Source: an uncultured candidate division Zixibacteria bacterium
GTDB taxonomy: Bacteria; Zixibacteria; MSB-5A5; GN15; FEB-12
NCBI GenBank assembly: GCA_963735035.1
Contig: CAVTJJ010000004.1
Coordinates: forward strand, 512,001-576,000
Length of the DNA stretch: 64,000 nucleotides
Direction of reading: 5' to 3'
Shown piece by piece: positions 1 to 64,000 of the stretch. Position 1 is the first letter of the stretch; each line of letters begins with the position of its first letter. A program made the translations under genes and the position numbers. A model generated the notes under the pieces. That model was not told the DNA's origin. It ran no database searches and saw nothing but the letters and a program-made list of their open reading frames with translations.

Positions 1-757
1 CCAGTTCCTTGACCACCCACTTCGTCATGGCATCGAGCTCGTCTTCGGAATCATTCTCACCCGGTATGATCAGGTTGGTGAGTTCGAGCCAGACTCCGGT
101 CTCACGTCGCAAATAGACGAGCGTATCCAGAACCGGTTGCAGGTGTCCGCCGCAGAGTTTGTGATAGAAGCGTTCGGTGAACGCCTTAAGATCGACATTG
201 GCGGCGTCCATGACCGCGAAGAATTCGCGCCCGGCCTCGGGCGTTACATACCCGGACGTTACCGCGACCGTTTTGATTCCCGCCTCCCGACAAGCTGCAG
301 CGACATCAACCGCGTATTCGAGAAAGACCACCGGGTCGTTGTAGGTGAACGCCACCGAGCGACAGCCGAGCGCTTTGGCGGCGTGAGCGATCATCGCGGG
401 CGTAGCTTCTTCGGCCGCCCGGTCCCAGTCGCGCGAGGTACTGATATCCCAGTTCTGGCAGAACTTGCATTTGAGGTTGCAGCCCGCGGTTCCGAACGAG
501 AGTACCGCGCTGCCGGGATAGAAATGATAAAGCGGTTTTTTTTCGATCGGGTCGACGCAAAAACCGCTGGACCGTCCGTAGGTCGTCAACACCAGCCGCC
601 CGCCCTGGTGCATGCGCACGAAGCAGACGCCTCGCTGACCCTCTTTCAATTGACATAGACGGGGACACAGGTCGCAACGGATATGGCCGTCGTCGAGACG
701 CGACCAATATCTGGCTTCGACCAGATGCCTGTCGACTGTGCCTTCTGTTCCATCCAT
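1..757 (-). CDS. amrS: AmmeMemoRadiSam system radical SAM enzyme (3' end runs off the window)
   Basis: Manual translation from ATG at 757 (AGGAGG RBS upstream): MDGTEG...CDLCPRLC...C...DPIEKKPLYHFYPG...GCNLKCKFCQNWDIS...AFTYNDP...NVDLKAF...ELTNLIIPG. Not in the ORF track because there is no stop inside the window. Confidence 0.88.
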   Translation of the reverse strand, partial: MDGTEGTVDRHLVEARYWSRLDDGHIRCDLCPRLCQLKEGQRGVCFVRMHQGGRLVLTTYGRSSGFCVDPIEKKPLYHFYPGSAVLSFGTAGCNLKCKFCQNWDISTSRDWDRAAEEATPAMIAHAAKALGCRSVAFTYNDPVVFLEYAVDVAAACREAGIKTVAVTSGYVTPEAGREFFAVMDAANVDLKAFTERFYHKLCGGHLQPVLDTLVYLRRETGVWLELTNLIIPGENDSEDELDAMTKWVVKEL

Positions 758-905
758 ACAGATAGACCTCCTGGGCGCAATCGGCGCCGGCCGGACAGGG
801 TGTAAGTCCGGCCTATCGTACGCCTTATGATATACGATTCTGGGGCTGCGGGTCAACAATTCTGTGTGGGGGTGAAAATGGTGGGGTACCGGATCAGAAA
901 CAAGA

Positions 906-1332
906 CGGCCGAATGGCCGTCACCCCCGAGGCGTCGGGGGTCCAGTCAAGATCGCTGTGAAGAGAGTGTATGTATCACGAAAGATGCTCGAAACAAGACT
1001 CTTATTGAACACTCGCTCCGGTGAACATCCATCTTGACTGGGTTCCTGCCTTCGCAGGAATGACAGGACTTGCGTCCTGTTTCAGAGCGGACCAGCCCAC
1101 CGCAAGCTGCGGGATACACAAGTTCGCTGCAACGCCAGCGGCCGAATGGCCGTCACCCCCGAGGCGTCGGGGGTCCAGTCAAGATCGCTGTGAAGAGAGT
1201 GTATGTATCACGAAAGATGCTCGAAACAAGACTCTTATTGAACACTCGCTCCGGTGAACATCCATCTTGACTGGGTTCCTGCCTTCGCAGGAATGACAGG
1301 ACTTGCGTCCTGTTTCAGAGCGGACCAGCCCA
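906..1332. repeat. Tandem duplicated ~194-bp REP-bounded element (906-1099, 1139-1332)
   Basis: Two apparently identical copies with period 233 bp, bounded by hairpins GTCACCCCCGAGGCGTCGGGGG and TTCCTGCCTTCGCAGGAATGAC. A diverged inverted copy lies at ~37089-37300. Confidence 0.9.
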
Positions 1333-1579
1333 TCGCAGCGTCAGAGAACCGGCAGATGTGGACCCGCCGCGGCGGGCCGGGCACGTTGTACGCGGCCGAA
1401 TCTAATCCCACCGCAAGCGGTGAGGCACCAGGCTCTGACACAACGACATGCGGGGAGTTTTGCAACACTCCCCAAGCAGTGGGGTACCTGGAAATTCCTG
1501 CGGAACTTTGCCGCGTCCCGATTTGTTTGATGGACTATATGGAGTCACAAAGTCCAAGATCGTTCTAAAAGGAGCTTAG

Positions 1580-1960
1580 ATGAAAACGTACCTATTCACC
1601 GTCCCAATCGCCCCGGGCAAGACTGAAGCCTGGAAGAAGTACATGGAAGAAATAAGCGGCCCTCGAAACGAAGAATATCGGAATTCTCGGAAGAGAGCCG
1701 GCATCAGGACCGAGCAGGTCTACCTGCAGTCAACTCCGCATGGCGACGTGTGCGTCGTCATGCTGGGAGGAGACAATCCCCAGAAATCTCTTGAGACGTT
1801 TATGACGTCCCATGATCCCTTCGACAAGTGGTTCAGAGAGAAGGTAATGGTCGAAGCCCATGGCCTCGACTTATCCCAGCCGATGCCGCAGAATAAGCAT
1901 TTCGTCGATTACCATGAGACCCCAATCCGGGAATACGCCGACACCAAGAAGAATCATTAG
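1580..1960 (+). CDS. Small hypothetical protein (DUF6176-like appearance)
   Basis: 126 aa, AAGGAG RBS, followed by an intrinsic terminator. The family call is from recalled similarity only. Confidence 0.75.
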   Translation: MKTYLFTVPIAPGKTEAWKKYMEEISGPRNEEYRNSRKRAGIRTEQVYLQSTPHGDVCVVMLGGDNPQKSLETFMTSHDPFDKWFREKVMVEAHGLDLSQPMPQNKHFVDYHETPIREYADTKKNH

Positions 1961-1992
1961 GCTAATCAGCCTGCGCTGAGAGCCGCACGTGC

Positions 1993-2024
1993 AAACCCAG
2001 GCCACTAGTTGGCCTGGGTTTTTT
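1993..2024 (+). terminator. Rho-independent terminator
   Basis: AAACCCAGGCCA-CTAGT-TGGCCTGGGTTTTTT. Confidence 0.85.
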
Positions 2025-2403
2025 AATGTGAGCATTTTCCGTTGGGTGGGGTACCGAAGATGGCGTGCCGTACGAGCCGGCAGATGTGGACATCTGCCGG
2101 GCACGTGGACGGGCAGCCGAGTCTAATCCCAACGCAAGCGGTGGGGCACCCGGCTGCCGCTTAGGGCTAACTTTCGAAGATGACATGAGGGATAGGGCTG
2201 GAGAAGATTAGTAGATTTCATTTCTCTTGTGCAGTACTCAGGCATGGCTGTCGCGAGTGGTCATGGGTGCCCGACCAGGTCGGGCATGACGGGGCTAGGC
2301 GCTCTGTTTCAGAGCAGACCAACCCACTGCAAAATCAGCGAACCGGCAGATGTGGACATCTGCCGGGCACTTTGAGCGTCCATCAGCGCAGAGGGTGGGG
2401 CAC

Positions 2404-2438
2404 AAAAAAAACAACCCCCCGGAGTGATCCGGGGGGCT
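2404..2438 (-). terminator. Rho-independent terminator downstream of the dockerin/GEVED gene copy A
   Basis: CCCCCCGGA-GTGA-TCCGGGGGG stem with an A-run on + (U-run on -). Confidence 0.75.
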
Positions 2439-2503
2439 GTCGAGTCAAAACCTTCCGGTTCTGAATCTGATCCGGCAGTGGTCTGCCGGGAAATCAAAAC
2501 AGC

Positions 2504-5282
2504 TTACATGCAGTTCAAGGTACCGCCGCGATAAGCAGCGTCGGCCAGAGCGATAATGTCAGCAATGGTGATCGCACCGTCGCCGTCAATGTCGCCTCTC
2601 TGCCAGAGGTCAGGAGCCGGGCCTGAACCGAAGTAGTAAGCGCGCAGGAAAGCGATGTCGTCGGCATTCAGGGAGCCGTCGATGTTAAAGTCACCGCATT
2701 CCAGGTTAGCAACGATGAGGGTATAGTCCTCAACTTCGCCCCAGGTCTTGGAACCGCAAGCAGCGTTGCCGCCGTCAGCGGCGTTCGCCAGACGGACACG
2801 CATACGGGTCGCACCAGAGGCGCCTTCACCCGGAAGCGCGGCAGTCATCGGAACGTCCAACGTGCAAACCACGTCCGGCCCAATACGGGTCAGGCGGGTG
2901 CGTTCGCCGGTTTCAGTCTGGTTGGCAGCGAGACCAGAGTTCTGGTTCCAGTCCACCCAAACGTCACAGGAGTCGCCGGTACCAAGAGCACCGCCACCCT
3001 GACGCCCGTAACGAGCGGTGAGGGTGTACGGGAAGCCACGGTAGACCTTAGCAGTCAAGGCGGTGAAGTCCTGGAAGCCATGGCAGCCGGTCGGAGCAGC
3101 CGGGTTGACCAAATCAGAGATGGTAACACGGTCGATCCAGGTTGAGCCGGCAACCGGCGGACAGGAGTTCACGTTGGCGGTCGCACCGCAGTACACGCAA
3201 GCGGCCTGCGTAGCTATGAAGTTGATCTGGAAATCCATCCACACATCCGGGTTGTTGCCGAGGAAATACATGCACTCGGCAAAGTAGTAGTCACCCGGAA
3301 TCAGGGAGAGGAACATCCAGTAGCGTTGAGTGTCGTCAACAGCCGGTGTGGAACCATAAGCCTGGCAACGAGCGGCTGAGTAGCCTCTGCCGTTGGCAGC
3401 GAACTGCACGTAGGCACCCGAGCACGGGCAACCGGTGAAGATCGGAGCGTAGGCATACGGCGGGTTGTAGTTGTAACGCGCACCGTTGGCTGTTCCGCAG
3501 AAGTTGACTTCCAGCGTATCAGCGCAGAACGGCAAGTTTACAGCGTACCACACGTTTTGTTCACCAATGACACCGTTGAGGGTCGGGAGACAATCCCAGC
3601 TTGACCAACGGTTGTTCTGGCCCGGATACTGCAACAATACACGATTCGAAAGAACGGCCGGAACCAGGGGAGCGCAGGCGTCATTGGACGGACGAATCGA
3701 AGTCGGGAAGACTTCGCAATTGATGTAGAATACACCCATACCAAAGGCATTACAATCGCCGTAGGTCGGGTCGCCTTCGATGAACCAGCCGGCAATACGG
3801 ATCAAGAACTTATCGCCAGCCTGGAACGGTATTTCACCGAAGGACGGGCCACCGCCAGTACCGCCGCAGCCATCGTCGCTGCAGCCGCCGGCGAGGGTTT
3901 CTCTCGGGCTCGCGGTCAGACAATCGGTACCAGCATACACCCACAGTTTGTTGTCGGTTTCGCCGGAACACATGTCGAACCGGGCGTATCCAGCCGCGTC
4001 AGCTTCCCAAACGTACCATACGTCGGCGCAGACTTCGGAAGGATTAGCCGGGGAACACAGATCGACACCAGGGCCGTCACGAGTGGCGCCGAGGTTATGT
4101 CCAAAGACATCACCGGTGGCACCGACGCCCAAATTGATAGCATTAGCACAGTCATCGTTGGCAGCGGGAGCGGTTCCCACTTTACGGTCAACGTGCCCTT
4201 GAGCAGTTCACCGATGCGGACGCAGAGCGCCAGGGCGTGAGAAGTGCCGGCAACCTTTACGAAAGTAGCGGAGAGTCGGTCCTTGCGTAGCGCAGAGGGC
4301 GCCGTTCACCGGCGGATAGGGGCCACACGCCGTAGGCACCAAGCCCACAAGCCGGCCAGCCAATCGTGGTAACGACCGCTCGGGTAGCCGGGCTGGGAAC
4401 CAACGGCACAGTACCGTCGTCGCAGAGTGAAAGTGTACTGACCATTCACCGGAGCGGTGAAATTCCAGTACCGGCTCTGGCTTCCGGAACGCTGCCAATC
4501 TAGGTGCCGTTACCATCGGAGCGACGGACAAGTCCACCGGATAGGTGGCACCGATCAAGCTGTCGGCGACCGGGAAGGTGATCTCTTCGACGGAACCGTG
4601 CACAGAGTGCCCGGGAGGACGAGATCAGCAGTCATTTCGTAGTTACCGGCGTCAGCGGGGCTGTAGCCACCGATGACGATGTAATACGTCAAGCCGCCGG
4701 TCACGGGAGCGTTAAGCTCGGAAATGTAACCAGGGCAGGCGTCGTCGTTGCAACCCACCGCAGTGAGACTGACGGACTCTACGACCCAAAGCTTGGTGTC
4801 GTAGTCGGTTCCGGCATTACACAGCGAGAGGGCCAACGTGCCGTACCGGCCGCAGTGTACGAATACACTACGTCCATGGCGCCGTCATAATCACCACAAG
4901 GGGCGATATAGTCGGAATTCGCGGTCATAGTTTCGCCAATGTCCGAGAACGGCATAGCGGCGATAACGGTAGCCGTGGCATAGGTGTCACCGCCACCTTC
5001 GGTGGAAGCAGCAGCCTTAGCAGGAACAGACGTCCGCTCACCCGGCTCGCCGTAACCCGGGAGCATCATTTCCGGGGTATGTGCGGCCTTGAATTCCTTC
5101 TTCGGGGTTATGTCCTTAGAAGGGAGCGGGGCGCTGAGCTGGATGCCACTTTCATCCGTTGTGACGCGCTCAGGTTTCGGATCCACCCTCGCCATCAAGC
5201 CCTGGCTGATAAGCATCGCGCCAAAAGCCAATGCGAGAATGACGAAGACCGAAACAATATAGCTCTTTCTTTGATTGGTCAT
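2504..5282 (-). pseudogene. Frameshifted paralog (copy A) of the secreted Cys-rich GEVED + dockerin-like protein; pseudogene or assembly error
   Basis: ORF pieces 4779-5282, 4555-4836, 4208-4603, 4257-4445 and 2504-4180 align consecutively to the intact 925-aa protein at 6954-9731. Indels cluster at ~4190-4850. Confidence 0.85.
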
Positions 5283-5914
5283 TTCGTTACCTCGTTAAAG
5301 CTTAGACAACTAAATCTGATGTCACTCAGGTCGGACGGGCCGGGGCACCCGCAGGTGCTGTTGTCAGACGGCACTCCATCTGTCTTTACGAGCAGGCCGC
5401 CCTGCAAAGGGGCAGCTTCCAGCACGTAGTTGATGCTGGCGTTTACCGTGGCCATAAGGCCAATACTGACGTAAGAGAAGACATGATGTCCCTCTTGGAT
5501 TACCACTTCCGTCCACCCAGCTGAATCAACCGATGTGGTGGTGCTCCAAGAAATGATGGATTCTGGTGCGTCGGGAGCATGGTTGCTCCTGAAGAGGTTG
5601 GAGTTGTCGACCAATAGAGGGAATGCTCCCAACATCGACAACGAACCATAATCAGGATCAAATTCGTTGCTGTCCACAGGTATTGATCCGATGCTATCCG
5701 ACGAGCCGGAAACCGTCCGGCGAGTCAGCCAATCCGTGTATGAATGACACATTAGTCGTGAAAACATGCATGGTCTCCAACCAGATATCGTACCCGGACC
5801 ATATTCCAAAGCCTCTGACTGGCCGGACCAACCGGTGAAGGCGGTCATGAGGCTAACAGAAGGAGTCTCACCTTGTCTAGGGAATTTTGAGACTGCTGCT
5901 TTGGTCAAGTCCAC
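5279..5914 (-). CDS. Hypothetical upstream ORF (211 aa), paralog of 9728-10339; may be a non-coding leader
   Basis: Open in the same frame in both copies, and its stop overlaps the ATG of the downstream gene (ATGA). GTG start without a clear RBS. Confidence 0.4.
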   Translation of the reverse strand: MDLTKAAVSKFPRQGETPSVSLMTAFTGWSGQSEALEYGPGTISGWRPCMFSRLMCHSYTDWLTRRTVSGSSDSIGSIPVDSNEFDPDYGSLSMLGAFPLLVDNSNLFRSNHAPDAPESIISWSTTTSVDSAGWTEVVIQEGHHVFSYVSIGLMATVNASINYVLEAAPLQGGLLVKTDGVPSDNSTCGCPGPSDLSDIRFSCLSFNEVTK

Positions 5915-6317
5915 TCGGGCTACTTCCTGGTTTTGGAGTTTCGAGACAGCGCCGAAGCGCCGCTCATATATGTCGTGTTAATTTTCGCTTCCGAACCCAT
6001 AAATAACAGATCGGTCGTTTACGTTTCCTCCAGGTGAGGTCATGTATCTTATCGACACAATCACTCGCTTAAGGTAATGGGCTAGGAAGAAGGAAATTTT
6101 GAAAAGAAGGAACTGCTGAATTCGGCTTCGGACTGCGGGTCTTCTTGTCTGTCTATGAGATCAAACTTCGATCTTACGGACACACAATACTAACACGCCA
6201 ACCATTACCAAGGTTGTGTCGTTAGCAATGAACTCAGATCCTAAAGAGAATTTACGTAGTCGTCGTCAAACCACTTTGGGCTCTCGGGCTCTTCGACAAC
6301 CTGGACACGCTCAGGGG

Positions 6318-6347
6318 CAAAGATAACGTAGTTCCCCGTTTTGTCAA
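6318..6347 (-). promoter_or_regulatory. Putative promoter TTGACA-N16-TATCTT(TG) for copy A
   Basis: The same motif is conserved at 10729-10758 upstream of copy B while the spacer varies. Confidence 0.6.
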
Positions 6348-6556
6348 GGGTAATTCGGTACTTTATTGGAACTTTTTTCCTAATCCAATAGGCAGGCGTC
6401 TTCATCGGCTTCGGCGCCAGGCGAGCGGGAGTGTTGAAGAAGCCCCCTTCCTGTCATCGCGAGTCTCGACTGCGCTTCGCGGGCGAGACGTGGCGATCTC
6501 AATTCCGTGGGCGGCAGACCTCCTGGTCTGCCCCGTATGCCGGCCACAACGAGCTT

Positions 6557-6775
6557 GAGCCTTGTAGGTCAGGCCCACTCGGGGCCTGACATCTTCGCTC
6601 GCCGCGTCAGGCGTCAAGTCCGCCAGACCTACGATTGTTCTGTACCTACTGCTCCGAGTCGGGCAAGCCTTGTAGGTCAGGCCTACTCGGGGCCTGACAT
6701 CTTCGCTCGCCGCGTCAGGCGTCAAGTCCGCCTGACCTACGATTGTTCTATACCTACTTCCCCGAGTCGGGCAAG
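6557..6775. repeat. Tandem ~108-bp GTAG-type REP doublet repeat
   Basis: Two copies of GTAGGTCAGGC...GCCTGAC...GTCAGGCGTCAAGTCCGCC(A/T)GACCTAC. A related inverted element is at ~60941-61023. Confidence 0.85.
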
Positions 6776-6860
6776 TACTCTCGAAGGGAGGGTCAGCCGG
6801 AGCACCGCCTGCTGAGGGATAATTCCGTGATCCCGTGATCCGGGCGGAGCACCTTTAGGA

Positions 6861-6890
6861 GCAGTCCCCCGGATCTCTCCGGGGGACTGC
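6861..6890 (-). terminator. Stem-loop downstream of gene copy B
   Basis: GCAGTCCCCCGGA-TCTC-TCCGGGGGACTGC, positionally equivalent to the hairpin at 2404-2438. Weak U-tract. Confidence 0.55.
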
Positions 6891-6953
6891 CGAGTCAGAA
6901 CCTGTTGGTTCCGAATCTGATCCGGCAGAAGTCTGCCGGCAAAACGGAACAGC

Positions 6954-9731
6954 TTACATGCAGTTCAAGGCGCCGCCACGATAGGCCGCGTCGGCCAGAG
7001 CGATAATGTCAGCAATGGTGATATAACCGTCGCCGTCAATGTCACCTCTCTGCCAGTAGTCCGGAGCTGAGCCGGTACCGAAGTAGTAAGCCCGCAGGAA
7101 GGCGATGTCGTCGGCATTCAAGGAGCCGTCGATGTTAAAGTCACCGCATTCCAGGTTGGCAACGATGAGGGTATAGTCCTCAACTTCGCCCCAGGTCTTG
7201 GAACCGCAAGCAGCGTTGGAGCCGTCGGCAGCGTTGGCCAGACGGAGACGCATCAGGGTCGAGCCAGTGGCTCCTTCACCCGGAAGCGCAGCGTCAATCG
7301 GAACGTTCAGGGTGCAGGTCACGTCCGGCCCAATACGGGTCAGGCGGGTCCGCTCGAACGTTTCGGTCTGGTTGGCGCAAAGACCAGAATTCTGGTTCCA
7401 GTCCACCCAAACGTCGCAAGAATCGCCCGGTACCAGAGCTCCGCCACCCTGACGCCCGTAACGAGCGGTGAGGGTGTACTGGAAGCCACGGTAGACCTTG
7501 GCGGTCATCGCGGTGAAGTCCTGCAAGCCATGGCAACCGCTGCCGGGGTTACCGGTAGGCGGGTTGACCAGGTTGGAGATGCTGACCCGGTCAATCCAGG
7601 TCGAGCCGGCAACCGGCGGACAGGAGTTCACGTTGGCGGTCGCAGCGCAGTAAGCGCAGGGGGCCTGGGTGGCTATGAAGTTGATCTGGTAGTCGATGAA
7701 CAACCCAAAGGCAGCGTTGCCTCGGTAGGCCGTACGAGAAACCGGGAAGTAATAATCACCCGGAATCATCTGGAGATACTGCCAGGAGGCGTTGCCGTCA
7801 TGGGTGAGATCGAAGCCGTAGTCCTGACAACGTGCCGTAGACATGATCGATCTGGAGGCGAACAAAGTGACATAAGCACCCGAGCACGGGCACCCGGTCA
7901 TGATCGGTGCGAAGTTATACGGGGCGATAAAGGTGCTTCTGCCACCGTCGATCGTACCGCAGAAGTTCACTTCCAGCGTATCAGCGCAGAACGGCAGCGT
8001 GACCGCATGCCAGGTGTTCTGTTCGTAAATGATGCTGTTGAGGGTCGGGAGACAGTCCCAACCGGCCCAATCGGTGGTCTGATTCGGGATCTGCAGCAAC
8101 ACACGGTTGCTAAGCAGAGTCGGGGTCAGAGCCACGCAATTGTCATTGTACGGGCGGATCGAAGTCGGGAAGACTTCGCAGTTGATGTAGAAAACTCCCA
8201 TACCGTAGGCATTGCAGTCGCCATAGGTCGGGTCGCCTTCAATGTACCATCCGGCAATACGGACTAGGAACCGATCACCAGCGTGGCAAGGCACTTCACC
8301 GAAGGCCGGGCCGCCGCCGACGCCGCAGCCATCATCGCTGCAGCCGCCCTGAAGGGCTTCTCTCGGATTGGCGGTCAGACACTGGTCACCGGCATAAACC
8401 CACAATTTGTTGTCGGTTTCACCGGCGCACATATCGAACCGGGCATAACCATCCGCGTCAGCTTCCCAAACGTACCATACGTCGGCGCAGACTTCGGCAG
8501 GATCAGCCACGGAACACAGATCGATGCCAGGGCCGTCACGGGTGGCGCCGAGGTTATGTCCAAAGACATCACCGGTGGCACCGGCACCGAGATCGACGGC
8601 ATCGGCACAATCATCGTTCGGCAGTGGAAGTGGGCTCCAGGACACAGTCAGGGTTCCGGCAATCGGTTCGCCACCAAAGACTTCAATGGCGATCTCTTTG
8701 CCCGTGCCCGCAACCATGACTGTCTGCAGGACGTTGGGACCCTGGGCAGCGCAATTTGCGCCCCAGTTCGGCGGGTAAGGAGCTACGTCAGACACGCCAA
8801 GTCCACAGACTGGCAAAGTCATGACGATAAAGCTGTTGACCGGGTCAATCGCAACAGCACCGTTATCGCACCAGGAGAACGTATACTGGCCGTTCACCGG
8901 AGCAGTAAAGTTCCAATACCAGGCTCTGGCTCCGTAGCCGGCGAGCCAGGTGCCGTTGTCGATCGGAGAGATAGAAAGATCAGCAGTGTAAGTCGCACCG
9001 TCCAGACTGTCGGCGACCGGGAAGGTGATCTCGAGCGGAACCGTGCACGCAGTGCCCGGGATGACGAGATCGGCAGTCATTTCGTAGTTACCGGCGTCAG
9101 CGGGGCTATAGCCACCGATGACGATGTAATACGTCAAGCCGACGGTCACGGGAGCGTTAAGCTCGGAAATGTATCCGGGGCAAGCGTCGTCGTTGCAGCC
9201 TACCGCGGTGAGCGTGGCGGATTCCACGACCCAGATCTTGGTGTCGTAGTCGGTTCCGGCATTACACAGCGAGAGGGACAACATTCCGGTCGCGGTCGCG
9301 GTATAAGAATACACCACGTCCGGGGCGCCATCGTAGTCACCACAGGGCGCGATATAGTCAGAATTCGCGGTTTCGGTTTCGCCAATGTCGGAATACGGCA
9401 TGGCGGCAATAAGGGTAGCCGTGGCATACGTGTCACCGCCACCTTCGGTGGAAGCGGCCGCCTTAGCAGCGTTAGTCCTCCGCTGGCCAGATGGACTCTG
9501 GAACTCTGGAAGCAGGTCCGGAGTCTTCGGGGCCTTGGTCGCCTTCTTCAGGTTTACACCATCAGAAGGGAGCGGGGCGCTAAGCTGGATGCCATCGTCA
9601 TCCACTACTGCAGCGCGCTCTAGTTTCTGATCCCCTCTCGCCATTACGCCTTGGCTGATAAACATCGCGCCAAAAGCCAATGCGAGAATGACGAAGACCG
9701 AAACAATATAGCTCTTTCTTTGATTGGTCAT
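6954..9731 (-). CDS. Large secreted Cys-rich protein (copy B): N-terminal signal/TM, PPC-like beta-sandwich modules, GEVED domain, C-terminal dockerin-like double EF-hand
   Basis: 925 aa; hydrophobic N-terminus; CNDDAC...G.TYYIVIGGY and PNDDCADA modules; WVDWNQN...MRLRL...WGEVEDY; CGDFNIDGSLNADDI...GDIDGDGYITIADI. Confidence 0.85.
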   Translation of the reverse strand: MTNQRKSYIVSVFVILALAFGAMFISQGVMARGDQKLERAAVVDDDGIQLSAPLPSDGVNLKKATKAPKTPDLLPEFQSPSGQRRTNAAKAAASTEGGGDTYATATLIAAMPYSDIGETETANSDYIAPCGDYDGAPDVVYSYTATATGMLSLSLCNAGTDYDTKIWVVESATLTAVGCNDDACPGYISELNAPVTVGLTYYIVIGGYSPADAGNYEMTADLVIPGTACTVPLEITFPVADSLDGATYTADLSISPIDNGTWLAGYGARAWYWNFTAPVNGQYTFSWCDNGAVAIDPVNSFIVMTLPVCGLGVSDVAPYPPNWGANCAAQGPNVLQTVMVAGTGKEIAIEVFGGEPIAGTLTVSWSPLPLPNDDCADAVDLGAGATGDVFGHNLGATRDGPGIDLCSVADPAEVCADVWYVWEADADGYARFDMCAGETDNKLWVYAGDQCLTANPREALQGGCSDDGCGVGGGPAFGEVPCHAGDRFLVRIAGWYIEGDPTYGDCNAYGMGVFYINCEVFPTSIRPYNDNCVALTPTLLSNRVLLQIPNQTTDWAGWDCLPTLNSIIYEQNTWHAVTLPFCADTLEVNFCGTIDGGRSTFIAPYNFAPIMTGCPCSGAYVTLFASRSIMSTARCQDYGFDLTHDGNASWQYLQMIPGDYYFPVSRTAYRGNAAFGLFIDYQINFIATQAPCAYCAATANVNSCPPVAGSTWIDRVSISNLVNPPTGNPGSGCHGLQDFTAMTAKVYRGFQYTLTARYGRQGGGALVPGDSCDVWVDWNQNSGLCANQTETFERTRLTRIGPDVTCTLNVPIDAALPGEGATGSTLMRLRLANAADGSNAACGSKTWGEVEDYTLIVANLECGDFNIDGSLNADDIAFLRAYYFGTGSAPDYWQRGDIDGDGYITIADIIALADAAYRGGALNCM

Positions 9732-10339
9732 TTCGTTACCTCGTTAAAGCTTAGACAACTAAATCTGCTGTCATTCACGCCGGACGGGCCGGGGCACCCG
9801 CAGGTGCTGTTGTCGGACAAAATTCTACCCCATTGCCTGAGCCGACCGCCCCGAGGCGGGGTGGTCTCCAACATGTAGTCGATGCTGGTGTTTACCGTGG
9901 CCTTGCGGCCAAAAGAGACGATAGAGAGGCTTCGAAGCCCCTCTTGGATTACCGCTTCCGTCCACCCAGCTGTATCAACCGGGTTGGAAGTGCTCCGGAA
10001 AAGGGCAGATTCTGGTGCGTCGAGAGCCCGGCTGTTCCTGAACCGACCAGTGCTGCCGACCAAACAAGGGAATAATCCCAACATCGACAACAGAGCCGGA
10101 GCAGGCTTGCGGCCAGTGCTCCCCTTCGAACCGGGACTCATCCAACGGTTCGACCAATCCTCAATTGAATGACGCGTTAGTCGCGAAAACGAATGTTGTC
10201 TCCACCCAGAAAGTTGGCCCGGACTATATGCCGGAGCCTCTGATTTGCCGGACCTACTATTAATAGTGGTCATGAGGCAATCAGCCGGAGCCTCGAGTTG
10301 TCTAGGGAATTTTGAGACTGCTACTCTGGTCAAGTCCAT
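9728..10339 (-). CDS. Hypothetical upstream ORF (203 aa), paralog of 5279-5914
   Basis: Same frame and ATGA overlap as copy A; the length difference is 8 codons, in frame. Confidence 0.4.
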   Translation of the reverse strand: MDLTRVAVSKFPRQLEAPADCLMTTINSRSGKSEAPAYSPGQLSGWRQHSFSRLTRHSIEDWSNRWMSPGSKGSTGRKPAPALLSMLGLFPCLVGSTGRFRNSRALDAPESALFRSTSNPVDTAGWTEAVIQEGLRSLSIVSFGRKATVNTSIDYMLETTPPRGGRLRQWGRILSDNSTCGCPGPSGVNDSRFSCLSFNEVTK

Positions 10340-10728
10340 TCGGGCTACTTTCGGGAACTGGAGTCTTGAACGGTGTCTTTACACCATTCATCAAAGTTGT
10401 GTAATTCGGCGCTTCCGAACCCAGAAAACAGATCGATTGCTAACGTTTCCTCTGGGTGAGGTCAGGTATCACATAGATACGTTTGCTCACCATAACATGG
10501 GCTAAGAAGAAGGAATGATGAAAGGGGGGAAACCCATTTTCGGACGGCGTGTAATAGCACAAAGCGACACAATCGGAATTCGATCGTACCGACAATTTTC
10601 TACTTCACGCAACCCTAGCGCAAGACGCTGTCTTGAGCTGTGGGTTCAGGTTCCAAGAGATGCAAATGCGAGTTGTCACTGAACCACTTTGGGCTCTCGG
10701 GTTCGATAACAACAAACCACGCTCAGGG

Positions 10729-10758
10729 CAAAGATACAATCATCCGCGGTTTTGTCAA
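10729..10758 (-). promoter_or_regulatory. Putative promoter TTGACA-N16-TATCTT(TG) for copy B
   Basis: Conserved with 6318-6347. Confidence 0.6.
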
Positions 10759-10861
10759 GGGCAATTCGGTACATGTTGGGAATTTTCTTCCAGGTTGTGA
10801 AATCTGCGACGAGCTTTCAGCTTGACACCTGGTCGGGCCGTGCGCCTTCTTGATCCGGGAT

Positions 10862-13270
10862 ATGAAACTCCTCCAACTGACCATCCGCAATTTTCGGGTC
10901 ATCCGGAAAGCCGATTTGTTGTTCCCTGACCAGGTGATAGGGATCACGGGGCCGAATGGCGCCGGAAAGTCGAGTATTGTTGAGGCGGTCGCATGGGCAC
11001 TTTACGGGGCCAGGGCGGCCCGCTCCGGAAAAGAAGAGATTAAATCGACGTATGCGGCTACCGACGATGATTGTGCTGTCGGGCTGGAATTTGAGATCGG
11101 GCAGGAGCACTACCGTCTGGAGCGGCGTCTGGTCGGTCGGACCGAGCGAACCGAAGTGAGCCTGCATCGGAACGGCAGCCGGGAGTCGTCCGGGACCATC
11201 GAGACCGAGAAGCATGTCGCGCAACTACTGGGTCTGGACTGGCGCGGTTTTCAGACTTCGTTTCTGGCTCGTCAGCAGGAATTGAACGCCCTGGCCAGCC
11301 TGACTCCGGTCGATCGCCGGAACCAGTTGGCGGGAATGCTTGGAATCGACCGTTTGGACCGAGCCATTCAATCGGCCAAGGCCGACCGAAGCGCAGCCGA
11401 ACGCGGCGCCTCGGTCCTTCAGCAACAGATGGCCGTGGTGGACGACATTCGGGGGCGGCTGGCCCAGATCGGGGAGCACGTCGTTCTACTTGAAAATCAA
11501 CACGTTACACTTGAGGGAGCATGGCAGGAACTGGCGCGCCGCCTGGCCGAGACAGAAACTGAAAGCAAGGAGCATGAGGCTAAGTTGAAGGCATGCTCCC
11601 AGGCCCGGGTTCGACTCGATGCCGCCCGACTCGCGGAGCAGAACTTATCCCAACAATTGAAAGACCTGGATGCCAGGCAGAACCGACTCGAATTGGCCCG
11701 TAAAGAACTCGACAGCATCGAACCTCAATTGTCGTTGTTGGGCGGGTTCCAGACTGAACTGGAAGAGGTGAAAAAGCGGCGGGAGGCGGCTTCGAAATTC
11801 CAACAGTTGAGCGATCAGGCGACCGCATGGCGAAACGAACTGGAACAGGCCGAGCAGGCCTGGCGGAGCTGTACGGTCGAACGCGAGAAGCTCGAAAAGG
11901 ACAGGGCTGCGATTCCTGCTGACCTATCTGACCGGATCAAACAAACCGAGGCCCGGCTCGAAGAGTCCCGACGGTGCTGGACCGACTTGAAGGGCGAACT
12001 GGCGGCTGAAGAGAAATCGGTCGGGCAACTGAAAGAGCAACTGGAGTCGATCAAGCAGGTCGGGCCGGATGCTGTCTGCGAGCGGTGCCGACGCCCGTTT
12101 GGTGAGGACCTCCCCCGGATTCAAACACATCTGGCCGCCGAACTGACCGACGTAGAAGCAGGATGCGGGAGGATTCGAAACGATCTGGCACGATTACACG
12201 ACGAGGGGAAGTCGATCAAGAGCGACGCCGATCGACTGATAAAGCTGAATCAGGAATGGGTCGAGTTGGAACTGAAGGAACGGAATCTGCAGAGTCGTTT
12301 GGCCGATTTCGAAAGCCGGCGGGCTCGGTTGACCGTCCAAATGCAACAATTGTCGGAGCAGTTGCGATTGCTGGGAGCAGTCGATTTTGATCCGAATCGG
12401 CTGAAAGAACTCACCGATCAGGTGGCTCGCCTGGAGAGGTTGCGCAATCGGTCTCTTGAATTGAACGGAGAGCTGAAGGCGGCGCCGGAGTTGGAAGCGT
12501 CCAAAGCGACGCTGTCAGAACAACGGGAAAGGGCCGCAATAGAGATACAGGCATCAGAACGTGAGGTGCTATCGATCGGTTTCGATCAGGCAGCCCACGA
12601 CGTCGTAACTGCCCGGCTTGTATCCGAACAGGCGGCGGCCAATGAGGCTCGGGTGGCTCTTGGGGAGGCGGCCAAGGAGTTGGAATTTGCCCGACGTGAA
12701 ATTCGATTGAAAGAAGAAGAGCTAAAGCGTCTGGCGGAAATCGGCCGCCAACTCGAAATAGTCCGCACCGACCAGTTCTACGCCGAAAAGCTGGTCAACC
12801 TGTTTGGGGATTTTCGCAAGTTTACGATCAGCCGGATTCGACCGCGTCTATCGGAATTGTCCAGCCAGTTGATGGGGGAAATGAGCGGGGGCCGGTACAG
12901 CCTCGTTGAATTGGATGAAGACTACAATCTGCAGGTGATGGACGGTGGAGCGTATTTCGGGATCGAACGGTTTTCAGGCGGCGAAAAGGACCTGGCCTCG
13001 CTTTGCCTCCGCTTGTCAATTTCTCTGGCGCTGACCGAGTCGGCCGGGCTGGATCGTTCCTTCATTATACTAGACGAAGTTTTCGGGTCGCAGGATACGG
13101 GCCGGAGGGATCTGATTTTCGAGGCGCTGGCCAACCTGAAAAAGCGCTTCCCCCAGATGATCCTGATCACCCATCTGGAAGAACTCAAAAACAAAGTCGA
13201 GACGATTATCGAAGTCGTGCCCCTGGCGGGAGGGTGGTCAGAAGTGAGGGTGAATGGCGGCCTGGTCTAA
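10862..13270 (+). CDS. sbcC: SMC-family ATPase, SbcC/Rad50-like
   Basis: Walker A GPNGAGKSS, long coiled coil with a central CERC zinc hook, signature FSGGE, Walker B IILDE, H-loop LITH. Start chosen at MKLLQL. Confidence 0.88.
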   Translation: MKLLQLTIRNFRVIRKADLLFPDQVIGITGPNGAGKSSIVEAVAWALYGARAARSGKEEIKSTYAATDDDCAVGLEFEIGQEHYRLERRLVGRTERTEVSLHRNGSRESSGTIETEKHVAQLLGLDWRGFQTSFLARQQELNALASLTPVDRRNQLAGMLGIDRLDRAIQSAKADRSAAERGASVLQQQMAVVDDIRGRLAQIGEHVVLLENQHVTLEGAWQELARRLAETETESKEHEAKLKACSQARVRLDAARLAEQNLSQQLKDLDARQNRLELARKELDSIEPQLSLLGGFQTELEEVKKRREAASKFQQLSDQATAWRNELEQAEQAWRSCTVEREKLEKDRAAIPADLSDRIKQTEARLEESRRCWTDLKGELAAEEKSVGQLKEQLESIKQVGPDAVCERCRRPFGEDLPRIQTHLAAELTDVEAGCGRIRNDLARLHDEGKSIKSDADRLIKLNQEWVELELKERNLQSRLADFESRRARLTVQMQQLSEQLRLLGAVDFDPNRLKELTDQVARLERLRNRSLELNGELKAAPELEASKATLSEQRERAAIEIQASEREVLSIGFDQAAHDVVTARLVSEQAAANEARVALGEAAKELEFARREIRLKEEELKRLAEIGRQLEIVRTDQFYAEKLVNLFGDFRKFTISRIRPRLSELSSQLMGEMSGGRYSLVELDEDYNLQVMDGGAYFGIERFSGGEKDLASLCLRLSISLALTESAGLDRSFIILDEVFGSQDTGRRDLIFEALANLKKRFPQMILITHLEELKNKVETIIEVVPLAGGWSEVRVNGGLV

Positions 13271-13916
13271 GCGCGCGCGCAGGCGTGTTCTCGCGATCTC
13301 ACTGGTAATCGTGATCGCCCTGCTGATACTGGTTTTTCGGCTGGTCGAGGATATCGGTCCCGAGAAAGGTCCGGACGATCGGTTTGTGGTGGTCCGAGTG
13401 CTTGATGGCGACACGATGGAATTCCGGGGCGGCGACAAAGTGCGGCTGCTCGGAATCGATACACCTGAAAAAGGTGAGCCGCTGCACGACGAGGCCAGGG
13501 CGTTGCTCAGTCGTCTGGCGCTCAACCAGACCACGTCGCTGGAGTATTCCAGGCAGCGGCGGGATCGGTACGGGCGATTGCTGGGATATGTCTTTGTCGA
13601 TTCGGTATTCGTGAACAAGACGATTGTCGATAGTGGGTATGCCTATGTCTACCTGTTCGAAGACAACGAACTGAGCAGTGAACCGGTTCGGAAGCTGCTT
13701 GATGCCCAGCGGTCCGCTATCGAGCGTCACGCCGGGTTATGGTCGCTGCCGCGCACGCCGGAGGATCGATACATAAATTCCCAGGGTTCATTCAGACTAC
13801 ATCGGCCGGGATGTCGGTCGCTGGGCGATTTGAAACCGGGGAAGTATCAGGAATTTGCTACGCGGGAACAAGGGCTGTCGCAGGGATTGTCGCCCTGTCG
13901 CAATTGCAAACCGTGA
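13254..13916 (+). CDS. Membrane-anchored thermonuclease (SNase-like) with C-terminal Ada-type metal-binding domain
   Basis: N-terminal TM; VLDGDT...VRLLGIDTPE; RDRYGRLLGYV; C-terminal HRPGC...PCRNCKP. Confidence 0.88.
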   Translation: MAAWSKRARRRVLAISLVIVIALLILVFRLVEDIGPEKGPDDRFVVVRVLDGDTMEFRGGDKVRLLGIDTPEKGEPLHDEARALLSRLALNQTTSLEYSRQRRDRYGRLLGYVFVDSVFVNKTIVDSGYAYVYLFEDNELSSEPVRKLLDAQRSAIERHAGLWSLPRTPEDRYINSQGSFRLHRPGCRSLGDLKPGKYQEFATREQGLSQGLSPCRNCKP

Positions 13917-14184
13917 GGGGGGGCAGGTTGAACCCCCTGCGGATTCGACATCTGGTATGTAATCTATCTTGCCCCGCTTTAGGCGGGGCACCCAAGGGTT
14001 GTGCGCGGGTCCGTCTTCGAACCCGCCACGATTGCCTGTAAACCCACCCGCAAGCGGGGTGGGCCACCCAGAGAACACCGTGCGTGGTGGACGTCCTCGT
14101 CCACCACGTTTTGTTGGCGCACGAGGACCCCCGATCAAGTCGGGGGCAGGCTTTGCCGCTAACGGACCTACGAAGAATCAAGCC

Positions 14185-16818
14185 CTACTTCAGCAACATC
14201 ATCTTTCGTGTTTGAATCTCATCGCCTGCCCGCACGCGATAGAAATATATCCCCGACGCCACGGGTCGACCTGATGCGTCGGATCCATTCCACACTGCCG
14301 TATATTCACCGGCCGGCTGGTTCCGGTTCACGAGTGTTGCAACTCTTTGCCCCAGCAGATTGAATACCGAGACGTTGACATCGGCCCGTTTCGGAAGCGC
14401 ATACCTGATGGTAGTCGATGGATTGAACGGGTTGGGGTAGTTTTGAGCGACAAGGAACTCTGTCGGCAGAGTCGCAATGTCCTCGTCGTCCAAGTCGGTC
14501 GGTGTGTTTTCCCAAAGCAAGATGTCGCGAAGAACGGAGATTGAGTTGAGACGGTCGGTCCCTTGTCCTACGGCCATTTTGAATAGAACCTGCTGAGTGT
14601 CACCGGGACGGAATGTGAATGGTCCGAAAGAGGCCATCATGCGCCGGTCAGACGGGGTATTGTCGATCCAGCCGGTAGCAGTTACAGGGTCACCTGAGTT
14701 CACGAATCGTGTGGGTTGCCCCGTAGTAGGGTTGTAGTACGGTGCGCCGTCATTCTTCGCTTCTAAGCCCATCATGTATTGATACGATTGGACATACCAA
14801 TCCGGGTCAGTGCCATTTATGTACTTGTTGAATGAGTACATGCCAAGGTTCTTGTAATTTGGTAGCGGACGGCCATCAACCATGGCGGAGTCGGCGGAGT
14901 AGCCGGTGTACACGACCGGTCCTTCCAGTACCTTGAAACCAATCGCTGGCGGTACGCCCTGATATTGGGCATCATAATCGGTGGCGTTGTAGCAGAAGAA
15001 CAGGTTGTTCAGAGTATCACACCCGACCAGATCGTCGCCTGCCGAGCCGAGATCGGGATCGAGCCAGAGGCTTAGGAAGAAGTCGTTGAGGGTGCGGTTG
15101 CCCTTGTTAATCAACTTGTACCGCAGAAGAAGGGACACATCTTCCGCTGTCGTTGTGGGATCGGCGATCGGGTCCGGGGCTTTGAAGAAGAATGTATCGG
15201 CCGGTGTGAGAGAGTAGCCCTCACCGGGGATTATCAGGAACTCATCACCATCTTCAAAGACACAGTTGCTGCCTCGCCTGGCCCAGGTTGCCCAGTACAT
15301 AATCGGCATTTGGATGTCGTTCAGAGGATTCAGCTCGAACTCAGCGTTTGGCGTCTCGCTGTAGTCGGCCATATAGATCCATAACCATTCACGAGGTCCG
15401 TTGACGGCTGCATTTGTAGTGCCGAGTGCAGTAAGCGAGTCACTGTCCGGGGGCCAGTACTTACCGTCAACCGTACCGAGCTCAACGTTGTTCTCCAGGA
15501 ATCCAACCGTCAGCCGACGGGGTGGATCGACACTCATGTCCCAGGCCGAAAGAGGCACATTCTTCTCAAAAGCCTGGAAATCATACGAAGCGTCGGTGTT
15601 GAAGATGAACGGCGCAAATTCCTGCTTGGCTGGGGGGGTCTGACAACCGCGCATGTAGCGGTAGCCGTAGGACACGTTTGTATCCCCCGGATCAAAATTA
15701 CCCACCGAGTCAACCTTGGCCAGCTTTAGAAGCACTTCCGGTAAATCGAGATAGCTTATCGCCGCGGGCTCACCATTGAAGTACGCATACGGATCGGCCC
15801 AGCCCAGCGCTCCGTTGAATCCTTCAAATCCGTAATCTGCCTGCGCCCAGGTGAAGCGACGCGTGCCGCCGGGTATGGTCCAATCAGTAACTCCTATATG
15901 CCCTGAATCTGCAACAGCTACTTGCAGGCCGTCAACGGACGGTGAAGGAGCACCACCGGACCGATCTGACATGCCTGTCAATTTGGTCTCGCCCGTCGTC
16001 CTGTCAATCAGATCCCAAGTTCCCCCACTTGAAGAATCGGCCGTGAAGATCACCATGTAATCATGACCATTCAAGAGGGACGGCTGGTTAGCAAAGACTC
16101 GCACCGAGCCACCGCCGGACCCGACATGCTGAACTTCAATTGTCGGAGGCAAATCGATGATGGTGCCTTTGCTTGACCAGACGGTTTGCTGAACCTCGAT
16201 CCCCATCGGTGCGGTTGAGCCGGCGTCGCTCGTGTGCTCGGCGGGATCGGCGTCGTTGTAAACGGTCCACGTCATCTGGTCGCCTCTCATTTCGGGGGCG
16301 CCGTAGCCGTCAACCGGCGCGCCCTGGGTGACCGGCCAATCTTGATAGTCCTGATTCGGGTTATCGGCCAGGCTATCACTGTAGAGCTTGTAAACTCGGA
16401 ACTCAGGTCGGTCAGTCTGATAGGTACCGCCAGCCATCGGTCCCGGCACGTACTCGCTGCTATACTCAGCAATAGTAACCAGGGTGTCATTGGTCGCCGC
16501 GTCTACACCGCCCAGCCAGAGTCCTCCGGCATACAGTGGTGAGGTCGTATTTGCGCCGGACTGAATGTCAGCGACAGTAGTAAAGGGGAAGTACGTTCCA
16601 TAATCGTTCCCAAAGACGCCAGCCAGATCACGGCCGAAATTGCCGTGGTTGGTGACAAACATTAGAATCCGATTAGCGTTGATGAAGGTAGTGTTGTCAA
16701 TTGTCTGAGATGTTGGAGCGGAAACCTGACGTTTCTCCGGGGGGAGCGACAAGCTCTGTGATACAAGAGCGAGCGAGAAGAAGGCAGTAAGGAACCAATG
16801 CGTGAATTGGCGGTTCAT
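14185..16818 (-). CDS. Large secreted protein with C-terminal FlgD-Ig/T9SS type-A-like sorting domain
   Basis: Signal peptide MNRQFTHWFLTAFFSLALVS after an AGGAG RBS; C-terminal QNYPNPFNPSTTIRY...VFNLLGQRV...WNGSD...VASGIYFYR...KMMLLK. Confidence 0.85.
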   Translation of the reverse strand: MNRQFTHWFLTAFFSLALVSQSLSLPPEKRQVSAPTSQTIDNTTFINANRILMFVTNHGNFGRDLAGVFGNDYGTYFPFTTVADIQSGANTTSPLYAGGLWLGGVDAATNDTLVTIAEYSSEYVPGPMAGGTYQTDRPEFRVYKLYSDSLADNPNQDYQDWPVTQGAPVDGYGAPEMRGDQMTWTVYNDADPAEHTSDAGSTAPMGIEVQQTVWSSKGTIIDLPPTIEVQHVGSGGGSVRVFANQPSLLNGHDYMVIFTADSSSGGTWDLIDRTTGETKLTGMSDRSGGAPSPSVDGLQVAVADSGHIGVTDWTIPGGTRRFTWAQADYGFEGFNGALGWADPYAYFNGEPAAISYLDLPEVLLKLAKVDSVGNFDPGDTNVSYGYRYMRGCQTPPAKQEFAPFIFNTDASYDFQAFEKNVPLSAWDMSVDPPRRLTVGFLENNVELGTVDGKYWPPDSDSLTALGTTNAAVNGPREWLWIYMADYSETPNAEFELNPLNDIQMPIMYWATWARRGSNCVFEDGDEFLIIPGEGYSLTPADTFFFKAPDPIADPTTTAEDVSLLLRYKLINKGNRTLNDFFLSLWLDPDLGSAGDDLVGCDTLNNLFFCYNATDYDAQYQGVPPAIGFKVLEGPVVYTGYSADSAMVDGRPLPNYKNLGMYSFNKYINGTDPDWYVQSYQYMMGLEAKNDGAPYYNPTTGQPTRFVNSGDPVTATGWIDNTPSDRRMMASFGPFTFRPGDTQQVLFKMAVGQGTDRLNSISVLRDILLWENTPTDLDDEDIATLPTEFLVAQNYPNPFNPSTTIRYALPKRADVNVSVFNLLGQRVATLVNRNQPAGEYTAVWNGSDASGRPVASGIYFYRVRAGDEIQTRKMMLLK

Positions 16819-17001
16819 GGGCTTTGTCTCCTGAAAGCTATTAATGATACTTACTAGTAACAGTATAATTTGGAGGGTCCAATTGTACAAGACTGAAATG
16901 CACCCGGCGGTACATGGAATGCGGATATATTTACTCTTGATTTTGCTGAGTCCAATCGGTTCAATTGGCGGTAAGAGAGTTAGTTGCTTATGTTTCGAAC
17001 C

Positions 17002-17466
17002 ATGAAATCACACAGTCGGTTGATTCTCGCATTCAGTCTCATTCTTGCGATTGGCAGTTGCGGGAAGAAAGGGCTGATCGTCCAGGAAAAGCCGGTGATC
17101 GTAGAGAAGGGCCTGTTCGAAACGCTCTGGGTGGAGCCCAGAATCATCATCTCTGACTCACTGATAACGCTCATACGTTCCGACCGGATCGATTCGGCCG
17201 TGGTCAAACCGTCGGAGCGCGGTATTGAGCGTCCGTCGGCGGTCGAACTGAGAATCTACGAGCCGGTCTGCAAGGTTTCGGTCGATCTGGTCGACGCCAA
17301 CCTGAGGTTGATCCGCCCGTTGTTGTTGCAGGACCTCAAGGTCGGTTTCTATCATCTGACCCTCAACGCCGACCGATTTCGGGAACCGTCACTGCCACCG
17401 GGGCGATACTTCCTCCGAGCCGAATACTGCGGCCGTTCTGAGATCACCATGTTTACGCGGCCGTGA
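17002..17466 (+). CDS. Hypothetical lipoprotein
   Basis: MKSHSRLILAFSLILAIGS-C lipobox; C-terminal LPPGRYFLR Ig-like motif. Confidence 0.7.
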   Translation: MKSHSRLILAFSLILAIGSCGKKGLIVQEKPVIVEKGLFETLWVEPRIIISDSLITLIRSDRIDSAVVKPSERGIERPSAVELRIYEPVCKVSVDLVDANLRLIRPLLLQDLKVGFYHLTLNADRFREPSLPPGRYFLRAEYCGRSEITMFTRP

Positions 17467-17696
17467 TCTTTCACTTTGTCTTCCGGCAGACGAGGATCCG
17501 CCGCGGCGGACCGGGCACGGTAGACAACTGCCTCAGCCTGTCAACCTACCTCAGGATATCGCCTTCCAAGTTGTCCTATAATTGCGCAGGGGGAATCCTC
17601 CAATAGTCGCGCTACGCGCCGATATATGGGAGTGTCCCCATGGCCGACCCGGTCGGACTCTGGGTAGGTGAGAAAATACAAGCTGGGAGCGTAAAC

Positions 17697-19067
17697 ATGC
17701 CTAATATCCTGGTCGTCGAGGACAAGGACTCCATGCGCAATATGCTGCACGAGACCCTGACGGAAGAGGGATACCGGGTCGACTCCGCCATCAACGGCAA
17801 GCAGGCCATCGATCTTGTCAGCAACAAATCATACGATCTCGTGCTTACTGATCTGCGGATGCCCGAAGTCGACGGGTTGGCGCTTCTCAACAAAGTCAAG
17901 GAACTCGATGCCGATACGTCGGTGATAGTCATGACCGCCTACGGCACGATCGAGGATGCAGTCGCGGCCATGAAGCAGGGCGCCTATGATTTTCTTACCA
18001 AGCCGTTTGATACCGAGCATCTCTGCGTATTGGTCGGACGGGCGCTGGAGAACCGCCGACTCGTGGCGGAGAATACGCTCCTGCGGCAGGAACTTCTCTC
18101 CCAGCATGGGATCGAAAATATCATCGGGAAGAACGCCAAGATGATGGAGCTGGGGCAGTTGATCCACAAGGTAGCCAAGAGCGATGCCTCGGTACTACTG
18201 CAGGGAGAGTCTGGTACCGGTAAAGAATTGTTCGCGCGAGCGATTCATAATCTGTCGCTGCGCAAGGACGGACCGTACATCACGATCAACTGCGCCGCTA
18301 TTCCGGATGAACTTCTCGAGAACGAATTGTTCGGCTCCGAGAAGGGTGCATTCACCGGAGCGCATGCCCGCAAGATGGGCAAGTTCGAAATCGCCAACGG
18401 TGGCACGATATTCCTGGATGAAATCGGCGACATGGATATAGCCCTGCAGGCGAAACTCCTCAGAGTGCTGCAGCAGAAGAATTTCGAGCGCCTCGGCGGC
18501 AACAAGACCGTCGACGTTGACGTGCGCGTCATCGCGGCTACCAATATGGACCTGCCGGAACTGATCAGACTAAAGCGGTTCCGTGAAGACCTCTACTACC
18601 GTCTGTCAGTGTTTCCGCTGAGCATCCCGGCTTTGAGAGAACGGCCGGACGATATCCCGCTTCTGGCCGAGGCTTTTGTAGCCCAGTACAGCCGCGAAAT
18701 GCGCAAGCCGGAGAAATCGCTCGCCAAAGAAGCGATGGCGCTTCTGGAGAAATATCACTGGCCGGGCAATGTGCGCGAACTCGAGAACACGATCGAGCGG
18801 GCGGTGATTCTCGCCGAGGGGCGCAAGATCACGCCGGAACATCTGGCCATTCGCTTGCGACGGACCGACGAGATCCAGCTTCGGGACGGGGCCGGATTGA
18901 AAGAAATCGGCTCCAACGCCCAGATGCAGGCCGAGCGGGGGGCGATCATGCGGGTGCTCAAGGAAGTTCGCGGCAACAAACGCAAAGCGGCCCAGGTGCT
19001 TCGGATCGACTACACGACACTGTTCGACAAGATCAAGAAGTACGGCATAGAAAAAGACGGCGAGTAG
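17697..19067 (+). CDS. Sigma54-dependent response regulator (NtrC family: REC-AAA+-HTH)
   Basis: ILVVED, DLRMP, GESGTGKE, ELFGSEKGAFTGA, FLDEIGD, WPGNVRELEN, C-terminal Fis-like HTH. Confidence 0.95.
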   Translation: MPNILVVEDKDSMRNMLHETLTEEGYRVDSAINGKQAIDLVSNKSYDLVLTDLRMPEVDGLALLNKVKELDADTSVIVMTAYGTIEDAVAAMKQGAYDFLTKPFDTEHLCVLVGRALENRRLVAENTLLRQELLSQHGIENIIGKNAKMMELGQLIHKVAKSDASVLLQGESGTGKELFARAIHNLSLRKDGPYITINCAAIPDELLENELFGSEKGAFTGAHARKMGKFEIANGGTIFLDEIGDMDIALQAKLLRVLQQKNFERLGGNKTVDVDVRVIAATNMDLPELIRLKRFREDLYYRLSVFPLSIPALRERPDDIPLLAEAFVAQYSREMRKPEKSLAKEAMALLEKYHWPGNVRELENTIERAVILAEGRKITPEHLAIRLRRTDEIQLRDGAGLKEIGSNAQMQAERGAIMRVLKEVRGNKRKAAQVLRIDYTTLFDKIKKYGIEKDGE

Positions 19068-19178
19068 GGAACGTCCCCTCTGTCACCCTGAGGCCAAGTA
19101 GGTCGGGTTCACGAGAGCCACGCGAAGCGTGACGCGAGCAACCCGACACTGTTCTACACCTCCCAACGGGGGGTTTGT

Positions 19179-19678
19179 GCGATTTGAACAGACCATAACA
19201 TTCCGTCATGCCCGACTCGGTCGGGCACCCATGACCATTCGCAACCGCAAGAGATGCGCAGTTTCACGAGAGGGACTCTTTCTCGATCCTTGTCTTCGAA
19301 CTCCCCGCCCCCAGTCAATGTCATTGATGTGACCTCCGCGACGGACCATGGATTCCCGGCCAAGCCGGGAATGACGGCGAGTATGATTGATTCTACTCAT
19401 GGATGCCCCGGCTAAACCGGGGCAAGACAGAAATAGGATTCGCGCTTTTTCCCCCACCTGCAAGCAGGTGGGCCAACCGAGCGATTTGAGCTGACTGTAA
19501 CATTCCGTCATGCCCGACTCGGTCGGGCACCCATGACCACTCGCAACCGCATGAGATGCACAGATTCACGGGAGAGACTTCTTCTCGATCCTGTCCTCGA
19601 CCTCTCCGCCCCCAGTCAATGTCAGTGACGTAACCTTCGCGACGCTCCATAGATTCCCGGCCAAGCCGGGAATGACGG
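19179..19678. repeat. Two diverged ~200-bp CGTC-type REP-bounded elements
   Basis: Both run CGTCATGCCCGACTCGGTCGGGCACCCATGAC ... GATTCCCGGCCAAGCCGGGAATGACGG (~19179-19377 and ~19481-19678). Confidence 0.85.
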
Positions 19679-19739
19679 AGAAAGGGCGGGACGTGATATC
19701 GAACTCACCCGGCGAGCACCCTCCCCGCCCACAAATACA

Positions 19740-19784
19740 TTGACAGCGGCAACTCCAGGCCCCTAATATCGTTATATGTACATA
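19740..19784 (+). promoter_or_regulatory. arsR promoter (-35 TTGACA) with putative ArsR operator ATATCGTTATATGTACATA
   Basis: TTGACA at 19740-19745. The AT-rich motif at 19766-19784 recurs with 17/19 identity at 20154-20172. Confidence 0.55.
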
Positions 19785-19826
19785 AGCGACAACGTAGTCG
19801 ATTAGCCACGGCGCGACGGAATCCGT

Positions 19827-20126
19827 ATGGACGAGCGAATCTACAGCAAGTATTTCAAGGCCTTCGGCGAGCCCACCCGTCTGCGCATTCTTGGGTTTCT
19901 GACCGGCAAGGCCATGACTGTTAACGACATAGCTGATAAAGTCGGGCTGTCGCAATCGACCGTCAGCCGTCACCTGGCGGTGCTTCGCGACGCCGGTATT
20001 CTGACCGACCGTCGCGACGGCCAGCAGGTGTATTACAGCCTGAATAAAGACACGGTGGAGGAATGCTGCTCAGGGTTTTGTGACTGTTTGAAGATAATAA
20101 CGCGCCCGAGGAGCAAGAAAAAGTGA
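19827..20126 (+). CDS. ArsR/SmtB-family transcriptional repressor with C-terminal CCxxxCxC
   Basis: FKAFGEPTRLRIL, SQSTVSRHLAVLRDAG, R.GQQVYYSL; tail ECCSGFCDC. Confidence 0.93.
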   Translation: MDERIYSKYFKAFGEPTRLRILGFLTGKAMTVNDIADKVGLSQSTVSRHLAVLRDAGILTDRRDGQQVYYSLNKDTVEECCSGFCDCLKIITRPRSKKK

Positions 20127-20149
20127 GCCGGGGGGTATTTTTTTGTGGA

Positions 20150-20182
20150 ACATATATCGATATATGTGCATATATGCATATA
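20150..20182. promoter_or_regulatory. Palindromic putative ArsR operator
   Basis: Perfect palindrome ACATATATCGATATATGT overlapping TGCATATATGCA; matches the upstream copy at 19766. Confidence 0.6.
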
Positions 20183-20321
20183 GGCAATGGAATGATGCCG
20201 GACGAAAGAACACCGGCTGAATATATATGACCGGACAACCCCGGTGGCCCACTCGCTTGCGGGTGGGATGAAGCAAAGTGAAAGAATAACATCGCGACTG
20301 GCTTAGAAAGGAGCCCCAACT

Positions 20322-20372
20322 ATGCGTTACAGAATTCCGCGCGTGGCTCATTGCTGCAGCGGCAGTATGTGA
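20322..20372 (+). CDS. Putative 16-aa micropeptide MRYRIPRVAHCCSGSM
   Basis: AAAGGAG at 20307-20313, 8 nt before ATG; lies between the operator and the terminator hairpin. Confidence 0.4.
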   Translation: MRYRIPRVAHCCSGSM

Positions 20373-20419
20373 GCGTCCCGGGCACGACGTTAAACGGCCT
20401 CTTGATGTAACGTTTTTTG

Positions 20420-20460
20420 CCCCTCTGCCGAACCCGCTATCGGCGGAGGGGTCTTTGTTT
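20420..20460 (+). terminator. Intrinsic terminator-like hairpin
   Basis: CCCCTCTGCCGA...TCGGCGGAGGGG followed by TCTTTGTTT. Confidence 0.6.
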
Positions 20461-20602
20461 GGTGGCGCTTTCTGTTCTTGTAGGTCGGCGTTTCAGAGGT
20501 TCGAGCGTAGCGAGAGACGATGAAACCCGACATCTGTCTGTCTCCAGCGAACCCACAGCAAGCTGTGGGGTACCGGAATAAGATGGCCACCCGCTCTATA
20601 GT

Positions 20603-21076
20603 TTACTTGCGGAGCTTCTTGCCGGTTGCTAGGAAATGGTTCATCGACATCTCCCAGAACGCCATGGACGAGTTGAATGCTTCTTCCGTGTACGAATCCA
20701 AGAAGTCATTTCCCTCCGGACTTAAGCCGGTATATGTGTACGCGATATCCACGTATGAACTGACTTCGTCTTTCGGTTCGACGGTGATGTTCAGAACACT
20801 GGCGCGCGAACCAGGGGTAACCCGTGCGAATTCAACTTCATTCGCGACAGAATCATGCTTGGTGACGATCCAGATCGTATCTGGTTCACCGGCATACGGG
20901 GTACTGAAGACCGCACCTGGCTCCGCTACGCCCGATTTGGAAAAGAGCATCTGGTAGTCCCACTCATCCAGCCACTCGGCTTCGCGCACGGGACAAAGCA
21001 GGGGGAAGATTACGTTTGGCGTAGCCATGATTGTTTGGCGGAATTGCCGCTTGATGCGTTTGGCCTTGAATTGCAT
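20603..21076 (-). CDS. Hypothetical protein, SRPBCC/START-like
   Basis: 157 aa, AAGGAG RBS; IFPLLCPVREAEW pattern. Fold call is inference. Confidence 0.7.
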   Translation of the reverse strand: MQFKAKRIKRQFRQTIMATPNVIFPLLCPVREAEWLDEWDYQMLFSKSGVAEPGAVFSTPYAGEPDTIWIVTKHDSVANEVEFARVTPGSRASVLNITVEPKDEVSSYVDIAYTYTGLSPEGNDFLDSYTEEAFNSSMAFWEMSMNHFLATGKKLRK

Positions 21077-21376
21077 TGTTAGCTCCTTTATCTACAGAGT
21101 ACTTGCGTGTCGGCGCAGCCGAACTGTCTGCGATCCACTGCTCGAAGAATCCCACCCGCTGGACGGGGTACCAGACCGGAATAAGCAATATGAGGACGTC
21201 TGTTCATAGCGGATGAACCCACAGCAAGCTGTGGGCTACCAAGGCTTGAAAGCGGCAGACCAGGAGTCCTGCCGCAACAACGAGGGCGGGTTCCAGTCGT
21301 CCCGCCCTCGCTGCATACGGGGCAGAGCAGGAGGTCTACCGCCCACAACGAACGTGGTTGTTCGTGCTACATAATA

Positions 21377-22009
21377 CTAGCGCACGAGGCAGCCAAGCAA
21401 TTCCGGCGCGTCGGGCAGTTTCTTGCCGGCGACACTCGCTTCGAACGCGACCTGCAAGTAAGTCGTGCCGACATTGTCACCCGCAGTTCCAGGGAACTTG
21501 TCTGCCGGTCCGCACCAGATGAGCTTGCCATTCGGATCAATCAAACATAGCGTCGGAACTTTGGTCACTTGATAGAGGCGGCTGGTTTGTCCACCGTAAT
21601 CAAGCAGGCAGTCTGCGGCGACGGATTTCTCTTTCGCCAGACGCGTGCGCAGTTCTCGCATGGCATCTTTGCTGTACGAGCCGGCTTCCGGAGACAAAAC
21701 CGACAACCATACCGCCCCGTGATCACGGAACCAGGTCTGCATCTTCGGTGTGAGCCCGGATTTGTAACCGGCCTTGACTTCGGCGCAGTCGAAATCGGTC
21801 CATTCGAGTACGACATACTTGCCGGCGAAATCGGCCAGTGTCCGAGGCACACCGCCGACCCCGTTCAGCACAAACGATGGCGCCACAGTTCCGCTTTGCA
21901 CGGTCGAAGAGCTGTTGTCGGTGTTCTGATTCGCAAAAACGTCACCATGAATGAAAAATGTGGCCAACAGGAGGGCCAGCCCGATCAACATAACCTTAGA
22001 TTTCAACAT
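21377..22009 (-). CDS. Exported thioredoxin-fold redoxin (AhpC/TSA-like)
   Basis: Signal peptide; GTVAPSFVL...TLADFAGKYVVLEW...C; VPTLCLIDPNG; C-terminal GC. Confidence 0.8.
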   Translation of the reverse strand: MLKSKVMLIGLALLLATFFIHGDVFANQNTDNSSSTVQSGTVAPSFVLNGVGGVPRTLADFAGKYVVLEWTDFDCAEVKAGYKSGLTPKMQTWFRDHGAVWLSVLSPEAGSYSKDAMRELRTRLAKEKSVAADCLLDYGGQTSRLYQVTKVPTLCLIDPNGKLIWCGPADKFPGTAGDNVGTTYLQVAFEASVAGKKLPDAPELLGCLVR

Positions 22010-22256
22010 ATTATCTATCTCCCTGCCCGCCTGGTATTTCCGCGACTGACCGGCGAGCATGCGATCAGCGCGGCTGGATTCAACGTCGATTATGGGTATT
22101 GAACGGCGTTTCAGTACTTGCGTTGCATGAATTGATTTGGTACTATTGATAAGCTGAGCTAATGGTACTGAATTGACCTAGTGACAATGAAACGTCACGT
22201 TCAGCTCGAATTCACATAGTGACAATAGTATTGGACGATCTTATCGAGAGGTTCGA

Positions 22257-23144
22257 ATGGAACTGAGACATTTCCGACTGATCAAGACCGTGGTCGATGA
22301 GGGCAGCATGTCGAAGGCGGCCGGTAAGCTCTTCCTGACCCAACCGGCTTTGAGTCATCAGTTACGAGAGCTCGAAGAGGAACTGGGGGTCACGCTGTTC
22401 CATCGCGTCAGACGGCATCTGGTTCTCACGGAAGCCGGTCAGCGCGTTCTGGAATCGGCGAACTCAATCATCACTGAGATTGACCGCGTCAAGGATGAGA
22501 TGAAACAGGTGGCGTCGGGCAAAGGGGGCAAGCTTCGTTTTGCCAGTTGTTGTTTTACCTGCTATCACTTCCTGCCGTCGTTGATAAAGTCTTTCCGCCG
22601 GGCGTTTCCGGATGTGGACATAGTGTTCAACAGCTCCGCTACGATGGACCCGATGGGTTACCTCAATAGGGGCGAACTCGACGTGGTCCTGACTACCGAG
22701 CGTCACCCGGCGCCGGGCTTGACATACACCAAGGTTCGCGACGACGAACTACTCGCGGTGATTCCGGCCAACCACCCCTGGCGCGCCAAAGACTACGTAG
22801 TCGCCAAAGACTTTGCCGACCAGGACCTGATATCGTTTGACGCCCCCGATGAGACTTCCACGTTCTTTGTGAAGATACTTACCCCGTCAGGTGTGAAGCC
22901 GAGAACGGCCACGAAACTTCCCGCGATTGACAGTATGATTCAAATAGTGTCTTCAGGGCTAGGTGTGGCGGTGATTGGCCAGTGGTCGCTGGAGCAATTT
23001 CGCAGCAACCGAAACATTGCGACCGTCAGTCTGGGGCCCAAAGGTTTATGGCAAACCTGGTATGCGGTGACGCTCCGGACGAAGAGCCAACCGATCTATA
23101 TCAAGCGTTTCGTAGAACTGCTTAGTGCCAAGACGGATGGATAG
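22257..23144 (+). CDS. LysR-family transcriptional regulator, divergent from the redoxin gene
   Basis: MELRHFRLIKTV...AAGKLFLTQPALSHQLRELEEELGVTLFHR; 295 aa. Confidence 0.95.
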   Translation: MELRHFRLIKTVVDEGSMSKAAGKLFLTQPALSHQLRELEEELGVTLFHRVRRHLVLTEAGQRVLESANSIITEIDRVKDEMKQVASGKGGKLRFASCCFTCYHFLPSLIKSFRRAFPDVDIVFNSSATMDPMGYLNRGELDVVLTTERHPAPGLTYTKVRDDELLAVIPANHPWRAKDYVVAKDFADQDLISFDAPDETSTFFVKILTPSGVKPRTATKLPAIDSMIQIVSSGLGVAVIGQWSLEQFRSNRNIATVSLGPKGLWQTWYAVTLRTKSQPIYIKRFVELLSAKTDG

Positions 23145-23493
23145 CGCGGGGGAGTGTTGCGTTAACCGGCAGATGTGGACATCTGCCGGGCACGTAATGG
23201 CTCCATCAGGCAGAGGTGGGTCCGCCGAGGCGGGCCCGGCACGTAATTGCTCCATGAGGCAGATGTGGGCTCATTGCGGCGGGTCGGGGTACAGTGCCTA
23301 CGACAAGATGGAAGTCAGATTCGGGGAACTCTGGGTCGAGAAACCTGTTGACCAAACGACTATTTTGGGCTACTTTTCAGGCCAATAACGGGTTTTTGGC
23401 GCCCTGTCAGTTAGATGCGATGTCAGGCGGCCACCTCATGCAGGACTCCCCGGTGCAACCTGACATTTCTTTAACTGTTTAAGGGGTAGCAAC

Positions 23494-24021
23494 ATGAGTG
23501 GCACTAACGGTTCGGTAATCAATCGGAATGTTCTGATGCTCAATCAGAACTATGAGCCGCTGACAGTTTGCTCAGCGCGACGGGCCATTGTGCTTCTTTT
23601 CCAGGGTAAGGCGGAGATGGTGGCGACGGCCGACGGGATTCGGGTCCACACAATTGCCGATTCCTACGCCCTTCCGTCGGTGGTCCGGCTGGCTGAATAC
23701 CGCCGGGTGCCGTTCCGTTATATCATGCTCACCCGCAAGAATATTATTCTTCGCGACGGTCACCGGTGCCAGTATTGCGGGACGACCCGTGGCTCTATGA
23801 CGATTGACCACGTGGTTCCTCGTAAACTTCACGGGGCCGACACCTGGGAAAACATGGTCTCGGCCTGCATTAAGTGCAATAACCACAAGAGTGACCGGAC
23901 CCCTGAGCAGGCCGGAATGAAGCTGGTTAAGAAGCCGACCCGGCCGTCCCATATCACTTTTATCCAGCGCCACTTGGGGGACAACGACGCTCGCTGGCGC
24001 CCCTACCTCTTCATGGATTAA
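23494..24021 (+). CDS. HNH endonuclease (McrA/HNH_5-like)
   Basis: VLMLNQNYEPL; TRKNIILRDGHRCQYCG; TIDHVVP; WENMVSACIKCNNHK. Confidence 0.92.
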   Translation: MSGTNGSVINRNVLMLNQNYEPLTVCSARRAIVLLFQGKAEMVATADGIRVHTIADSYALPSVVRLAEYRRVPFRYIMLTRKNIILRDGHRCQYCGTTRGSMTIDHVVPRKLHGADTWENMVSACIKCNNHKSDRTPEQAGMKLVKKPTRPSHITFIQRHLGDNDARWRPYLFMD

Positions 24022-24358
24022 ACGCCTCCCAAGGGAGCGTTGAAAAGTCCCTTCCCCGTCATCGCGAGCCTCGAACGCGCTTCGCGGGCGAGGCGTGGCG
24101 ATCTCAAATTACGCTGCCACAACTAACTTGAGATTGCCGCGCTACGCTGTCCCGCCTGGCGGCGGGCCATCTCCGCTCGCAATGACGATTAGACAGACTT
24201 TTTCAATAGCCCCCCAAGCAACGGTTTCCGGGAAACTTGATCGCAGTCATCGCGTTTCAATTTGCGTACAACCACCAATGGTCCTATTATGCACGGCTGA
24301 AGAGCGCCTTGGTTTGTACCAAGGCAGCGATGGATTGACGGCTTAAGGAGTATGGAAT

Positions 24359-26734
24359 TTGAGTCCTGAAATAATCGGTCAACTGGCGATACTGCTGGCG
24401 CTTACCGCGAATGTTCTGGCCGGGGCGACTTTCTATTTGGTCGCTCGCGGGCGTGACGATTTGAAATCACTGGCTACGCGAGCTTATTTTGCCTTTTTCG
24501 GCTTCACGACTCTCGCGGTGATCTATCTGTTCTATTTGTTCTTCACCCACAACTACGCTTTCAAATACATTTACGAATATTCCCAGAAGTCACAGCCGTT
24601 CTTCTACATCCTGTCGGCCTTTTGGGGCGGGCAAGAAGGAACTTACCTGCTCTGGTTGTTCCTCTGCGCTATCTGGGGTTTGTTGCTGTTGCGGCTGGCC
24701 GGTAGGTACCAGGCGTACGCCATGGCGATCTATTCGCTCGTTAACCTATTCCTGCTGGTGCTGCTGGTAAAGCTTTCGCCGTTCGCGCTTCTTCCGACCG
24801 CGGCTCCCGACGGCATGGGGCTCAACCCGCTCCTGCAGGACCCGTGGATGGTCATCCATCCGCCGATCATGTTTGTCGGATTTTCTGCGGCGGCGGTTCC
24901 GTTTGCACTGGCGATGGCGGCGATGCTTAAGAACGACTATACCGAATGGGTGCGGCGGGCCTTTCCGTGGGTAGCGACTTCGGCGTTGTTCCTCGGCATG
25001 GGCAACGTCATGGGCGGCTACTGGGCGTACAAGACTCTCGGGTGGGGGGGATACTGGGCGTGGGACCCGGTCGAAAATACCTCGCTGGTACCCTGGCTGA
25101 CTTCGCTTGGGCTGATACACGGCCTGATAATCGAACGACGAAGTGGAGCGCTCCGCAAGAGCAACCTGATGCTGGCCGCGTTCCTGTTCATGCAGGTCGT
25201 TTACGGAACTTTTCTAACGCGTAGCGGCGTACTGGCCGATTTCTCGGTGCACAGCTTCACCGATCTGGGCATCAATGTCAACCTTATCGTCTTCATGACG
25301 TTATTTGCGGTCGTAACCCTTGGGATTTTCATCTGGCGGGCGCGGGGCATCCAGTCAGCGCCGATCGACTATAACTTCTTCGGTAAGGAATTCTCACTGG
25401 TCGCGTCGGTGGCGGTGCTGTTCGTTTTCTCGCTGATCGTCCTGTTCTGGTCATCGCTGCCGATTCTCTCCGGCTGGTTTGCGGATAAACCTCGGGCAGC
25501 CGAGATCGCCACGTACAACAGCTTTGCGATTCCATTGTCGATCGTGATGGCGTTTCTGATCAGTGTGGCGCCGTCGGCGAAATTCTCCGGCTTCAAACTC
25601 GAGAACGGTCTCAAGAAGAGTCTGATCGTGCTGGGCGCCTGCTTTGTGGTCGGACTCGGTCTGTTCTTTCTGCTGCTGGATACCGGACTGGTATTCGCCA
25701 TTCTTTTCAGCCTCGTAGTCGGAGCGGCGATAATGTACCTGTTCAATCCGGAGTTCCGTCGGCCGATGGTCCCCGCGCTAGTGGTCTTCCTGTTGGCGAT
25801 ATTGGTCTCGTTGCTGGCGGGCGTGACGGATTATCTGATCCTGCTTTTCTATGCTACTGCGGCCATGGCAGTGGTGTCCAACGTGATCTCGCTGTCGGCC
25901 TATCTGCCGGATAGGGTCAAGTCATGCGGCGCGCCGCTGACCCATTTCGGTTTCGGAATAATGCTCATCGGCATCATGGCGTCATCGGCATCAGATTCGA
26001 GCGACCGATTGACGATTGAGCAGGGGCAGACAAAGACTTCTTCACTTTTCAATGTCACAGTCGGATACAACGGGATGGCCAATTCTATCGATCAGCCACA
26101 CAATGAGCTCTTGTTGTCGCTCGACGAAGGCTCAGGCGCGCACGAAGTCCGGCCGGAGTTGTATTATTCGCAACGGCTCGACGGCATCATGCGCAAGCCG
26201 TATATCAGCCGCTCCCTTGCCTATGACCTCTATCTGGCGCCGATGCAGGTCGAGGAAGAAAAGGGTGGCGAGGGCCTGACTCTCAAGAAAGGCGAGCCGA
26301 CCCAGCAGGGTGATTTGACGTTTACCCTGGAGGGCTTTGAAACCGGCGGCCACGGTGGTATGGGTGGCGCCGGTATGAGTGTTATGGCGCATATCACGGT
26401 GGCACGCGGCGACGAAGTTCAGACTATCTCTCCGAAACTAGTTGAAGGAATGGCCGAAACCGGGGGCACAATCATAGCCGAGCCGGTCGAACTAACTCTG
26501 GGCGGTCAGAAATATCAGGCGGCCATTCAGCAAATTGTCGCCGACCAGGGGATTGTCGTCCTCGACATTCCGGAGTTGATGCCGGGAATGTCTCCGGCGA
26601 AGCTGATTTTGGATATATCGCGCAAGCCGATGATTACGTTGGTGTGGATCGGCACTACTTTGATAATCCTCGGTTCGTTGATAGTGCTGTACCGTCGCGG
26701 GAAGGAAATGCCGGGGCTGGAAAGCTCCAATTAG
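24359..26734 (+). CDS. ccmF: Cytochrome c heme lyase CcmF/NrfE family
   Basis: WGGQEG, LNPLLQDPWMVIHPP, WAYKTLGWGGYWAWDPVEN, GTFLTRSG...SVHSF; many TMs. Confidence 0.92.
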   Translation: MSPEIIGQLAILLALTANVLAGATFYLVARGRDDLKSLATRAYFAFFGFTTLAVIYLFYLFFTHNYAFKYIYEYSQKSQPFFYILSAFWGGQEGTYLLWLFLCAIWGLLLLRLAGRYQAYAMAIYSLVNLFLLVLLVKLSPFALLPTAAPDGMGLNPLLQDPWMVIHPPIMFVGFSAAAVPFALAMAAMLKNDYTEWVRRAFPWVATSALFLGMGNVMGGYWAYKTLGWGGYWAWDPVENTSLVPWLTSLGLIHGLIIERRSGALRKSNLMLAAFLFMQVVYGTFLTRSGVLADFSVHSFTDLGINVNLIVFMTLFAVVTLGIFIWRARGIQSAPIDYNFFGKEFSLVASVAVLFVFSLIVLFWSSLPILSGWFADKPRAAEIATYNSFAIPLSIVMAFLISVAPSAKFSGFKLENGLKKSLIVLGACFVVGLGLFFLLLDTGLVFAILFSLVVGAAIMYLFNPEFRRPMVPALVVFLLAILVSLLAGVTDYLILLFYATAAMAVVSNVISLSAYLPDRVKSCGAPLTHFGFGIMLIGIMASSASDSSDRLTIEQGQTKTSSLFNVTVGYNGMANSIDQPHNELLLSLDEGSGAHEVRPELYYSQRLDGIMRKPYISRSLAYDLYLAPMQVEEEKGGEGLTLKKGEPTQQGDLTFTLEGFETGGHGGMGGAGMSVMAHITVARGDEVQTISPKLVEGMAETGGTIIAEPVELTLGGQKYQAAIQQIVADQGIVVLDIPELMPGMSPAKLILDISRKPMITLVWIGTTLIILGSLIVLYRRGKEMPGLESSN

Positions 26735-27020
26735 ATACGTTCGTGGGGCACACGGGGAGCTGAGCCGCCCGCAATGGTTTAGCCGGGGATTCTACGGATG
26801 GTCAACTTGCCGGTGGACAGAGATGTCCACCAGCAACCTGTTGCTGAATAATCTCTTGCCGATGTTCTTGGCTGTCCTCATGATAAGTCTTTGGTGAAGC
26901 TCGAGTGGACGCTCCCCGATTGACGGCTTGTTGTCAACGGTGCCCAAAAATCGACATCGCGACGACCCCGTCTTAACCTATATTGGGATGTCTGTTGATC
27001 GTGGTTAGGACTGTTCTGGA

Positions 27021-28205
27021 ATGACACAAGAAATACTCCACAAACTTCAGGAACGAATAAAGGAGTTGAGTGCACTGCATCAGACTGCAAGAATCATACA
27101 GGCGGTCGATAAGTCTCCTCAGGAAGTAATCCAACAGATTGTAAATGTGGTGCCGTCTGCCTGGCAATATCCCGCAGTTACAGAGGCTCACATACAGTTC
27201 CAGCAATGGACCTCCAGCACCAAAGACTTCAGGGTCACTCCCTGGATTCAAAGTGCTCGAATTGCAGTTCGGGGCGAGCAGCAGGGACTTATCCAGGTCG
27301 CCTACACTGAGGAACGCCCGACATCCGACGAAGGTCCTTTCTTAAGGGAAGAGCGGGACTTGATAGATTCTCTGGCGGAAATGCTTCGCTCCTACTTCCA
27401 GCACCTGATCGCCGACGAGGAACTCCTGAAAGCGCACAGTTCACTCGAACGCCAGGTAAAAGAGCGAACCGAGGAGCTTGCAAACGCAAACGAGCAGCTC
27501 TCGCGAAGAATAGAGGAATACGCAGTCGCGCAGTCTCGAATTGAGCGGTATCAATTGCAGCTCCGGCAGCTAGCCTCGCAGCTTGCAGTGGTGGAGGCGC
27601 GAGAACGTCGTGTAATTGCCACCGACCTTCACGATCACATAGGGCAGGCGCTGGCTTTTATAAAGATGAACATCGCGCAATTGCAGTCTAACGCTACCTT
27701 CTGTGGCTTCGAAGGCGAAATTGCCGAGACACTGGCGCTGCTCAACCAGACGATACGGTACACCCGTGACCTGACTTCTCAAATCAGTCCGCCCGTGCTT
27801 TACGAACTGGGGTTGTCATCGGCGCTACGCTGGCTGGCCGAGAACTATCAGACCAAGCACAAGATAATCGTGAAGGTGGAAGCGCCGACCCCACACCGGC
27901 GACTGGACGACGAGATCTGTGCGACGGTTTTCAAAGCGATCCAGGAGCTTATGACCAACGTGGTCAAACATGCCGCGGCGCAGTCGATTCTTGTTCGGCT
28001 CGAGATTTCTGCGAACGGGCTTTGTGTCGAAGTAAGCGACAATGGTTCCGGTTTCGACGTCAAGAAACTGGACACGGCCGAATCGCTCGGCGACCATTTC
28101 GGGCTGTTCAGTATTCGCGAGCAAATCACTTTCCTGGGTGGAGCAACCGCGATCGTATCGTCGCCCGGCCGGGGAACGACGGTTACGCTGAAACTGCCGT
28201 GTTGA
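27021..28205 (+). CDS. Soluble sensor histidine kinase (HisKA_3 type) with N-terminal GAF-like region
   Basis: ERRVIATDLHDHIGQAL H-box; QELMTNVVKHA; DNGSGF; GLFSIRE; no TM. Confidence 0.92.
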   Translation: MTQEILHKLQERIKELSALHQTARIIQAVDKSPQEVIQQIVNVVPSAWQYPAVTEAHIQFQQWTSSTKDFRVTPWIQSARIAVRGEQQGLIQVAYTEERPTSDEGPFLREERDLIDSLAEMLRSYFQHLIADEELLKAHSSLERQVKERTEELANANEQLSRRIEEYAVAQSRIERYQLQLRQLASQLAVVEARERRVIATDLHDHIGQALAFIKMNIAQLQSNATFCGFEGEIAETLALLNQTIRYTRDLTSQISPPVLYELGLSSALRWLAENYQTKHKIIVKVEAPTPHRRLDDEICATVFKAIQELMTNVVKHAAAQSILVRLEISANGLCVEVSDNGSGFDVKKLDTAESLGDHFGLFSIREQITFLGGATAIVSSPGRGTTVTLKLPC

Positions 28206-28221
28206 GAAAGGTCTCAGTACT

Positions 28222-28872
28222 ATGAAAATTCGCGTGATGCTAGCCGATGACCATCGTCTCTTTCGTGACGGACTTCGCACCCTGCTTGAACAGCAGGCGG
28301 ATGTAGAAGTAGTCGGAGTGGCGGTTGACGGCCAGTCCGCACTTGGCCAGGTTAGTATCTGCCGCCCGAATGTAGTTCTCATGGACGTATCCATGCCGGG
28401 GCTCAACGGCCTTGAGGCCACGCGTCACTTGCGGACCGAGCATCCGGAGGTAGCCGTCCTTATGCTCTCGATGCATGCCGATCACCGGTTTGTCGTTGAG
28501 GCACTCAGGGCGGGGGCGCTGGGTTACGTACTTAAGGACTGCGAAATTGCAGAATTGCGGGAGGCGATCCGCGCCGTGTTCAAACGCCAGATCTTCCTCT
28601 CACATTCGATTGCCGAAGGTGTCGTTCGCGAATACCTGGCGCTAACCGATGATCTCCCTAATTCCGCCTTCTCGGTGCTGAGCGCGCGCGAACGGGAGGT
28701 TCTGCAAATGCTCGCCGAGGGATGCAGCGCCAAGGACATCGCTGGGGCATTGCATATTGGGAACAAGACGGTCGAGACTCATCGCAAAAACATCATGGAC
28801 AAACTCAATATCCACAGTATCGCCGAACTAACCAAGTACGCTATCCGCGAGGGTCTGACCCACCTCGAATGA
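28222..28872 (+). CDS. NarL/LuxR-family response regulator
   Basis: LADDH, MDVSMPGLNG, LSAREREVL...KTVETHRKNIMDKL. Confidence 0.95.
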   Translation: MKIRVMLADDHRLFRDGLRTLLEQQADVEVVGVAVDGQSALGQVSICRPNVVLMDVSMPGLNGLEATRHLRTEHPEVAVLMLSMHADHRFVVEALRAGALGYVLKDCEIAELREAIRAVFKRQIFLSHSIAEGVVREYLALTDDLPNSAFSVLSAREREVLQMLAEGCSAKDIAGALHIGNKTVETHRKNIMDKLNIHSIAELTKYAIREGLTHLE

Positions 28873-29035
28873 GCGGGAGCACAAGCTTCTCTACAGATAT
28901 GTTGTCGGGTGGGCCTAAGGAATTGCGCAGCAATTTCTAAGGGCTGGCCCGATTGTCTATTGTTGCCCGAATGTACTACGTTGGGGGGACGCGATGTGGC
29001 TTGTAGGTGGTTTTTGACGATTTAGGAGGCTGCAA

Positions 29036-30253
29036 ATGTTCGATTCCGGCAACACCGGTTTCATGCTCGTAGCGACCAGTCTGGTCATGCTCATGACACC
29101 GGGATTGGCTTTCTTCTACGGAGGTCTGGTTGGTCGCAAGAACGTGCTCACGATCATGATCCAGAGCTTCGTTTCCATGGGTGTAACTACCATCATATGG
29201 TGGGCATACGGATATTCGCTATGTTTCAGCGGCGGTGAGGGGGGTATAATCGGTAATCTGGATAAGGCGTTCCTGGCAGGGGTGACTCTGACAACCGTGT
29301 CGCCGTTCGGCACCGGGAACATTCCGGAGTTCGTATTTATGGCGTATCAGATGATGTTCGCCATCATCACACCGGCGCTAATAACCGGCGCTTTTGCGAA
29401 TCGAGTGCGGTTTGGCGCCTATCTGATGTTTCTGTTCGGTTGGCTCACCCTGGTCTATTTCCCGTTCGTACATATGATCTGGGGGAACGGTCTCCTGGCC
29501 AAGTGGGGGGTTCTGGATTTTGCCGGCGGGATTGTGGTGCACAACATTGCCGGGATGGCAGCTCTGGCGTCAGTGTTGTATGTGGGTAGGCGGAAAGTTG
29601 GCGACAGTGTTCCGCATAGCATTCCGCTGGTGGCGCTCGGTACCGGCCTTCTCTGGTTTGGTTGGTATGGTTTTAACGCCGGCAGTGAATTGAAAGTTGA
29701 TGCTGTCACCGGTGTGGCCTTTCTCAATACCGACATCGCGGCCTCTTTCGCTGGACCGGTCTGGATGCTTCTAGCCTGGATATTCGAGCGGAAACCGAAA
29801 TTCCTGGGTCTTCTGACTGGCGCAGTAGCTGGCCTGGCCACCATAACTCCCTGCGCCGGGTACGTAACCCCGACCTCGGCGGCGATCATCGGCATAGTCG
29901 CGGGCACCGTGTGCTATTTCGCCGTCAACCTCAAGAATTGGCTGAAATGGGATGACGCCCTGGACGTCTGGGGTGTGCACGGAGTCGGCGGCGCTCTGGG
30001 GATCATCTTGCTGGGCCTTATGGCAAGTACTGCGGTCAATAGCGCCGGCGCCGACGGATTATTCCATGGCAACAGCAGCTTCTTCATGAAGCAACTGCTG
30101 ACCGTGATCGGTTCGTCGATCTATGCTTTCGGATTCACCTTTGCCATGCTTTGGATAATCAATAAGTTCACAAGAGTCAGGACCACCGAGGACGAGGAGG
30201 AGCGTGGACTGGATGACTCTCTACACGGCGAAACGGCATACGATTCGGTTTAG
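29036..30253 (+). CDS. amtB: Ammonium transporter (Amt)
   Basis: LMTPGLAFFYGG, QMMFAIITPALI, DFAGGIVVH, LWFGWYGFNAGS, DDALDVWGVHG. Confidence 0.96.
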   Translation: MFDSGNTGFMLVATSLVMLMTPGLAFFYGGLVGRKNVLTIMIQSFVSMGVTTIIWWAYGYSLCFSGGEGGIIGNLDKAFLAGVTLTTVSPFGTGNIPEFVFMAYQMMFAIITPALITGAFANRVRFGAYLMFLFGWLTLVYFPFVHMIWGNGLLAKWGVLDFAGGIVVHNIAGMAALASVLYVGRRKVGDSVPHSIPLVALGTGLLWFGWYGFNAGSELKVDAVTGVAFLNTDIAASFAGPVWMLLAWIFERKPKFLGLLTGAVAGLATITPCAGYVTPTSAAIIGIVAGTVCYFAVNLKNWLKWDDALDVWGVHGVGGALGIILLGLMASTAVNSAGADGLFHGNSSFFMKQLLTVIGSSIYAFGFTFAMLWIINKFTRVRTTEDEEERGLDDSLHGETAYDSV

Positions 30254-30287
30254 GCTCATTATTCTTATTCACAGGAGTACGGTAAAT

Positions 30288-31043
30288 ATGAATAGATTCT
30301 CAGTCTTCTCCCTTCTTGTGGCAGCATTGTTGTTGGTCTGTCTGGCTGGTCAGGCCGCTGCCACTGCGACCACCCACATCTGGGCTCCTTCGACTGACGT
30401 CCAACCTTACAGACTCGTGCATATTACCAGCGACATGTACCTTCCGATTGAGCGAGATGCGTCCGGCGCGAGAATCCCAACCGTGACGAACCTTGGCCTG
30501 ACCGTCGGCGTGTTGCCGTACAAGAAGATCAACATGGAATTAGGGTTTGACCACAAGAGCGGATTAGGCGACATGGACAATCATCCTCTCTATGGCAACT
30601 TTAAGGTTGGGGTGCCCGAAGGCGCCCTGGGTAAAGCGAGTCCTGCACTGGCTATCGGTGTTTTCGACATCGGCACGAAAGCTGAGCTCACCGACTTCAA
30701 CGTCATCTACTTCAAAGTGGCCAAGACCGTGAATGCCGGTAGAACCTCACTCGGGCGGCTCTCAATAGGCTACTTTATTGGAAACGACAGGCTGCTTCTT
30801 GACGGTCATGGCGTGAAAGATAACACCGGTGTTCTGGCGGCCTGGGAAAGGACCATGACGGAATGGTCCGACAAGCTCTGGTTGTGTGCCGAGTACATGG
30901 GTTCAGAGAGCGCCTATGGAACGCTTAACGTCGGGCTGGCCTGGAAATTCGCCCCGAACGTCGCGGTAATCGGTGCGGTCGACTTTTTCAACAACAGTGA
31001 TCTGGCCGGCACCGGCACAATTCAAGTGGATATCGACATCTGA
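30288..31043 (+). CDS. Hypothetical exported protein, probable outer-membrane beta-barrel
   Basis: AGGAG RBS, signal peptide ending AAA, alternating amphipathic strands, ends IQVDIDI. Confidence 0.65.
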   Translation: MNRFSVFSLLVAALLLVCLAGQAAATATTHIWAPSTDVQPYRLVHITSDMYLPIERDASGARIPTVTNLGLTVGVLPYKKINMELGFDHKSGLGDMDNHPLYGNFKVGVPEGALGKASPALAIGVFDIGTKAELTDFNVIYFKVAKTVNAGRTSLGRLSIGYFIGNDRLLLDGHGVKDNTGVLAAWERTMTEWSDKLWLCAEYMGSESAYGTLNVGLAWKFAPNVAVIGAVDFFNNSDLAGTGTIQVDIDI

Positions 31044-31347
31044 AAGTCCCACACACCCGATTTGCTTCGACCCAGCCATCTGACGCGGGGGGGCGGCAAC
31101 GCTCCCCCATTTCGATCTATCTCCTGAGTATTCCCCCCGCTTTCGTCTTCATTGACTTGTTTGTGTGGTGCCAATAGGAGTCTCTTGAGACTGTGGTCGA
31201 CTTCGCGGGGCCCTGGCTTGGGGTTCAGAAGACCCGTCCGGGAAGGAGAAACGCATTTGCGTTGCCGCCGGAACCTCCTTACCTTAGAACAAAATATGGG
31301 GTAAGGTCACCCCGTTCGGACGATGCCATCTAACCCACAAGGAGACG

Positions 31348-33306
31348 ATGCTAATGTCGATGGACCAAGAGAACCGGCGCCCTTCTGAGCGTAGCGATGC
31401 ACAAGTTTCACGCGACGCCTATGCGAATTACGAGCTTCCAGTTGAAGGATTCAAGGGGACTGCGGAGGAGGTCGAGAATCAGTGGTATGAGAAATGCTAT
31501 GTTGGCCGTGGCGACACGGTCAAACAGCTCACCTGGCGAGCCATCATCATGGGATGGGTATTGGGATCGGTACTCTCACTGACCAACATCTACATCGGTC
31601 TCAAAGCCGGCTGGGGATTTGGCGTAGCGATCACGGCGTGCATTCTTTCTTACGCCATCTGGACCACTTTCTACAAGCTGAGATTCGCCAAGTCCCAGAT
31701 GACTATTCTGGAAAACAACTGTATGCAGTCCACGGCCAGCGCCGCGGGCTACTCTACCGGCGGTACTCTGATTTCGGCCTTTGCCGCCTACATAATGATC
31801 TACAATCAGACCCTGTCAGTCGGGGTCATGCTGGGCTGGGTTTTCTTCATCGCCATTCTTGGGGTGACCATGGCTGTACCCATGAAGCGGCAAATGATCA
31901 ATGTCGAGCAGCTACGATTTCCCAGCGGGATAGCGGCCGCCGAGACGCTTCGGGCGCTTCATGCCACCGGAGATAAAGGGATGCGTGCCGCCCGTGCCCT
32001 GGGTATCGCCGGGCTTCTTGCCATGGTAAGCGAGTTTGTAACCAATGGCCTTGTTCGCATCAGCACCAGCCTTGAATCTTTTCAGATTTCCACTTTGGTC
32101 GCCAGACTCAGCACCTCGACTCTCGGAGAAGCGTGGGTTGGCCGGACGGTAACGCTCGCCTGGGATCCGATCTTCATCGCTGCCGGGATGTTTGTAGGCA
32201 TGCGGGTGGCGGTCAGTATGATAGTGGGTTCGATAACCTGCTGGATGATCTTCGTCCCCCTGGTACAGCACTATGTACCTGAGGCCGCCGGGTTGTCCGG
32301 TTTCCGAACCCTGGTTCAGTGGACCCTCTGGGGCGGTACCGCCTGCATGGTCACCTCGGGGATCCTATCGGTGTTGTTCCAGTGGAGAAGTGCCATGCGC
32401 GCGTTCCAGGGACTGGGAGACATGTTCACGAAGAGCAGCGACAAAAAGCGTGACAAACTTGCCGAGATCGAAACTCCCGGCTCGTGGTTCATCATCGGGC
32501 AATTCGTGGCGTTGGTCGGCCTCGCTTTCATGGCGAAAGCTACTTTCGGTATGCCCTATTGGCAGAGCTTTATCGCAGTAATTCTGAGTTTTGCGCTGGC
32601 TCTGGTGGCCTGTCGTGTGACGGGTGAGACGGACACGACACCGGTGGGAGCGATGGGCAAGATCACCCAGCTCACGTTCGGCGCCCTTTCTCCGGGACAA
32701 ATGAATGTGAACCTAATGGCGGCCAACATCACCGCCGGGGCGGCAACTTCCTCGGCCGACTTACTTACCGACCTGAAGAGCGGGTATCTGCTTGGCGCTA
32801 ATCCGCGGAAGCAGTTTATCGCGCAGTTTGCGGGAATCTTCATAGGAACGCTTGTTACCGTGGCGGCTTTCCGCATTCTGGTGCCCAATGCGAGTGTGCT
32901 GGGCACGGATCAATTTCCCGCTCCAGCGGCGCAGACCTGGAAGGGTGTTGCTGAAGCCATGGCGCTGGGGCTCGGCGCCATGCACCCGGTGAAGATTTGG
33001 AGCATCGTGATCGGAGGTCTTATCGGCCTTATTCTACCGATTCTTTCGCGCTTGTTTCCCAATAAGCAGAAGTGGATACCTTCGGCGGCGGGTATTGGAC
33101 TGGCCTGGATCTTCCAGTGGTTCTACGGCCTGCTGTTCTTCGTCGGCGCTTTGATCGGCTATGGCTGGCAGAAGAAGAATCCGAAACAGAGTGAGGAATT
33201 CCTGTTCCCGGTTGCGTCGGGTATTGTAGCCGGCGGCGCGCTCATGGGAGTGGTCCTGATCTTCTGGGAGAATGGTCCGGAGATTTGGAAGCAACTGTTC
33301 GGATGA
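31348..33306 (+). CDS. OPT-family oligopeptide/metal-chelate transporter
   Basis: QLTWRAI, NIYIGLKAG, ENNCMQSTASAAG, LRFPSGIAAAE, DLKSGYLLGANPRKQ, PAPAA. Confidence 0.92.
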   Translation: MLMSMDQENRRPSERSDAQVSRDAYANYELPVEGFKGTAEEVENQWYEKCYVGRGDTVKQLTWRAIIMGWVLGSVLSLTNIYIGLKAGWGFGVAITACILSYAIWTTFYKLRFAKSQMTILENNCMQSTASAAGYSTGGTLISAFAAYIMIYNQTLSVGVMLGWVFFIAILGVTMAVPMKRQMINVEQLRFPSGIAAAETLRALHATGDKGMRAARALGIAGLLAMVSEFVTNGLVRISTSLESFQISTLVARLSTSTLGEAWVGRTVTLAWDPIFIAAGMFVGMRVAVSMIVGSITCWMIFVPLVQHYVPEAAGLSGFRTLVQWTLWGGTACMVTSGILSVLFQWRSAMRAFQGLGDMFTKSSDKKRDKLAEIETPGSWFIIGQFVALVGLAFMAKATFGMPYWQSFIAVILSFALALVACRVTGETDTTPVGAMGKITQLTFGALSPGQMNVNLMAANITAGAATSSADLLTDLKSGYLLGANPRKQFIAQFAGIFIGTLVTVAAFRILVPNASVLGTDQFPAPAAQTWKGVAEAMALGLGAMHPVKIWSIVIGGLIGLILPILSRLFPNKQKWIPSAAGIGLAWIFQWFYGLLFFVGALIGYGWQKKNPKQSEEFLFPVASGIVAGGALMGVVLIFWENGPEIWKQLFG

Positions 33307-33343
33307 TAAGCACCTGAATTTGTGTTGACATCAAGAATGTATT

Positions 33344-33379
33344 GAAAGGGCAGGTCAATTGACCTGCCCTTTTCTTTTT
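33344..33379 (+). terminator. Rho-independent terminator
   Basis: GAAAGGGCAGGTC-AATT-GACCTGCCCTTTTCTTTTT. Confidence 0.85.
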
Positions 33380-33649
33380 GATACGAATCGACACTAGACC
33401 GCCACCTGATTGCTATTCGTGCGCCAACTTGCCGGTTTGTGTCGAAAACGACGAGCTGGTGGACGGGGACCCCCGATCAAGTCGGGGGCAGGCTCACTTG
33501 CCACGGGGTGGCCGACTATCTGTCTATCCAATAGGTTGAACAGGACCAACTTCCGCGAGCTTCTTCTCATTCTCAAATCCCCCCCTTTTTAGTTGCTTTG
33601 AACCACCCTTTGGCCTACCATCGCCGTCTGTTGTAACAAAGGGTGTATT

Positions 33650-34654
33650 GTGACCGAGACGACCGCAAAAAAAGAAACCATCCTCTCCGGCATGCAGCCG
33701 ACCGGGTCGCTCCATATCGGCAACCTCGAAGGCGCCCTCCGGAATTGGGTCCGCCTCCAGAACGACTACTGGATGTTTTGCTGTATTGTCGACTGGCATG
33801 CCCTGACCGCCGATTTTGAAGATACTTCGGTCCTGAAAGACCGCATCTTCCAGATGACTCTCGACTGGCTGGCCGCCGGACTCAATCCGGACAAGTGCGC
33901 CATATTTATTCAGTCTGAAGTCAAAGAACACGCCGAGCTGCACCTGATTTTCTCAATGCTGACCACGATCCCGACGCTGACCCGTCTGCCGACCTACCTG
34001 GAGAAGAAGGAGCAGGGCTTGGACTCGTACGGGTTCCTCGGTTACCCGGTCCTGCAGGCGGCCGATATCTGCATTTACAACGCCAATAAGGTTCCGGTCG
34101 GCAAGGACCAGGAGAAGCATATCTGGCTGGCAGCCGATCTGGCCAAGCGGTTTAATTCGCTCTACAAGAAGGTGTTCGTTGAGCCGCAGGTTCTGTTAAC
34201 CGAGATTCCAATCATACCCGGCAGTGACAACCGGAAGATGTCCAAATCGCTCGGGAATCATATTCCGCTCGAATTCACTGAAAAAGAGACCGAGAAGCGG
34301 CTAAGAAGTTATTACACTGACCCGAAGAAGCTCCGTCAGGGAGACCCCGGCACGCCGGAAATCTGCCCGGTCTATCTCCTGCATCGGATATACACCGCCA
34401 ACCCGGTCGAAGAAATCGCCCCGGGCTGTCGGAGCGGTGTACTAGGCTGTGTGGACTGCAAGATGAAGCTGGCGGCGAATCTGAACGCCAATCTGCAGCC
34501 GATTAGAGAGCGTCGCGCCGAACTGGTCAAGCAGCCCGATTTCATCTGGGATGTGCTGACGACCGGAGCCGATAGGGCGCGTCAACGGGCACAAAACGTT
34601 ATGGAAAAGGTTAGGTCAGCTATGAAGATGGCCTATCGAGAGAAGAAGAAATGA
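33650..34654 (+). CDS. trpS: Tryptophan--tRNA ligase
   Basis: SGMQPTGSLHIGN (HIGH), YPVLQAADI, VPVGKDQ, KMSKS. Confidence 0.97.
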   Translation: MTETTAKKETILSGMQPTGSLHIGNLEGALRNWVRLQNDYWMFCCIVDWHALTADFEDTSVLKDRIFQMTLDWLAAGLNPDKCAIFIQSEVKEHAELHLIFSMLTTIPTLTRLPTYLEKKEQGLDSYGFLGYPVLQAADICIYNANKVPVGKDQEKHIWLAADLAKRFNSLYKKVFVEPQVLLTEIPIIPGSDNRKMSKSLGNHIPLEFTEKETEKRLRSYYTDPKKLRQGDPGTPEICPVYLLHRIYTANPVEEIAPGCRSGVLGCVDCKMKLAANLNANLQPIRERRAELVKQPDFIWDVLTTGADRARQRAQNVMEKVRSAMKMAYREKKK

Positions 34655-35454
34655 CCGAAGCGATACTCGACAGTCGCACCGACAACTACCGGGTCAACAT
34701 TGATGTCTTCAGCGGTCCGCTCGACTTGCTGCTTCACCTGATCAAGGTCGAAGAGGTTGACATCTACGAAATCCCGATCGCCAAGATCACCAGCCAGTAT
34801 CTCCGCTACATGGATTTGATGCAGAATCTGGACCTGGAAGTGGCCGGCGAGTTCATCCTGATGGCAGCCACGTTGATCCGGATTAAGACACGCCTGCTTC
34901 TGCCCCAGGATGAAAACGATCCGGACGAACCCGATCCGCGCGAAGAACTGATCATGGCGTTGATCGAGTACAAGAAGTACAAAGAAGCCGGCGAGATTCT
35001 GGGTGATCGGGCACGGATCGAAGAGCATTATGTCATACCGCCGTCGCCGCTGGGACAGATCGAAGGAGTGGTAGATCTTCAGCCGATGACTTCGCTCTAC
35101 GATCTGATCATGGCGTACAAAGATGTCACCAAAGTGCGGCCGGTCAAAGATGTTCACGAAGTTATTGCGCAGCGGGTGACGATTGAAGAGCGGATGCAGT
35201 GGGTGGTGCAGATGATTCGTCAGCGGGAGTCGGCGACATTTATCGAATTGTTCGCTGACACTCCGCACAAGATAGTCGCCGTGGTGACGTTCGTAGCGCT
35301 TCTGGAACTGGCACGGACGCATCGAATCAAGATTTGTCAGGCGCTGCCGTTTACCGAAGTACGTGTGTACCCCGGTGAGGCGATCAACGCGCCGTTGAGA
35401 GATATAGACCTAATTGACTATGCCAATAACGATCAACAGGGTGTGACGATATGA
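34651..35454 (+). CDS. scpA: Segregation and condensation protein A
   Basis: FSGPLDLLLHLI, EFILMAATLIRIK, TFVALLEL; precedes scpB. Confidence 0.95.
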   Translation: MTEAILDSRTDNYRVNIDVFSGPLDLLLHLIKVEEVDIYEIPIAKITSQYLRYMDLMQNLDLEVAGEFILMAATLIRIKTRLLLPQDENDPDEPDPREELIMALIEYKKYKEAGEILGDRARIEEHYVIPPSPLGQIEGVVDLQPMTSLYDLIMAYKDVTKVRPVKDVHEVIAQRVTIEERMQWVVQMIRQRESATFIELFADTPHKIVAVVTFVALLELARTHRIKICQALPFTEVRVYPGEAINAPLRDIDLIDYANNDQQGVTI

Positions 35455-36266
35455 CCGAAGAACAATATCTGACTTCGAAAGTAGAAGCGCTCGTCCTGGC
35501 GTCGCCGGAACCGCTGCCGACCAAGCGCATTGTCGGCGTACTCAACGATCTGACCCCGTCGCAGGTGGCCCGTTCCATCGCGGCGCTGAATACCGCCTAT
35601 GCTACCAGCGGGTCGAGTTTCCGCATTCGCGAACTGGCCGGCGGCTATCAGTACTACATTATGCCGGAATATGAAGGTGTGGTCGAGAGTCTGTTCACCC
35701 GGCGTAGGCAGCTTCGATTGACCCGCGCAGCGCTTGAGACGGCCGCGATTATCGCGTATCGTCAACCTACTACCAAGGTCGATATCGAGCATATCCGCGG
35801 CGTCGCGTCCGATGGCGTCATCCGCACCCTGCTCGAAAAGAATCTGATCCGTATGACCGGCCGCGCCGACACAGTCGGCAAGCCGCTTCAATACGGCACC
35901 ACCGATGAGTTTCTGAAGTTCTTCGGCCTCGCGCGTCTCGAAGATCTCCCCAAGATGTCGGAGATCGAAGAGATGATCCAGGCGGAAGAGCCGCGCCGTC
36001 AGACCGAACTCGAACTGCCGCTTGATCCCGATGAGCAGCCGATCAAATTGAATGTGGCCGATGGCACGTTCGATCCGGAAAGACGCGAGCGGCTGGAAGA
36101 TGGCCTCGGCGAGGAATTTGACGAAGGCGATCCGGATGTTCTGGACAGCGCGGCCCGCTTAGTTTTGAAACGTGGCACTGAGAATATAGAATCACCGGAC
36201 GACGAAATTCTCGAAGACGAAGAGGTCGAGATTTCCGAGCAGCCTGCCGTGGCGGGCGACAACTGA
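35451..36266 (+). CDS. scpB: Segregation and condensation protein B
   Basis: LTRAALETAAIIAYRQP, IRGV, YGTTDEFLKFFGL; acidic C-terminal tail. Confidence 0.95.
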   Translation: MTEEQYLTSKVEALVLASPEPLPTKRIVGVLNDLTPSQVARSIAALNTAYATSGSSFRIRELAGGYQYYIMPEYEGVVESLFTRRRQLRLTRAALETAAIIAYRQPTTKVDIEHIRGVASDGVIRTLLEKNLIRMTGRADTVGKPLQYGTTDEFLKFFGLARLEDLPKMSEIEEMIQAEEPRRQTELELPLDPDEQPIKLNVADGTFDPERRERLEDGLGEEFDEGDPDVLDSAARLVLKRGTENIESPDDEILEDEEVEISEQPAVAGDN

Positions 36267-36304
36267 GACTCTCATCCGGTGTTATCAGGATTGCATAACC
36301 CGGT

Positions 36305-37039
36305 ATGGCCTTAGTTCGTATCAACAAGTACCTATCGATGTGCGGGATTACGTCCCGTCGGGGGGCCGATGACCTTATTACCCAGGGGAAAGTTACGATC
36401 AATGACCTGCTCCTGACCGAACGGGGTGCGGTGGTTGATACGGACATTGATGTAGTAGCAGTCGACGGCGTCGTGGCCAAGCTGGTCGAAGAATTGATCT
36501 ACGTTCTGCTTAACAAGCCGGTCAGCACGATGACCACGCTGGATGATCCGTATAAGCGACGGACGATTGTCCACTACCTGAAGAATCTAGCACAACGAGT
36601 ATATCCGGTGGGGCGGCTGGATTTCGATTCCGAGGGAGTTTTGATTCTCACCAACGACGGCGATTTGGCGTATCGGTTGGCGCATCCGGGCTTTGAGGTG
36701 CCGAAGATCTACGAGGCGCTCGTGAAGGGACGTTTCCAAAAGGATGGCGCCGAGAAGATCAAGAAGGGGATCACGCTGGAAGATGGCGCGATCGGGCACG
36801 CCAAAGTTTCGGTCCTGGGTTACAACAACGACGAGACGAGAATCCGGTTGATACTGACCGAAGGGCGCAAGCGGGAAGTGAAACAACTGTGCAAGGCGGT
36901 GGGCCATCCGGTGGTGCACCTGCGACGTGTTGAGTATGCGGGGATACAGCTTGGCAGCTTGAAGCCGGGGCAGTTCCGGCATCTCACACCCGGCGAAGTC
37001 AGCCGCCTGCGCAAAATGGTGGGGATGGTAAAAGATTAG
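36305..37039 (+). CDS. rluB: Ribosomal pseudouridine synthase (RluB/RsuA family)
   Basis: S4 domain SRRGAD, LNKP, YPVGRLDFDSEG, EGRKREV; scpAB-rluB synteny. Confidence 0.9.
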   Translation: MALVRINKYLSMCGITSRRGADDLITQGKVTINDLLLTERGAVVDTDIDVVAVDGVVAKLVEELIYVLLNKPVSTMTTLDDPYKRRTIVHYLKNLAQRVYPVGRLDFDSEGVLILTNDGDLAYRLAHPGFEVPKIYEALVKGRFQKDGAEKIKKGITLEDGAIGHAKVSVLGYNNDETRIRLILTEGRKREVKQLCKAVGHPVVHLRRVEYAGIQLGSLKPGQFRHLTPGEVSRLRKMVGMVKD

Positions 37040-37065
37040 CGACGATGGTTTAGGGGAGAAACCGG

Positions 37066-37853
37066 TACCCCACAGCTTGCTGTGGGTGTGACAGCCCTGA
37101 AACAGGACGCCAGTCCTGTCATTCCTGCGAAGGCAGGAACCCAGACAAGACGGAAGATCACTGGAGATTGTGCTCAATAAGCATCTTGCTGCGCAGATAT
37201 TTCTCAATGTGAACGTACAATTCACAGCGGTCTTGACTGGGCCCCCGACGCCTCGGGGGTGACGGCCCATAGGCCGTCTTGTTTCTTGCTCCGGTACCCC
37301 ACCCAACGGGTGGGATTATTCAAGCTAGTAAATCGCTGCTCTCGCAAGGAAATACGCGTTCGTTCTGAACGGCGCGCCTAGCCCCGTCATGCCCGACCTG
37401 GTCGGGCACCCATGACCTCTCGCGTTGGCAGAATGTGAAGGGATTACTTGAGAGTCAGTTGCTGGATAGGAAGGTCTTGTGCGTACGTGACGGTCGATAC
37501 AAGAGAAGAGATTCTACGGTCGTCAGTTCTCTCGATTGCATTGCTTCTATCTCAATCGCGACAGCCCATGGGCCCCCGACGTCTCGGGGGTGACGGCCTC
37601 TCGGCCGTCGACACATTCACCGGTACCCCATCAATCGGGTGGGATTTGGAACCGGGCGTACTTCCCCGTCATGCCCGACTTGGTCGGGCACCCATGACCA
37701 CTCGCGTTGGCAGAATGTGAAGGGATCACTTGAGAGTCAGTTGCTGGAAGGGAAAACCAGGAATGGCAGGTTCTCGCCCCGGCGAGCAGGCGAAGACGGA
37801 CCTGCCCTACACGAACTTGTTTTCGGAGATTCGGCAGGGTTGGAACCCTGCCG
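37066..37853. repeat. Cluster of nested REP-like palindromes and REP-bounded elements
   Basis: Contains CCCACAGCTTGCTGTGGG, GTCATTCCTGCGAAGGCAGGAA, CCCCCGACGCCTCGGGGGTGAC, two GTCATGCCCGAC.TGGTCGGGCAC and GGCAGGGTTGGAACCCTGCC, all recurring elsewhere in the window. Confidence 0.85.
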
Positions 37854-37919
37854 ATCAGTAGTGGGTAGAGGGCTCCATAGCCACTATCGCCGCACTCTTC
37901 TATTGCATATATTCCCTAC

Positions 37920-38879
37920 ATGAATCCGCGATGGCTCGCGATTGTTGTTCTCTTGGTCGCTCTTTTCGGCGCAGTGGGTAACGCCGAAACTACGCCCATC
38001 ACGCGAGGCAATTTCACCTACTACTTCGACGTCCCACAGTACATCGATCAAGCTGACTCTGCTCTTCATGCGGCGCACACTCGGCTTCAAACTCTGCTCA
38101 AGAGCGATCTCGATTTCCCATCCGAAGTATTTCTGGTATCTTCCAATACGACGTTCGATAGTCTTCTTGGCGGTCAATTCCCCGATTGGGGCGCGGCGGC
38201 CGCAATCCCGGCCCTGAAGCGCATCGTACTCCGATCTCCGGAAACCTCTCCCGTGAACCGGCCTTTCAATGAACTCCTCAGTCACGAGTATTCTCACTTG
38301 GCCCTCGATTACCGTACCGGCCTGCATTCGGCGCCGCGCTGGTTCGATGAAGGCCTCGCGATGATTGTATCGATGCAATGGTCGTGGGACGACAACCTGA
38401 CGCTTAACCTGGCGTCGGTGACCGGGCAGTTCATCCCGCTCAACGACATCGATCTGGTCAATCGGTTCGGCGAATCGAAAGCCCGCTTGGCGTACGGTGA
38501 ATCGTACATGGCCGTACAGTACTTTTTCGACAATTACGGTGTCGAAGGAGTAAACCAGTTTATCGATCAGGTCGCCCGAGGAGTGTCTTTGGACGACGCT
38601 TTGATGGCTTCGACAGGGTCGAATTATCGTGATTTCGACGAGGAAATCCGCGTATATTTGAGCCAACGTTTCAACCTGATTGGACTGGTGGCTGATACGA
38701 TGTATTTCTGGTTAGGTCTGGCCATAATTGCCATAGTCGGGTTTGTCCTGAAAATGCGGCGGCGGCGTCAATATTATAAGAAGTGGGAAGAAGAAGAGAA
38801 ACTGGCGTCGACCGATTTCGATTACGGCGACCCGGACGATCCGGAAGCGCCGGACGACGAGGAACCATGGCGTCGCTGA
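37920..38879 (+). CDS. Peptidase MA-family (gluzincin-like) metallopeptidase, membrane anchored
   Basis: Signal peptide, HEYSH, PRWFDEGLA, C-terminal TM followed by RRRR. Confidence 0.85.
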   Translation: MNPRWLAIVVLLVALFGAVGNAETTPITRGNFTYYFDVPQYIDQADSALHAAHTRLQTLLKSDLDFPSEVFLVSSNTTFDSLLGGQFPDWGAAAAIPALKRIVLRSPETSPVNRPFNELLSHEYSHLALDYRTGLHSAPRWFDEGLAMIVSMQWSWDDNLTLNLASVTGQFIPLNDIDLVNRFGESKARLAYGESYMAVQYFFDNYGVEGVNQFIDQVARGVSLDDALMASTGSNYRDFDEEIRVYLSQRFNLIGLVADTMYFWLGLAIIAIVGFVLKMRRRRQYYKKWEEEEKLASTDFDYGDPDDPEAPDDEEPWRR

Positions 38880-39781
38880 GTGATCGCCTGGAATATCTGT
38901 TGGCACGTGCGGGGATGGCGCTGGCGTGTAGCCTGAGCGAACGTCAGGCTGCGAAGTTCGGGGCATGCCTGGGGCGCATCGCACATCGAGTGCTGGGTTC
39001 GCGACGGCGTCTCGCACAAGACAACATGCGACGGGCATTGGCGAATTCGTTGACAGAGGATCAGGTGCGGGAGAATGTCCGCAAGGTCTTCATCAATCTC
39101 GGGTGCACAATGATTGAGTTGGCCCGATACCGCAAAGTCGGTACTGACGGTCTGAAAGTTCTCGTAGATGATACCGGTCTTGAGCCTGTTCGCGAGGCGC
39201 TGAGAGGCGGGCGAGGTGTGATTGTGGCGACGGCCCATTTCGGCAATTGGGAAATGCTAGCGGCTGCGATGGCAGTGCATGGGCTTCCTATTGACGCTCT
39301 CGCGCTGACGCAGCAGAATCGGCTGGTCAATGATCTCGTCCAGAACCTTCGCCGCGACATGGGCATTCGAATACTCGAAACGCCGCTCAATGCGCGCCAG
39401 GTGTTTCGTTCGCTGCAGGACAATCGTATCGTTTATATGGCGGCTGATCAGCACGCCCCGGCCGAAACGCTCGTGCTGGATTTCTTCGGAAGGCCGGCGG
39501 CCGTAGTGCGTGGTCCGGCGCTGTTTGCCGTGCGTTGCAAGTGCCCGATTATCCCCATGCTGTTGCGGCGCGATGAAAGTGGGCGTCTGGTGAAGGTTAT
39601 CGGCGATACTCTGTATCCTCCGGCATCAGGCGACGAGGACGCCGATGTCCGGGCTATGACATTTCACTACCTGACATTCCTGGAGAAACAGATCAGAAAA
39701 TGGCCGGATCAGTGGATGTGGACACATAACCGCTGGAAATTGAAACCGGCGGAAAGCAACCAAGACGCAGATCAGACGTAG
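38867..39781 (+). CDS. lpxL: Lipid A / lysophospholipid acyltransferase (LpxL/HtrB family)
   Basis: TAHFGNWE, MAADQ, FFGRPA, PDQWMWTHNRWK. Confidence 0.85.
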   Translation: MASLSDRLEYLLARAGMALACSLSERQAAKFGACLGRIAHRVLGSRRRLAQDNMRRALANSLTEDQVRENVRKVFINLGCTMIELARYRKVGTDGLKVLVDDTGLEPVREALRGGRGVIVATAHFGNWEMLAAAMAVHGLPIDALALTQQNRLVNDLVQNLRRDMGIRILETPLNARQVFRSLQDNRIVYMAADQHAPAETLVLDFFGRPAAVVRGPALFAVRCKCPIIPMLLRRDESGRLVKVIGDTLYPPASGDEDADVRAMTFHYLTFLEKQIRKWPDQWMWTHNRWKLKPAESNQDADQT

Positions 39782-39868
39782 AAGAATATACCGTGCTCTG
39801 ATACTTAGGCCTATCGGCGTTATTGCCGAAGCGTATGAGCGGGCCAACCTGAGGCAAGAGGTTCGTTT

Positions 39869-41137
39869 GTGAAGAAATATGTTATCGGAATTGTCATAGT
39901 GCTCGTGATCCTGGGCGGGTACCTGGGCGTCAACGCCATCTTTACGAAATCAATCGACATTCCGTCGGTGGTTGTGACATCTGGTCCATTGAATATCACC
40001 CAACAGGCGGCCGGGACCGTGGATGCAGCACGAGCCTACACTATTTCGTCGCCGCGCATTCGAAGCTTGCAGATCACCTGGCTCGCCCCCGAAGGATCCC
40101 AGGCGAAGGTCGGCGACACAGTCATTAAGTTCGACGCCAGTCAGCAGGTGGCCGAGCTGACCGACCATGAATCAACTCTCAAAATCAGCCAAACCTCACT
40201 CGATCGCGCCAAACAGGAGTACGCGCTGCAGAAGAAGAATCTGGAATTGGAGCTTCAGAAAGCGGAGCGCGTATATGACGAGCAGAAGCACGAGGCCCCG
40301 CGATTGGCCGAAGAAGCCCGCCTGGAACTTGACTTGGCGAAGCTCAACTATGAGGGGAAACTCGATCAGCTCACGGCCGATGTGCAAAAGGCCGAGCTCG
40401 AAGTTCAGCGCGCGCGCGACCAAGTGAATGTGGCCCAGAAAGAACTCGAACAGATGACCATTGTAGCGCCGATTCCCGGCATGGTGGTCTACCTGGAAAT
40501 CTGGAAGGGGAACCAGATGTCAAAAGTCCAGGAAGGTGATTCCCCCTGGCCGGGACAAGGGTTGGTCAATTTGCCCGACCTGAACGAGATGATTGTCAAG
40601 GCGGTCGTGTCCGAAGTTGACGCCGCGCGGGTCGATTCCGGCCAGCAGGTCATCGTGACGCTCGATGCCAGCCCTGACAAGAAGTACAAAGGGGAAGTCC
40701 GCAAGAAGAGCACCCTGGCGCGCAAGAAGGACCCCGGCTCCAAGATCAATGTGTTCGATATCGAAATCGCCATTCTCGATAAAGACGATCATCTCAAGCC
40801 GGGGATGTCGGCGTCCTGTCAGGTAATCATGGATCAATTGCCGGATGTGATAAAAGTACCGCTCGAAGCCGTGTTCGAGAAGGAAGGCCGCACGGTGGTG
40901 TATCTCGACAACAAGAAGGAAGTCGAAGTCAAGGTCGGCCGTCGCAACGACATGGAAATTGAGGTCACCGAGGGACTGAAAGGGGGCGAGAAGATTTGTC
41001 TGGTCGACCCGACCCTTCAGGACCTGACCATGCCCGGTGACAAGGCTACCGAACCTGAATTGAATCAGGGGCGGCGTCAACCGCAGGGTGGATCGGGTGG
41101 CGGAGAGCGGCCCGCGGGCGGGCGTCGCGGACATTAG
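39869..41137 (+). CDS. Efflux periplasmic adaptor subunit (MacA/HlyD family)
   Basis: N-terminal TM, lipoyl-like half motifs, coiled coil, IVAPIPGMV, LKPGMSA. Confidence 0.9.
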   Translation: MKKYVIGIVIVLVILGGYLGVNAIFTKSIDIPSVVVTSGPLNITQQAAGTVDAARAYTISSPRIRSLQITWLAPEGSQAKVGDTVIKFDASQQVAELTDHESTLKISQTSLDRAKQEYALQKKNLELELQKAERVYDEQKHEAPRLAEEARLELDLAKLNYEGKLDQLTADVQKAELEVQRARDQVNVAQKELEQMTIVAPIPGMVVYLEIWKGNQMSKVQEGDSPWPGQGLVNLPDLNEMIVKAVVSEVDAARVDSGQQVIVTLDASPDKKYKGEVRKKSTLARKKDPGSKINVFDIEIAILDKDDHLKPGMSASCQVIMDQLPDVIKVPLEAVFEKEGRTVVYLDNKKEVEVKVGRRNDMEIEVTEGLKGGEKICLVDPTLQDLTMPGDKATEPELNQGRRQPQGGSGGGERPAGGRRGH

Positions 41138-41148
41138 GTGATTGATTA

Positions 41149-42450
41149 ATGGATTACCGCCATATCCTTCGCATCGCTTCGGACTCGCTCGCCGCGCACA
41201 AACTGCGGACGGCGCTCACCATGCTTGGCGTCATCATGGGTGTGGCCGCAGTGGTGTCCATGCTTTCAATCGGTGAAGGAGCGAAGCAGGAAGCGCTCGA
41301 GCAGATTTCCATTCTCGGCATCAATAACATAATCATTAACGCCCGTATTCCCGAAGAGACCCCCGGAGTGGTGCAGGCGTTGGGGCGGTCACCGGGTCTG
41401 TGTCTGGATGACGGCGCCAATATCGCACAGTTTACGAACCTGGTGTCCAGTGTGGTGCCGCAACGCTTCGAGCCTATCCCGTCGATTTCGTGCGGCGGTA
41501 GCGAGGCTTCAGTGCGGGTGGTAGCCACGGTGCCGTCGTTCGTTAAGTCGTCGTCGATCGACGTAGAACGCGGACGATTCATCACTGATAGAGACAATGA
41601 CGATTTCTCGCAGGTCTGTGTACTCGGCGCCAAAGCCAAGCGCGAACTGTTCGCGTTTGACAATCCAATCGGCCGCTCGGTCAGAATCGGTGATATGGAT
41701 TTCATTGTGATCGGTGTCATGGCCGACAAGTACATCGGGCGGGGCAAAGTCGAAGGACTCGAGCTCAAGAATTTCAACGAGGATGTGTATATCCCGTTTC
41801 AGACGGCGGTCAAGAAATTCGACCGGGCGAGTGGAGGATCAGAAACCAACTTCTGGGGCGGCGGCGTCACAATTAACACGGTGATGCAGGCATACAACAC
41901 GCCGGAGATAGATCAGTTGACGATTACGGTTCCGGACCTTTCCAAAGTACCGGCGGTGTCGAAGTTAGTTGAGCAGGTCATGGCCAGACGGCACTCGGGA
42001 ATTCAAGATTATGAAATAGTCGTGCCGGAATCGCTTCTGCGTCAGTCGCAAAAGACGCAACAGATCTTCAATATCGTCATGGGCGCCATCGCGGGGCTGT
42101 CGCTGCTCGTGGGGGGTATCGGGATCATGAACATCATGCTCGCGACCGTCCTTGAGAGAACGCGCGAGATCGGTGTCCGGCGAGCGGTCGGCGCCTGCCA
42201 GGGAGACATTCTCCGCCAGTTTCTGTTCGAAGCGGTTGTGATTTGTCTGTTTGGCTGTGCGATAGGTCTGGCGGTCGGCTACATCATCTCTCGGGCGATC
42301 GCATTCTATGCTGGATGGACCACGATCGTGTCGCTCTTCTCGATTGTGCTGGCGGTGGGTGTCTCCACGGCGGTCGGAATCATATTCGGTATCTATCCGG
42401 CGCGCAAGGCGGCTCGGCTCGATGTCATCGAGTCGCTCAGGTATGAGTAA
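41149..42450 (+). CDS. ABC transporter permease (MacB/FtsX family), no fused ATPase
   Basis: LRTALTMLGVIMGV, GGIGIMNIML..V.ERTREIGVRRAVGA, YPARKAARLD. Confidence 0.93.
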   Translation: MDYRHILRIASDSLAAHKLRTALTMLGVIMGVAAVVSMLSIGEGAKQEALEQISILGINNIIINARIPEETPGVVQALGRSPGLCLDDGANIAQFTNLVSSVVPQRFEPIPSISCGGSEASVRVVATVPSFVKSSSIDVERGRFITDRDNDDFSQVCVLGAKAKRELFAFDNPIGRSVRIGDMDFIVIGVMADKYIGRGKVEGLELKNFNEDVYIPFQTAVKKFDRASGGSETNFWGGGVTINTVMQAYNTPEIDQLTITVPDLSKVPAVSKLVEQVMARRHSGIQDYEIVVPESLLRQSQKTQQIFNIVMGAIAGLSLLVGGIGIMNIMLATVLERTREIGVRRAVGACQGDILRQFLFEAVVICLFGCAIGLAVGYIISRAIAFYAGWTTIVSLFSIVLAVGVSTAVGIIFGIYPARKAARLDVIESLRYE

Positions 42451-42475
42451 CAAATCATCTGGACAGAGGTAGATC

Positions 42476-43954
42476 ATGCGAAAGTTCGGGTTGCGTATCG
42501 GTTATCGCACATTCATAATTGCCCTTCTGCTGATGGCCACATCTGTATGGGCCCGTGATCTGACTTTGGATCAGGCGCTTGAAATCGCCCTAAATCGTAC
42601 GATGCGAGGGGAAATGATCGAGGGCAATCTGGACGTCGCGCAGCAGTTGTACTCCGCCCGACGGATCAACATGTATTTGCCCGAGATTTCCATCAACGGT
42701 TCGCTGCCCAGTCTGCGTAAGTCCGAGGCTTATGAAGAACTTCGTCTGGGCGAGTTCGGCTGGTCCAACCGCCGGTACTACGATTACACGACGTTTGTGG
42801 AGCTTCAGCAGACACTTATCACCGGTGGCACATTGACCGCGACCGCAGATCTAGCCTCGGAAAATCGTCGGCTCCCGTTTACGTCCCGCAAATCCGGAGT
42901 GTCCGATCTGCAGGATCAGTTCAGTAAGAGCGGCTCTCTTCGATTGAGTCTCGCGCAGCCGTTGTTCCGGCCTTCCTCGGTGAAGAACGAGCTTCACAAT
43001 CGCCAGGATGATCTTGAGATTGCGCGTGTCACGCGGGTCGAGGAAACCGCGAAACTCAAGCGGGAAGTGACCGAAGCGTATCTTGGCACGCTGCAGCTTG
43101 CCTTGAAAGACGACATTGCCTCGCGCAAGCTCGATCAGGCGTCGCTGCAGGAAGGGATCGACTCGGCCAAACTGAGCGATGGGGTTTTGTCGGAAGAGGA
43201 TTATCTGCTGTCGACATCGGCGCGTCTGGACGCCGAATTGGCTGGGCACACCGCCGAGACCGATCTGGGAGAGAAGAAGCGAGAATTGGCGACTCTGCTC
43301 GATGTCGATGCCACCGAAGCGCTCGACTTGCTCATGCCCGAGATTCCCACACATGTGGACAGCGCTACGCGCGCAACATTGATTGCCAATTGGGAGCAGA
43401 CCGCGCCCATTCGCAAGGCGAGTCACACGCTCGACAAAGCGAAGAGAGAGGCCGATTACGCTGCGGCCGGTCACGGCCTGACCGGCGATCTGGCGGCGTC
43501 ATATTCTTTCGGCCAGCAGGATGTGCGGGTCGAAAACATTGATACGGCCACCATCAATAATTACCGCACCAACAACTGGACCGTGGCCTTGCAGTTGAAA
43601 TTGCCACTTTGGGACGGCGGTGCTGGAAGCGCGGCAGTACGAGCCGCGAGGTATCAGGCCGAGCAGGCCAATTACGAGTTTACCCGCGCCCAGCGCTCCG
43701 CCCGAGCCAAAATCATCAATTTGCTTAACCAGCTCGACGTCTCCTATCAGCGCCTCGATATCATAAAGAAACAGATCGGCCTGGCCGAGGAACGCCTCGA
43801 GATCGCCAATCAGCGCTTCGCCGACGGCCGTATTTCAAGGTTGACCCTGCTTAACAGCGAGGTTTTCTTGCTGGAGACTAAAGACCGCTACCTGGAAGAA
43901 TTGAAAAAGTACCTGGTGAATCGAATCGATCTCGACAGCCAGTATCTTATCTGA
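42476..43954 (+). CDS. TolC-family outer membrane protein
   Basis: Signal peptide, LTLDQALEIAL, LAQPLF, LKLPLWDGG; operon with adaptor and permease. Confidence 0.88.
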   Translation: MRKFGLRIGYRTFIIALLLMATSVWARDLTLDQALEIALNRTMRGEMIEGNLDVAQQLYSARRINMYLPEISINGSLPSLRKSEAYEELRLGEFGWSNRRYYDYTTFVELQQTLITGGTLTATADLASENRRLPFTSRKSGVSDLQDQFSKSGSLRLSLAQPLFRPSSVKNELHNRQDDLEIARVTRVEETAKLKREVTEAYLGTLQLALKDDIASRKLDQASLQEGIDSAKLSDGVLSEEDYLLSTSARLDAELAGHTAETDLGEKKRELATLLDVDATEALDLLMPEIPTHVDSATRATLIANWEQTAPIRKASHTLDKAKREADYAAAGHGLTGDLAASYSFGQQDVRVENIDTATINNYRTNNWTVALQLKLPLWDGGAGSAAVRAARYQAEQANYEFTRAQRSARAKIINLLNQLDVSYQRLDIIKKQIGLAEERLEIANQRFADGRISRLTLLNSEVFLLETKDRYLEELKKYLVNRIDLDSQYLI

Positions 43955-44997
43955 TGAGCACGAAGATTCTCATACGCACGCCCAATCATCTGGGCGACTG
44001 CATAATGGCGATGCCGATGATCAACGAGACCCGCGAGGCCTATCCGGGGTCGACGGTGACCGTCCTTACCCCTGAGCACCTGTCCGATTTGTTCACCAGC
44101 AATCCCGGCATAGATCGAATCCTGACGATCCCCACGCATCACGTTCATGGCGTGATAGGTGTCTTCAAGGTCAAAGAGATAATTTCTTCGGACGAGTACG
44201 ACATCGGCTACGTCCTGCCTCCTTCGTTCGGGGCGGCCTCGTCGTTCAAGCTGGGCGGGGTGAAAGAGCGGATCGGGTACATTGCCGACGGCCGTCGCAT
44301 GCTGCTTACTAAGCCGCTGCCTTTGCCGACTCCGCTCAACTCGGAACACCGTTCCAAGGTCTATTTTGATTTGCTTCGTCGCGGCGGCGGCGTCTCGCTC
44401 GAATACGTGAAGCCGAAAGTGTTCCTGAGTGAAGCCGACGGCGAAGCGGCTTTCAAGCTGCTGGTCGGATTTGGTGTAAGCGAATCTGACCGTTACGCCG
44501 TAATCGCTTTTCGCGCCGTGGCGGAATCGCGCCGCTGGGGAACCGAAAATTATACCGAGCTGTGTCGTCGTTTGCATTCGGTTTATTCGTTGAAAGTAGT
44601 GCTGGTGGGCACCGAGGAAAATCGCAAAGTGGGGGATGAAATTGCCGGCGCCGCCGGAGGAGCCGAGGGCCTTACCGTAAATCTGGCCGGGAAGACCTCG
44701 CTGCGCGAGTTGGCGGCGGTCTGTTCGCGGGCGGTCGTGTTTGTAGGGAATGATTCCGGCCCGGCCCATCTGGTGGCCGCGGTCGGCGCGCCGCTGGTGG
44801 TTTTGTCAGGGGCGGACGATCCTCAGGAGACGTCGCCCATGGCGAGTAAGAAGCGCCTGATCATTCGCGATCAGTTGGAGTGCATCAGTTGCGTCAAGAA
44901 CAAGTGTCCGCTCAAGGGTGATGCTTTCATGCGCTGCATGACGGAGATTACGGTCGATTCGGTCATGGCCGAGGTGGCGGCGCTGATGCAGGGGTAG
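43954..44997 (+). CDS. waaF: Lipopolysaccharide heptosyltransferase II (GT9)
   Basis: KILIRTPNHLGDCIMA, NLAGKTSL, GNDSGPAHLVAAVG. Confidence 0.88.
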   Translation: MSTKILIRTPNHLGDCIMAMPMINETREAYPGSTVTVLTPEHLSDLFTSNPGIDRILTIPTHHVHGVIGVFKVKEIISSDEYDIGYVLPPSFGAASSFKLGGVKERIGYIADGRRMLLTKPLPLPTPLNSEHRSKVYFDLLRRGGGVSLEYVKPKVFLSEADGEAAFKLLVGFGVSESDRYAVIAFRAVAESRRWGTENYTELCRRLHSVYSLKVVLVGTEENRKVGDEIAGAAGGAEGLTVNLAGKTSLRELAAVCSRAVVFVGNDSGPAHLVAAVGAPLVVLSGADDPQETSPMASKKRLIIRDQLECISCVKNKCPLKGDAFMRCMTEITVDSVMAEVAALMQG

Positions 44998-45214
44998 ATT
45001 GAAACGACCAACCCACAGCAAGCTGTGGGGTACCATGCTTCGACATTCTTGTAGGGCAGGACCGTCCTCGCCTGCTCGCCGGGGCGAGAACCTGCCAAAG
45101 ACCTGACGCAACTTTGGAATTCAATCAGGTATTCGTGTATAAGTTGTTGCCAACGGGGGCTTGTCAGTGTTTCTTTCCGTCGCCTAATTTGGCAATGATT
45201 GCAGGATTGACTGA

Positions 45215-46102
45215 ATGAACAGGGAACTCGCCACAAAAGAAAAGACCACCGTCGCGTTGTCCTCGGTTGTCGCCGCGATCTTTTTGACCGGGTCGAAGAC
45301 CGTCATCGGTCTCTTGACCGGCAGTCTTGGTATCCTGGCCGAGGCGCTTCACTCCGGTTTGGACCTGCTGGCGGCGGTCATTACCTACTTCTCTGTTCGC
45401 ATTTCCGACCGACCGGCCGATCGAGACCATCATTTCGGCCACGGTAAAGTCGAGAACCTCTCCGCCCTATTTGAGACTGTTCTACTACTGGTCACCTGCA
45501 TTTGGATCATATACGAGGCAGTGCACCGCTTGACGACCGGGAAGGTAGAAATCGAAGTCACATACTGGAGTTATATCGTCGTAATCGCTTCCATTCTAAT
45601 AGATTTCACTCGGTCGCGGGCGCTCATGAAGGCCGCTAAGAAGCACAATTCCCAGGCGTTGGAAGCCGACGCGCTTCATTTCTCGACTGATATCTGGAGC
45701 TCGGCGGTCGTGCTGCTCGGCCTGGTCTGCGCCCAAATTGGCTGGCATTCGGCCGACTCCTTCGCGGCCCTGGTGGTGGCGGCGATTGTCATATATGTCT
45801 GCTACAACCTGGGCAAACGCGCCGTCTCGGTGTTGCTCGACCGGGCGCCTGATGGTTCGCTGGAGACAATCTACGAGACCGCCGCCAAGATGCCGGAAAT
45901 TTTCGCCGTGCATGACATACGAATTCGCAATTCGGGGGCGGATGTGTTCGTCGATATGTCAATTCACGTGGACAGCCGGCTGACAATTGCCCAGGCGCAC
46001 GATATTTCGGATCGGCTGGAACTTGAATTGCAGCGGAAGATAGCCCGCTGTCAGGTTCACGTTCATCAGGAACCTCAGGAAGATTCGGAAGCGGACAGCT
46101 GA
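45215..46102 (+). CDS. Cation diffusion facilitator (FieF-like)
   Basis: AEALHSGLD, PADRDHHFGHGKVE, ADALHFSTD, AHDI...VHQEP. Confidence 0.93.
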   Translation: MNRELATKEKTTVALSSVVAAIFLTGSKTVIGLLTGSLGILAEALHSGLDLLAAVITYFSVRISDRPADRDHHFGHGKVENLSALFETVLLLVTCIWIIYEAVHRLTTGKVEIEVTYWSYIVVIASILIDFTRSRALMKAAKKHNSQALEADALHFSTDIWSSAVVLLGLVCAQIGWHSADSFAALVVAAIVIYVCYNLGKRAVSVLLDRAPDGSLETIYETAAKMPEIFAVHDIRIRNSGADVFVDMSIHVDSRLTIAQAHDISDRLELELQRKIARCQVHVHQEPQEDSEADS

Positions 46103-46193
46103 GCGGGCCTCCGCTCTCTGGTTCCCTTTTCTTGTTCGGATATCCTCTTCTGTACTTCACTCAACGGGTGGGATTTGGAGCGCGGCGTCCAGC

Positions 46194-46450
46194 CCCGTCA
46201 TGCCCGACTTGGTCGGGCAACCATGGCCACTCGCACTTGCAGAATGTGAAGCGCCAACTTGAGGGTCAGACGCGGGACGAGACTTCTTGAGCATCCGATC
46301 AATCTTTCACAAGACATTAGTCTCTATCGGTCATCAACTCGCTCGATTGTTATGTACCATTGTCCAGCGCGACAGCCCATGGACCCCCGACGCCTCGGGG
46401 GTGACGGCCTTTCGGCCGTCTATACACGTTTCGGTACCCCACCAACGGGT
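46194..46450. repeat. REP-bounded ~230-bp element homologous to ~37383-37610
   Basis: Same ends (CGTCATGCCCGAC... and ...CCCCCGACG.CTCGGGGGTGACGGCC) with a diverged interior. Confidence 0.8.
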
Positions 46451-46503
46451 GGGGATTATTCGACGTGTAACCTGCCGCGTTTCATCAACGCGACATTCGC
46501 AAG

Positions 46504-46551
46504 TCACTCCCCAAATGCAAACTGCCAGTACGCCAGCGCGGCGATCACGAT
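46504..46551 (-). pseudogene. Remnant copy of the 3' end of the adjacent zinc-ribbon gene
   Basis: Encodes IVIAALAYWQFAFGE*, identical to 46670-46717, with 7 synonymous differences. An in-frame TGA lies 2 codons upstream. Confidence 0.8.
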
Positions 46552-46669
46552 TTGAACTCATCAATACGAGCCGGCAGATGTGGGCATCTGCCGGGCACTT
46601 GGCGACATTCGAGATCGCTATCGCTCGCCCGCGAAGCACGGACGAGGCACGTGATAACGGATGCGGATA

Positions 46670-46894
46670 TCACTCCCCGAACGCAAACTGCCAGTAAGCC
46701 AATGCAGCGATTACGATCGAGAACGCCACCCCAGCAATAAACCCAGCCCGGAAATTGTCGTACCGACCAAGAAACGATTTCTTCTTTTCGGCGCGGCTAA
46801 CCAGATCGGCGTGACAGTGCTTGCAGCGGATTGCGCCCGCCGCTATGGGTTCCTTACAAAAAGGACAACGCGTGGTTTCTTTCGCCAGAGACAT
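46670..46894 (-). CDS. Small zinc-ribbon membrane protein
   Basis: CPFC...CKHC plus C-terminal TM; 74 aa. Confidence 0.8.
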   Translation of the reverse strand: MSLAKETTRCPFCKEPIAAGAIRCKHCHADLVSRAEKKKSFLGRYDNFRAGFIAGVAFSIVIAALAYWQFAFGE

Positions 46895-47138
46895 GGTTTA
46901 AGATTGCTCAGGGACAGTGTGCGAATCAACCACAAAACAAAGCGTCAGGTCACACCTCGCCCGACTCCGTCAGCCTCGGCAAGACCCCCGATCTGGTCGG
47001 GGGAAAGCTCTGACGCAACAGTATTGGGGAGCAGATGGGCGGTAAGGCAGGGACGCCTGACCGCACGCTTGACAGGTCGCCTGACCGCACGCCCGGCTGG
47101 TGCGGTAGTCGCCGTACTCGGTCCACATTCGAATCATG

Positions 47139-47358
47139 TTGACAAGTGGTCTGTGCGGGAATATTTTGGTTGTGAGACAGGGCCAGTGTTCACCAGGTAT
47201 CCGCTCAGAAATTCTCCCACTGGACTCATTTGAAATATTGATCTTTTTCACGCGGCCGGAGCGTTTTGTGTCCGACACCGAATTTGACACTCGACATTGC
47301 AAAAATTATGGGCGTGTATTCGCCCTTACCACTTCACAATATGAAAGGAGAATTTGAA
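47139..47358 (+). promoter_or_regulatory. Sigma70-type promoter and conserved leader of precursor A1
   Basis: TTGACA(47139)-17 bp-TATTTT(47162); leader homologous to 47634-47851; AAGGAG RBS at 47345. Confidence 0.7.
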
Positions 47359-47454
47359 GTGAAACTAATCCAACTGCCGGGTTTGGAGTCACATCCGAAA
47401 CCGCCGCTCTGTATCGCCAAGGGTCCGCTGTATATCATCTGCGGGCACTACTAG
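47359..47454 (+). CDS. Putative RiPP precursor A1: MKLIQLPGLESHPKPPLCIAKGPLYIICGHY (31 aa)
   Basis: AAGGAG 8 nt before GTG; paralog of 47852-47944; upstream of rSAM/SPASM genes. Confidence 0.8.
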   Translation: MKLIQLPGLESHPKPPLCIAKGPLYIICGHY

Positions 47455-47475
47455 GATTCATAGTTGAATCACAGT

Positions 47476-47506
47476 CAAGCGCCGGCGGCCTCACGGCCGG
47501 CGCTTG
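47476..47506 (+). terminator. Stem-loop after precursor A1
   Basis: CAAGCGCCGGC-GGCCTCACG-GCCGGCGCTTG; weak U-tract. Confidence 0.6.
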
Positions 47507-47633
47507 GCCACTTCGTTTCGACTCACCCACAGACATAAGCTCAGTCGCACGATTACCCCAACCGCTAAAGCACACGGGTACACTCCCTTTTCTAGGAATT
47601 CAAGTTGACTGTGTCACAGTTGATCGAATCAGG

Positions 47634-47851
47634 TTGACAAGCCGCGTGACCGAGAATATTTTGTCTCTAAGACAGGGTCAGTGCGCACCGGGTATCCGCA
47701 TTTATTTTCTTCCACTTGACTCAATTCGAATGAACTTGTTCGCACGGCCGGAGCGTTTTGTGTCCGACACCGAATTTGGCACTCGTTATTGCAGCAATAA
47801 TGGGCGTAAGTGCGCCCATTCTATGAAACCTCACACAATAGGAGACGTCAC
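47634..47851 (+). promoter_or_regulatory. Sigma70-type promoter and conserved leader of precursor A2
   Basis: TTGACA(47634)-17 bp-TATTTT(47657); AGGAG RBS at 47840. Confidence 0.7.
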
Positions 47852-47944
47852 ATGAAGTTGATCCAACTCCCCGGTATGGAGCCGGTCGAACAGAAGCCCT
47901 GCCCGTCCAAAGGCATTTGGTACATCATCTGTTCAATTCATTAA
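47852..47944 (+). CDS. Putative RiPP precursor A2: MKLIQLPGMEPVEQKPCPSKGIWYIICSIH (30 aa)
   Basis: Manual translation (below the ORF-track cutoff); AGGAG RBS; shares MKLIQLPG.E and C-x2-KG-x2-YIIC with A1. Confidence 0.82.
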   Translation: MKLIQLPGMEPVEQKPCPSKGIWYIICSIH

Positions 47945-47960
47945 TTGATAGTGTGGTAGA

Positions 47961-47990
47961 GAACATGCGTCGGTTGCCCGGCGCATGTTC
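47961..47990 (+). other. Stem-loop between precursor A2 and the first maturase
   Basis: GAACATGCGTCGG-TTGC-CCGGCGCATGTTC; no U-run, so probably a leaky terminator or mRNA stabiliser. Confidence 0.6.
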
Positions 47991-48042
47991 CTTAACATCC
48001 AGGCCCCTCAGGTTTCACCCGTAGTATCTCCTGGCATTAGAC

Positions 48043-49383
48043 ATGAAAGCTTCCCCGTATAATCATTTCTTTGAGTTGCTCGACGGCCGAGTTGTCCTCG
48101 CTTACAACAGCTTGTCTGGGAAGGTGGCCGAAATCGAGCCGGAACATTACGCGGCCGTACGAGACCTTCTGAACGACCCGGGACAGTCACGCGACGCAAA
48201 GTCCGAAGAGTTCTATCAGTGTCTGTGCGATGGCGGGTTTCTGATTCCCGACGGCGTCGATCAGCACGCCGCCCTTAGAGTAAACGCTCGGTCCGCGCGA
48301 CTTCAAGGGTCGGCCCTCACCCTGACTATTGCCCCGACCCTGGCCTGTAATTTTGCGTGCGATTACTGCTTCGAAGCGCGTTCCAACATTCTCATGTCGA
48401 AGGATACCCAGGCGGCCCTGTTGTCGTTCGTCGATCAACAACTGTATCGGTTCTCCGGCCTGCGGATCTGCTGGTTCGGCGGGGAACCGACTCTCTGCCT
48501 TCCGGTAATCGAACGGTTGCAACATCAGCTTCGAGCCCTTGCGGAAAAGCACCATGCCAGCCTGCTTCCGGCCATGATCATTACCAACGGCTACCTGATG
48601 GATGCAACCATGGCAACGCGGCTGCGTGAACTCGGTGTGAGACAGGCCCAGATCACGCTCGATGGGCCCGAGGCCGTGCACGACCGTCGACGCAAACTGC
48701 GCAATGGCAAGGGTACGTTCAGCAGAATTATCGAGAACCTTCGCGAAACGGTCGACATTCTGCGGATCAATTTGAGAATCAACATCGACAGGGACAATGT
48801 CGATACGGCCTGCGAAGTGGCCGAGATCCTCCGGCAAAACGGAATACTGGGCAAAGTGAAGGTCAACTTCGCTCAGATCACGGCATCCGACACGGTCTGC
48901 TCGGATGTCAGGGAAAGATGCCAGGACAGTCGCGAGTTCGCCGGAATCCTGGAGAAGATCTACCGCACGTTTCACGAGTCGGGAGTTCACGAAATAAATC
49001 ACCCTCAAGTATCGCCCGAGGGTACCTGTGGGGCCGTATCTGAGGGGTATTACGTGGTATCACCCAACGGTTTCCTGTTCAAATGCTGGGAGGACTTGTC
49101 GGTGACCGGCGACAAATCGATCGGTACCGTCTTTACGCCGGAGCTGAACGAACAGCAGAAGACGAATCTGGAGAGCTACCGGGCATGGCAACCACTTAAA
49201 CTCGAGGGGTGTCAGGCCTGCAAAGTCTTGCCGGTCTGCATGGGCGGCTGTCCGGCCCGCGGCCGCGAGTTGATCAACCCCACCCACGGCGCCTGTACAA
49301 CTTGGAAATATAACCTGAAAGAAATGCTGGAACTGGCTTACATCGCAGCTAACCGTCCGTCCGAGCCACACGGGAATTCATGA
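48043..49383 (+). CDS. Radical SAM/SPASM peptide maturase with ~90-aa N-terminal extension (probable RRE)
   Basis: CNFACDYC, WFGGEP, ITNG, QITLDG; SPASM C...NGFLFKC...CQACKVLPVCMGGC...C. Confidence 0.9.
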   Translation: MKASPYNHFFELLDGRVVLAYNSLSGKVAEIEPEHYAAVRDLLNDPGQSRDAKSEEFYQCLCDGGFLIPDGVDQHAALRVNARSARLQGSALTLTIAPTLACNFACDYCFEARSNILMSKDTQAALLSFVDQQLYRFSGLRICWFGGEPTLCLPVIERLQHQLRALAEKHHASLLPAMIITNGYLMDATMATRLRELGVRQAQITLDGPEAVHDRRRKLRNGKGTFSRIIENLRETVDILRINLRINIDRDNVDTACEVAEILRQNGILGKVKVNFAQITASDTVCSDVRERCQDSREFAGILEKIYRTFHESGVHEINHPQVSPEGTCGAVSEGYYVVSPNGFLFKCWEDLSVTGDKSIGTVFTPELNEQQKTNLESYRAWQPLKLEGCQACKVLPVCMGGCPARGRELINPTHGACTTWKYNLKEMLELAYIAANRPSEPHGNS

Positions 49384-50414
49384 CTGTGAACACCGCGCCT
49401 ACTACCCCTGAACGAAAGTTTGAAGTCATCGGCTGGGAAATCACCGGTCAGTGCAATTTGAAGTGTGCCCATTGTTTCACGGCCGCCGCGACCCGTCCCC
49501 ATGATGAACTCAGCACGACCGAGTGTCGCCGGGTGATAGACTCACTCCACACACTCGGTGTTGAAATGATCGGCTGGACCGGCGGCGAACCGCTCCTGCG
49601 AGCCGACCTTGAAGAGCTCAGCGCCTACGCCTGGGAAAAGGGGATGCGCAGCACGATTACGTCCAACGGCGTTCTCATGTCCGAGGAGCGTGCCGCGAAT
49701 TTAATCGCAGCCGGTAATCGCACAATTCAGATCAGCCTGGACGGTTCTACGGCTGCCAGGAACCACTTGATGCGCGGCACTACCGACGCCGAGTACGACG
49801 CCGTTGTGAAGGCAATTCGCGTATGTAAGAAGGCGGGCGCCCGCGTGGTGATGGCATCGTTGGTGGGGCGTGAAAATCTCGATGATGTCGCCGCCCTTCT
49901 CGATTTCGCAAAGCGCGAGGGGGTGGATACGATTCGGTTTTGCGGCTTCACTCCGGTTGGTCGGGGCAAACACCAGAAGGTGCAGGATCGGCTCCTCATC
50001 TCGGATCGAATGAAAGAATTGCTCGAATTTATCAGGCAGGCTCAGGAAGAGGTTTCACTTCTGACCGAGTTCGACGTCGGTTTTGGTCCAGTCCCACCGG
50101 TATTTGATTTCCACAAATGTGTCGCCGGGGTCAAGACCTGTTACATCAAAGGGAATGGCGACGTTTATCCCTGTACCGCTCTGTGTGTGCCACAATTCCT
50201 AATCGGGAATGTGCGGGAACGATCGTTGGAAGAATTGTGGGAGATGCCCATGATGAGAGCGGCGTCGGAATATCCGCACGAACAAATTACCGGCCCGTGT
50301 CGGACGTGCGACAATTTTGCCGCCTGTCACGGGGCCTGTCGCGGGGCTACTCTGGCGATGACGGGCGACATCAACGCTTCGTTTCCGCACTGTCTGTATC
50401 GAGCGGCTCTCTGA
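49380..50414 (+). CDS. Radical SAM/SPASM enzyme (PqqE/MftC/NirJ-like architecture, no N-terminal RRE)
   Basis: WEITGQCNLKCAHC, WTGGEPLLR, QISLDG; SPASM C.AG...C.I..NGDVYPC...CRTCDNFAACHGAC...C; ATGA overlap with the previous gene. Confidence 0.9.
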   Translation: MTVNTAPTTPERKFEVIGWEITGQCNLKCAHCFTAAATRPHDELSTTECRRVIDSLHTLGVEMIGWTGGEPLLRADLEELSAYAWEKGMRSTITSNGVLMSEERAANLIAAGNRTIQISLDGSTAARNHLMRGTTDAEYDAVVKAIRVCKKAGARVVMASLVGRENLDDVAALLDFAKREGVDTIRFCGFTPVGRGKHQKVQDRLLISDRMKELLEFIRQAQEEVSLLTEFDVGFGPVPPVFDFHKCVAGVKTCYIKGNGDVYPCTALCVPQFLIGNVRERSLEELWEMPMMRAASEYPHEQITGPCRTCDNFAACHGACRGATLAMTGDINASFPHCLYRAAL

Positions 50415-50468
50415 CATCTCAATCTACATAACACAAAGAGAACGTCAGGCCCGGGGGCCGTATCGTTT

Positions 50469-50721
50469 GATCGGCAGGGTTCTAACCCTGCCGTTTTTTC
50501 GGCGGGCCGGGAGGCCTGCCGATCACAGGATGAGGCTGTCTTACCCGAAAAAGAAACGGCAGGCCCGGAGGCCAAATCGTTGATCGGCAGGGTTCCAACC
50601 CTGCCGTTTTTTCGGCAGGCCCGGAGGCCTGCCGATCACGGAATGAGGCTGTCTTACCCGAAAAAGAAACGGCAGGCCGGGAGGCCAAATCGTTTGATCG
50701 GCAGGGTTCCAACCCTGCCGA
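50469..50721. repeat. Tandem ~114-bp palindromic repeat (two full copies and one partial)
   Basis: Three CGGCAGGGTTC(T/C)AACCCTGCCG hairpins alternating with GGCAGGCCCGGAGGCC-type hairpins, between convergent genes. Confidence 0.85.
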
Positions 50722-50764
50722 TTATGTTTGCTGAGATTTGTCGATCAACAATTGAAATCAGTGA

Positions 50765-52501
50765 TCAGACCGGGAACTCGACCTTGGCGAACCATTCCAA
50801 CTCAAGCTCGGGGAAGAGCGAGTCGCGCTGGGAGCAATCGCGAAAATACTGCCACTCGCCTTCGGTGCCGGTTTCTCCGGCTATCAACTTATCCGCCAGG
50901 GCGGCCATCCTCTTGAAGTCTTCGTAATGTTCGGTCAGTCGTAATTCCGCATAATCACGAGCGGCGAAAGTCGAAATCAGGAACTGCCAGTCGGACGCCG
51001 AGAGAACCATCAGCTCGCGGGCGGCCTGTTTCAGGACGTTGGTCAGGTTGTCCGTGCGTTGATCCTTATGGTCGAGCCAGAACCGGGCCAGCTCGCACAT
51101 CTTCGCTTCCGCTTCATAGATGTGCACCCAGGTCCATTCCGTGTGCTGATTGAGCCAGATGAAGTGATGATTCCCCTGGCCCCAGCTTCCTTCGGGGATG
51201 GACACAACTTGCGTCGGCTTGCGGCGGTCCAGATCCTCGGATAGGAAGGTCAGCCCGATATTCTTCGATTCACATACGTCTTTGAGAACCTTCTTGAGGA
51301 AGAGCGGTCCTTCAAACCACCAATGGCCGAACAGTTCGGCGTCATACGGTGCAACCAGAATTCCGGCGCGATCGCTTTCCTTGTTGTAAGCGCACAGGAT
51401 TTCTTCAGCCTTAGCGGCGAAATGGTCGGCGTTTTCATCGAGCCGTCCGAGTGCCCCATTGTAGTTATATTCGACCTTGTCGGCCAGGTCGGACTTTGCG
51501 GATGTGACCGCCCAGTACCGCAGGCCGCCGGGGAAACGCTTCTTGTGAAAGTCCAGATAGTGGCCGTCGCCGGGGTAGCCGTGTTCGCCAGACCAGACCA
51601 GGAGCCCGGTCTCAGGATCACGGGAGAAGATCGCGGTCGGCGCCTTGCCTTCGGTATTCGAAGCGGCGATATAGACCTCGCGTGGGGTCTTGTCGAATTC
51701 TTCCTCACGCGGTAGATACTGCTTTTCGAATTGTGACCAGAGCAACTTAAGGGCGTCGAAACGGTCGACATAAACACCGACCGACTTTCCACCCTTCAGC
51801 AGCGCCGAATCTATGATGAAGAAATCGAGACCGTTCTCGGAGAGAAATTCTTCGCACCCCTTGCGGTGATAGGCGGCCTTGCTGCCATGGATAGGTACAG
51901 GGGGCGCCCAATCATAGCGCGGTCGATAGGCGCATTCGGGGAGCCAGATGCCGCGCGGTTGGCGACCGAAATGCTTCCGGTAATTCTTCACCGCGGCTTT
52001 GGTCTGGGCCTGAAGTGATTCATCGCGGGAAAGCAGCGGATAGTAGCCGTGGGTGGCGCCGCAGGTGATGATTTCCAGGTAGCCGTCGTCCTGGAGTTTC
52101 CGGAATTCGTAAAGGATATCCTGCCCCAGCTCGTTGAATTGCTCCAGGGTACGGGAAAAGAACGTTTCCCACATGTGGGAGTTTTCCAGCATGTTGTTCT
52201 GGCCGTACTTGAAGAATTCCTCGCTGTCGTGCTTTGCCGCCTTGATCTTTTGATTCAAGTAAGAGACAAATTCGGTCTTGAAATCGGCGTCCGACAGCTG
52301 CTCGCACAAGACCGGCGAAAGGCCCATCGTCAGTTTCGGACGGTACCCTTCGGCGATGAGTTCGTGCATGATGCGGAGAAGAGGAAGATAGGTCTCGGCC
52401 GCCGCCTCGCAGAGCCAATCCGTGCCGTGCGGCCAGCGTCCGTGCGAAAGGACGTACGGCAGATGTGAGTGGAGGACGACGCTGAGATATCCTTTTTTCA
52501 T
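50765..52501 (-). CDS. GH57 1,4-alpha-glucan branching enzyme (DUF1957 type)
   Basis: LHSHLPYV, WLCEAAAETYLPL, GIWLPECAY, PYDAELFGHWWFEG, SASDWQF. Confidence 0.93.
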   Translation of the reverse strand: MKKGYLSVVLHSHLPYVLSHGRWPHGTDWLCEAAAETYLPLLRIMHELIAEGYRPKLTMGLSPVLCEQLSDADFKTEFVSYLNQKIKAAKHDSEEFFKYGQNNMLENSHMWETFFSRTLEQFNELGQDILYEFRKLQDDGYLEIITCGATHGYYPLLSRDESLQAQTKAAVKNYRKHFGRQPRGIWLPECAYRPRYDWAPPVPIHGSKAAYHRKGCEEFLSENGLDFFIIDSALLKGGKSVGVYVDRFDALKLLWSQFEKQYLPREEEFDKTPREVYIAASNTEGKAPTAIFSRDPETGLLVWSGEHGYPGDGHYLDFHKKRFPGGLRYWAVTSAKSDLADKVEYNYNGALGRLDENADHFAAKAEEILCAYNKESDRAGILVAPYDAELFGHWWFEGPLFLKKVLKDVCESKNIGLTFLSEDLDRRKPTQVVSIPEGSWGQGNHHFIWLNQHTEWTWVHIYEAEAKMCELARFWLDHKDQRTDNLTNVLKQAARELMVLSASDWQFLISTFAARDYAELRLTEHYEDFKRMAALADKLIAGETGTEGEWQYFRDCSQRDSLFPELELEWFAKVEFPV

Positions 52502-52821
52502 TTATACTCTCCAGGGGCCCCGGTTTCGAAGCCGATCGGTTTGGTGGAATTTTGCGGGCCGCCGTGCATCTTGATCTCGCCGAACTGTTCTTCGTGCTTC
52601 TTGATGTTTTGTTCGAGGGTCTGCAAAAGCAGCTTGGCGTGCATGGGGGTCATAATTATCCGCGCGACCACTTTGGCTTTGGGCGCGGCGGGCATAACTC
52701 GGGCGAAATCGAGCACCATCTCGGTGGGGGAGTTATGTATCATCGCCAGGTTGGCATAGGTCCCTTCGGCTTCTTTTTCGCCTAATTCGATATTGATCTG
52801 TTGTCGCGGTGCAGTTGTCAT
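52498..52821 (-). CDS. DUF3467-like protein
   Basis: EGTYANLAMI.....EMVLDF.......KAKVVARIIMTPMHAKLL...NI..HE..FGEI. Confidence 0.85.
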   Translation of the reverse strand: MTTAPRQQINIELGEKEAEGTYANLAMIHNSPTEMVLDFARVMPAAPKAKVVARIIMTPMHAKLLLQTLEQNIKKHEEQFGEIKMHGGPQNSTKPIGFETGAPGEYK

Positions 52822-52967
52822 CGGTTATTTCCCTCCGGGAAACCGGTCACTGGTTCTTCACTTGTAACGGGCTAAGCATTTTAATATATTTGGCCCCCGA
52901 GTCAACCTCTTTGTCTGTCTGGACGGACCCAGGGGAGACGGAGAGATTGAGGTAAAACTGGAGCCCC

Positions 52968-54017
52968 ATGCCTTTAAGCCGTAAGCGAATCAAGGAAATA
53001 ACCGCCGGTATTGGCCATTCCCGGGTACTTATTCTGGGCGATATTATGCTGGACGAGTACCTTGTCGGTAACGTTACCCGCATTTCTCCCGAAGCGCCTG
53101 TGCCGGTAGTGGATATCGACTCAAACTGGCAGCTTCTCGGCGGGGCCGCCAACGTGGCGGCGAACATCAAAGCCCTGGGCGATGAACCGGTGCTGATCGG
53201 AGCGGTCGGCGATGACCGGGCGGCAGAGCAGCTTCGCGACCTCCTGAGACAAAAGAAGATTTCACCCGATTATCTTGTGACCGACAAATCTCGCCGCACT
53301 ACGATCAAAACCCGCATTATTGCTCACAGCCAACAGGTGGTGCGGGCCGACCGTGAGACACGTTCGGAGCTCTCGCCCGCGGTCGAAAGACAGGTCTGGA
53401 CCAGTTTCGAAAAGTCCGCCGCTCGCGCGAAAGGCGTAATCATATCCGATTACGGCAAGGGGATGATCACCCTGTCTCTGCTGGAGCGCCTGATCGACTA
53501 CTGCCTGGATAGAAGAATTTTCGTAGCGGTCGATCCGAAAGAAAACCGGTTCAACAATTACCGCCGTGTATCGCTAATCACCCCGAACCATCACGAGGCA
53601 GGATTTGCTTACGGTCGTCGTATTCAGAGCATGGAAGACCTCCTGGCGGTCGGACAAGGGTTGCTCGACCGGCTCGAAGCCGAGGCAATCTTGATCACGC
53701 GCGGTCCGGAAGGTATGTCGCTCTTCCGCCGGGGCTGTCCGCCGACTCATATTCCGACTTTCGCGCGCAAAGTGTACGATGTCACCGGCGCCGGTGATAC
53801 CGTGATCGCCGTCTTTGTGGCCGCGGTTGCCGCCGGGGCAGACCCGGTCGAGGCCGCGGTCGTTTCCAATGCCGGAGCCGGCGTGACAGTGGCCGAGGTA
53901 GGCACCGCGTCGGTTACGGTTGAACAGCTCAAATCTGAACTTGAACATCATTTAAGCAGCGGCCGTCTGGCGGCAGCCGGTCAGGCGCTGCATATACGAA
54001 AAGGACGCAAATCGTGA
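52968..54017 (+). CDS. rfaE1: D-glycero-beta-D-manno-heptose-7-phosphate kinase (HldE kinase half)
   Basis: GDIMLDEY...RISPEAPVPV, GGAANVAAN, SDYGKG, VDPK, DVTGAGDT. Confidence 0.93.
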   Translation: MPLSRKRIKEITAGIGHSRVLILGDIMLDEYLVGNVTRISPEAPVPVVDIDSNWQLLGGAANVAANIKALGDEPVLIGAVGDDRAAEQLRDLLRQKKISPDYLVTDKSRRTTIKTRIIAHSQQVVRADRETRSELSPAVERQVWTSFEKSAARAKGVIISDYGKGMITLSLLERLIDYCLDRRIFVAVDPKENRFNNYRRVSLITPNHHEAGFAYGRRIQSMEDLLAVGQGLLDRLEAEAILITRGPEGMSLFRRGCPPTHIPTFARKVYDVTGAGDTVIAVFVAAVAAGADPVEAAVVSNAGAGVTVAEVGTASVTVEQLKSELEHHLSSGRLAAAGQALHIRKGRKS

Positions 54018-54946
54018 AGAAACTCGTTTGCCTTGCTTGTCTGGCCTGTCTGGTCCTGGCCGCCTGTTCTAAAGCGCCGGATCAGCCCTACAAATTCACT
54101 TATCACCCGCCGGACTCGGTCAACTTTGTCGTAGAGCTGGCCATGACCCAGTTGTACTCTCAGGGTGATCAGCAGAACCTCGACAGCACCTGGACGCTCA
54201 CCCGCCACTGCCAAAAAGCAGTGCCGGGCGGATATGAACTCTCCGGCATGACCGACTCCGTGGCGGTATTTCGCAACGGGACGCCGATGAACGATCCGAT
54301 TGTCGGGTTGTTCGCCGGAGGGAATATAGTTATGCAGATCGATACGGCCGGAAAGGCGACGGGAGTAAAGGGTTTTGAAGAGCTTATGGCTCGTTTGGAC
54401 ACACTTGTCGGCCCGGATACGGCTGCGATGGTTCGGCAGGTGGTTTCGGTTGACGCTCTCCAACAACAGGAAACGACCACCTGGAATGGCAAGTTCACAC
54501 CTTTCGTAGGCCGCGAGATGAAACTGGGACAAGTCTATTGCGACACGACTTTCCCGGAACTGCCGGTCGAAGGCAAGATGAACGCCTACCGCATCAGCGA
54601 GATAACTGACACGGTCACCATCGGCGACCGTCTCTGCGGCCGCGTCAAAGTAACCACCAGCACCGATCCGGCCGAACTGGCCCGCCTCTCAGGCAAGACC
54701 GAAGCCGATGTGGAGAAGCTATTTGCACTTACTCGGGACGCTTTCACGCAGGCCAGTCAACGTCAGGCAGGGTACTCCTCGGCACGCAACTGGGTGCTCG
54801 AATTCGAAACTATGCTTTCTCACGAAGAATCTTCGAATCAGGAGTATTTCTTCTTTGATCTATCAAACAGTGGCATGCCGGTGAAGAATCGGATGGCTGA
54901 AACTCAGAGCAAGCGATTCGTATATCCGAATGTCAGCAGTTCGTAG
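54014..54946 (+). CDS. Hypothetical lipoprotein
   Basis: MKKLVCLACLACLVLAA-C lipobox; overlaps the rfaE1 stop. Confidence 0.75.
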   Translation: MKKLVCLACLACLVLAACSKAPDQPYKFTYHPPDSVNFVVELAMTQLYSQGDQQNLDSTWTLTRHCQKAVPGGYELSGMTDSVAVFRNGTPMNDPIVGLFAGGNIVMQIDTAGKATGVKGFEELMARLDTLVGPDTAAMVRQVVSVDALQQQETTTWNGKFTPFVGREMKLGQVYCDTTFPELPVEGKMNAYRISEITDTVTIGDRLCGRVKVTTSTDPAELARLSGKTEADVEKLFALTRDAFTQASQRQAGYSSARNWVLEFETMLSHEESSNQEYFFFDLSNSGMPVKNRMAETQSKRFVYPNVSSS

Positions 54947-55018
54947 TGTTCGGGTCGGATTGACCGGAAACCACGAACGGGCACCGATTCGTAATACGTT
55001 GTGAAAGGAAATACAGGA

Positions 55019-56926
55019 ATGAACTTCATCGCCCGACATCTCAAGAAACTCCGCACGCTGGTTGCGGCCATTACGCTATGTCTTATCGCCGCCGGTTTGA
55101 TTGCGGCTCCGACCAGTTTGGTCCGGGATTCGATTCCGGACAAGTACAAGTGGGACCTAAGTCCTATCTACGCCGACTGGAACGCCTGGGAAAAAGATTG
55201 TGCAAAAGTCTCGGCTATGATCGACACCCTGGCTAGCATGAAGGGACAGGCATCTCAAGGGGCTGAGTCGCTCCTGAGAGTGCTTCAGTGCGACGACCGG
55301 GTCGGAGAACTGGTCAATCGTGTTTCTCTCTACGCCGACCTGAGCTATGTCACGAATCAGGTGGACAACGACCTGAACGCCAAGACCCAGCGGGCAGCCC
55401 TTCTTACCGTGCGCCGGTCCGACGCTACGACCTGGTTGCAGCCGGAACTGCTCCAGCTCCAATGGGAAACGGTCAAGGGGTGGATCGATCAGACTCCCGG
55501 GCTGGCTATCTACCGATACACTCTCGATAATCTGTTCCGTCTCAAACCGCACACCCTCGATGAGAACGGCGAGAAGCTCCTGTCGTACTTCAGCACTTTC
55601 GACAACACTCCCGACGCGATCTACTCCGGTTTCATTTACTCCGACATTCAATACAATGACTATGTCTCGAAGACCGGCGACACGATTAAGCTGACCGAGT
55701 CACAGATCTGGTATCAGATCCAGACCAACCGGGACCAGGAAGAACGCCGCAAGATGTTTACTACGTTCTACGGGGCCTACAATGATTACGTCAACACTTA
55801 TGCGTCGATGTACAACAGCGTGCTGCAGCGTGATTGGGCGCTGGCGCGGGCCCGCAACTATCCGACTGCGCTTGAGGCGACGCTTAGCGCCAACGATGTC
55901 CCCCCGATCGTGTACGAGAATCAGGTGAGCACTGTCCGCGCCGGAGTTGCTCCTCTGCAGCGGTATCATCGGTTGCGCAAGCAGGCGCTCGGACTGGAGC
56001 ATTACTACTGGTCCGATCGGCAGATTCCGCTGGTCGCAAAGGAAAGCACGTATGAGTACGACTCGATCGTGCCGTGGGTGATGGAATCTTTGAAGCCGTT
56101 GGGCGAAGACTATGCCCTGAAGTTGAAGGACCTGTTCGGAAACCGTCGCATCGACGTCTACGAAAACAGCGACAAGTACACCGGCGGCTTCCAGTCGGAT
56201 ACTTACGGTACACCGCAGTTCATCCTGTTGAATTTCAACGGGACCCTGGGGGAAGTGTTTACGGTGGCGCACGAAGCCGGTCACGCCCTCCACTCCAACT
56301 ATTCCAACGCCAGTCAGCCGTACGTCAATTCCAGCTACACGATCTTCGTTGCCGAAGTCGCGTCCACGTTGAACGAAGCGCTATTTCTGGACTACCTGAT
56401 GCAGAAGGCGAAGACTTCGGATGAGCGGATTGCGATGCTCCAACGGGCGATCGAGGGGATCGAGCAGACGTTCTATCTGCAGACCATGTTTGCCGACTTC
56501 GAGTGGCAGGCCCACAAGCTGGTGGAAGCGGGCGAGCCGGTAACGGCCGACGCGCTTCGCGCCATCTGTGGCAAGCTGACAGCCGATTACTACGGTGATG
56601 CGATCGAGATGGACACGATTCTGCAATCGTACTGGACCCGTATCGGCCATTTCTTCAGCACCCCCTATTACGTATATAAGTATGCCACGAGCTACGCCGC
56701 GTCGGCGCAGATCGTACAGGGGATCCAGTCGAAGAAGTCCGCCGATCGCAAGAAGGCTCTGGAAAACTATCAAGGCCTGCTCAAATCGGGTGGCAGCGAC
56801 TATCCAATGGAACAACTTCGCAAGTGCGGAGTAGACCTGGCCAAACCGGACGCCATCCAGGCCGTGGTCAAAAGGCTCGACAACCTGGTGACGCTACTCG
56901 AAGCGGAGCTCGCAAAACGCAAGTGA
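55019..56926 (+). CDS. pepF: Oligoendopeptidase F (M3B) with N-terminal signal peptide
   Basis: KWDLSPIY, TVAHEAGHALH, FVAEVAS, PYYVYKYA, LKSGGSDYP. Confidence 0.92.
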   Translation: MNFIARHLKKLRTLVAAITLCLIAAGLIAAPTSLVRDSIPDKYKWDLSPIYADWNAWEKDCAKVSAMIDTLASMKGQASQGAESLLRVLQCDDRVGELVNRVSLYADLSYVTNQVDNDLNAKTQRAALLTVRRSDATTWLQPELLQLQWETVKGWIDQTPGLAIYRYTLDNLFRLKPHTLDENGEKLLSYFSTFDNTPDAIYSGFIYSDIQYNDYVSKTGDTIKLTESQIWYQIQTNRDQEERRKMFTTFYGAYNDYVNTYASMYNSVLQRDWALARARNYPTALEATLSANDVPPIVYENQVSTVRAGVAPLQRYHRLRKQALGLEHYYWSDRQIPLVAKESTYEYDSIVPWVMESLKPLGEDYALKLKDLFGNRRIDVYENSDKYTGGFQSDTYGTPQFILLNFNGTLGEVFTVAHEAGHALHSNYSNASQPYVNSSYTIFVAEVASTLNEALFLDYLMQKAKTSDERIAMLQRAIEGIEQTFYLQTMFADFEWQAHKLVEAGEPVTADALRAICGKLTADYYGDAIEMDTILQSYWTRIGHFFSTPYYVYKYATSYAASAQIVQGIQSKKSADRKKALENYQGLLKSGGSDYPMEQLRKCGVDLAKPDAIQAVVKRLDNLVTLLEAELAKRK

Positions 56927-57405
56927 AGCAGTCTGAGATATCTGAAATGCTGGTGGCGCGAAAAAACATCACCCGGCTCGCCGACGGACTCCGTCAGCGA
57001 AAGCTGAAGATTGTTTTCACCAACGGCGTCTTTGACATCCTGCATCGCGGTCATGTCCAGTACCTTCAGCAGGCGAAGTCTTTCGGCGATGTGCTCGTCG
57101 TAGGGTTGAACAGCGACCAATCGGTGCGCCGTCTCAAAGGGCGGAATCGCCCGGTGCAAAAGCAACGAGATCGGGCCGAAATCCTGCTCGCCCTCAAGGC
57201 GGTGGACTTCGTGGTGATCTTCGGTGAGGACCGGCCCGAACGGTTGATCGAGCAGATAAGGCCCAATGTGCTGGTGAAGGGCGCCGATTACAAGATGTCC
57301 GAAATCGCCGGCGCCACGTTCGTGAAATCCTACGGTGGCAGTGTGCGACGGGTGCGCCTGACATCGGGACGTTCCACCAGCGGGATTCTCAAGAAACTAA
57401 GTTAG
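56923..57405 (+). CDS. rfaE2: D-glycero-beta-D-manno-heptose 1-phosphate adenylyltransferase (HldE transferase half)
   Basis: VFTNGVFDILHRGH, GLNSDQSVRRLKG, LVKGADY, STS; GTGA overlap with pepF. Confidence 0.93.
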   Translation: MKQSEISEMLVARKNITRLADGLRQRKLKIVFTNGVFDILHRGHVQYLQQAKSFGDVLVVGLNSDQSVRRLKGRNRPVQKQRDRAEILLALKAVDFVVIFGEDRPERLIEQIRPNVLVKGADYKMSEIAGATFVKSYGGSVRRVRLTSGRSTSGILKKLS

Positions 57406-57441
57406 GTCTCCGGTGATCGGAGATCGACCTGCGAGACATAA

Positions 57442-58074
57442 ATGCCTGATACGGCTATAACAAGCGACGTCTCTTTGACCGACCGGCTGGCGTCCGGTGG
57501 TTACTGGACGGCGATTGCCGCCCGGCGTCTCGATCAGGGGAAATATTCCGAAGCGGTCGGAATCTGTCAGGAGAATATTGAGCGCGAGCCTCATTTGCTG
57601 TCGGGGCGCTTAATCTGTGGACGAGCCTTCATGCTATCGGGACAGGCCGAATCGGCGGCTGGACAGTTTCGGCGCGTACTGGCCGCCGATCCGGATAATA
57701 TCGTAGCCCTGAAATACATGGGTGATATCGCGTTCGAAGCGGGCGACTCGGCCGCTGCTCTGGCCAACTATGCCCGCATACTTGAGATCGATCCATCCTG
57801 CCGGGGTTTGAAAGCGGATATTATCCGACGCAGCCAGGCAACTACCCGGACGATTACGCTGGCACGGCGATCAGAATCACGTGCGAACTCCGATGCCGAG
57901 ACCTTGCGCGAAATCCCGTTCTATACGGAGACCATCGGTGACATCTATCTGGCCCAGGGGTACCCGCTTCTGGCCGCTCGAGTGTTTCGCAAACTGAGCG
58001 AGAATATCGATTCGCCCCGAATCGCCGAGAAACTCTCTCTTTCTGAAAGTAAGATCAAAGAAAAGGATAACTAA
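57442..58074 (+). CDS. Tetratricopeptide-repeat protein
   Basis: TPR-like helices (A...F...L..DPDN..AL); C-terminal TETIGDIYLAQG. Confidence 0.8.
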   Translation: MPDTAITSDVSLTDRLASGGYWTAIAARRLDQGKYSEAVGICQENIEREPHLLSGRLICGRAFMLSGQAESAAGQFRRVLAADPDNIVALKYMGDIAFEAGDSAAALANYARILEIDPSCRGLKADIIRRSQATTRTITLARRSESRANSDAETLREIPFYTETIGDIYLAQGYPLLAARVFRKLSENIDSPRIAEKLSLSESKIKEKDN

Positions 58075-58076
58075 CC

Positions 58077-59159
58077 ATGTCTGCCACACGCCTCAATCAG
58101 ATCCGTGAAACGCTTCACCGCCAGAACCTGGACGGATTTGTTGTCATCAATCGGAATCAGGTTCGCTACCTGACCGGATTCTGCGGCCACGAAGACCTCG
58201 ACGGTTTGCTGATGCTCTCGGGGGAAAAGGCCCTGTTGCTTACCGATTCCAGGTACACTATCGACGCGAAGAGAACTGTCAAAGGCGCCAAAGTACATAT
58301 CGTTACGGGTGCCAAGACGGCCGCCCTCAAGGATTTTCCAGTTCTGACCGGACGTAATCAGCGTCTTGGCTTTGATCCGGCGACCACCACCCAGGCGGTT
58401 TTGGATCAAGTTCGCAAGTCACTTACGGGAAGCCTTCTGATCCCATCCGACGATGTCCTGGCCGAGCTGGGTTGGGTAAAGGACAAGGGCGAGATTGCCT
58501 CGATCCAGAAGGCCGTCGATGTCTCCGACCGTGCTTTCGAGCGGATTCTCAATATCGTTAAGCCGGGAATCAGGGAGCGGGATTTGGCCGCGGAACTCGA
58601 ATACCAAATGATGATGCTCGGCTCGGAGAGAGCTTCTTTTGAGACCATTGTAGCTTCAGGTCACCGGTCGGCCATGCCCCACGGGCTGGCTTCAGCCAAG
58701 AGGCTCCGCAAGGGCGAGTTTGTGACGATTGACTTCGGGGCGACTGTCGACGGTTACGTTTCTGACATTACACGCACAGTGGTGGTGGGTAAAGCGTCCG
58801 CTCAGCAGAAGAAGGTCTACGGGATAGTGCTGAAAGCCCAGATGGCGGCTATCCGGAAGGTTCGGCACGGGGCTAGCGGCAAGGCGGTAGACAAGATCGC
58901 ACGGGACATTATCACGGCCGCGGGCTACGGCAAGAATTTCGGTCACGGGACCGGCCACGGGATAGGAATCGAGGTCCATACCGGGCCGGGTCTGTCTCCG
59001 CGAATTGATTGTAAGCTCAAGGCAGGCAACGTCGTAACGGTCGAGCCGGGAATCTATATCAGCGGTTGGGGTGGGGTCCGGATTGAGGACGATGTCCTGG
59101 TGACGCGGTCCGGCCACCGGGTGCTTAACCGGGCGCCAAAAAAATTGTTGGAGGTATAA
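58077..59159 (+). CDS. Xaa-Pro aminopeptidase/dipeptidase (M24B)
   Basis: DFGA..DGYVSDITRT, HGTGHGIG.EVH, TVEPGIY, GVRIEDD. Confidence 0.93.
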   Translation: MSATRLNQIRETLHRQNLDGFVVINRNQVRYLTGFCGHEDLDGLLMLSGEKALLLTDSRYTIDAKRTVKGAKVHIVTGAKTAALKDFPVLTGRNQRLGFDPATTTQAVLDQVRKSLTGSLLIPSDDVLAELGWVKDKGEIASIQKAVDVSDRAFERILNIVKPGIRERDLAAELEYQMMMLGSERASFETIVASGHRSAMPHGLASAKRLRKGEFVTIDFGATVDGYVSDITRTVVVGKASAQQKKVYGIVLKAQMAAIRKVRHGASGKAVDKIARDIITAAGYGKNFGHGTGHGIGIEVHTGPGLSPRIDCKLKAGNVVTVEPGIYISGWGGVRIEDDVLVTRSGHRVLNRAPKKLLEV

Positions 59160-59246
59160 CGGGAAAGGGGTATTTTTGCGCTTGCCCGGAGAGTATGCTT
59201 TTTAAGGTCCCTGCCAGTCGTTAACAGCCGGCAGGGCGGAGTTTTA

Positions 59247-59741
59247 ATGAGAGAAAAGTACATCAGAAGTTTAATACGTCTGGTTGAAGAGTCAGATATA
59301 GAATCGCTGGAGGTCTCCAGTTGGGGCCGCAAGGTCCGGATCACCCAGCGTCTTGGCGCCAGTCCCAACGGGCACAACAACGGCAGCGGCGGGACTTACC
59401 AGCCGACTGTCTCAGTTGTCGCCTCATCCCCCTCGGCGGCCCCGGTCCGGGAAGTCGCCCTTGAACCAACCCAGCCAGTTGCCGATAATACCAGTAGCCT
59501 GGTGGAGGTCAAGTCTCCGATGGTGGGCACGTTTTACAGGGCTCCGGCGCCTGACGCCGACCCGTACGTCTCGCCTAACGAGCGGATCACCGAAGGCCAG
59601 GTGGTGTGTATTGTCGAAGCAATGAAACTGATGAACGAGATTGAGTCGGAAGTCAGTGGTCGGGTGGTCAAAATCCTGGTTGAAAACGGCAAGCCGGTGG
59701 AATTCGGCCAGGTTCTTTTCTTGATCGATCCCAATAACTGA
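59247..59741 (+). CDS. accB: Acetyl-CoA carboxylase biotin carboxyl carrier protein
   Basis: SPMVGTFYRAP, IVEAMKLMNEI, VEFGQ. Confidence 0.95.
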   Translation: MREKYIRSLIRLVEESDIESLEVSSWGRKVRITQRLGASPNGHNNGSGGTYQPTVSVVASSPSAAPVREVALEPTQPVADNTSSLVEVKSPMVGTFYRAPAPDADPYVSPNERITEGQVVCIVEAMKLMNEIESEVSGRVVKILVENGKPVEFGQVLFLIDPNN

Positions 59742-59766
59742 CCCGATTCTCGGGAAAGGGATCTTC

Positions 59767-60936
59767 ATGAATCTCAAGCAAATGCTGGTTGAGATGCTCA
59801 ACCGCAAGGCTTCGGATTTGCATATCCGTGTAGGCATCCGCCCCCATCTGCGCGTCAACGGCACCCTGCAACAGATAGAAACCGATCCGATTACGATCGA
59901 GACCATGGAGCAGGTAGTAGGGCAGATCCTCAACGAAAAGCAGTTCGAGCGTTTCCAGCGCAAGAACGAAATGGATCTGGCCCTCTCGGTCGCCAAGCTG
60001 GGACGATTCCGTATCAACCTGTTTCGACAACGCGGCACGACCGGTATTGCGATCCGTGCGGTTAACACCGTGGTCCCGAGCTTCGAAGAACTCAACCTGC
60101 CCAAAGTAGTGCGCGATCTGTCAAAGGAACGGCGCGGTCTGGTGATTGTCACCGGTACCACCGGTTCAGGTAAATCGACGTCGCTGGCGGCGGTCATTGA
60201 AGAAATCAATGCGACTTCCCCGATGAACATCATGACGGTGGAAGACCCGATCGAATATATCTACCGTGACAAGAGGGCGATTATCTCCCAGCGCGAGGTC
60301 GGGGGCGATACCGAATCGTTCGCTACGGCCCTGCGCCACGCTTTTCGTCAGGACCCGGACGCTATCCTTATCGGTGAGGTCCGCGATCTGGAGACGATGT
60401 CGATCGCGTTGACCGCGGCCGATACCGGTCACCTGGTCATGACCACGCTACATACTCTGAATGTCGTCGAGACGATCACCCGTATCGTCTCGTTCTTCCC
60501 GCCGCACCAGCATCAGCAGATTCGTCTCTTGTTGGCCGGCACGCTCAAGGCGATTGTCTGCCAGCGACTGCTGGCCCGTCACGATATGCCCGGCCGTGTT
60601 CCGGCCCTTGAAATCATGGTAAACCACGGCGCCATCAAAGAGTGCATCATGGATCCGGACAAGACGGTGGATATCCCGGACCTGATGGAAGCGGGCAATG
60701 TCCAATACGGCATGCAGACATTCGATCAATCCATTATGCGGCTGTACAAACAGGGGTTGATATCGTTCGAAGAAGCGATGGCGAACGCCTCCAACCCGGA
60801 CGATCTCGATCTGCGGCTTAAAGGTATCGTGGGAGCGGCCGACCGCTGGGCCGACGAAGGCAACAAGAGCGAATCGGCGGCGCCGTCGCCAATCCAACGT
60901 TCCACGGAATTGCCGGGCGGTTTCGCGAAGTACTAG
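59767..60936 (+). CDS. pilT: Type IV pilus retraction ATPase PilT/PilU family
   Basis: ASDLH, GTTGSGKST, EDPIE, RQDPD..LIGEVRD, TGHLV.TTLHT, GMQTFDQ. Confidence 0.9.
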   Translation: MNLKQMLVEMLNRKASDLHIRVGIRPHLRVNGTLQQIETDPITIETMEQVVGQILNEKQFERFQRKNEMDLALSVAKLGRFRINLFRQRGTTGIAIRAVNTVVPSFEELNLPKVVRDLSKERRGLVIVTGTTGSGKSTSLAAVIEEINATSPMNIMTVEDPIEYIYRDKRAIISQREVGGDTESFATALRHAFRQDPDAILIGEVRDLETMSIALTAADTGHLVMTTLHTLNVVETITRIVSFFPPHQHQQIRLLLAGTLKAIVCQRLLARHDMPGRVPALEIMVNHGAIKECIMDPDKTVDIPDLMEAGNVQYGMQTFDQSIMRLYKQGLISFEEAMANASNPDDLDLRLKGIVGAADRWADEGNKSESAAPSPIQRSTELPGGFAKY

Positions 60937-61042
60937 TAGTTGTAGGTCAGGCGGACTTGACGCCTGACATTTTCGATCGGCCGCAAATAATAGCAGTCAG
61001 GCCCCGAGTAGGCCTGACCTACAAATTCTGAACACAAACAAA

Positions 61043-61082
61043 AAATGCCGTCAGACATCCGTGCCTGACGGCATTTCGTTTT
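61043..61082. terminator. Bidirectional terminator-like hairpin between convergent genes
   Basis: AAAAAATGCCGTCAG...CTGACGGCATTTCGTTTT. Confidence 0.75.
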
Positions 61083-61147
61083 CGCTGACTTCGCTTCCCT
61101 GCGCTACGGTGGGTGGTCTGATGACGTTAACACGGCCAGGTTACTCC

Positions 61148-61972
61148 TCAGTGTTTCCTCATTTGTAGATGCTTACGGATCTTTCCGAGAGTTACTTCGA
61201 AGGCGGTCGGGATCGAATCGGTCAGAGCCGGCAAGGTCGTGATAGACTTCAGATTCGAACGGACGACGAATACCTTGTCAGTCATCGTCACCATGATTTG
61301 GATGTGATATCGTCCACCCTCCTGACCGTTGGGCCCGGTGATGACCGCCCGGCAATAGAGAATGTCATCTTTCATGGGATCGAGGACCGACGCGGCGTCG
61401 CGCACTCGATCGGCCAGGTGGGCCGACTCGTCCATGTGGCAGAAGACCACATCGATCGGCAAGGCCCGATAGTGATCGCTCAGCACCGGCTTGAGTGACC
61501 AGTTGTCACCCCTCGACGGACTAAGGACCAGGATTTCCCGGATGCGCTCAATGAGCAGGTCGATATCAAACGGTTTGTCGAACATCCCCGCCGCCCCCAA
61601 CCGCTCCGCCTGCTGATGGATTTCGTCATTACCGAAGGCAGTGATCAGGATCATGGGGACATACCACTCGGTCTCGTGGATTCCCTCAAGGACTTCAAGA
61701 CCAGTCACACCCGGCATGCGAATATCAGAAACAATCAGATCGAAATCGTCCGGTTCGCCGGACAGAACCGGATGCCCCAGATTGTCGAGCAATTGGTACC
61801 CGTCGGCGCACTCCACCGTGTTGAATCCCGCGTTTTGCAATCTCCAGACAAGCAGCCGCCGCATTTCGGCGTCATCCTCCGCTACTAGGATTCTGGGCAT
61901 ACGAACAGCACTCGGTGAAATTTCAATCCCCTCGGCTTCAGTGGCAGTCTGCTTCCTGGTACGTGTGATCAT
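61148..61972 (-). CDS. Response regulator receiver domain fused to a C-terminal HPF/RaiA-like domain
   Basis: ILVAEDD, SDIRMPG, ITAFG, KPFD; C-terminal PIDVVFCHMDES...DILYCRAVI...YHIQI...AFE resembles HPF/S30AE. Confidence 0.75.
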   Translation of the reverse strand: MITRTRKQTATEAEGIEISPSAVRMPRILVAEDDAEMRRLLVWRLQNAGFNTVECADGYQLLDNLGHPVLSGEPDDFDLIVSDIRMPGVTGLEVLEGIHETEWYVPMILITAFGNDEIHQQAERLGAAGMFDKPFDIDLLIERIREILVLSPSRGDNWSLKPVLSDHYRALPIDVVFCHMDESAHLADRVRDAASVLDPMKDDILYCRAVITGPNGQEGGRYHIQIMVTMTDKVFVVRSNLKSITTLPALTDSIPTAFEVTLGKIRKHLQMRKH

Positions 61973-62025
61973 GGTGATTTCCTTGGTTATGTGCGATTAG
62001 GTAAGACATTTCAAGCAATTGACAA

Positions 62026-62041
62026 GGCACGTCCCGTGCCG
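62026..62041 (-). promoter_or_regulatory. Putative sigma54 -24/-12 promoter
   Basis: Minus strand CGGCACGGGACGTGCC = GG-N10-GC, ~55 bp upstream of ATG 61972. Confidence 0.55.
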
Positions 62042-62325
62042 AGGGGTAATGTGTTGCGGGATATCAGCTTAATCAATTGACCGGATTGGGGCATTTCGCC
62101 TCGGATCGAGGGAAGGGGAGTAGGCTTTTGGTCCCACGTGTCGATGAAGTCATTGGGGGGCATCAGGGCAGCAGTTATGTGGCAGGATGCCCCACTGGGG
62201 AGGAAAGCTACACTTTGACCGGGCTCAAATCTAGTACCTGAAGGTATAATATGGAGCGTTAAAGTCAGGGAAAGTATTTCGAACGACTTGACCGAATCTC
62301 AAAAGTTTCAAATGGATCGATAAGA

Positions 62326-63792
62326 ATGAAACTAGCCATCAGACTCACCGCCGCCATCATGTTTGCTCTGACCTGCCTCATGGTTGTGCATACGTATCTC
62401 ATAGTTCAGCGAGAGATCGATCTGTTCAGCAATGACATGGATCGTCATGCGTATCTGGTAGGCAAAGCTCTGGCTGCGGCCGTCCCGGAGATGTGGTCGG
62501 CCGGAGGCGCGGAACGGGTGCGCCAGTTGATTCGAGACGCCAATCGTACGGAAGATCCTCTTACGGCGCGATGGGTGTTTGTCGATTCTACGGCGCCGCC
62601 TCCTTTTCGACCGACGCTTCCTATTTCCGATTTGAAATTGCTCTTTTCCGGACAGGAGATAGTGAAACATGTCCGGCCTGAGAACAGCAATCCGAGTATC
62701 GTTGCGTATTTCCCGCTATCCCTCCGTGGGCGCGAGCTTTCGGCCATTGAAGTTACCGAGCCGCTGGCCGCAATGTACGACTACATAAGCAGCACTCTAT
62801 TGCGCAACTCGATTCTCCTTCTGGCGGTCATACTGGTCGGCGGATTGATTGTCTGGATCCTCGGCGTCCGCATGGTCGGACAGCCCGTTCGGGCGATGGT
62901 TCAGTTTGCGGAGAGTGTAGGACAGGGGAATTTCGACCGCCACGTAGACCTGCCCGCCCGAGGCGATGAACTGAACAGCCTGGGTTCGGGCCTCAACAGC
63001 ATGGTGGATCACCTCAGCGAATCACGACGCCGGCTCAATCAGGAAATACAAAAACAACTCGAGACGCTGGAGCAGCTTCACCATGTCGAAAGGCTGACTA
63101 CGGCCGGCAAGATGGCATCCGGTCTGGCCCACGAACTGGGAACGCCTCTTAATGTCGTGTCGGGACGGGCCAAGATGATTGCCTCCCATGATCTGAAACC
63201 CGAGGAGATAAAAGAGAGCGCCTCGATCATTGCTGAGCAGGCTGACCGGATGGCGGGTCTGATTCGCCGCCTGCTCGATTTTGTCCGCCACGGGGGAACT
63301 CTTCGTCAGACCGTGGACACGTCTCAGTTACTGGCTCGCGTCGTAGGTCTGCTCGAACCGATGGCTCAGCAATCCAAAGTCACTCTGAGTCTTCGCGACG
63401 AAGGAGATGATCTGAAGGTTCGGGCCGACCGGGAACAACTTCAGCAGGTAATGACGAATATTATCGTGAATGCGATCAACGCCATGCCTAAAGGCGGACG
63501 GGTGGAAATCAGTGTGTGCGCTCAACGGACCAGGCCGCCGGTTGACATGGGCGGTGATGAAGCCATGTTCGCGTGCATCACGGTCGCGGATGAAGGTGTG
63601 GGCATCCCGGAAGAAAATCTACAGCGCATCTTCATGCCGTTCTTCACGACCATGGAAGTCGGCAAGGGCACGGGTCTGGGGCTCTCCATTGCGCATGGGA
63701 TTGTCCGCGACCACGGCGGATGGATAGAGGTCAAGAGCACCGTGGACAAAGGCAGCGAGTTCACGATACATCTGCCGCTGGAGGAAAAATGA
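62326..63792 (+). CDS. Membrane sensor histidine kinase (2 TM, HAMP, HisKA, HATPase)
   Basis: GLAHELGTPL, QVMTNIIVNA, DEGVGI, FFTT...GTGLGL. Confidence 0.95.
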   Translation: MKLAIRLTAAIMFALTCLMVVHTYLIVQREIDLFSNDMDRHAYLVGKALAAAVPEMWSAGGAERVRQLIRDANRTEDPLTARWVFVDSTAPPPFRPTLPISDLKLLFSGQEIVKHVRPENSNPSIVAYFPLSLRGRELSAIEVTEPLAAMYDYISSTLLRNSILLLAVILVGGLIVWILGVRMVGQPVRAMVQFAESVGQGNFDRHVDLPARGDELNSLGSGLNSMVDHLSESRRRLNQEIQKQLETLEQLHHVERLTTAGKMASGLAHELGTPLNVVSGRAKMIASHDLKPEEIKESASIIAEQADRMAGLIRRLLDFVRHGGTLRQTVDTSQLLARVVGLLEPMAQQSKVTLSLRDEGDDLKVRADREQLQQVMTNIIVNAINAMPKGGRVEISVCAQRTRPPVDMGGDEAMFACITVADEGVGIPEENLQRIFMPFFTTMEVGKGTGLGLSIAHGIVRDHGGWIEVKSTVDKGSEFTIHLPLEEK

Positions 63793-64000
63793 CCGGACAC
63801 ATTCTGGTAGTGGACGACGATAAGGCCACCTGTGCGATGCTGTCCGAAGGGCTGAAGCGGCACGGGTTCGAAGTCACTTCGTTTTCTTCGGCGGATGAGG
63901 CAGCTGCAGTTCTGACTCAGATCCCGTTCGATGTTCTTCTCACCGACTTTCACATGCCCGGAATTGGCGGGCTCGAACTCTGCAAGCGGGCGGCCGCGAA
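63789..64000 (+). CDS. Response regulator, N-terminal receiver domain (truncated by the window edge)
   Basis: MTGHILVVDDD...DVLLTDFHMPGIGGLEL; ATGA overlap with the kinase. Confidence 0.88.
   Translation, partial: MTGHILVVDDDKATCAMLSEGLKRHGFEVTSFSSADEAAAVLTQIPFDVLLTDFHMPGIGGLELCKRAAA

Follow-up and report, generated by a model that had tools for sequence, protein, structure and literature searches.

A cassette of four genes in the genome of an uncultured Zixibacteria bacterium encodes two peptides of about 30 residues, A1 and A2, and two adjoining radical SAM enzymes, rSAM1 and rSAM2, whose genes overlap by ATGA. A1 and A2 are genuine genes, and their products are most likely cross-linked into a modified peptide by the neighbouring enzyme pair. 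That the four genes form a RiPP cassette with these parts is considered very likely. The complete explanation, in which the peptides dock on an RRE of rSAM1, rSAM1 forms thioethers and rSAM2 adds a second cross-link, is regarded as probable. The cassette is conserved within an uncultured bacterial group.

Organization of the cassette

The window, that is, the whole stretch of DNA that was analysed, comprises 64 kb. The features of the cassette are listed below in window coordinates, with the evidence for each in brackets.

47139–47167, + strand: promoter P1 of A1, TTGACA-17-TATTTT (consensus scan, 10 of 12 matches; duplicated at P2)
47172–47358, + strand: 5′ leader of A1, about 185 nt, including the ribosome-binding site (72% identity to copy 2)
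47359–47454, + strand: precursor gene A1, 31 aa, GTG start (ORF, homologues, leader conservation, complex model, pN/pS, profile searches)
47474–47508, + strand: GC-rich 13-bp hairpin 3′ of A1, without U-run (RNA folding)
47634–47662, + strand: promoter P2, TTGACA-17-TATTTT, for A2 and, by read-through, the enzymes (consensus scan)
47667–47851, + strand: 5′ leader of A2, a duplicate of the A1 leader, with ribosome-binding site (72% identity between copies)
47852–47944, + strand: precursor gene A2, 30 aa, ATG start (ORF, homologues, gene-caller presence, profile searches)
47961–47990, + strand: 13-bp hairpin between A2 and rSAM1 (inverted repeat I21)
48043–49383, + strand: rSAM1, 446 aa (NCBIfam/Pfam, invariant cysteines, AF2, CteB match, complex model)
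49380–50414, + strand: rSAM2, 344 aa, no RRE (NCBIfam/Pfam, AF2, PqqE fold match, co-occurrence)
50472–50499, + strand: intrinsic operon terminator, 9-bp GC stem and T6 run (repeat and terminator scans, folding)

Each precursor gene lies in a tandem module of about 495 nt made of promoter, 5′ UTR and ORF, an arrangement that the initial annotation had overlooked. Both promoters are sigma-70-like, and besides P2 no promoter with 10 of 12 consensus matches was found ahead of rSAM1. Between the two modules, the non-coding sequence (72% identical) has diverged less than the synonymous sites of the ORFs. It includes a 33-nt block (47254–47286 in the A1 leader) that is identical in both leader copies and occurs exactly twice genome-wide. 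The A1 leader gave no coding signal in any frame and no match in Rfam. The region 47452–47525, with the hairpin 3′ of A1, folds at −34.4 kcal/mol (z −5.18, equalled by 0 of 200 shuffles); this hairpin may terminate transcription in part or stabilise the RNA. The region 47942–48045, with the second hairpin, folds at −34.2 kcal/mol (z −2.78). Within a 113-bp repeat, the operon terminator occurs in three copies, of which the one at 50472–50499 comes first.

The precursor peptides

Two tiny ORFs with good ribosome-binding sites had been reported in the initial annotation, and both are present, preceded by AAAGGAG (47344–47350) for A1 and AGGAG (47840–47844) for A2. A1 translates as MKLIQLPGLESHPKPPLCIAKGPLYIICGHY, with a leader of approximately residues 1–13 and the core KPPLCIAKGPLYIICGHY. 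A2 translates as MKLIQLPGMEPVEQKPCPSKGIWYIICSIH, with the core KPCPSKGIWYIICSIH. The Cx9C spacing described for the two peptides was found in both, and the differences between their conserved blocks are, as had been stated, mostly synonymous (pS ≈ 1.0, pN 0.22), a measure that is biased because the blocks were picked by hand. For blocks picked in the same way, the value of pN was lower than that of pS in 10 of 10 pairs formed by five group-A precursor genes. The synonymous sites of A1 and A2 are saturated; the duplication is therefore old and both copies have been maintained.

None of the curated NCBIfam and Pfam models matches the A1 and A2 peptides, which agrees with the earlier statement that they are not recognisable as SCIFF, mycofactocin or PQQ precursors. 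The wider claim of a precursor outside known families holds for these models, but not for the leader, which is shared with Clo7bot (see below). It had also been anticipated that gene callers would miss the precursors. This is the case for A1, which is absent in this form from the protein collection, but not for A2, which was called together with three homologues, all of them unnamed. At E ≤ 1, a profile of the peptide finds no sites other than those of A1 and A2 in the genome, which comprises 3.6 Mb. Searched against 1.84 billion representatives at E ≤ 0.001, the profile returned 23 matches, 22 of which are family peptides of 28–60 aa. Cores of the A1 type (P0253, P0255, P0257, P0260, P0267) and of the A2 type (P0242, P0252, P0259) occur in other metagenomes.

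rSAM1 and the proposed docking of the leader

The CxxxCxxC and SPASM motifs previously ascribed to both enzymes, and the ATGA overlap of their genes, were recovered. Against the named NCBIfam families, rSAM1 and rSAM2 remain under every family cut-off. Membership in the general rSAM/SPASM group is indicated by TIGR04085 (51.3 bits, cut-off 27) and PF13186 (42.4 bits, cut-off 21.5). rSAM1 consists of an RRE-like N-terminal domain (residues 1–88, nt 48043–48306), a radical SAM motif (C102/C106/C109, nt 48346–48369) and SPASM cysteines from C329 to C418 (nt 49027–49296) in the full 7-Cys pattern. Cysteines C102/106/109, C329, C348, C390/393/399/403 and C418 are invariant in 48 sequences. The top families are TIGR04334 (308 bits), TIGR04463 (305 bits) and PapB (127 bits). 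The AF2 model (pLDDT 89.4) displays a β3α3 arrangement in residues 7–87, a domain to which the Pfam PqqD model gave no match. The top solved match is CteB, both by profile (E 3e-25) and by fold (TM 0.71).

The peptide was modelled in complex with rSAM1 with a score of 0.74 (0.74, 0.74 and 0.75 in three runs), the best of three controls scoring 0.00. Of 157 solved complexes, 116 attain this score, as do 2 of 215 mismatched pairs; these counts are only rough because our own alignments were used. The runs share at least 51% of contacts, with a partner pLDDT of at least 49. The modelled interface joins peptide residues 1–9 and 11 to rSAM1 residues 20–32, 35, 39 and 56–64. The peptide itself has a pLDDT of 49–50, its own fold is uncertain, and its core is not placed in the active site. 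The score may in part be a memory of the solved RRE–leader complexes of CteB, SuiB and ChlB. The N-terminus, which had been proposed as the leader, is the most conserved part of the peptide across subfamilies and is the part placed on the RRE in the model. It probably acts as a leader that docks on the N-terminal RRE of rSAM1.

Co-inheritance of the enzyme pair and its precursors

Relatives of rSAM1 (at least 41% identity) occur in 11 of 61 related genomes, with a fragment in a 12th, and relatives of rSAM2 (at least 47% identity) occur in the same 12 genomes on the same contigs. When 100 loci were partitioned by HMM score, 14 had an rSAM1 score of at least 603 bits, and in every one of these the next gene downstream belongs to the rSAM2 family (at least 391 bits). 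Of the remaining 86, 13 carry a second rSAM of another kind and 73 carry no second one. At 13 of 15 genome loci with the pair, a precursor bearing the leader of A1 and A2 lies clearly upstream of the two enzymes or between them. At the 14th (L039), the peptide match is weaker and is without a canonical start; a contig break splits the 15th, whose peptide lies at the terminus of a different contig from that genome. Precursors also adjoin the pair at 11 of 11 metagenome loci with at least 46% identity. The RiPP reading of the initial annotation is supported by this recurrence of the peptides beside orthologues of both enzymes.

A related reading follows thuricin CD: A1 and A2 would be two different mature peptides acting together, and rSAM1 and rSAM2 would form a single obligate complex that needs the radical SAM activity of only one partner. 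TrnC and TrnD behave in this way, both cooperating enzymes being required for thuricin CD (PMC12093266). Like the cassette, thuricin CD as described there combines two precursors (TrnA/TrnB) with two rSAMs, and it offers, in architecture only, the closest functional analogy for the pairing of an RRE-bearing with an RRE-less enzyme. The two precursors and two ATGA-coupled rSAMs of the window, the recurrence of both core types in other metagenomes, the lack of an RRE in rSAM2 and the old, maintained duplication are all compatible with such a system. It is nevertheless an unlikely description, as at most related loci the two enzymes are accompanied by a single precursor instead of two (L034, L035, L029, L030, L032, L036). 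As single-precursor loci keep the pair, the second enzyme is not tied to a second peptide. Such loci instead pack two or three modules into one peptide.

The core module

Group-A cores are built from a module of 10 residues, P-x-Tyr-Ile-Ile-Cys-x-x-[Lys/Asn]-Gly, which is repeated two to three times with a period of 10 at L034, L035, L121, L122 and L126. Position Cys+3 was occupied by Lys or Asn or an aromatic residue for 35 of 35 cysteines (K 13, Y 11, N 5, H 4, W 1, F 1) in 17 distinct peptides, which are related and hence not independent. Group B follows this rule less closely, with Y 23, K 17 and R 6 besides cases of D, M, L, F or no residue at all. Relatives among rSAM/SPASM enzymes also produce C–C links, C–O links, cyclopropanes and epimers. 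The chemistry proposed for the cassette rests on homology to enzymes that are 18–34% identical. On this basis, the formation of thioethers on the core cysteines by rSAM1 is somewhat favoured, and a topology linking Cys(i) to residue i+3 is put forward only tentatively.

rSAM2 and the cofactor enzymes

rSAM2 has a PqqE-like core without RRE. Its radical SAM motif is C25/C29/C32 (nt 49452–49475) and its SPASM cysteines extend from C247 to C338 (nt 50118–50393; Cx2Cx5Cx3C). Cysteines C25/29/32, C247, C265, C307/310/316/320 and C338 are invariant in 40 sequences. The AF2 model has a pLDDT of 92.4, and the top solved match is PqqE (6c8v) by sequence (E 9e-23) and by fold (TMt 0.74). Its leading NCBIfam scores include those of NirJ2 (185.6 bits), MftC (181), AhbD (180.1), AhbC (160.6) and PqqE (133.4). 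The automatic names given by JGI are MftC for one homologue and “AdoMet-dependent heme synthase” for two.

These matches raise the question of a peptide-derived cofactor of the mycofactocin or PQQ kind. The peptides would then be consumed intracellularly for a small redox-active molecule, rSAM2 taking the role of MftC or PqqE on Tyr; both of these enzymes, like rSAM2, have no RRE fused to them, and their substrates are peptides that contain Tyr. That A1 ends with Tyr and that neither an exporter nor a protease gene is found within the 64-kb window would suit this pathway, as would the scores, the PqqE fold and the JGI name. However, rSAM2 is under the cut-offs of MftC (TIGR03962, 265 bits) and PqqE (TIGR02109, 381 bits). 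There is no PqqA–D context, and no small RRE protein (MftB/PqqD partner), MftD–F or PqqB/C was seen among the window neighbours. The C-terminus of the peptides varies (Y, H, W, F, or the tails YKDE, YK and YKE), with no conserved counterpart to the GVY C-terminus of mycofactocin or the EY core of PQQ. The cores are variable, modular and multi-copy, whereas those of cofactor precursors are invariant, and ABC transporters are present at some related loci, though only at some. A cofactor pathway is thus improbable.

Still less probable is that rSAM2 serves cofactor biosynthesis, as an enzyme of AhbD, NirJ or heme d1 type, and only happens to lie beside a RiPP system with one enzyme. It would account for the NirJ2, AhbD and AhbC matches and for the two heme synthase names, but these scores are far under the cut-offs of 500–650 bits. 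Neither rSAM1 nor rSAM2 reaches the heme, heme d1 and anSME models (cut-offs of 350–650 bits), including AhbC/D and NirJ, the anSME scores being 85.8 and 90.1 bits. The rSAM2 gene overlaps that of rSAM1, occurs only with it in the genomes and loci counted above, and at several loci is separated from it by a precursor gene; other heme d1 or alternative heme genes were not found nearby.

The small ORFs might also be chance ORFs, or regulatory leader peptides encoded in an extended 5′ UTR ahead of the enzyme genes. In favour of this are the shortness of the ORFs, their position in a duplicated and likewise conserved non-coding module, and the absence of A1 in this form from the protein collection. 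Such a reading nevertheless has a negligible probability and is effectively refuted by the comparative data: conservation of the peptide reaches across genera and phyla but does not extend to the flanking UTR, pN is lower than pS, both ORFs have strong ribosome-binding sites, the peptide is kept wherever its position shifts (upstream of or between the enzymes), the Cys-containing C-terminal cores are conserved, and the complex model with rSAM1 passes.

Relation to known systems

The family closest to the cassette is Clo7bot (TIGR04333 peptide and TIGR04334 maturase), a curated family for which no bench study was found in the literature searched. The likeness extends to short peptides (30–50 aa) with an MK[FLY]I..P start, to tandem precursor genes with strong ribosome-binding sites, and to a maturase of the RRE–rSAM–SPASM architecture predicted for rSAM1, whose best family it is at about 32% identity. 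The leader aligns with that of Clo7bot by hhalign (residues 1–11, 11 columns, probability 74%, E 2.8e-5), and the cassette is therefore a divergent branch of that superfamily rather than an isolated invention. It is set apart by several differences. The TIGR04334 score of rSAM1 is 307.9 bits for a cut-off of 600, compared with 722.6 and 768.5 for the Clo7bot controls L055 and L066. TIGR04333 (cut-off 31) matches neither A1, A2 nor three homologues at E ≤ 10, and gives 38.9 and 43.2 bits with the peptides of L055 and L066. Clo7bot cores have about 4–8 cysteines, against 2–3 in Ile-Ile-Cys modules in the cassette family. Both Clo7bot loci examined have one rSAM with nine tandem precursors, and the hosts are Clostridia, as opposed to Zixibacteria and Ignavibacteria.

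TIGR04463 is the second-best family of rSAM1 (305.5 bits, under the cut-off of 525). Its member CrpC from Methanococcus voltae was shown experimentally to install ranthionine links in Cys-rich proteins, and has the RRE–rSAM–SPASM layout with three [4Fe-4S] clusters that is predicted for rSAM1 (PMC13692751). CrpC acts, as described there, on large proteins rich in Cys whose N-terminal region spans 47 residues, in contrast to peptides of about 30 aa, and the gene cluster, as described, is without a second rSAM. In the ranthipeptide maturases of the CteB/SCIFF (TIGR03973/TIGR03974) and PapB type (PDB 5wgg, 5why), the leader is bound by an N-terminal RRE. CteB is only 18% identical to rSAM1, which scores 73.5 bits with the SCIFF maturase model (cut-off 425) and 127 with PapB (cut-off 340). 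The peptides have neither the six-Cys SCIFF core, theirs having two Cys, nor the Cx3D motifs of PapB substrates.

Proposed mechanism

A1 and A2 would each be transcribed from their own promoter, and the hairpins 3′ of the precursors probably keep precursor mRNA above the read-through enzyme mRNA. Residues 1–9 to 1–13 (MKLIQLPG...) would form a very short leader, predicted to lie as a β-strand on the RRE of rSAM1. rSAM1, resembling CteB, TIGR04463 or Clo7bot enzymes, would most likely turn the core cysteines into ranthionine or sactionine thioether rings. Our best guess for the acceptor is Cys+3, namely Lys or Asn in internal modules and Tyr, His, Trp or Phe in the C-terminal module. The PqqE/MftC-like rSAM2, translationally coupled and strictly co-inherited with rSAM1, most likely modifies the same peptide. 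It would do so jointly with rSAM1, the two forming a complex like that of TrnC and TrnD for thuricin CD, or afterwards, with the rSAM1 product as substrate. A second kind of cross-link might thereby be added, a step proposed with low confidence.

The cassette is best read as a new branch, within the FCB lineage, of rSAM RiPPs of the thioether type, with a chemistry deduced from homology. Though no new kind of system, it is a useful lead for genome mining.

Organization of the cassette

The four genes, with their ribosome-binding sites (RBSs), motifs and ATGA junction, were found exactly as the initial annotation had described them. Two small precursor peptide genes, A1 and A2, which encode MKLIQLPGLESHPKPPLCIAKGPLYIICGHY and MKLIQLPGMEPVEQKPCPSKGIWYIICSIH, respectively, are followed by two radical SAM/SPASM enzyme genes, rSAM1 and rSAM2, joined by an ATGA overlap. 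Each precursor gene lies in a tandem module of ~495 nt consisting of a promoter, a 5′ leader of ~185 nt, an RBS and the open reading frame (ORF), an arrangement that had not been seen initially.

Features of the cassette
47139-47167: promoter P1, TTGACA-17-TATTTT, 10/12 consensus matches
47172-47358: duplicated 5′ leader, first copy
47359-47454: A1, GTG start eight bases past AAAGGAG
47474-47508: strong hairpin after A1, without U-run, in a fold of -34.4 kcal/mol (z -5.2)
47634-47662: promoter P2, TTGACA-17-TATTTT, 10/12 consensus matches
47667-47851: duplicated 5′ leader, second copy
47852-47944: A2, ATG start seven bases past AGGAG
47961-47990: strong hairpin after A2, without U-run, in a fold of -34.2 kcal/mol
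48043-49383: rSAM1, 446 aa, CxxxCxxC and full SPASM cysteine pattern
49380-50414: rSAM2, 344 aa, CxxxCxxC and full SPASM cysteine pattern
50472-50499: canonical terminator 3′ of rSAM2

The peptide-family profile matches only the A1 and A2 sites in the whole 3.6-Mb genome (E ≤ 1). Gene callers had been expected to miss or mis-start both precursors. This held for A1, which in this form is absent from the protein collection, as are five other family peptides, but not for A2, which is present there with three homologues.

Upstream of the cassette and divergent from it, a gene on the minus strand (46670-46894) encodes a 74-aa zinc-ribbon protein with a hydrophobic C-terminal segment. A 57-nt piece of the 3′ end of this zinc-ribbon gene is repeated 166 nt away (46495-46551) with 81% identity.

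Transcription and module duplication

In the interval from A2 to rSAM1, no promoter reaching 10/12 matches was detected, and the enzyme genes are therefore probably transcribed by read-through from P2 and P1. The hairpins after A1 and A2 would keep precursor RNA in excess over enzyme RNA.

The non-coding parts of the two modules are 72% identical and include a perfect block of 33 nt (47254-47286 and 47746-47778) that has no further occurrence anywhere in the genome. The duplication of A1 and A2 is old, as judged by saturation of synonymous sites within the conserved blocks of the ORFs (pS ~1.0, pN 0.22). The two 5′ leader copies are more alike than these synonymous sites. The leader seems to be constrained in its own right, as RNA or DNA, or to undergo gene conversion, and its duplicated copies may serve as an RNA element or as a site for a regulator. 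Conservation of the 5′ leader was absent in two other genera, and the match to genome G002, of the same genus, is confined to the RBS and the ORF. A conserved riboswitch was rejected on the lack of a match in those two genera and in G002. An Rfam scan of 46000-51000 (E ≤ 1) gave no match in the 5′ untranslated regions (UTRs), its only signals being two sub-threshold isrK-like matches in downstream repeats. Among 35 pairs in an alifold analysis of the two UTRs, 4 double-sided changes were seen, too few to claim a structure. The 73-aa ORFs that cover the UTRs (47136-47357 and 47634-47855) were also rejected as genes, with no Pfam match and a pN/pS of 0.77-1.10 in all three frames. The metagenome protein P0257, mis-started inside its UTR, suggests a close relative that shares the 5′ leader.

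Short direct repeats with a spacing of 12 nt, in which CGCCTGACCGCACGC occurs twice, lie 40-90 nt upstream of P1 (47051-47098) and are not present upstream of P2; they could form a regulator-binding site. Downstream of the enzymes, a 113-bp unit is present in three tandem copies (50441-50723), each of which combines a terminator-like GC-rich hairpin and T-run with another inverted repeat. Two of the units carry the isrK-like matches, at 21.4 and 20.1 bits against a gathering score of 50. The units resemble REP-like intergenic repeats between convergent genes.

Conservation of the enzyme pair and precursors

Relatives of rSAM1 with at least 41% identity are present in 11 of 61 related genomes, with a fragment in a 12th; those of rSAM2 (at least 47% identity) are found in exactly these 12 genomes and on the same contigs. 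One hundred fetched loci were partitioned by HMM. Where rSAM1 scored at least 603 bits, an rSAM2-family gene was directly downstream in all cases (14/14). A sister clade of 13 loci, including a second cluster of the window's own genome (L002), has a different second radical SAM gene. No second radical SAM gene is present in the other 73, which include the Clo7bot loci and two that are truncated at contig ends.

The initial annotation had proposed a search for the precursor motif near rSAM1 homologues, and similar small ORFs were indeed found there: within the window clade, small genes that share the N-terminus and have strong RBSs of the GGAGG type are located upstream of the enzymes or between them, clearly so in 13 of 15 loci. 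At L039 the match is weaker and has no canonical start. In G002 the locus is split by a contig break, and its peptide MKLISLPGFGTAVKPPPCIGKGPYYIICGKYKDE sits at the end of another contig. All 11 close metagenome loci contain a precursor gene. Searched against 1.84 billion representatives, the peptide profile gave 23 matches at E ≤ 0.001, of which 22 are family peptides of 28-60 aa, and no family member among them bears a name; the remaining match, a 281-aa repeat protein, is probably spurious. Cores of the A1 type and of the A2 type each recur in other metagenomes. The make-up of the cassette and its conservation are established, as is the coupling of rSAM1 to rSAM2.

At two loci (L027 in genome G047, L028 in G050), two tandem rSAM1 paralogues precede rSAM2. 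Three precursors, all different, are present at L028, with a putative sigma/anti-sigma pair after them. This pattern looks like enzyme duplication together with precursor diversification.

Precursor subfamilies

Group A comprises the peptides of the window, G002, five further loci (L034, L035, L121, L122 and L126) and several metagenomes. It has the leader MK/RLIxLPG and a ten-residue core module, P-x-Tyr-Ile-Ile-Cys-x-x-[Lys/Asn]-Gly, present in 1.5 to 3 copies, as in MRLITLPGVTFARKPHYIICGVKGPLYIICGHY. Group B occurs in most Zixibacteria and in Ignavibacteria, with cores such as KPCPCYKKLFLILPPW, and in many cases its precursor gene separates rSAM1 from rSAM2. Group C, MIFLIEPNS...C..KC...LYGI, is that of the sister clade and accompanies the other second enzyme.

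The 17 distinct peptides of group A contain 35 cysteines, and the position three residues after each cysteine (Cys+3) is occupied 13 times by Lys, 11 times by Tyr, 5 times by Asn, 4 times by His and once each by Trp and Phe. As these peptides are related, the regularity should be read as a pattern, without statistical weight. Tyr and Lys/Arg predominate at Cys+3 in group B, though not in every case. A general Cys-x-x-Tyr rule was rejected, as group C and some of group B do not follow it.

The second cassette of the window's own genome, L002 (contig C2, 1-4287), has three tandem precursors of the form MIFLIEPNS..PP.C..KC...LYGI and an rSAM1 paralogue that is 34% identical. Its second radical SAM protein differs, matching best the nif11_3 and GDL-type families (~229 bits), and an ABC transporter follows. 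Cassettes of this type are also found at L018-L023, L025, L038, L052, L064, L075, L077 and L083.

rSAM1 and modelled leader docking

The best family scores of rSAM1 are 308 bits for TIGR04334, the Clo7bot maturase (cut-off 600), and 305 bits for TIGR04463 (cut-off 525), followed by the CefB, FlmE/OhkG, geopeptide and PapB models; none of these cut-offs is reached. In the AF2 model (pLDDT 89.4), an N-terminal β3-α3 domain is followed by the radical SAM barrel and the SPASM domain. Among solved structures, the best relative is the thioether-forming CteB (profile E 3e-25; TM 0.71).

A model of rSAM1 in complex with A1 scored 0.74 in three runs (0.74, 0.74 and 0.75), compared with 0.00 for the best of three controls. 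Of 157 solved complexes, 116 attain this mark, as do 2 of 215 mismatched pairs; because the model was built from custom alignments, these counts apply only roughly. Contact agreement between runs was at least 51%, and the pLDDT of the partner at least 49. Confident contacts join peptide residues 1-9 and 11 to rSAM1 residues 20-32, 35, 39 and 56-64, on the strand-and-helix face of the N-terminal domain, which is the usual binding mode of a leader-binding domain (RRE). Part of this result may be memorization by the model, because complexes of a similar kind, those of CteB, SuiB and ChlB, have already been solved. The core was not placed. Conservation and the complex model together support the predicted division into leader and core.

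rSAM2

The second enzyme is without the N-terminal domain. It matches NirJ2 (186 bits), MftC (181, cut-off 265) and AhbD (180) best, in each case below cut-off. The rSAM2 model has a pLDDT of 92.4, and PqqE is the best solved relative. The close homologues P0122, P0128 and P0207 are annotated at source as 'MftC' or 'AdoMet-dependent heme synthase'. These names are probably over-annotations, as rSAM2 of the window is below the cut-offs of both families. An MftC-like decarboxylation of a C-terminal Tyr was rejected, since the C-terminus is not conserved.

Relation to known systems

True Clo7bot systems, with maturases scoring 722 and 768 bits and peptides that pass TIGR04333, are found at L055 and L066. 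Each has nine tandem precursors and a single radical SAM enzyme. Their leader, MK[FY]I[VK]KP, aligns with that of the window (hhalign probability 74%, E 2.8e-5, 11 columns), whereas the cores do not align. With a related leader and a related first enzyme, the window system is placed as a divergent branch of the Clo7bot/TIGR04463 superfamily. It scores outside both curated families in their membership tests. It differs from them by a Cys-poor, Ile-rich modular core and by the addition of a PqqE/MftC-like second enzyme.

Peptide systems with two radical SAM enzymes are already known, as thuricin CD requires a TrnC-TrnD complex (PMC12093266). This was the only two-enzyme system met in the literature searched. 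No paper on the peptide family was found, though supplementary compendia (e.g. PMC10288494) could list it. [quoted passage not shown] The cassette is a solid, well-delimited target for genome mining, not a categorically new system.

Discussion

By homology to CteB, PapB-type enzymes and CrpC, a TIGR04463 member recently shown to introduce ranthionine links (PMC13692751), rSAM1 would make thioethers from the core cysteines, and the regularity of the motif suggests the Cys+3 residue as acceptor. That rSAM2 has no RRE, is coupled to rSAM1 by ATGA and strictly co-occurs with it suggests, together with the precedent of thuricin CD, that it acts on the same peptide, recruited via rSAM1. That the small ORFs are not substrates, that rSAM2 is an unrelated heme-type enzyme, or that the product is a peptide-derived cofactor has no appreciable probability; of the rival explanations, a thuricin-like two-component peptide alone does.

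Taken jointly, these features could describe a new structural class of RiPP, although we consider this rather unlikely. An unusually short leader of ~11-13 residues would be read by the RRE of rSAM1, which would form one heteromeric machine with the RRE-less, PqqE-like rSAM2. Within each ten-residue module, the Cys would be linked to Cys+3. Two kinds of small ring that differ in their chemistry, Cys-Lys/Asn and Cys-aromatic, would result, each made by one of the two enzymes. In the literature consulted, no precedent was found for a side-chain thioether from Cys to Lys, or from Cys to Tyr or His, made by a radical SAM enzyme. No protease or transporter genes are present within the window.

For annotation, the lesson is that 30-codon genes with a GTG start beside radical SAM pairs are missed or mis-started, and that rSAM2 homologues receive automatic MftC or heme synthase names without support. 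New peptide cross-link chemistry currently comes mainly from radical SAM/SPASM enzymes. With four genes and substrates of 30 aa, the cassette is compact; it is conserved in both Zixibacteria and Ignavibacteria, and no curated model claims it. Its modular core makes a sharp and cheap experimental prediction: a loss of 2 Da per Cys, with rings from Cys to Cys+3. The recruitment of an RRE-less enzyme by its partner is a question opened by thuricin CD, and the cassette offers a natural test of how a PqqE/MftC-like enzyme is brought to its peptide by an RRE-bearing partner.
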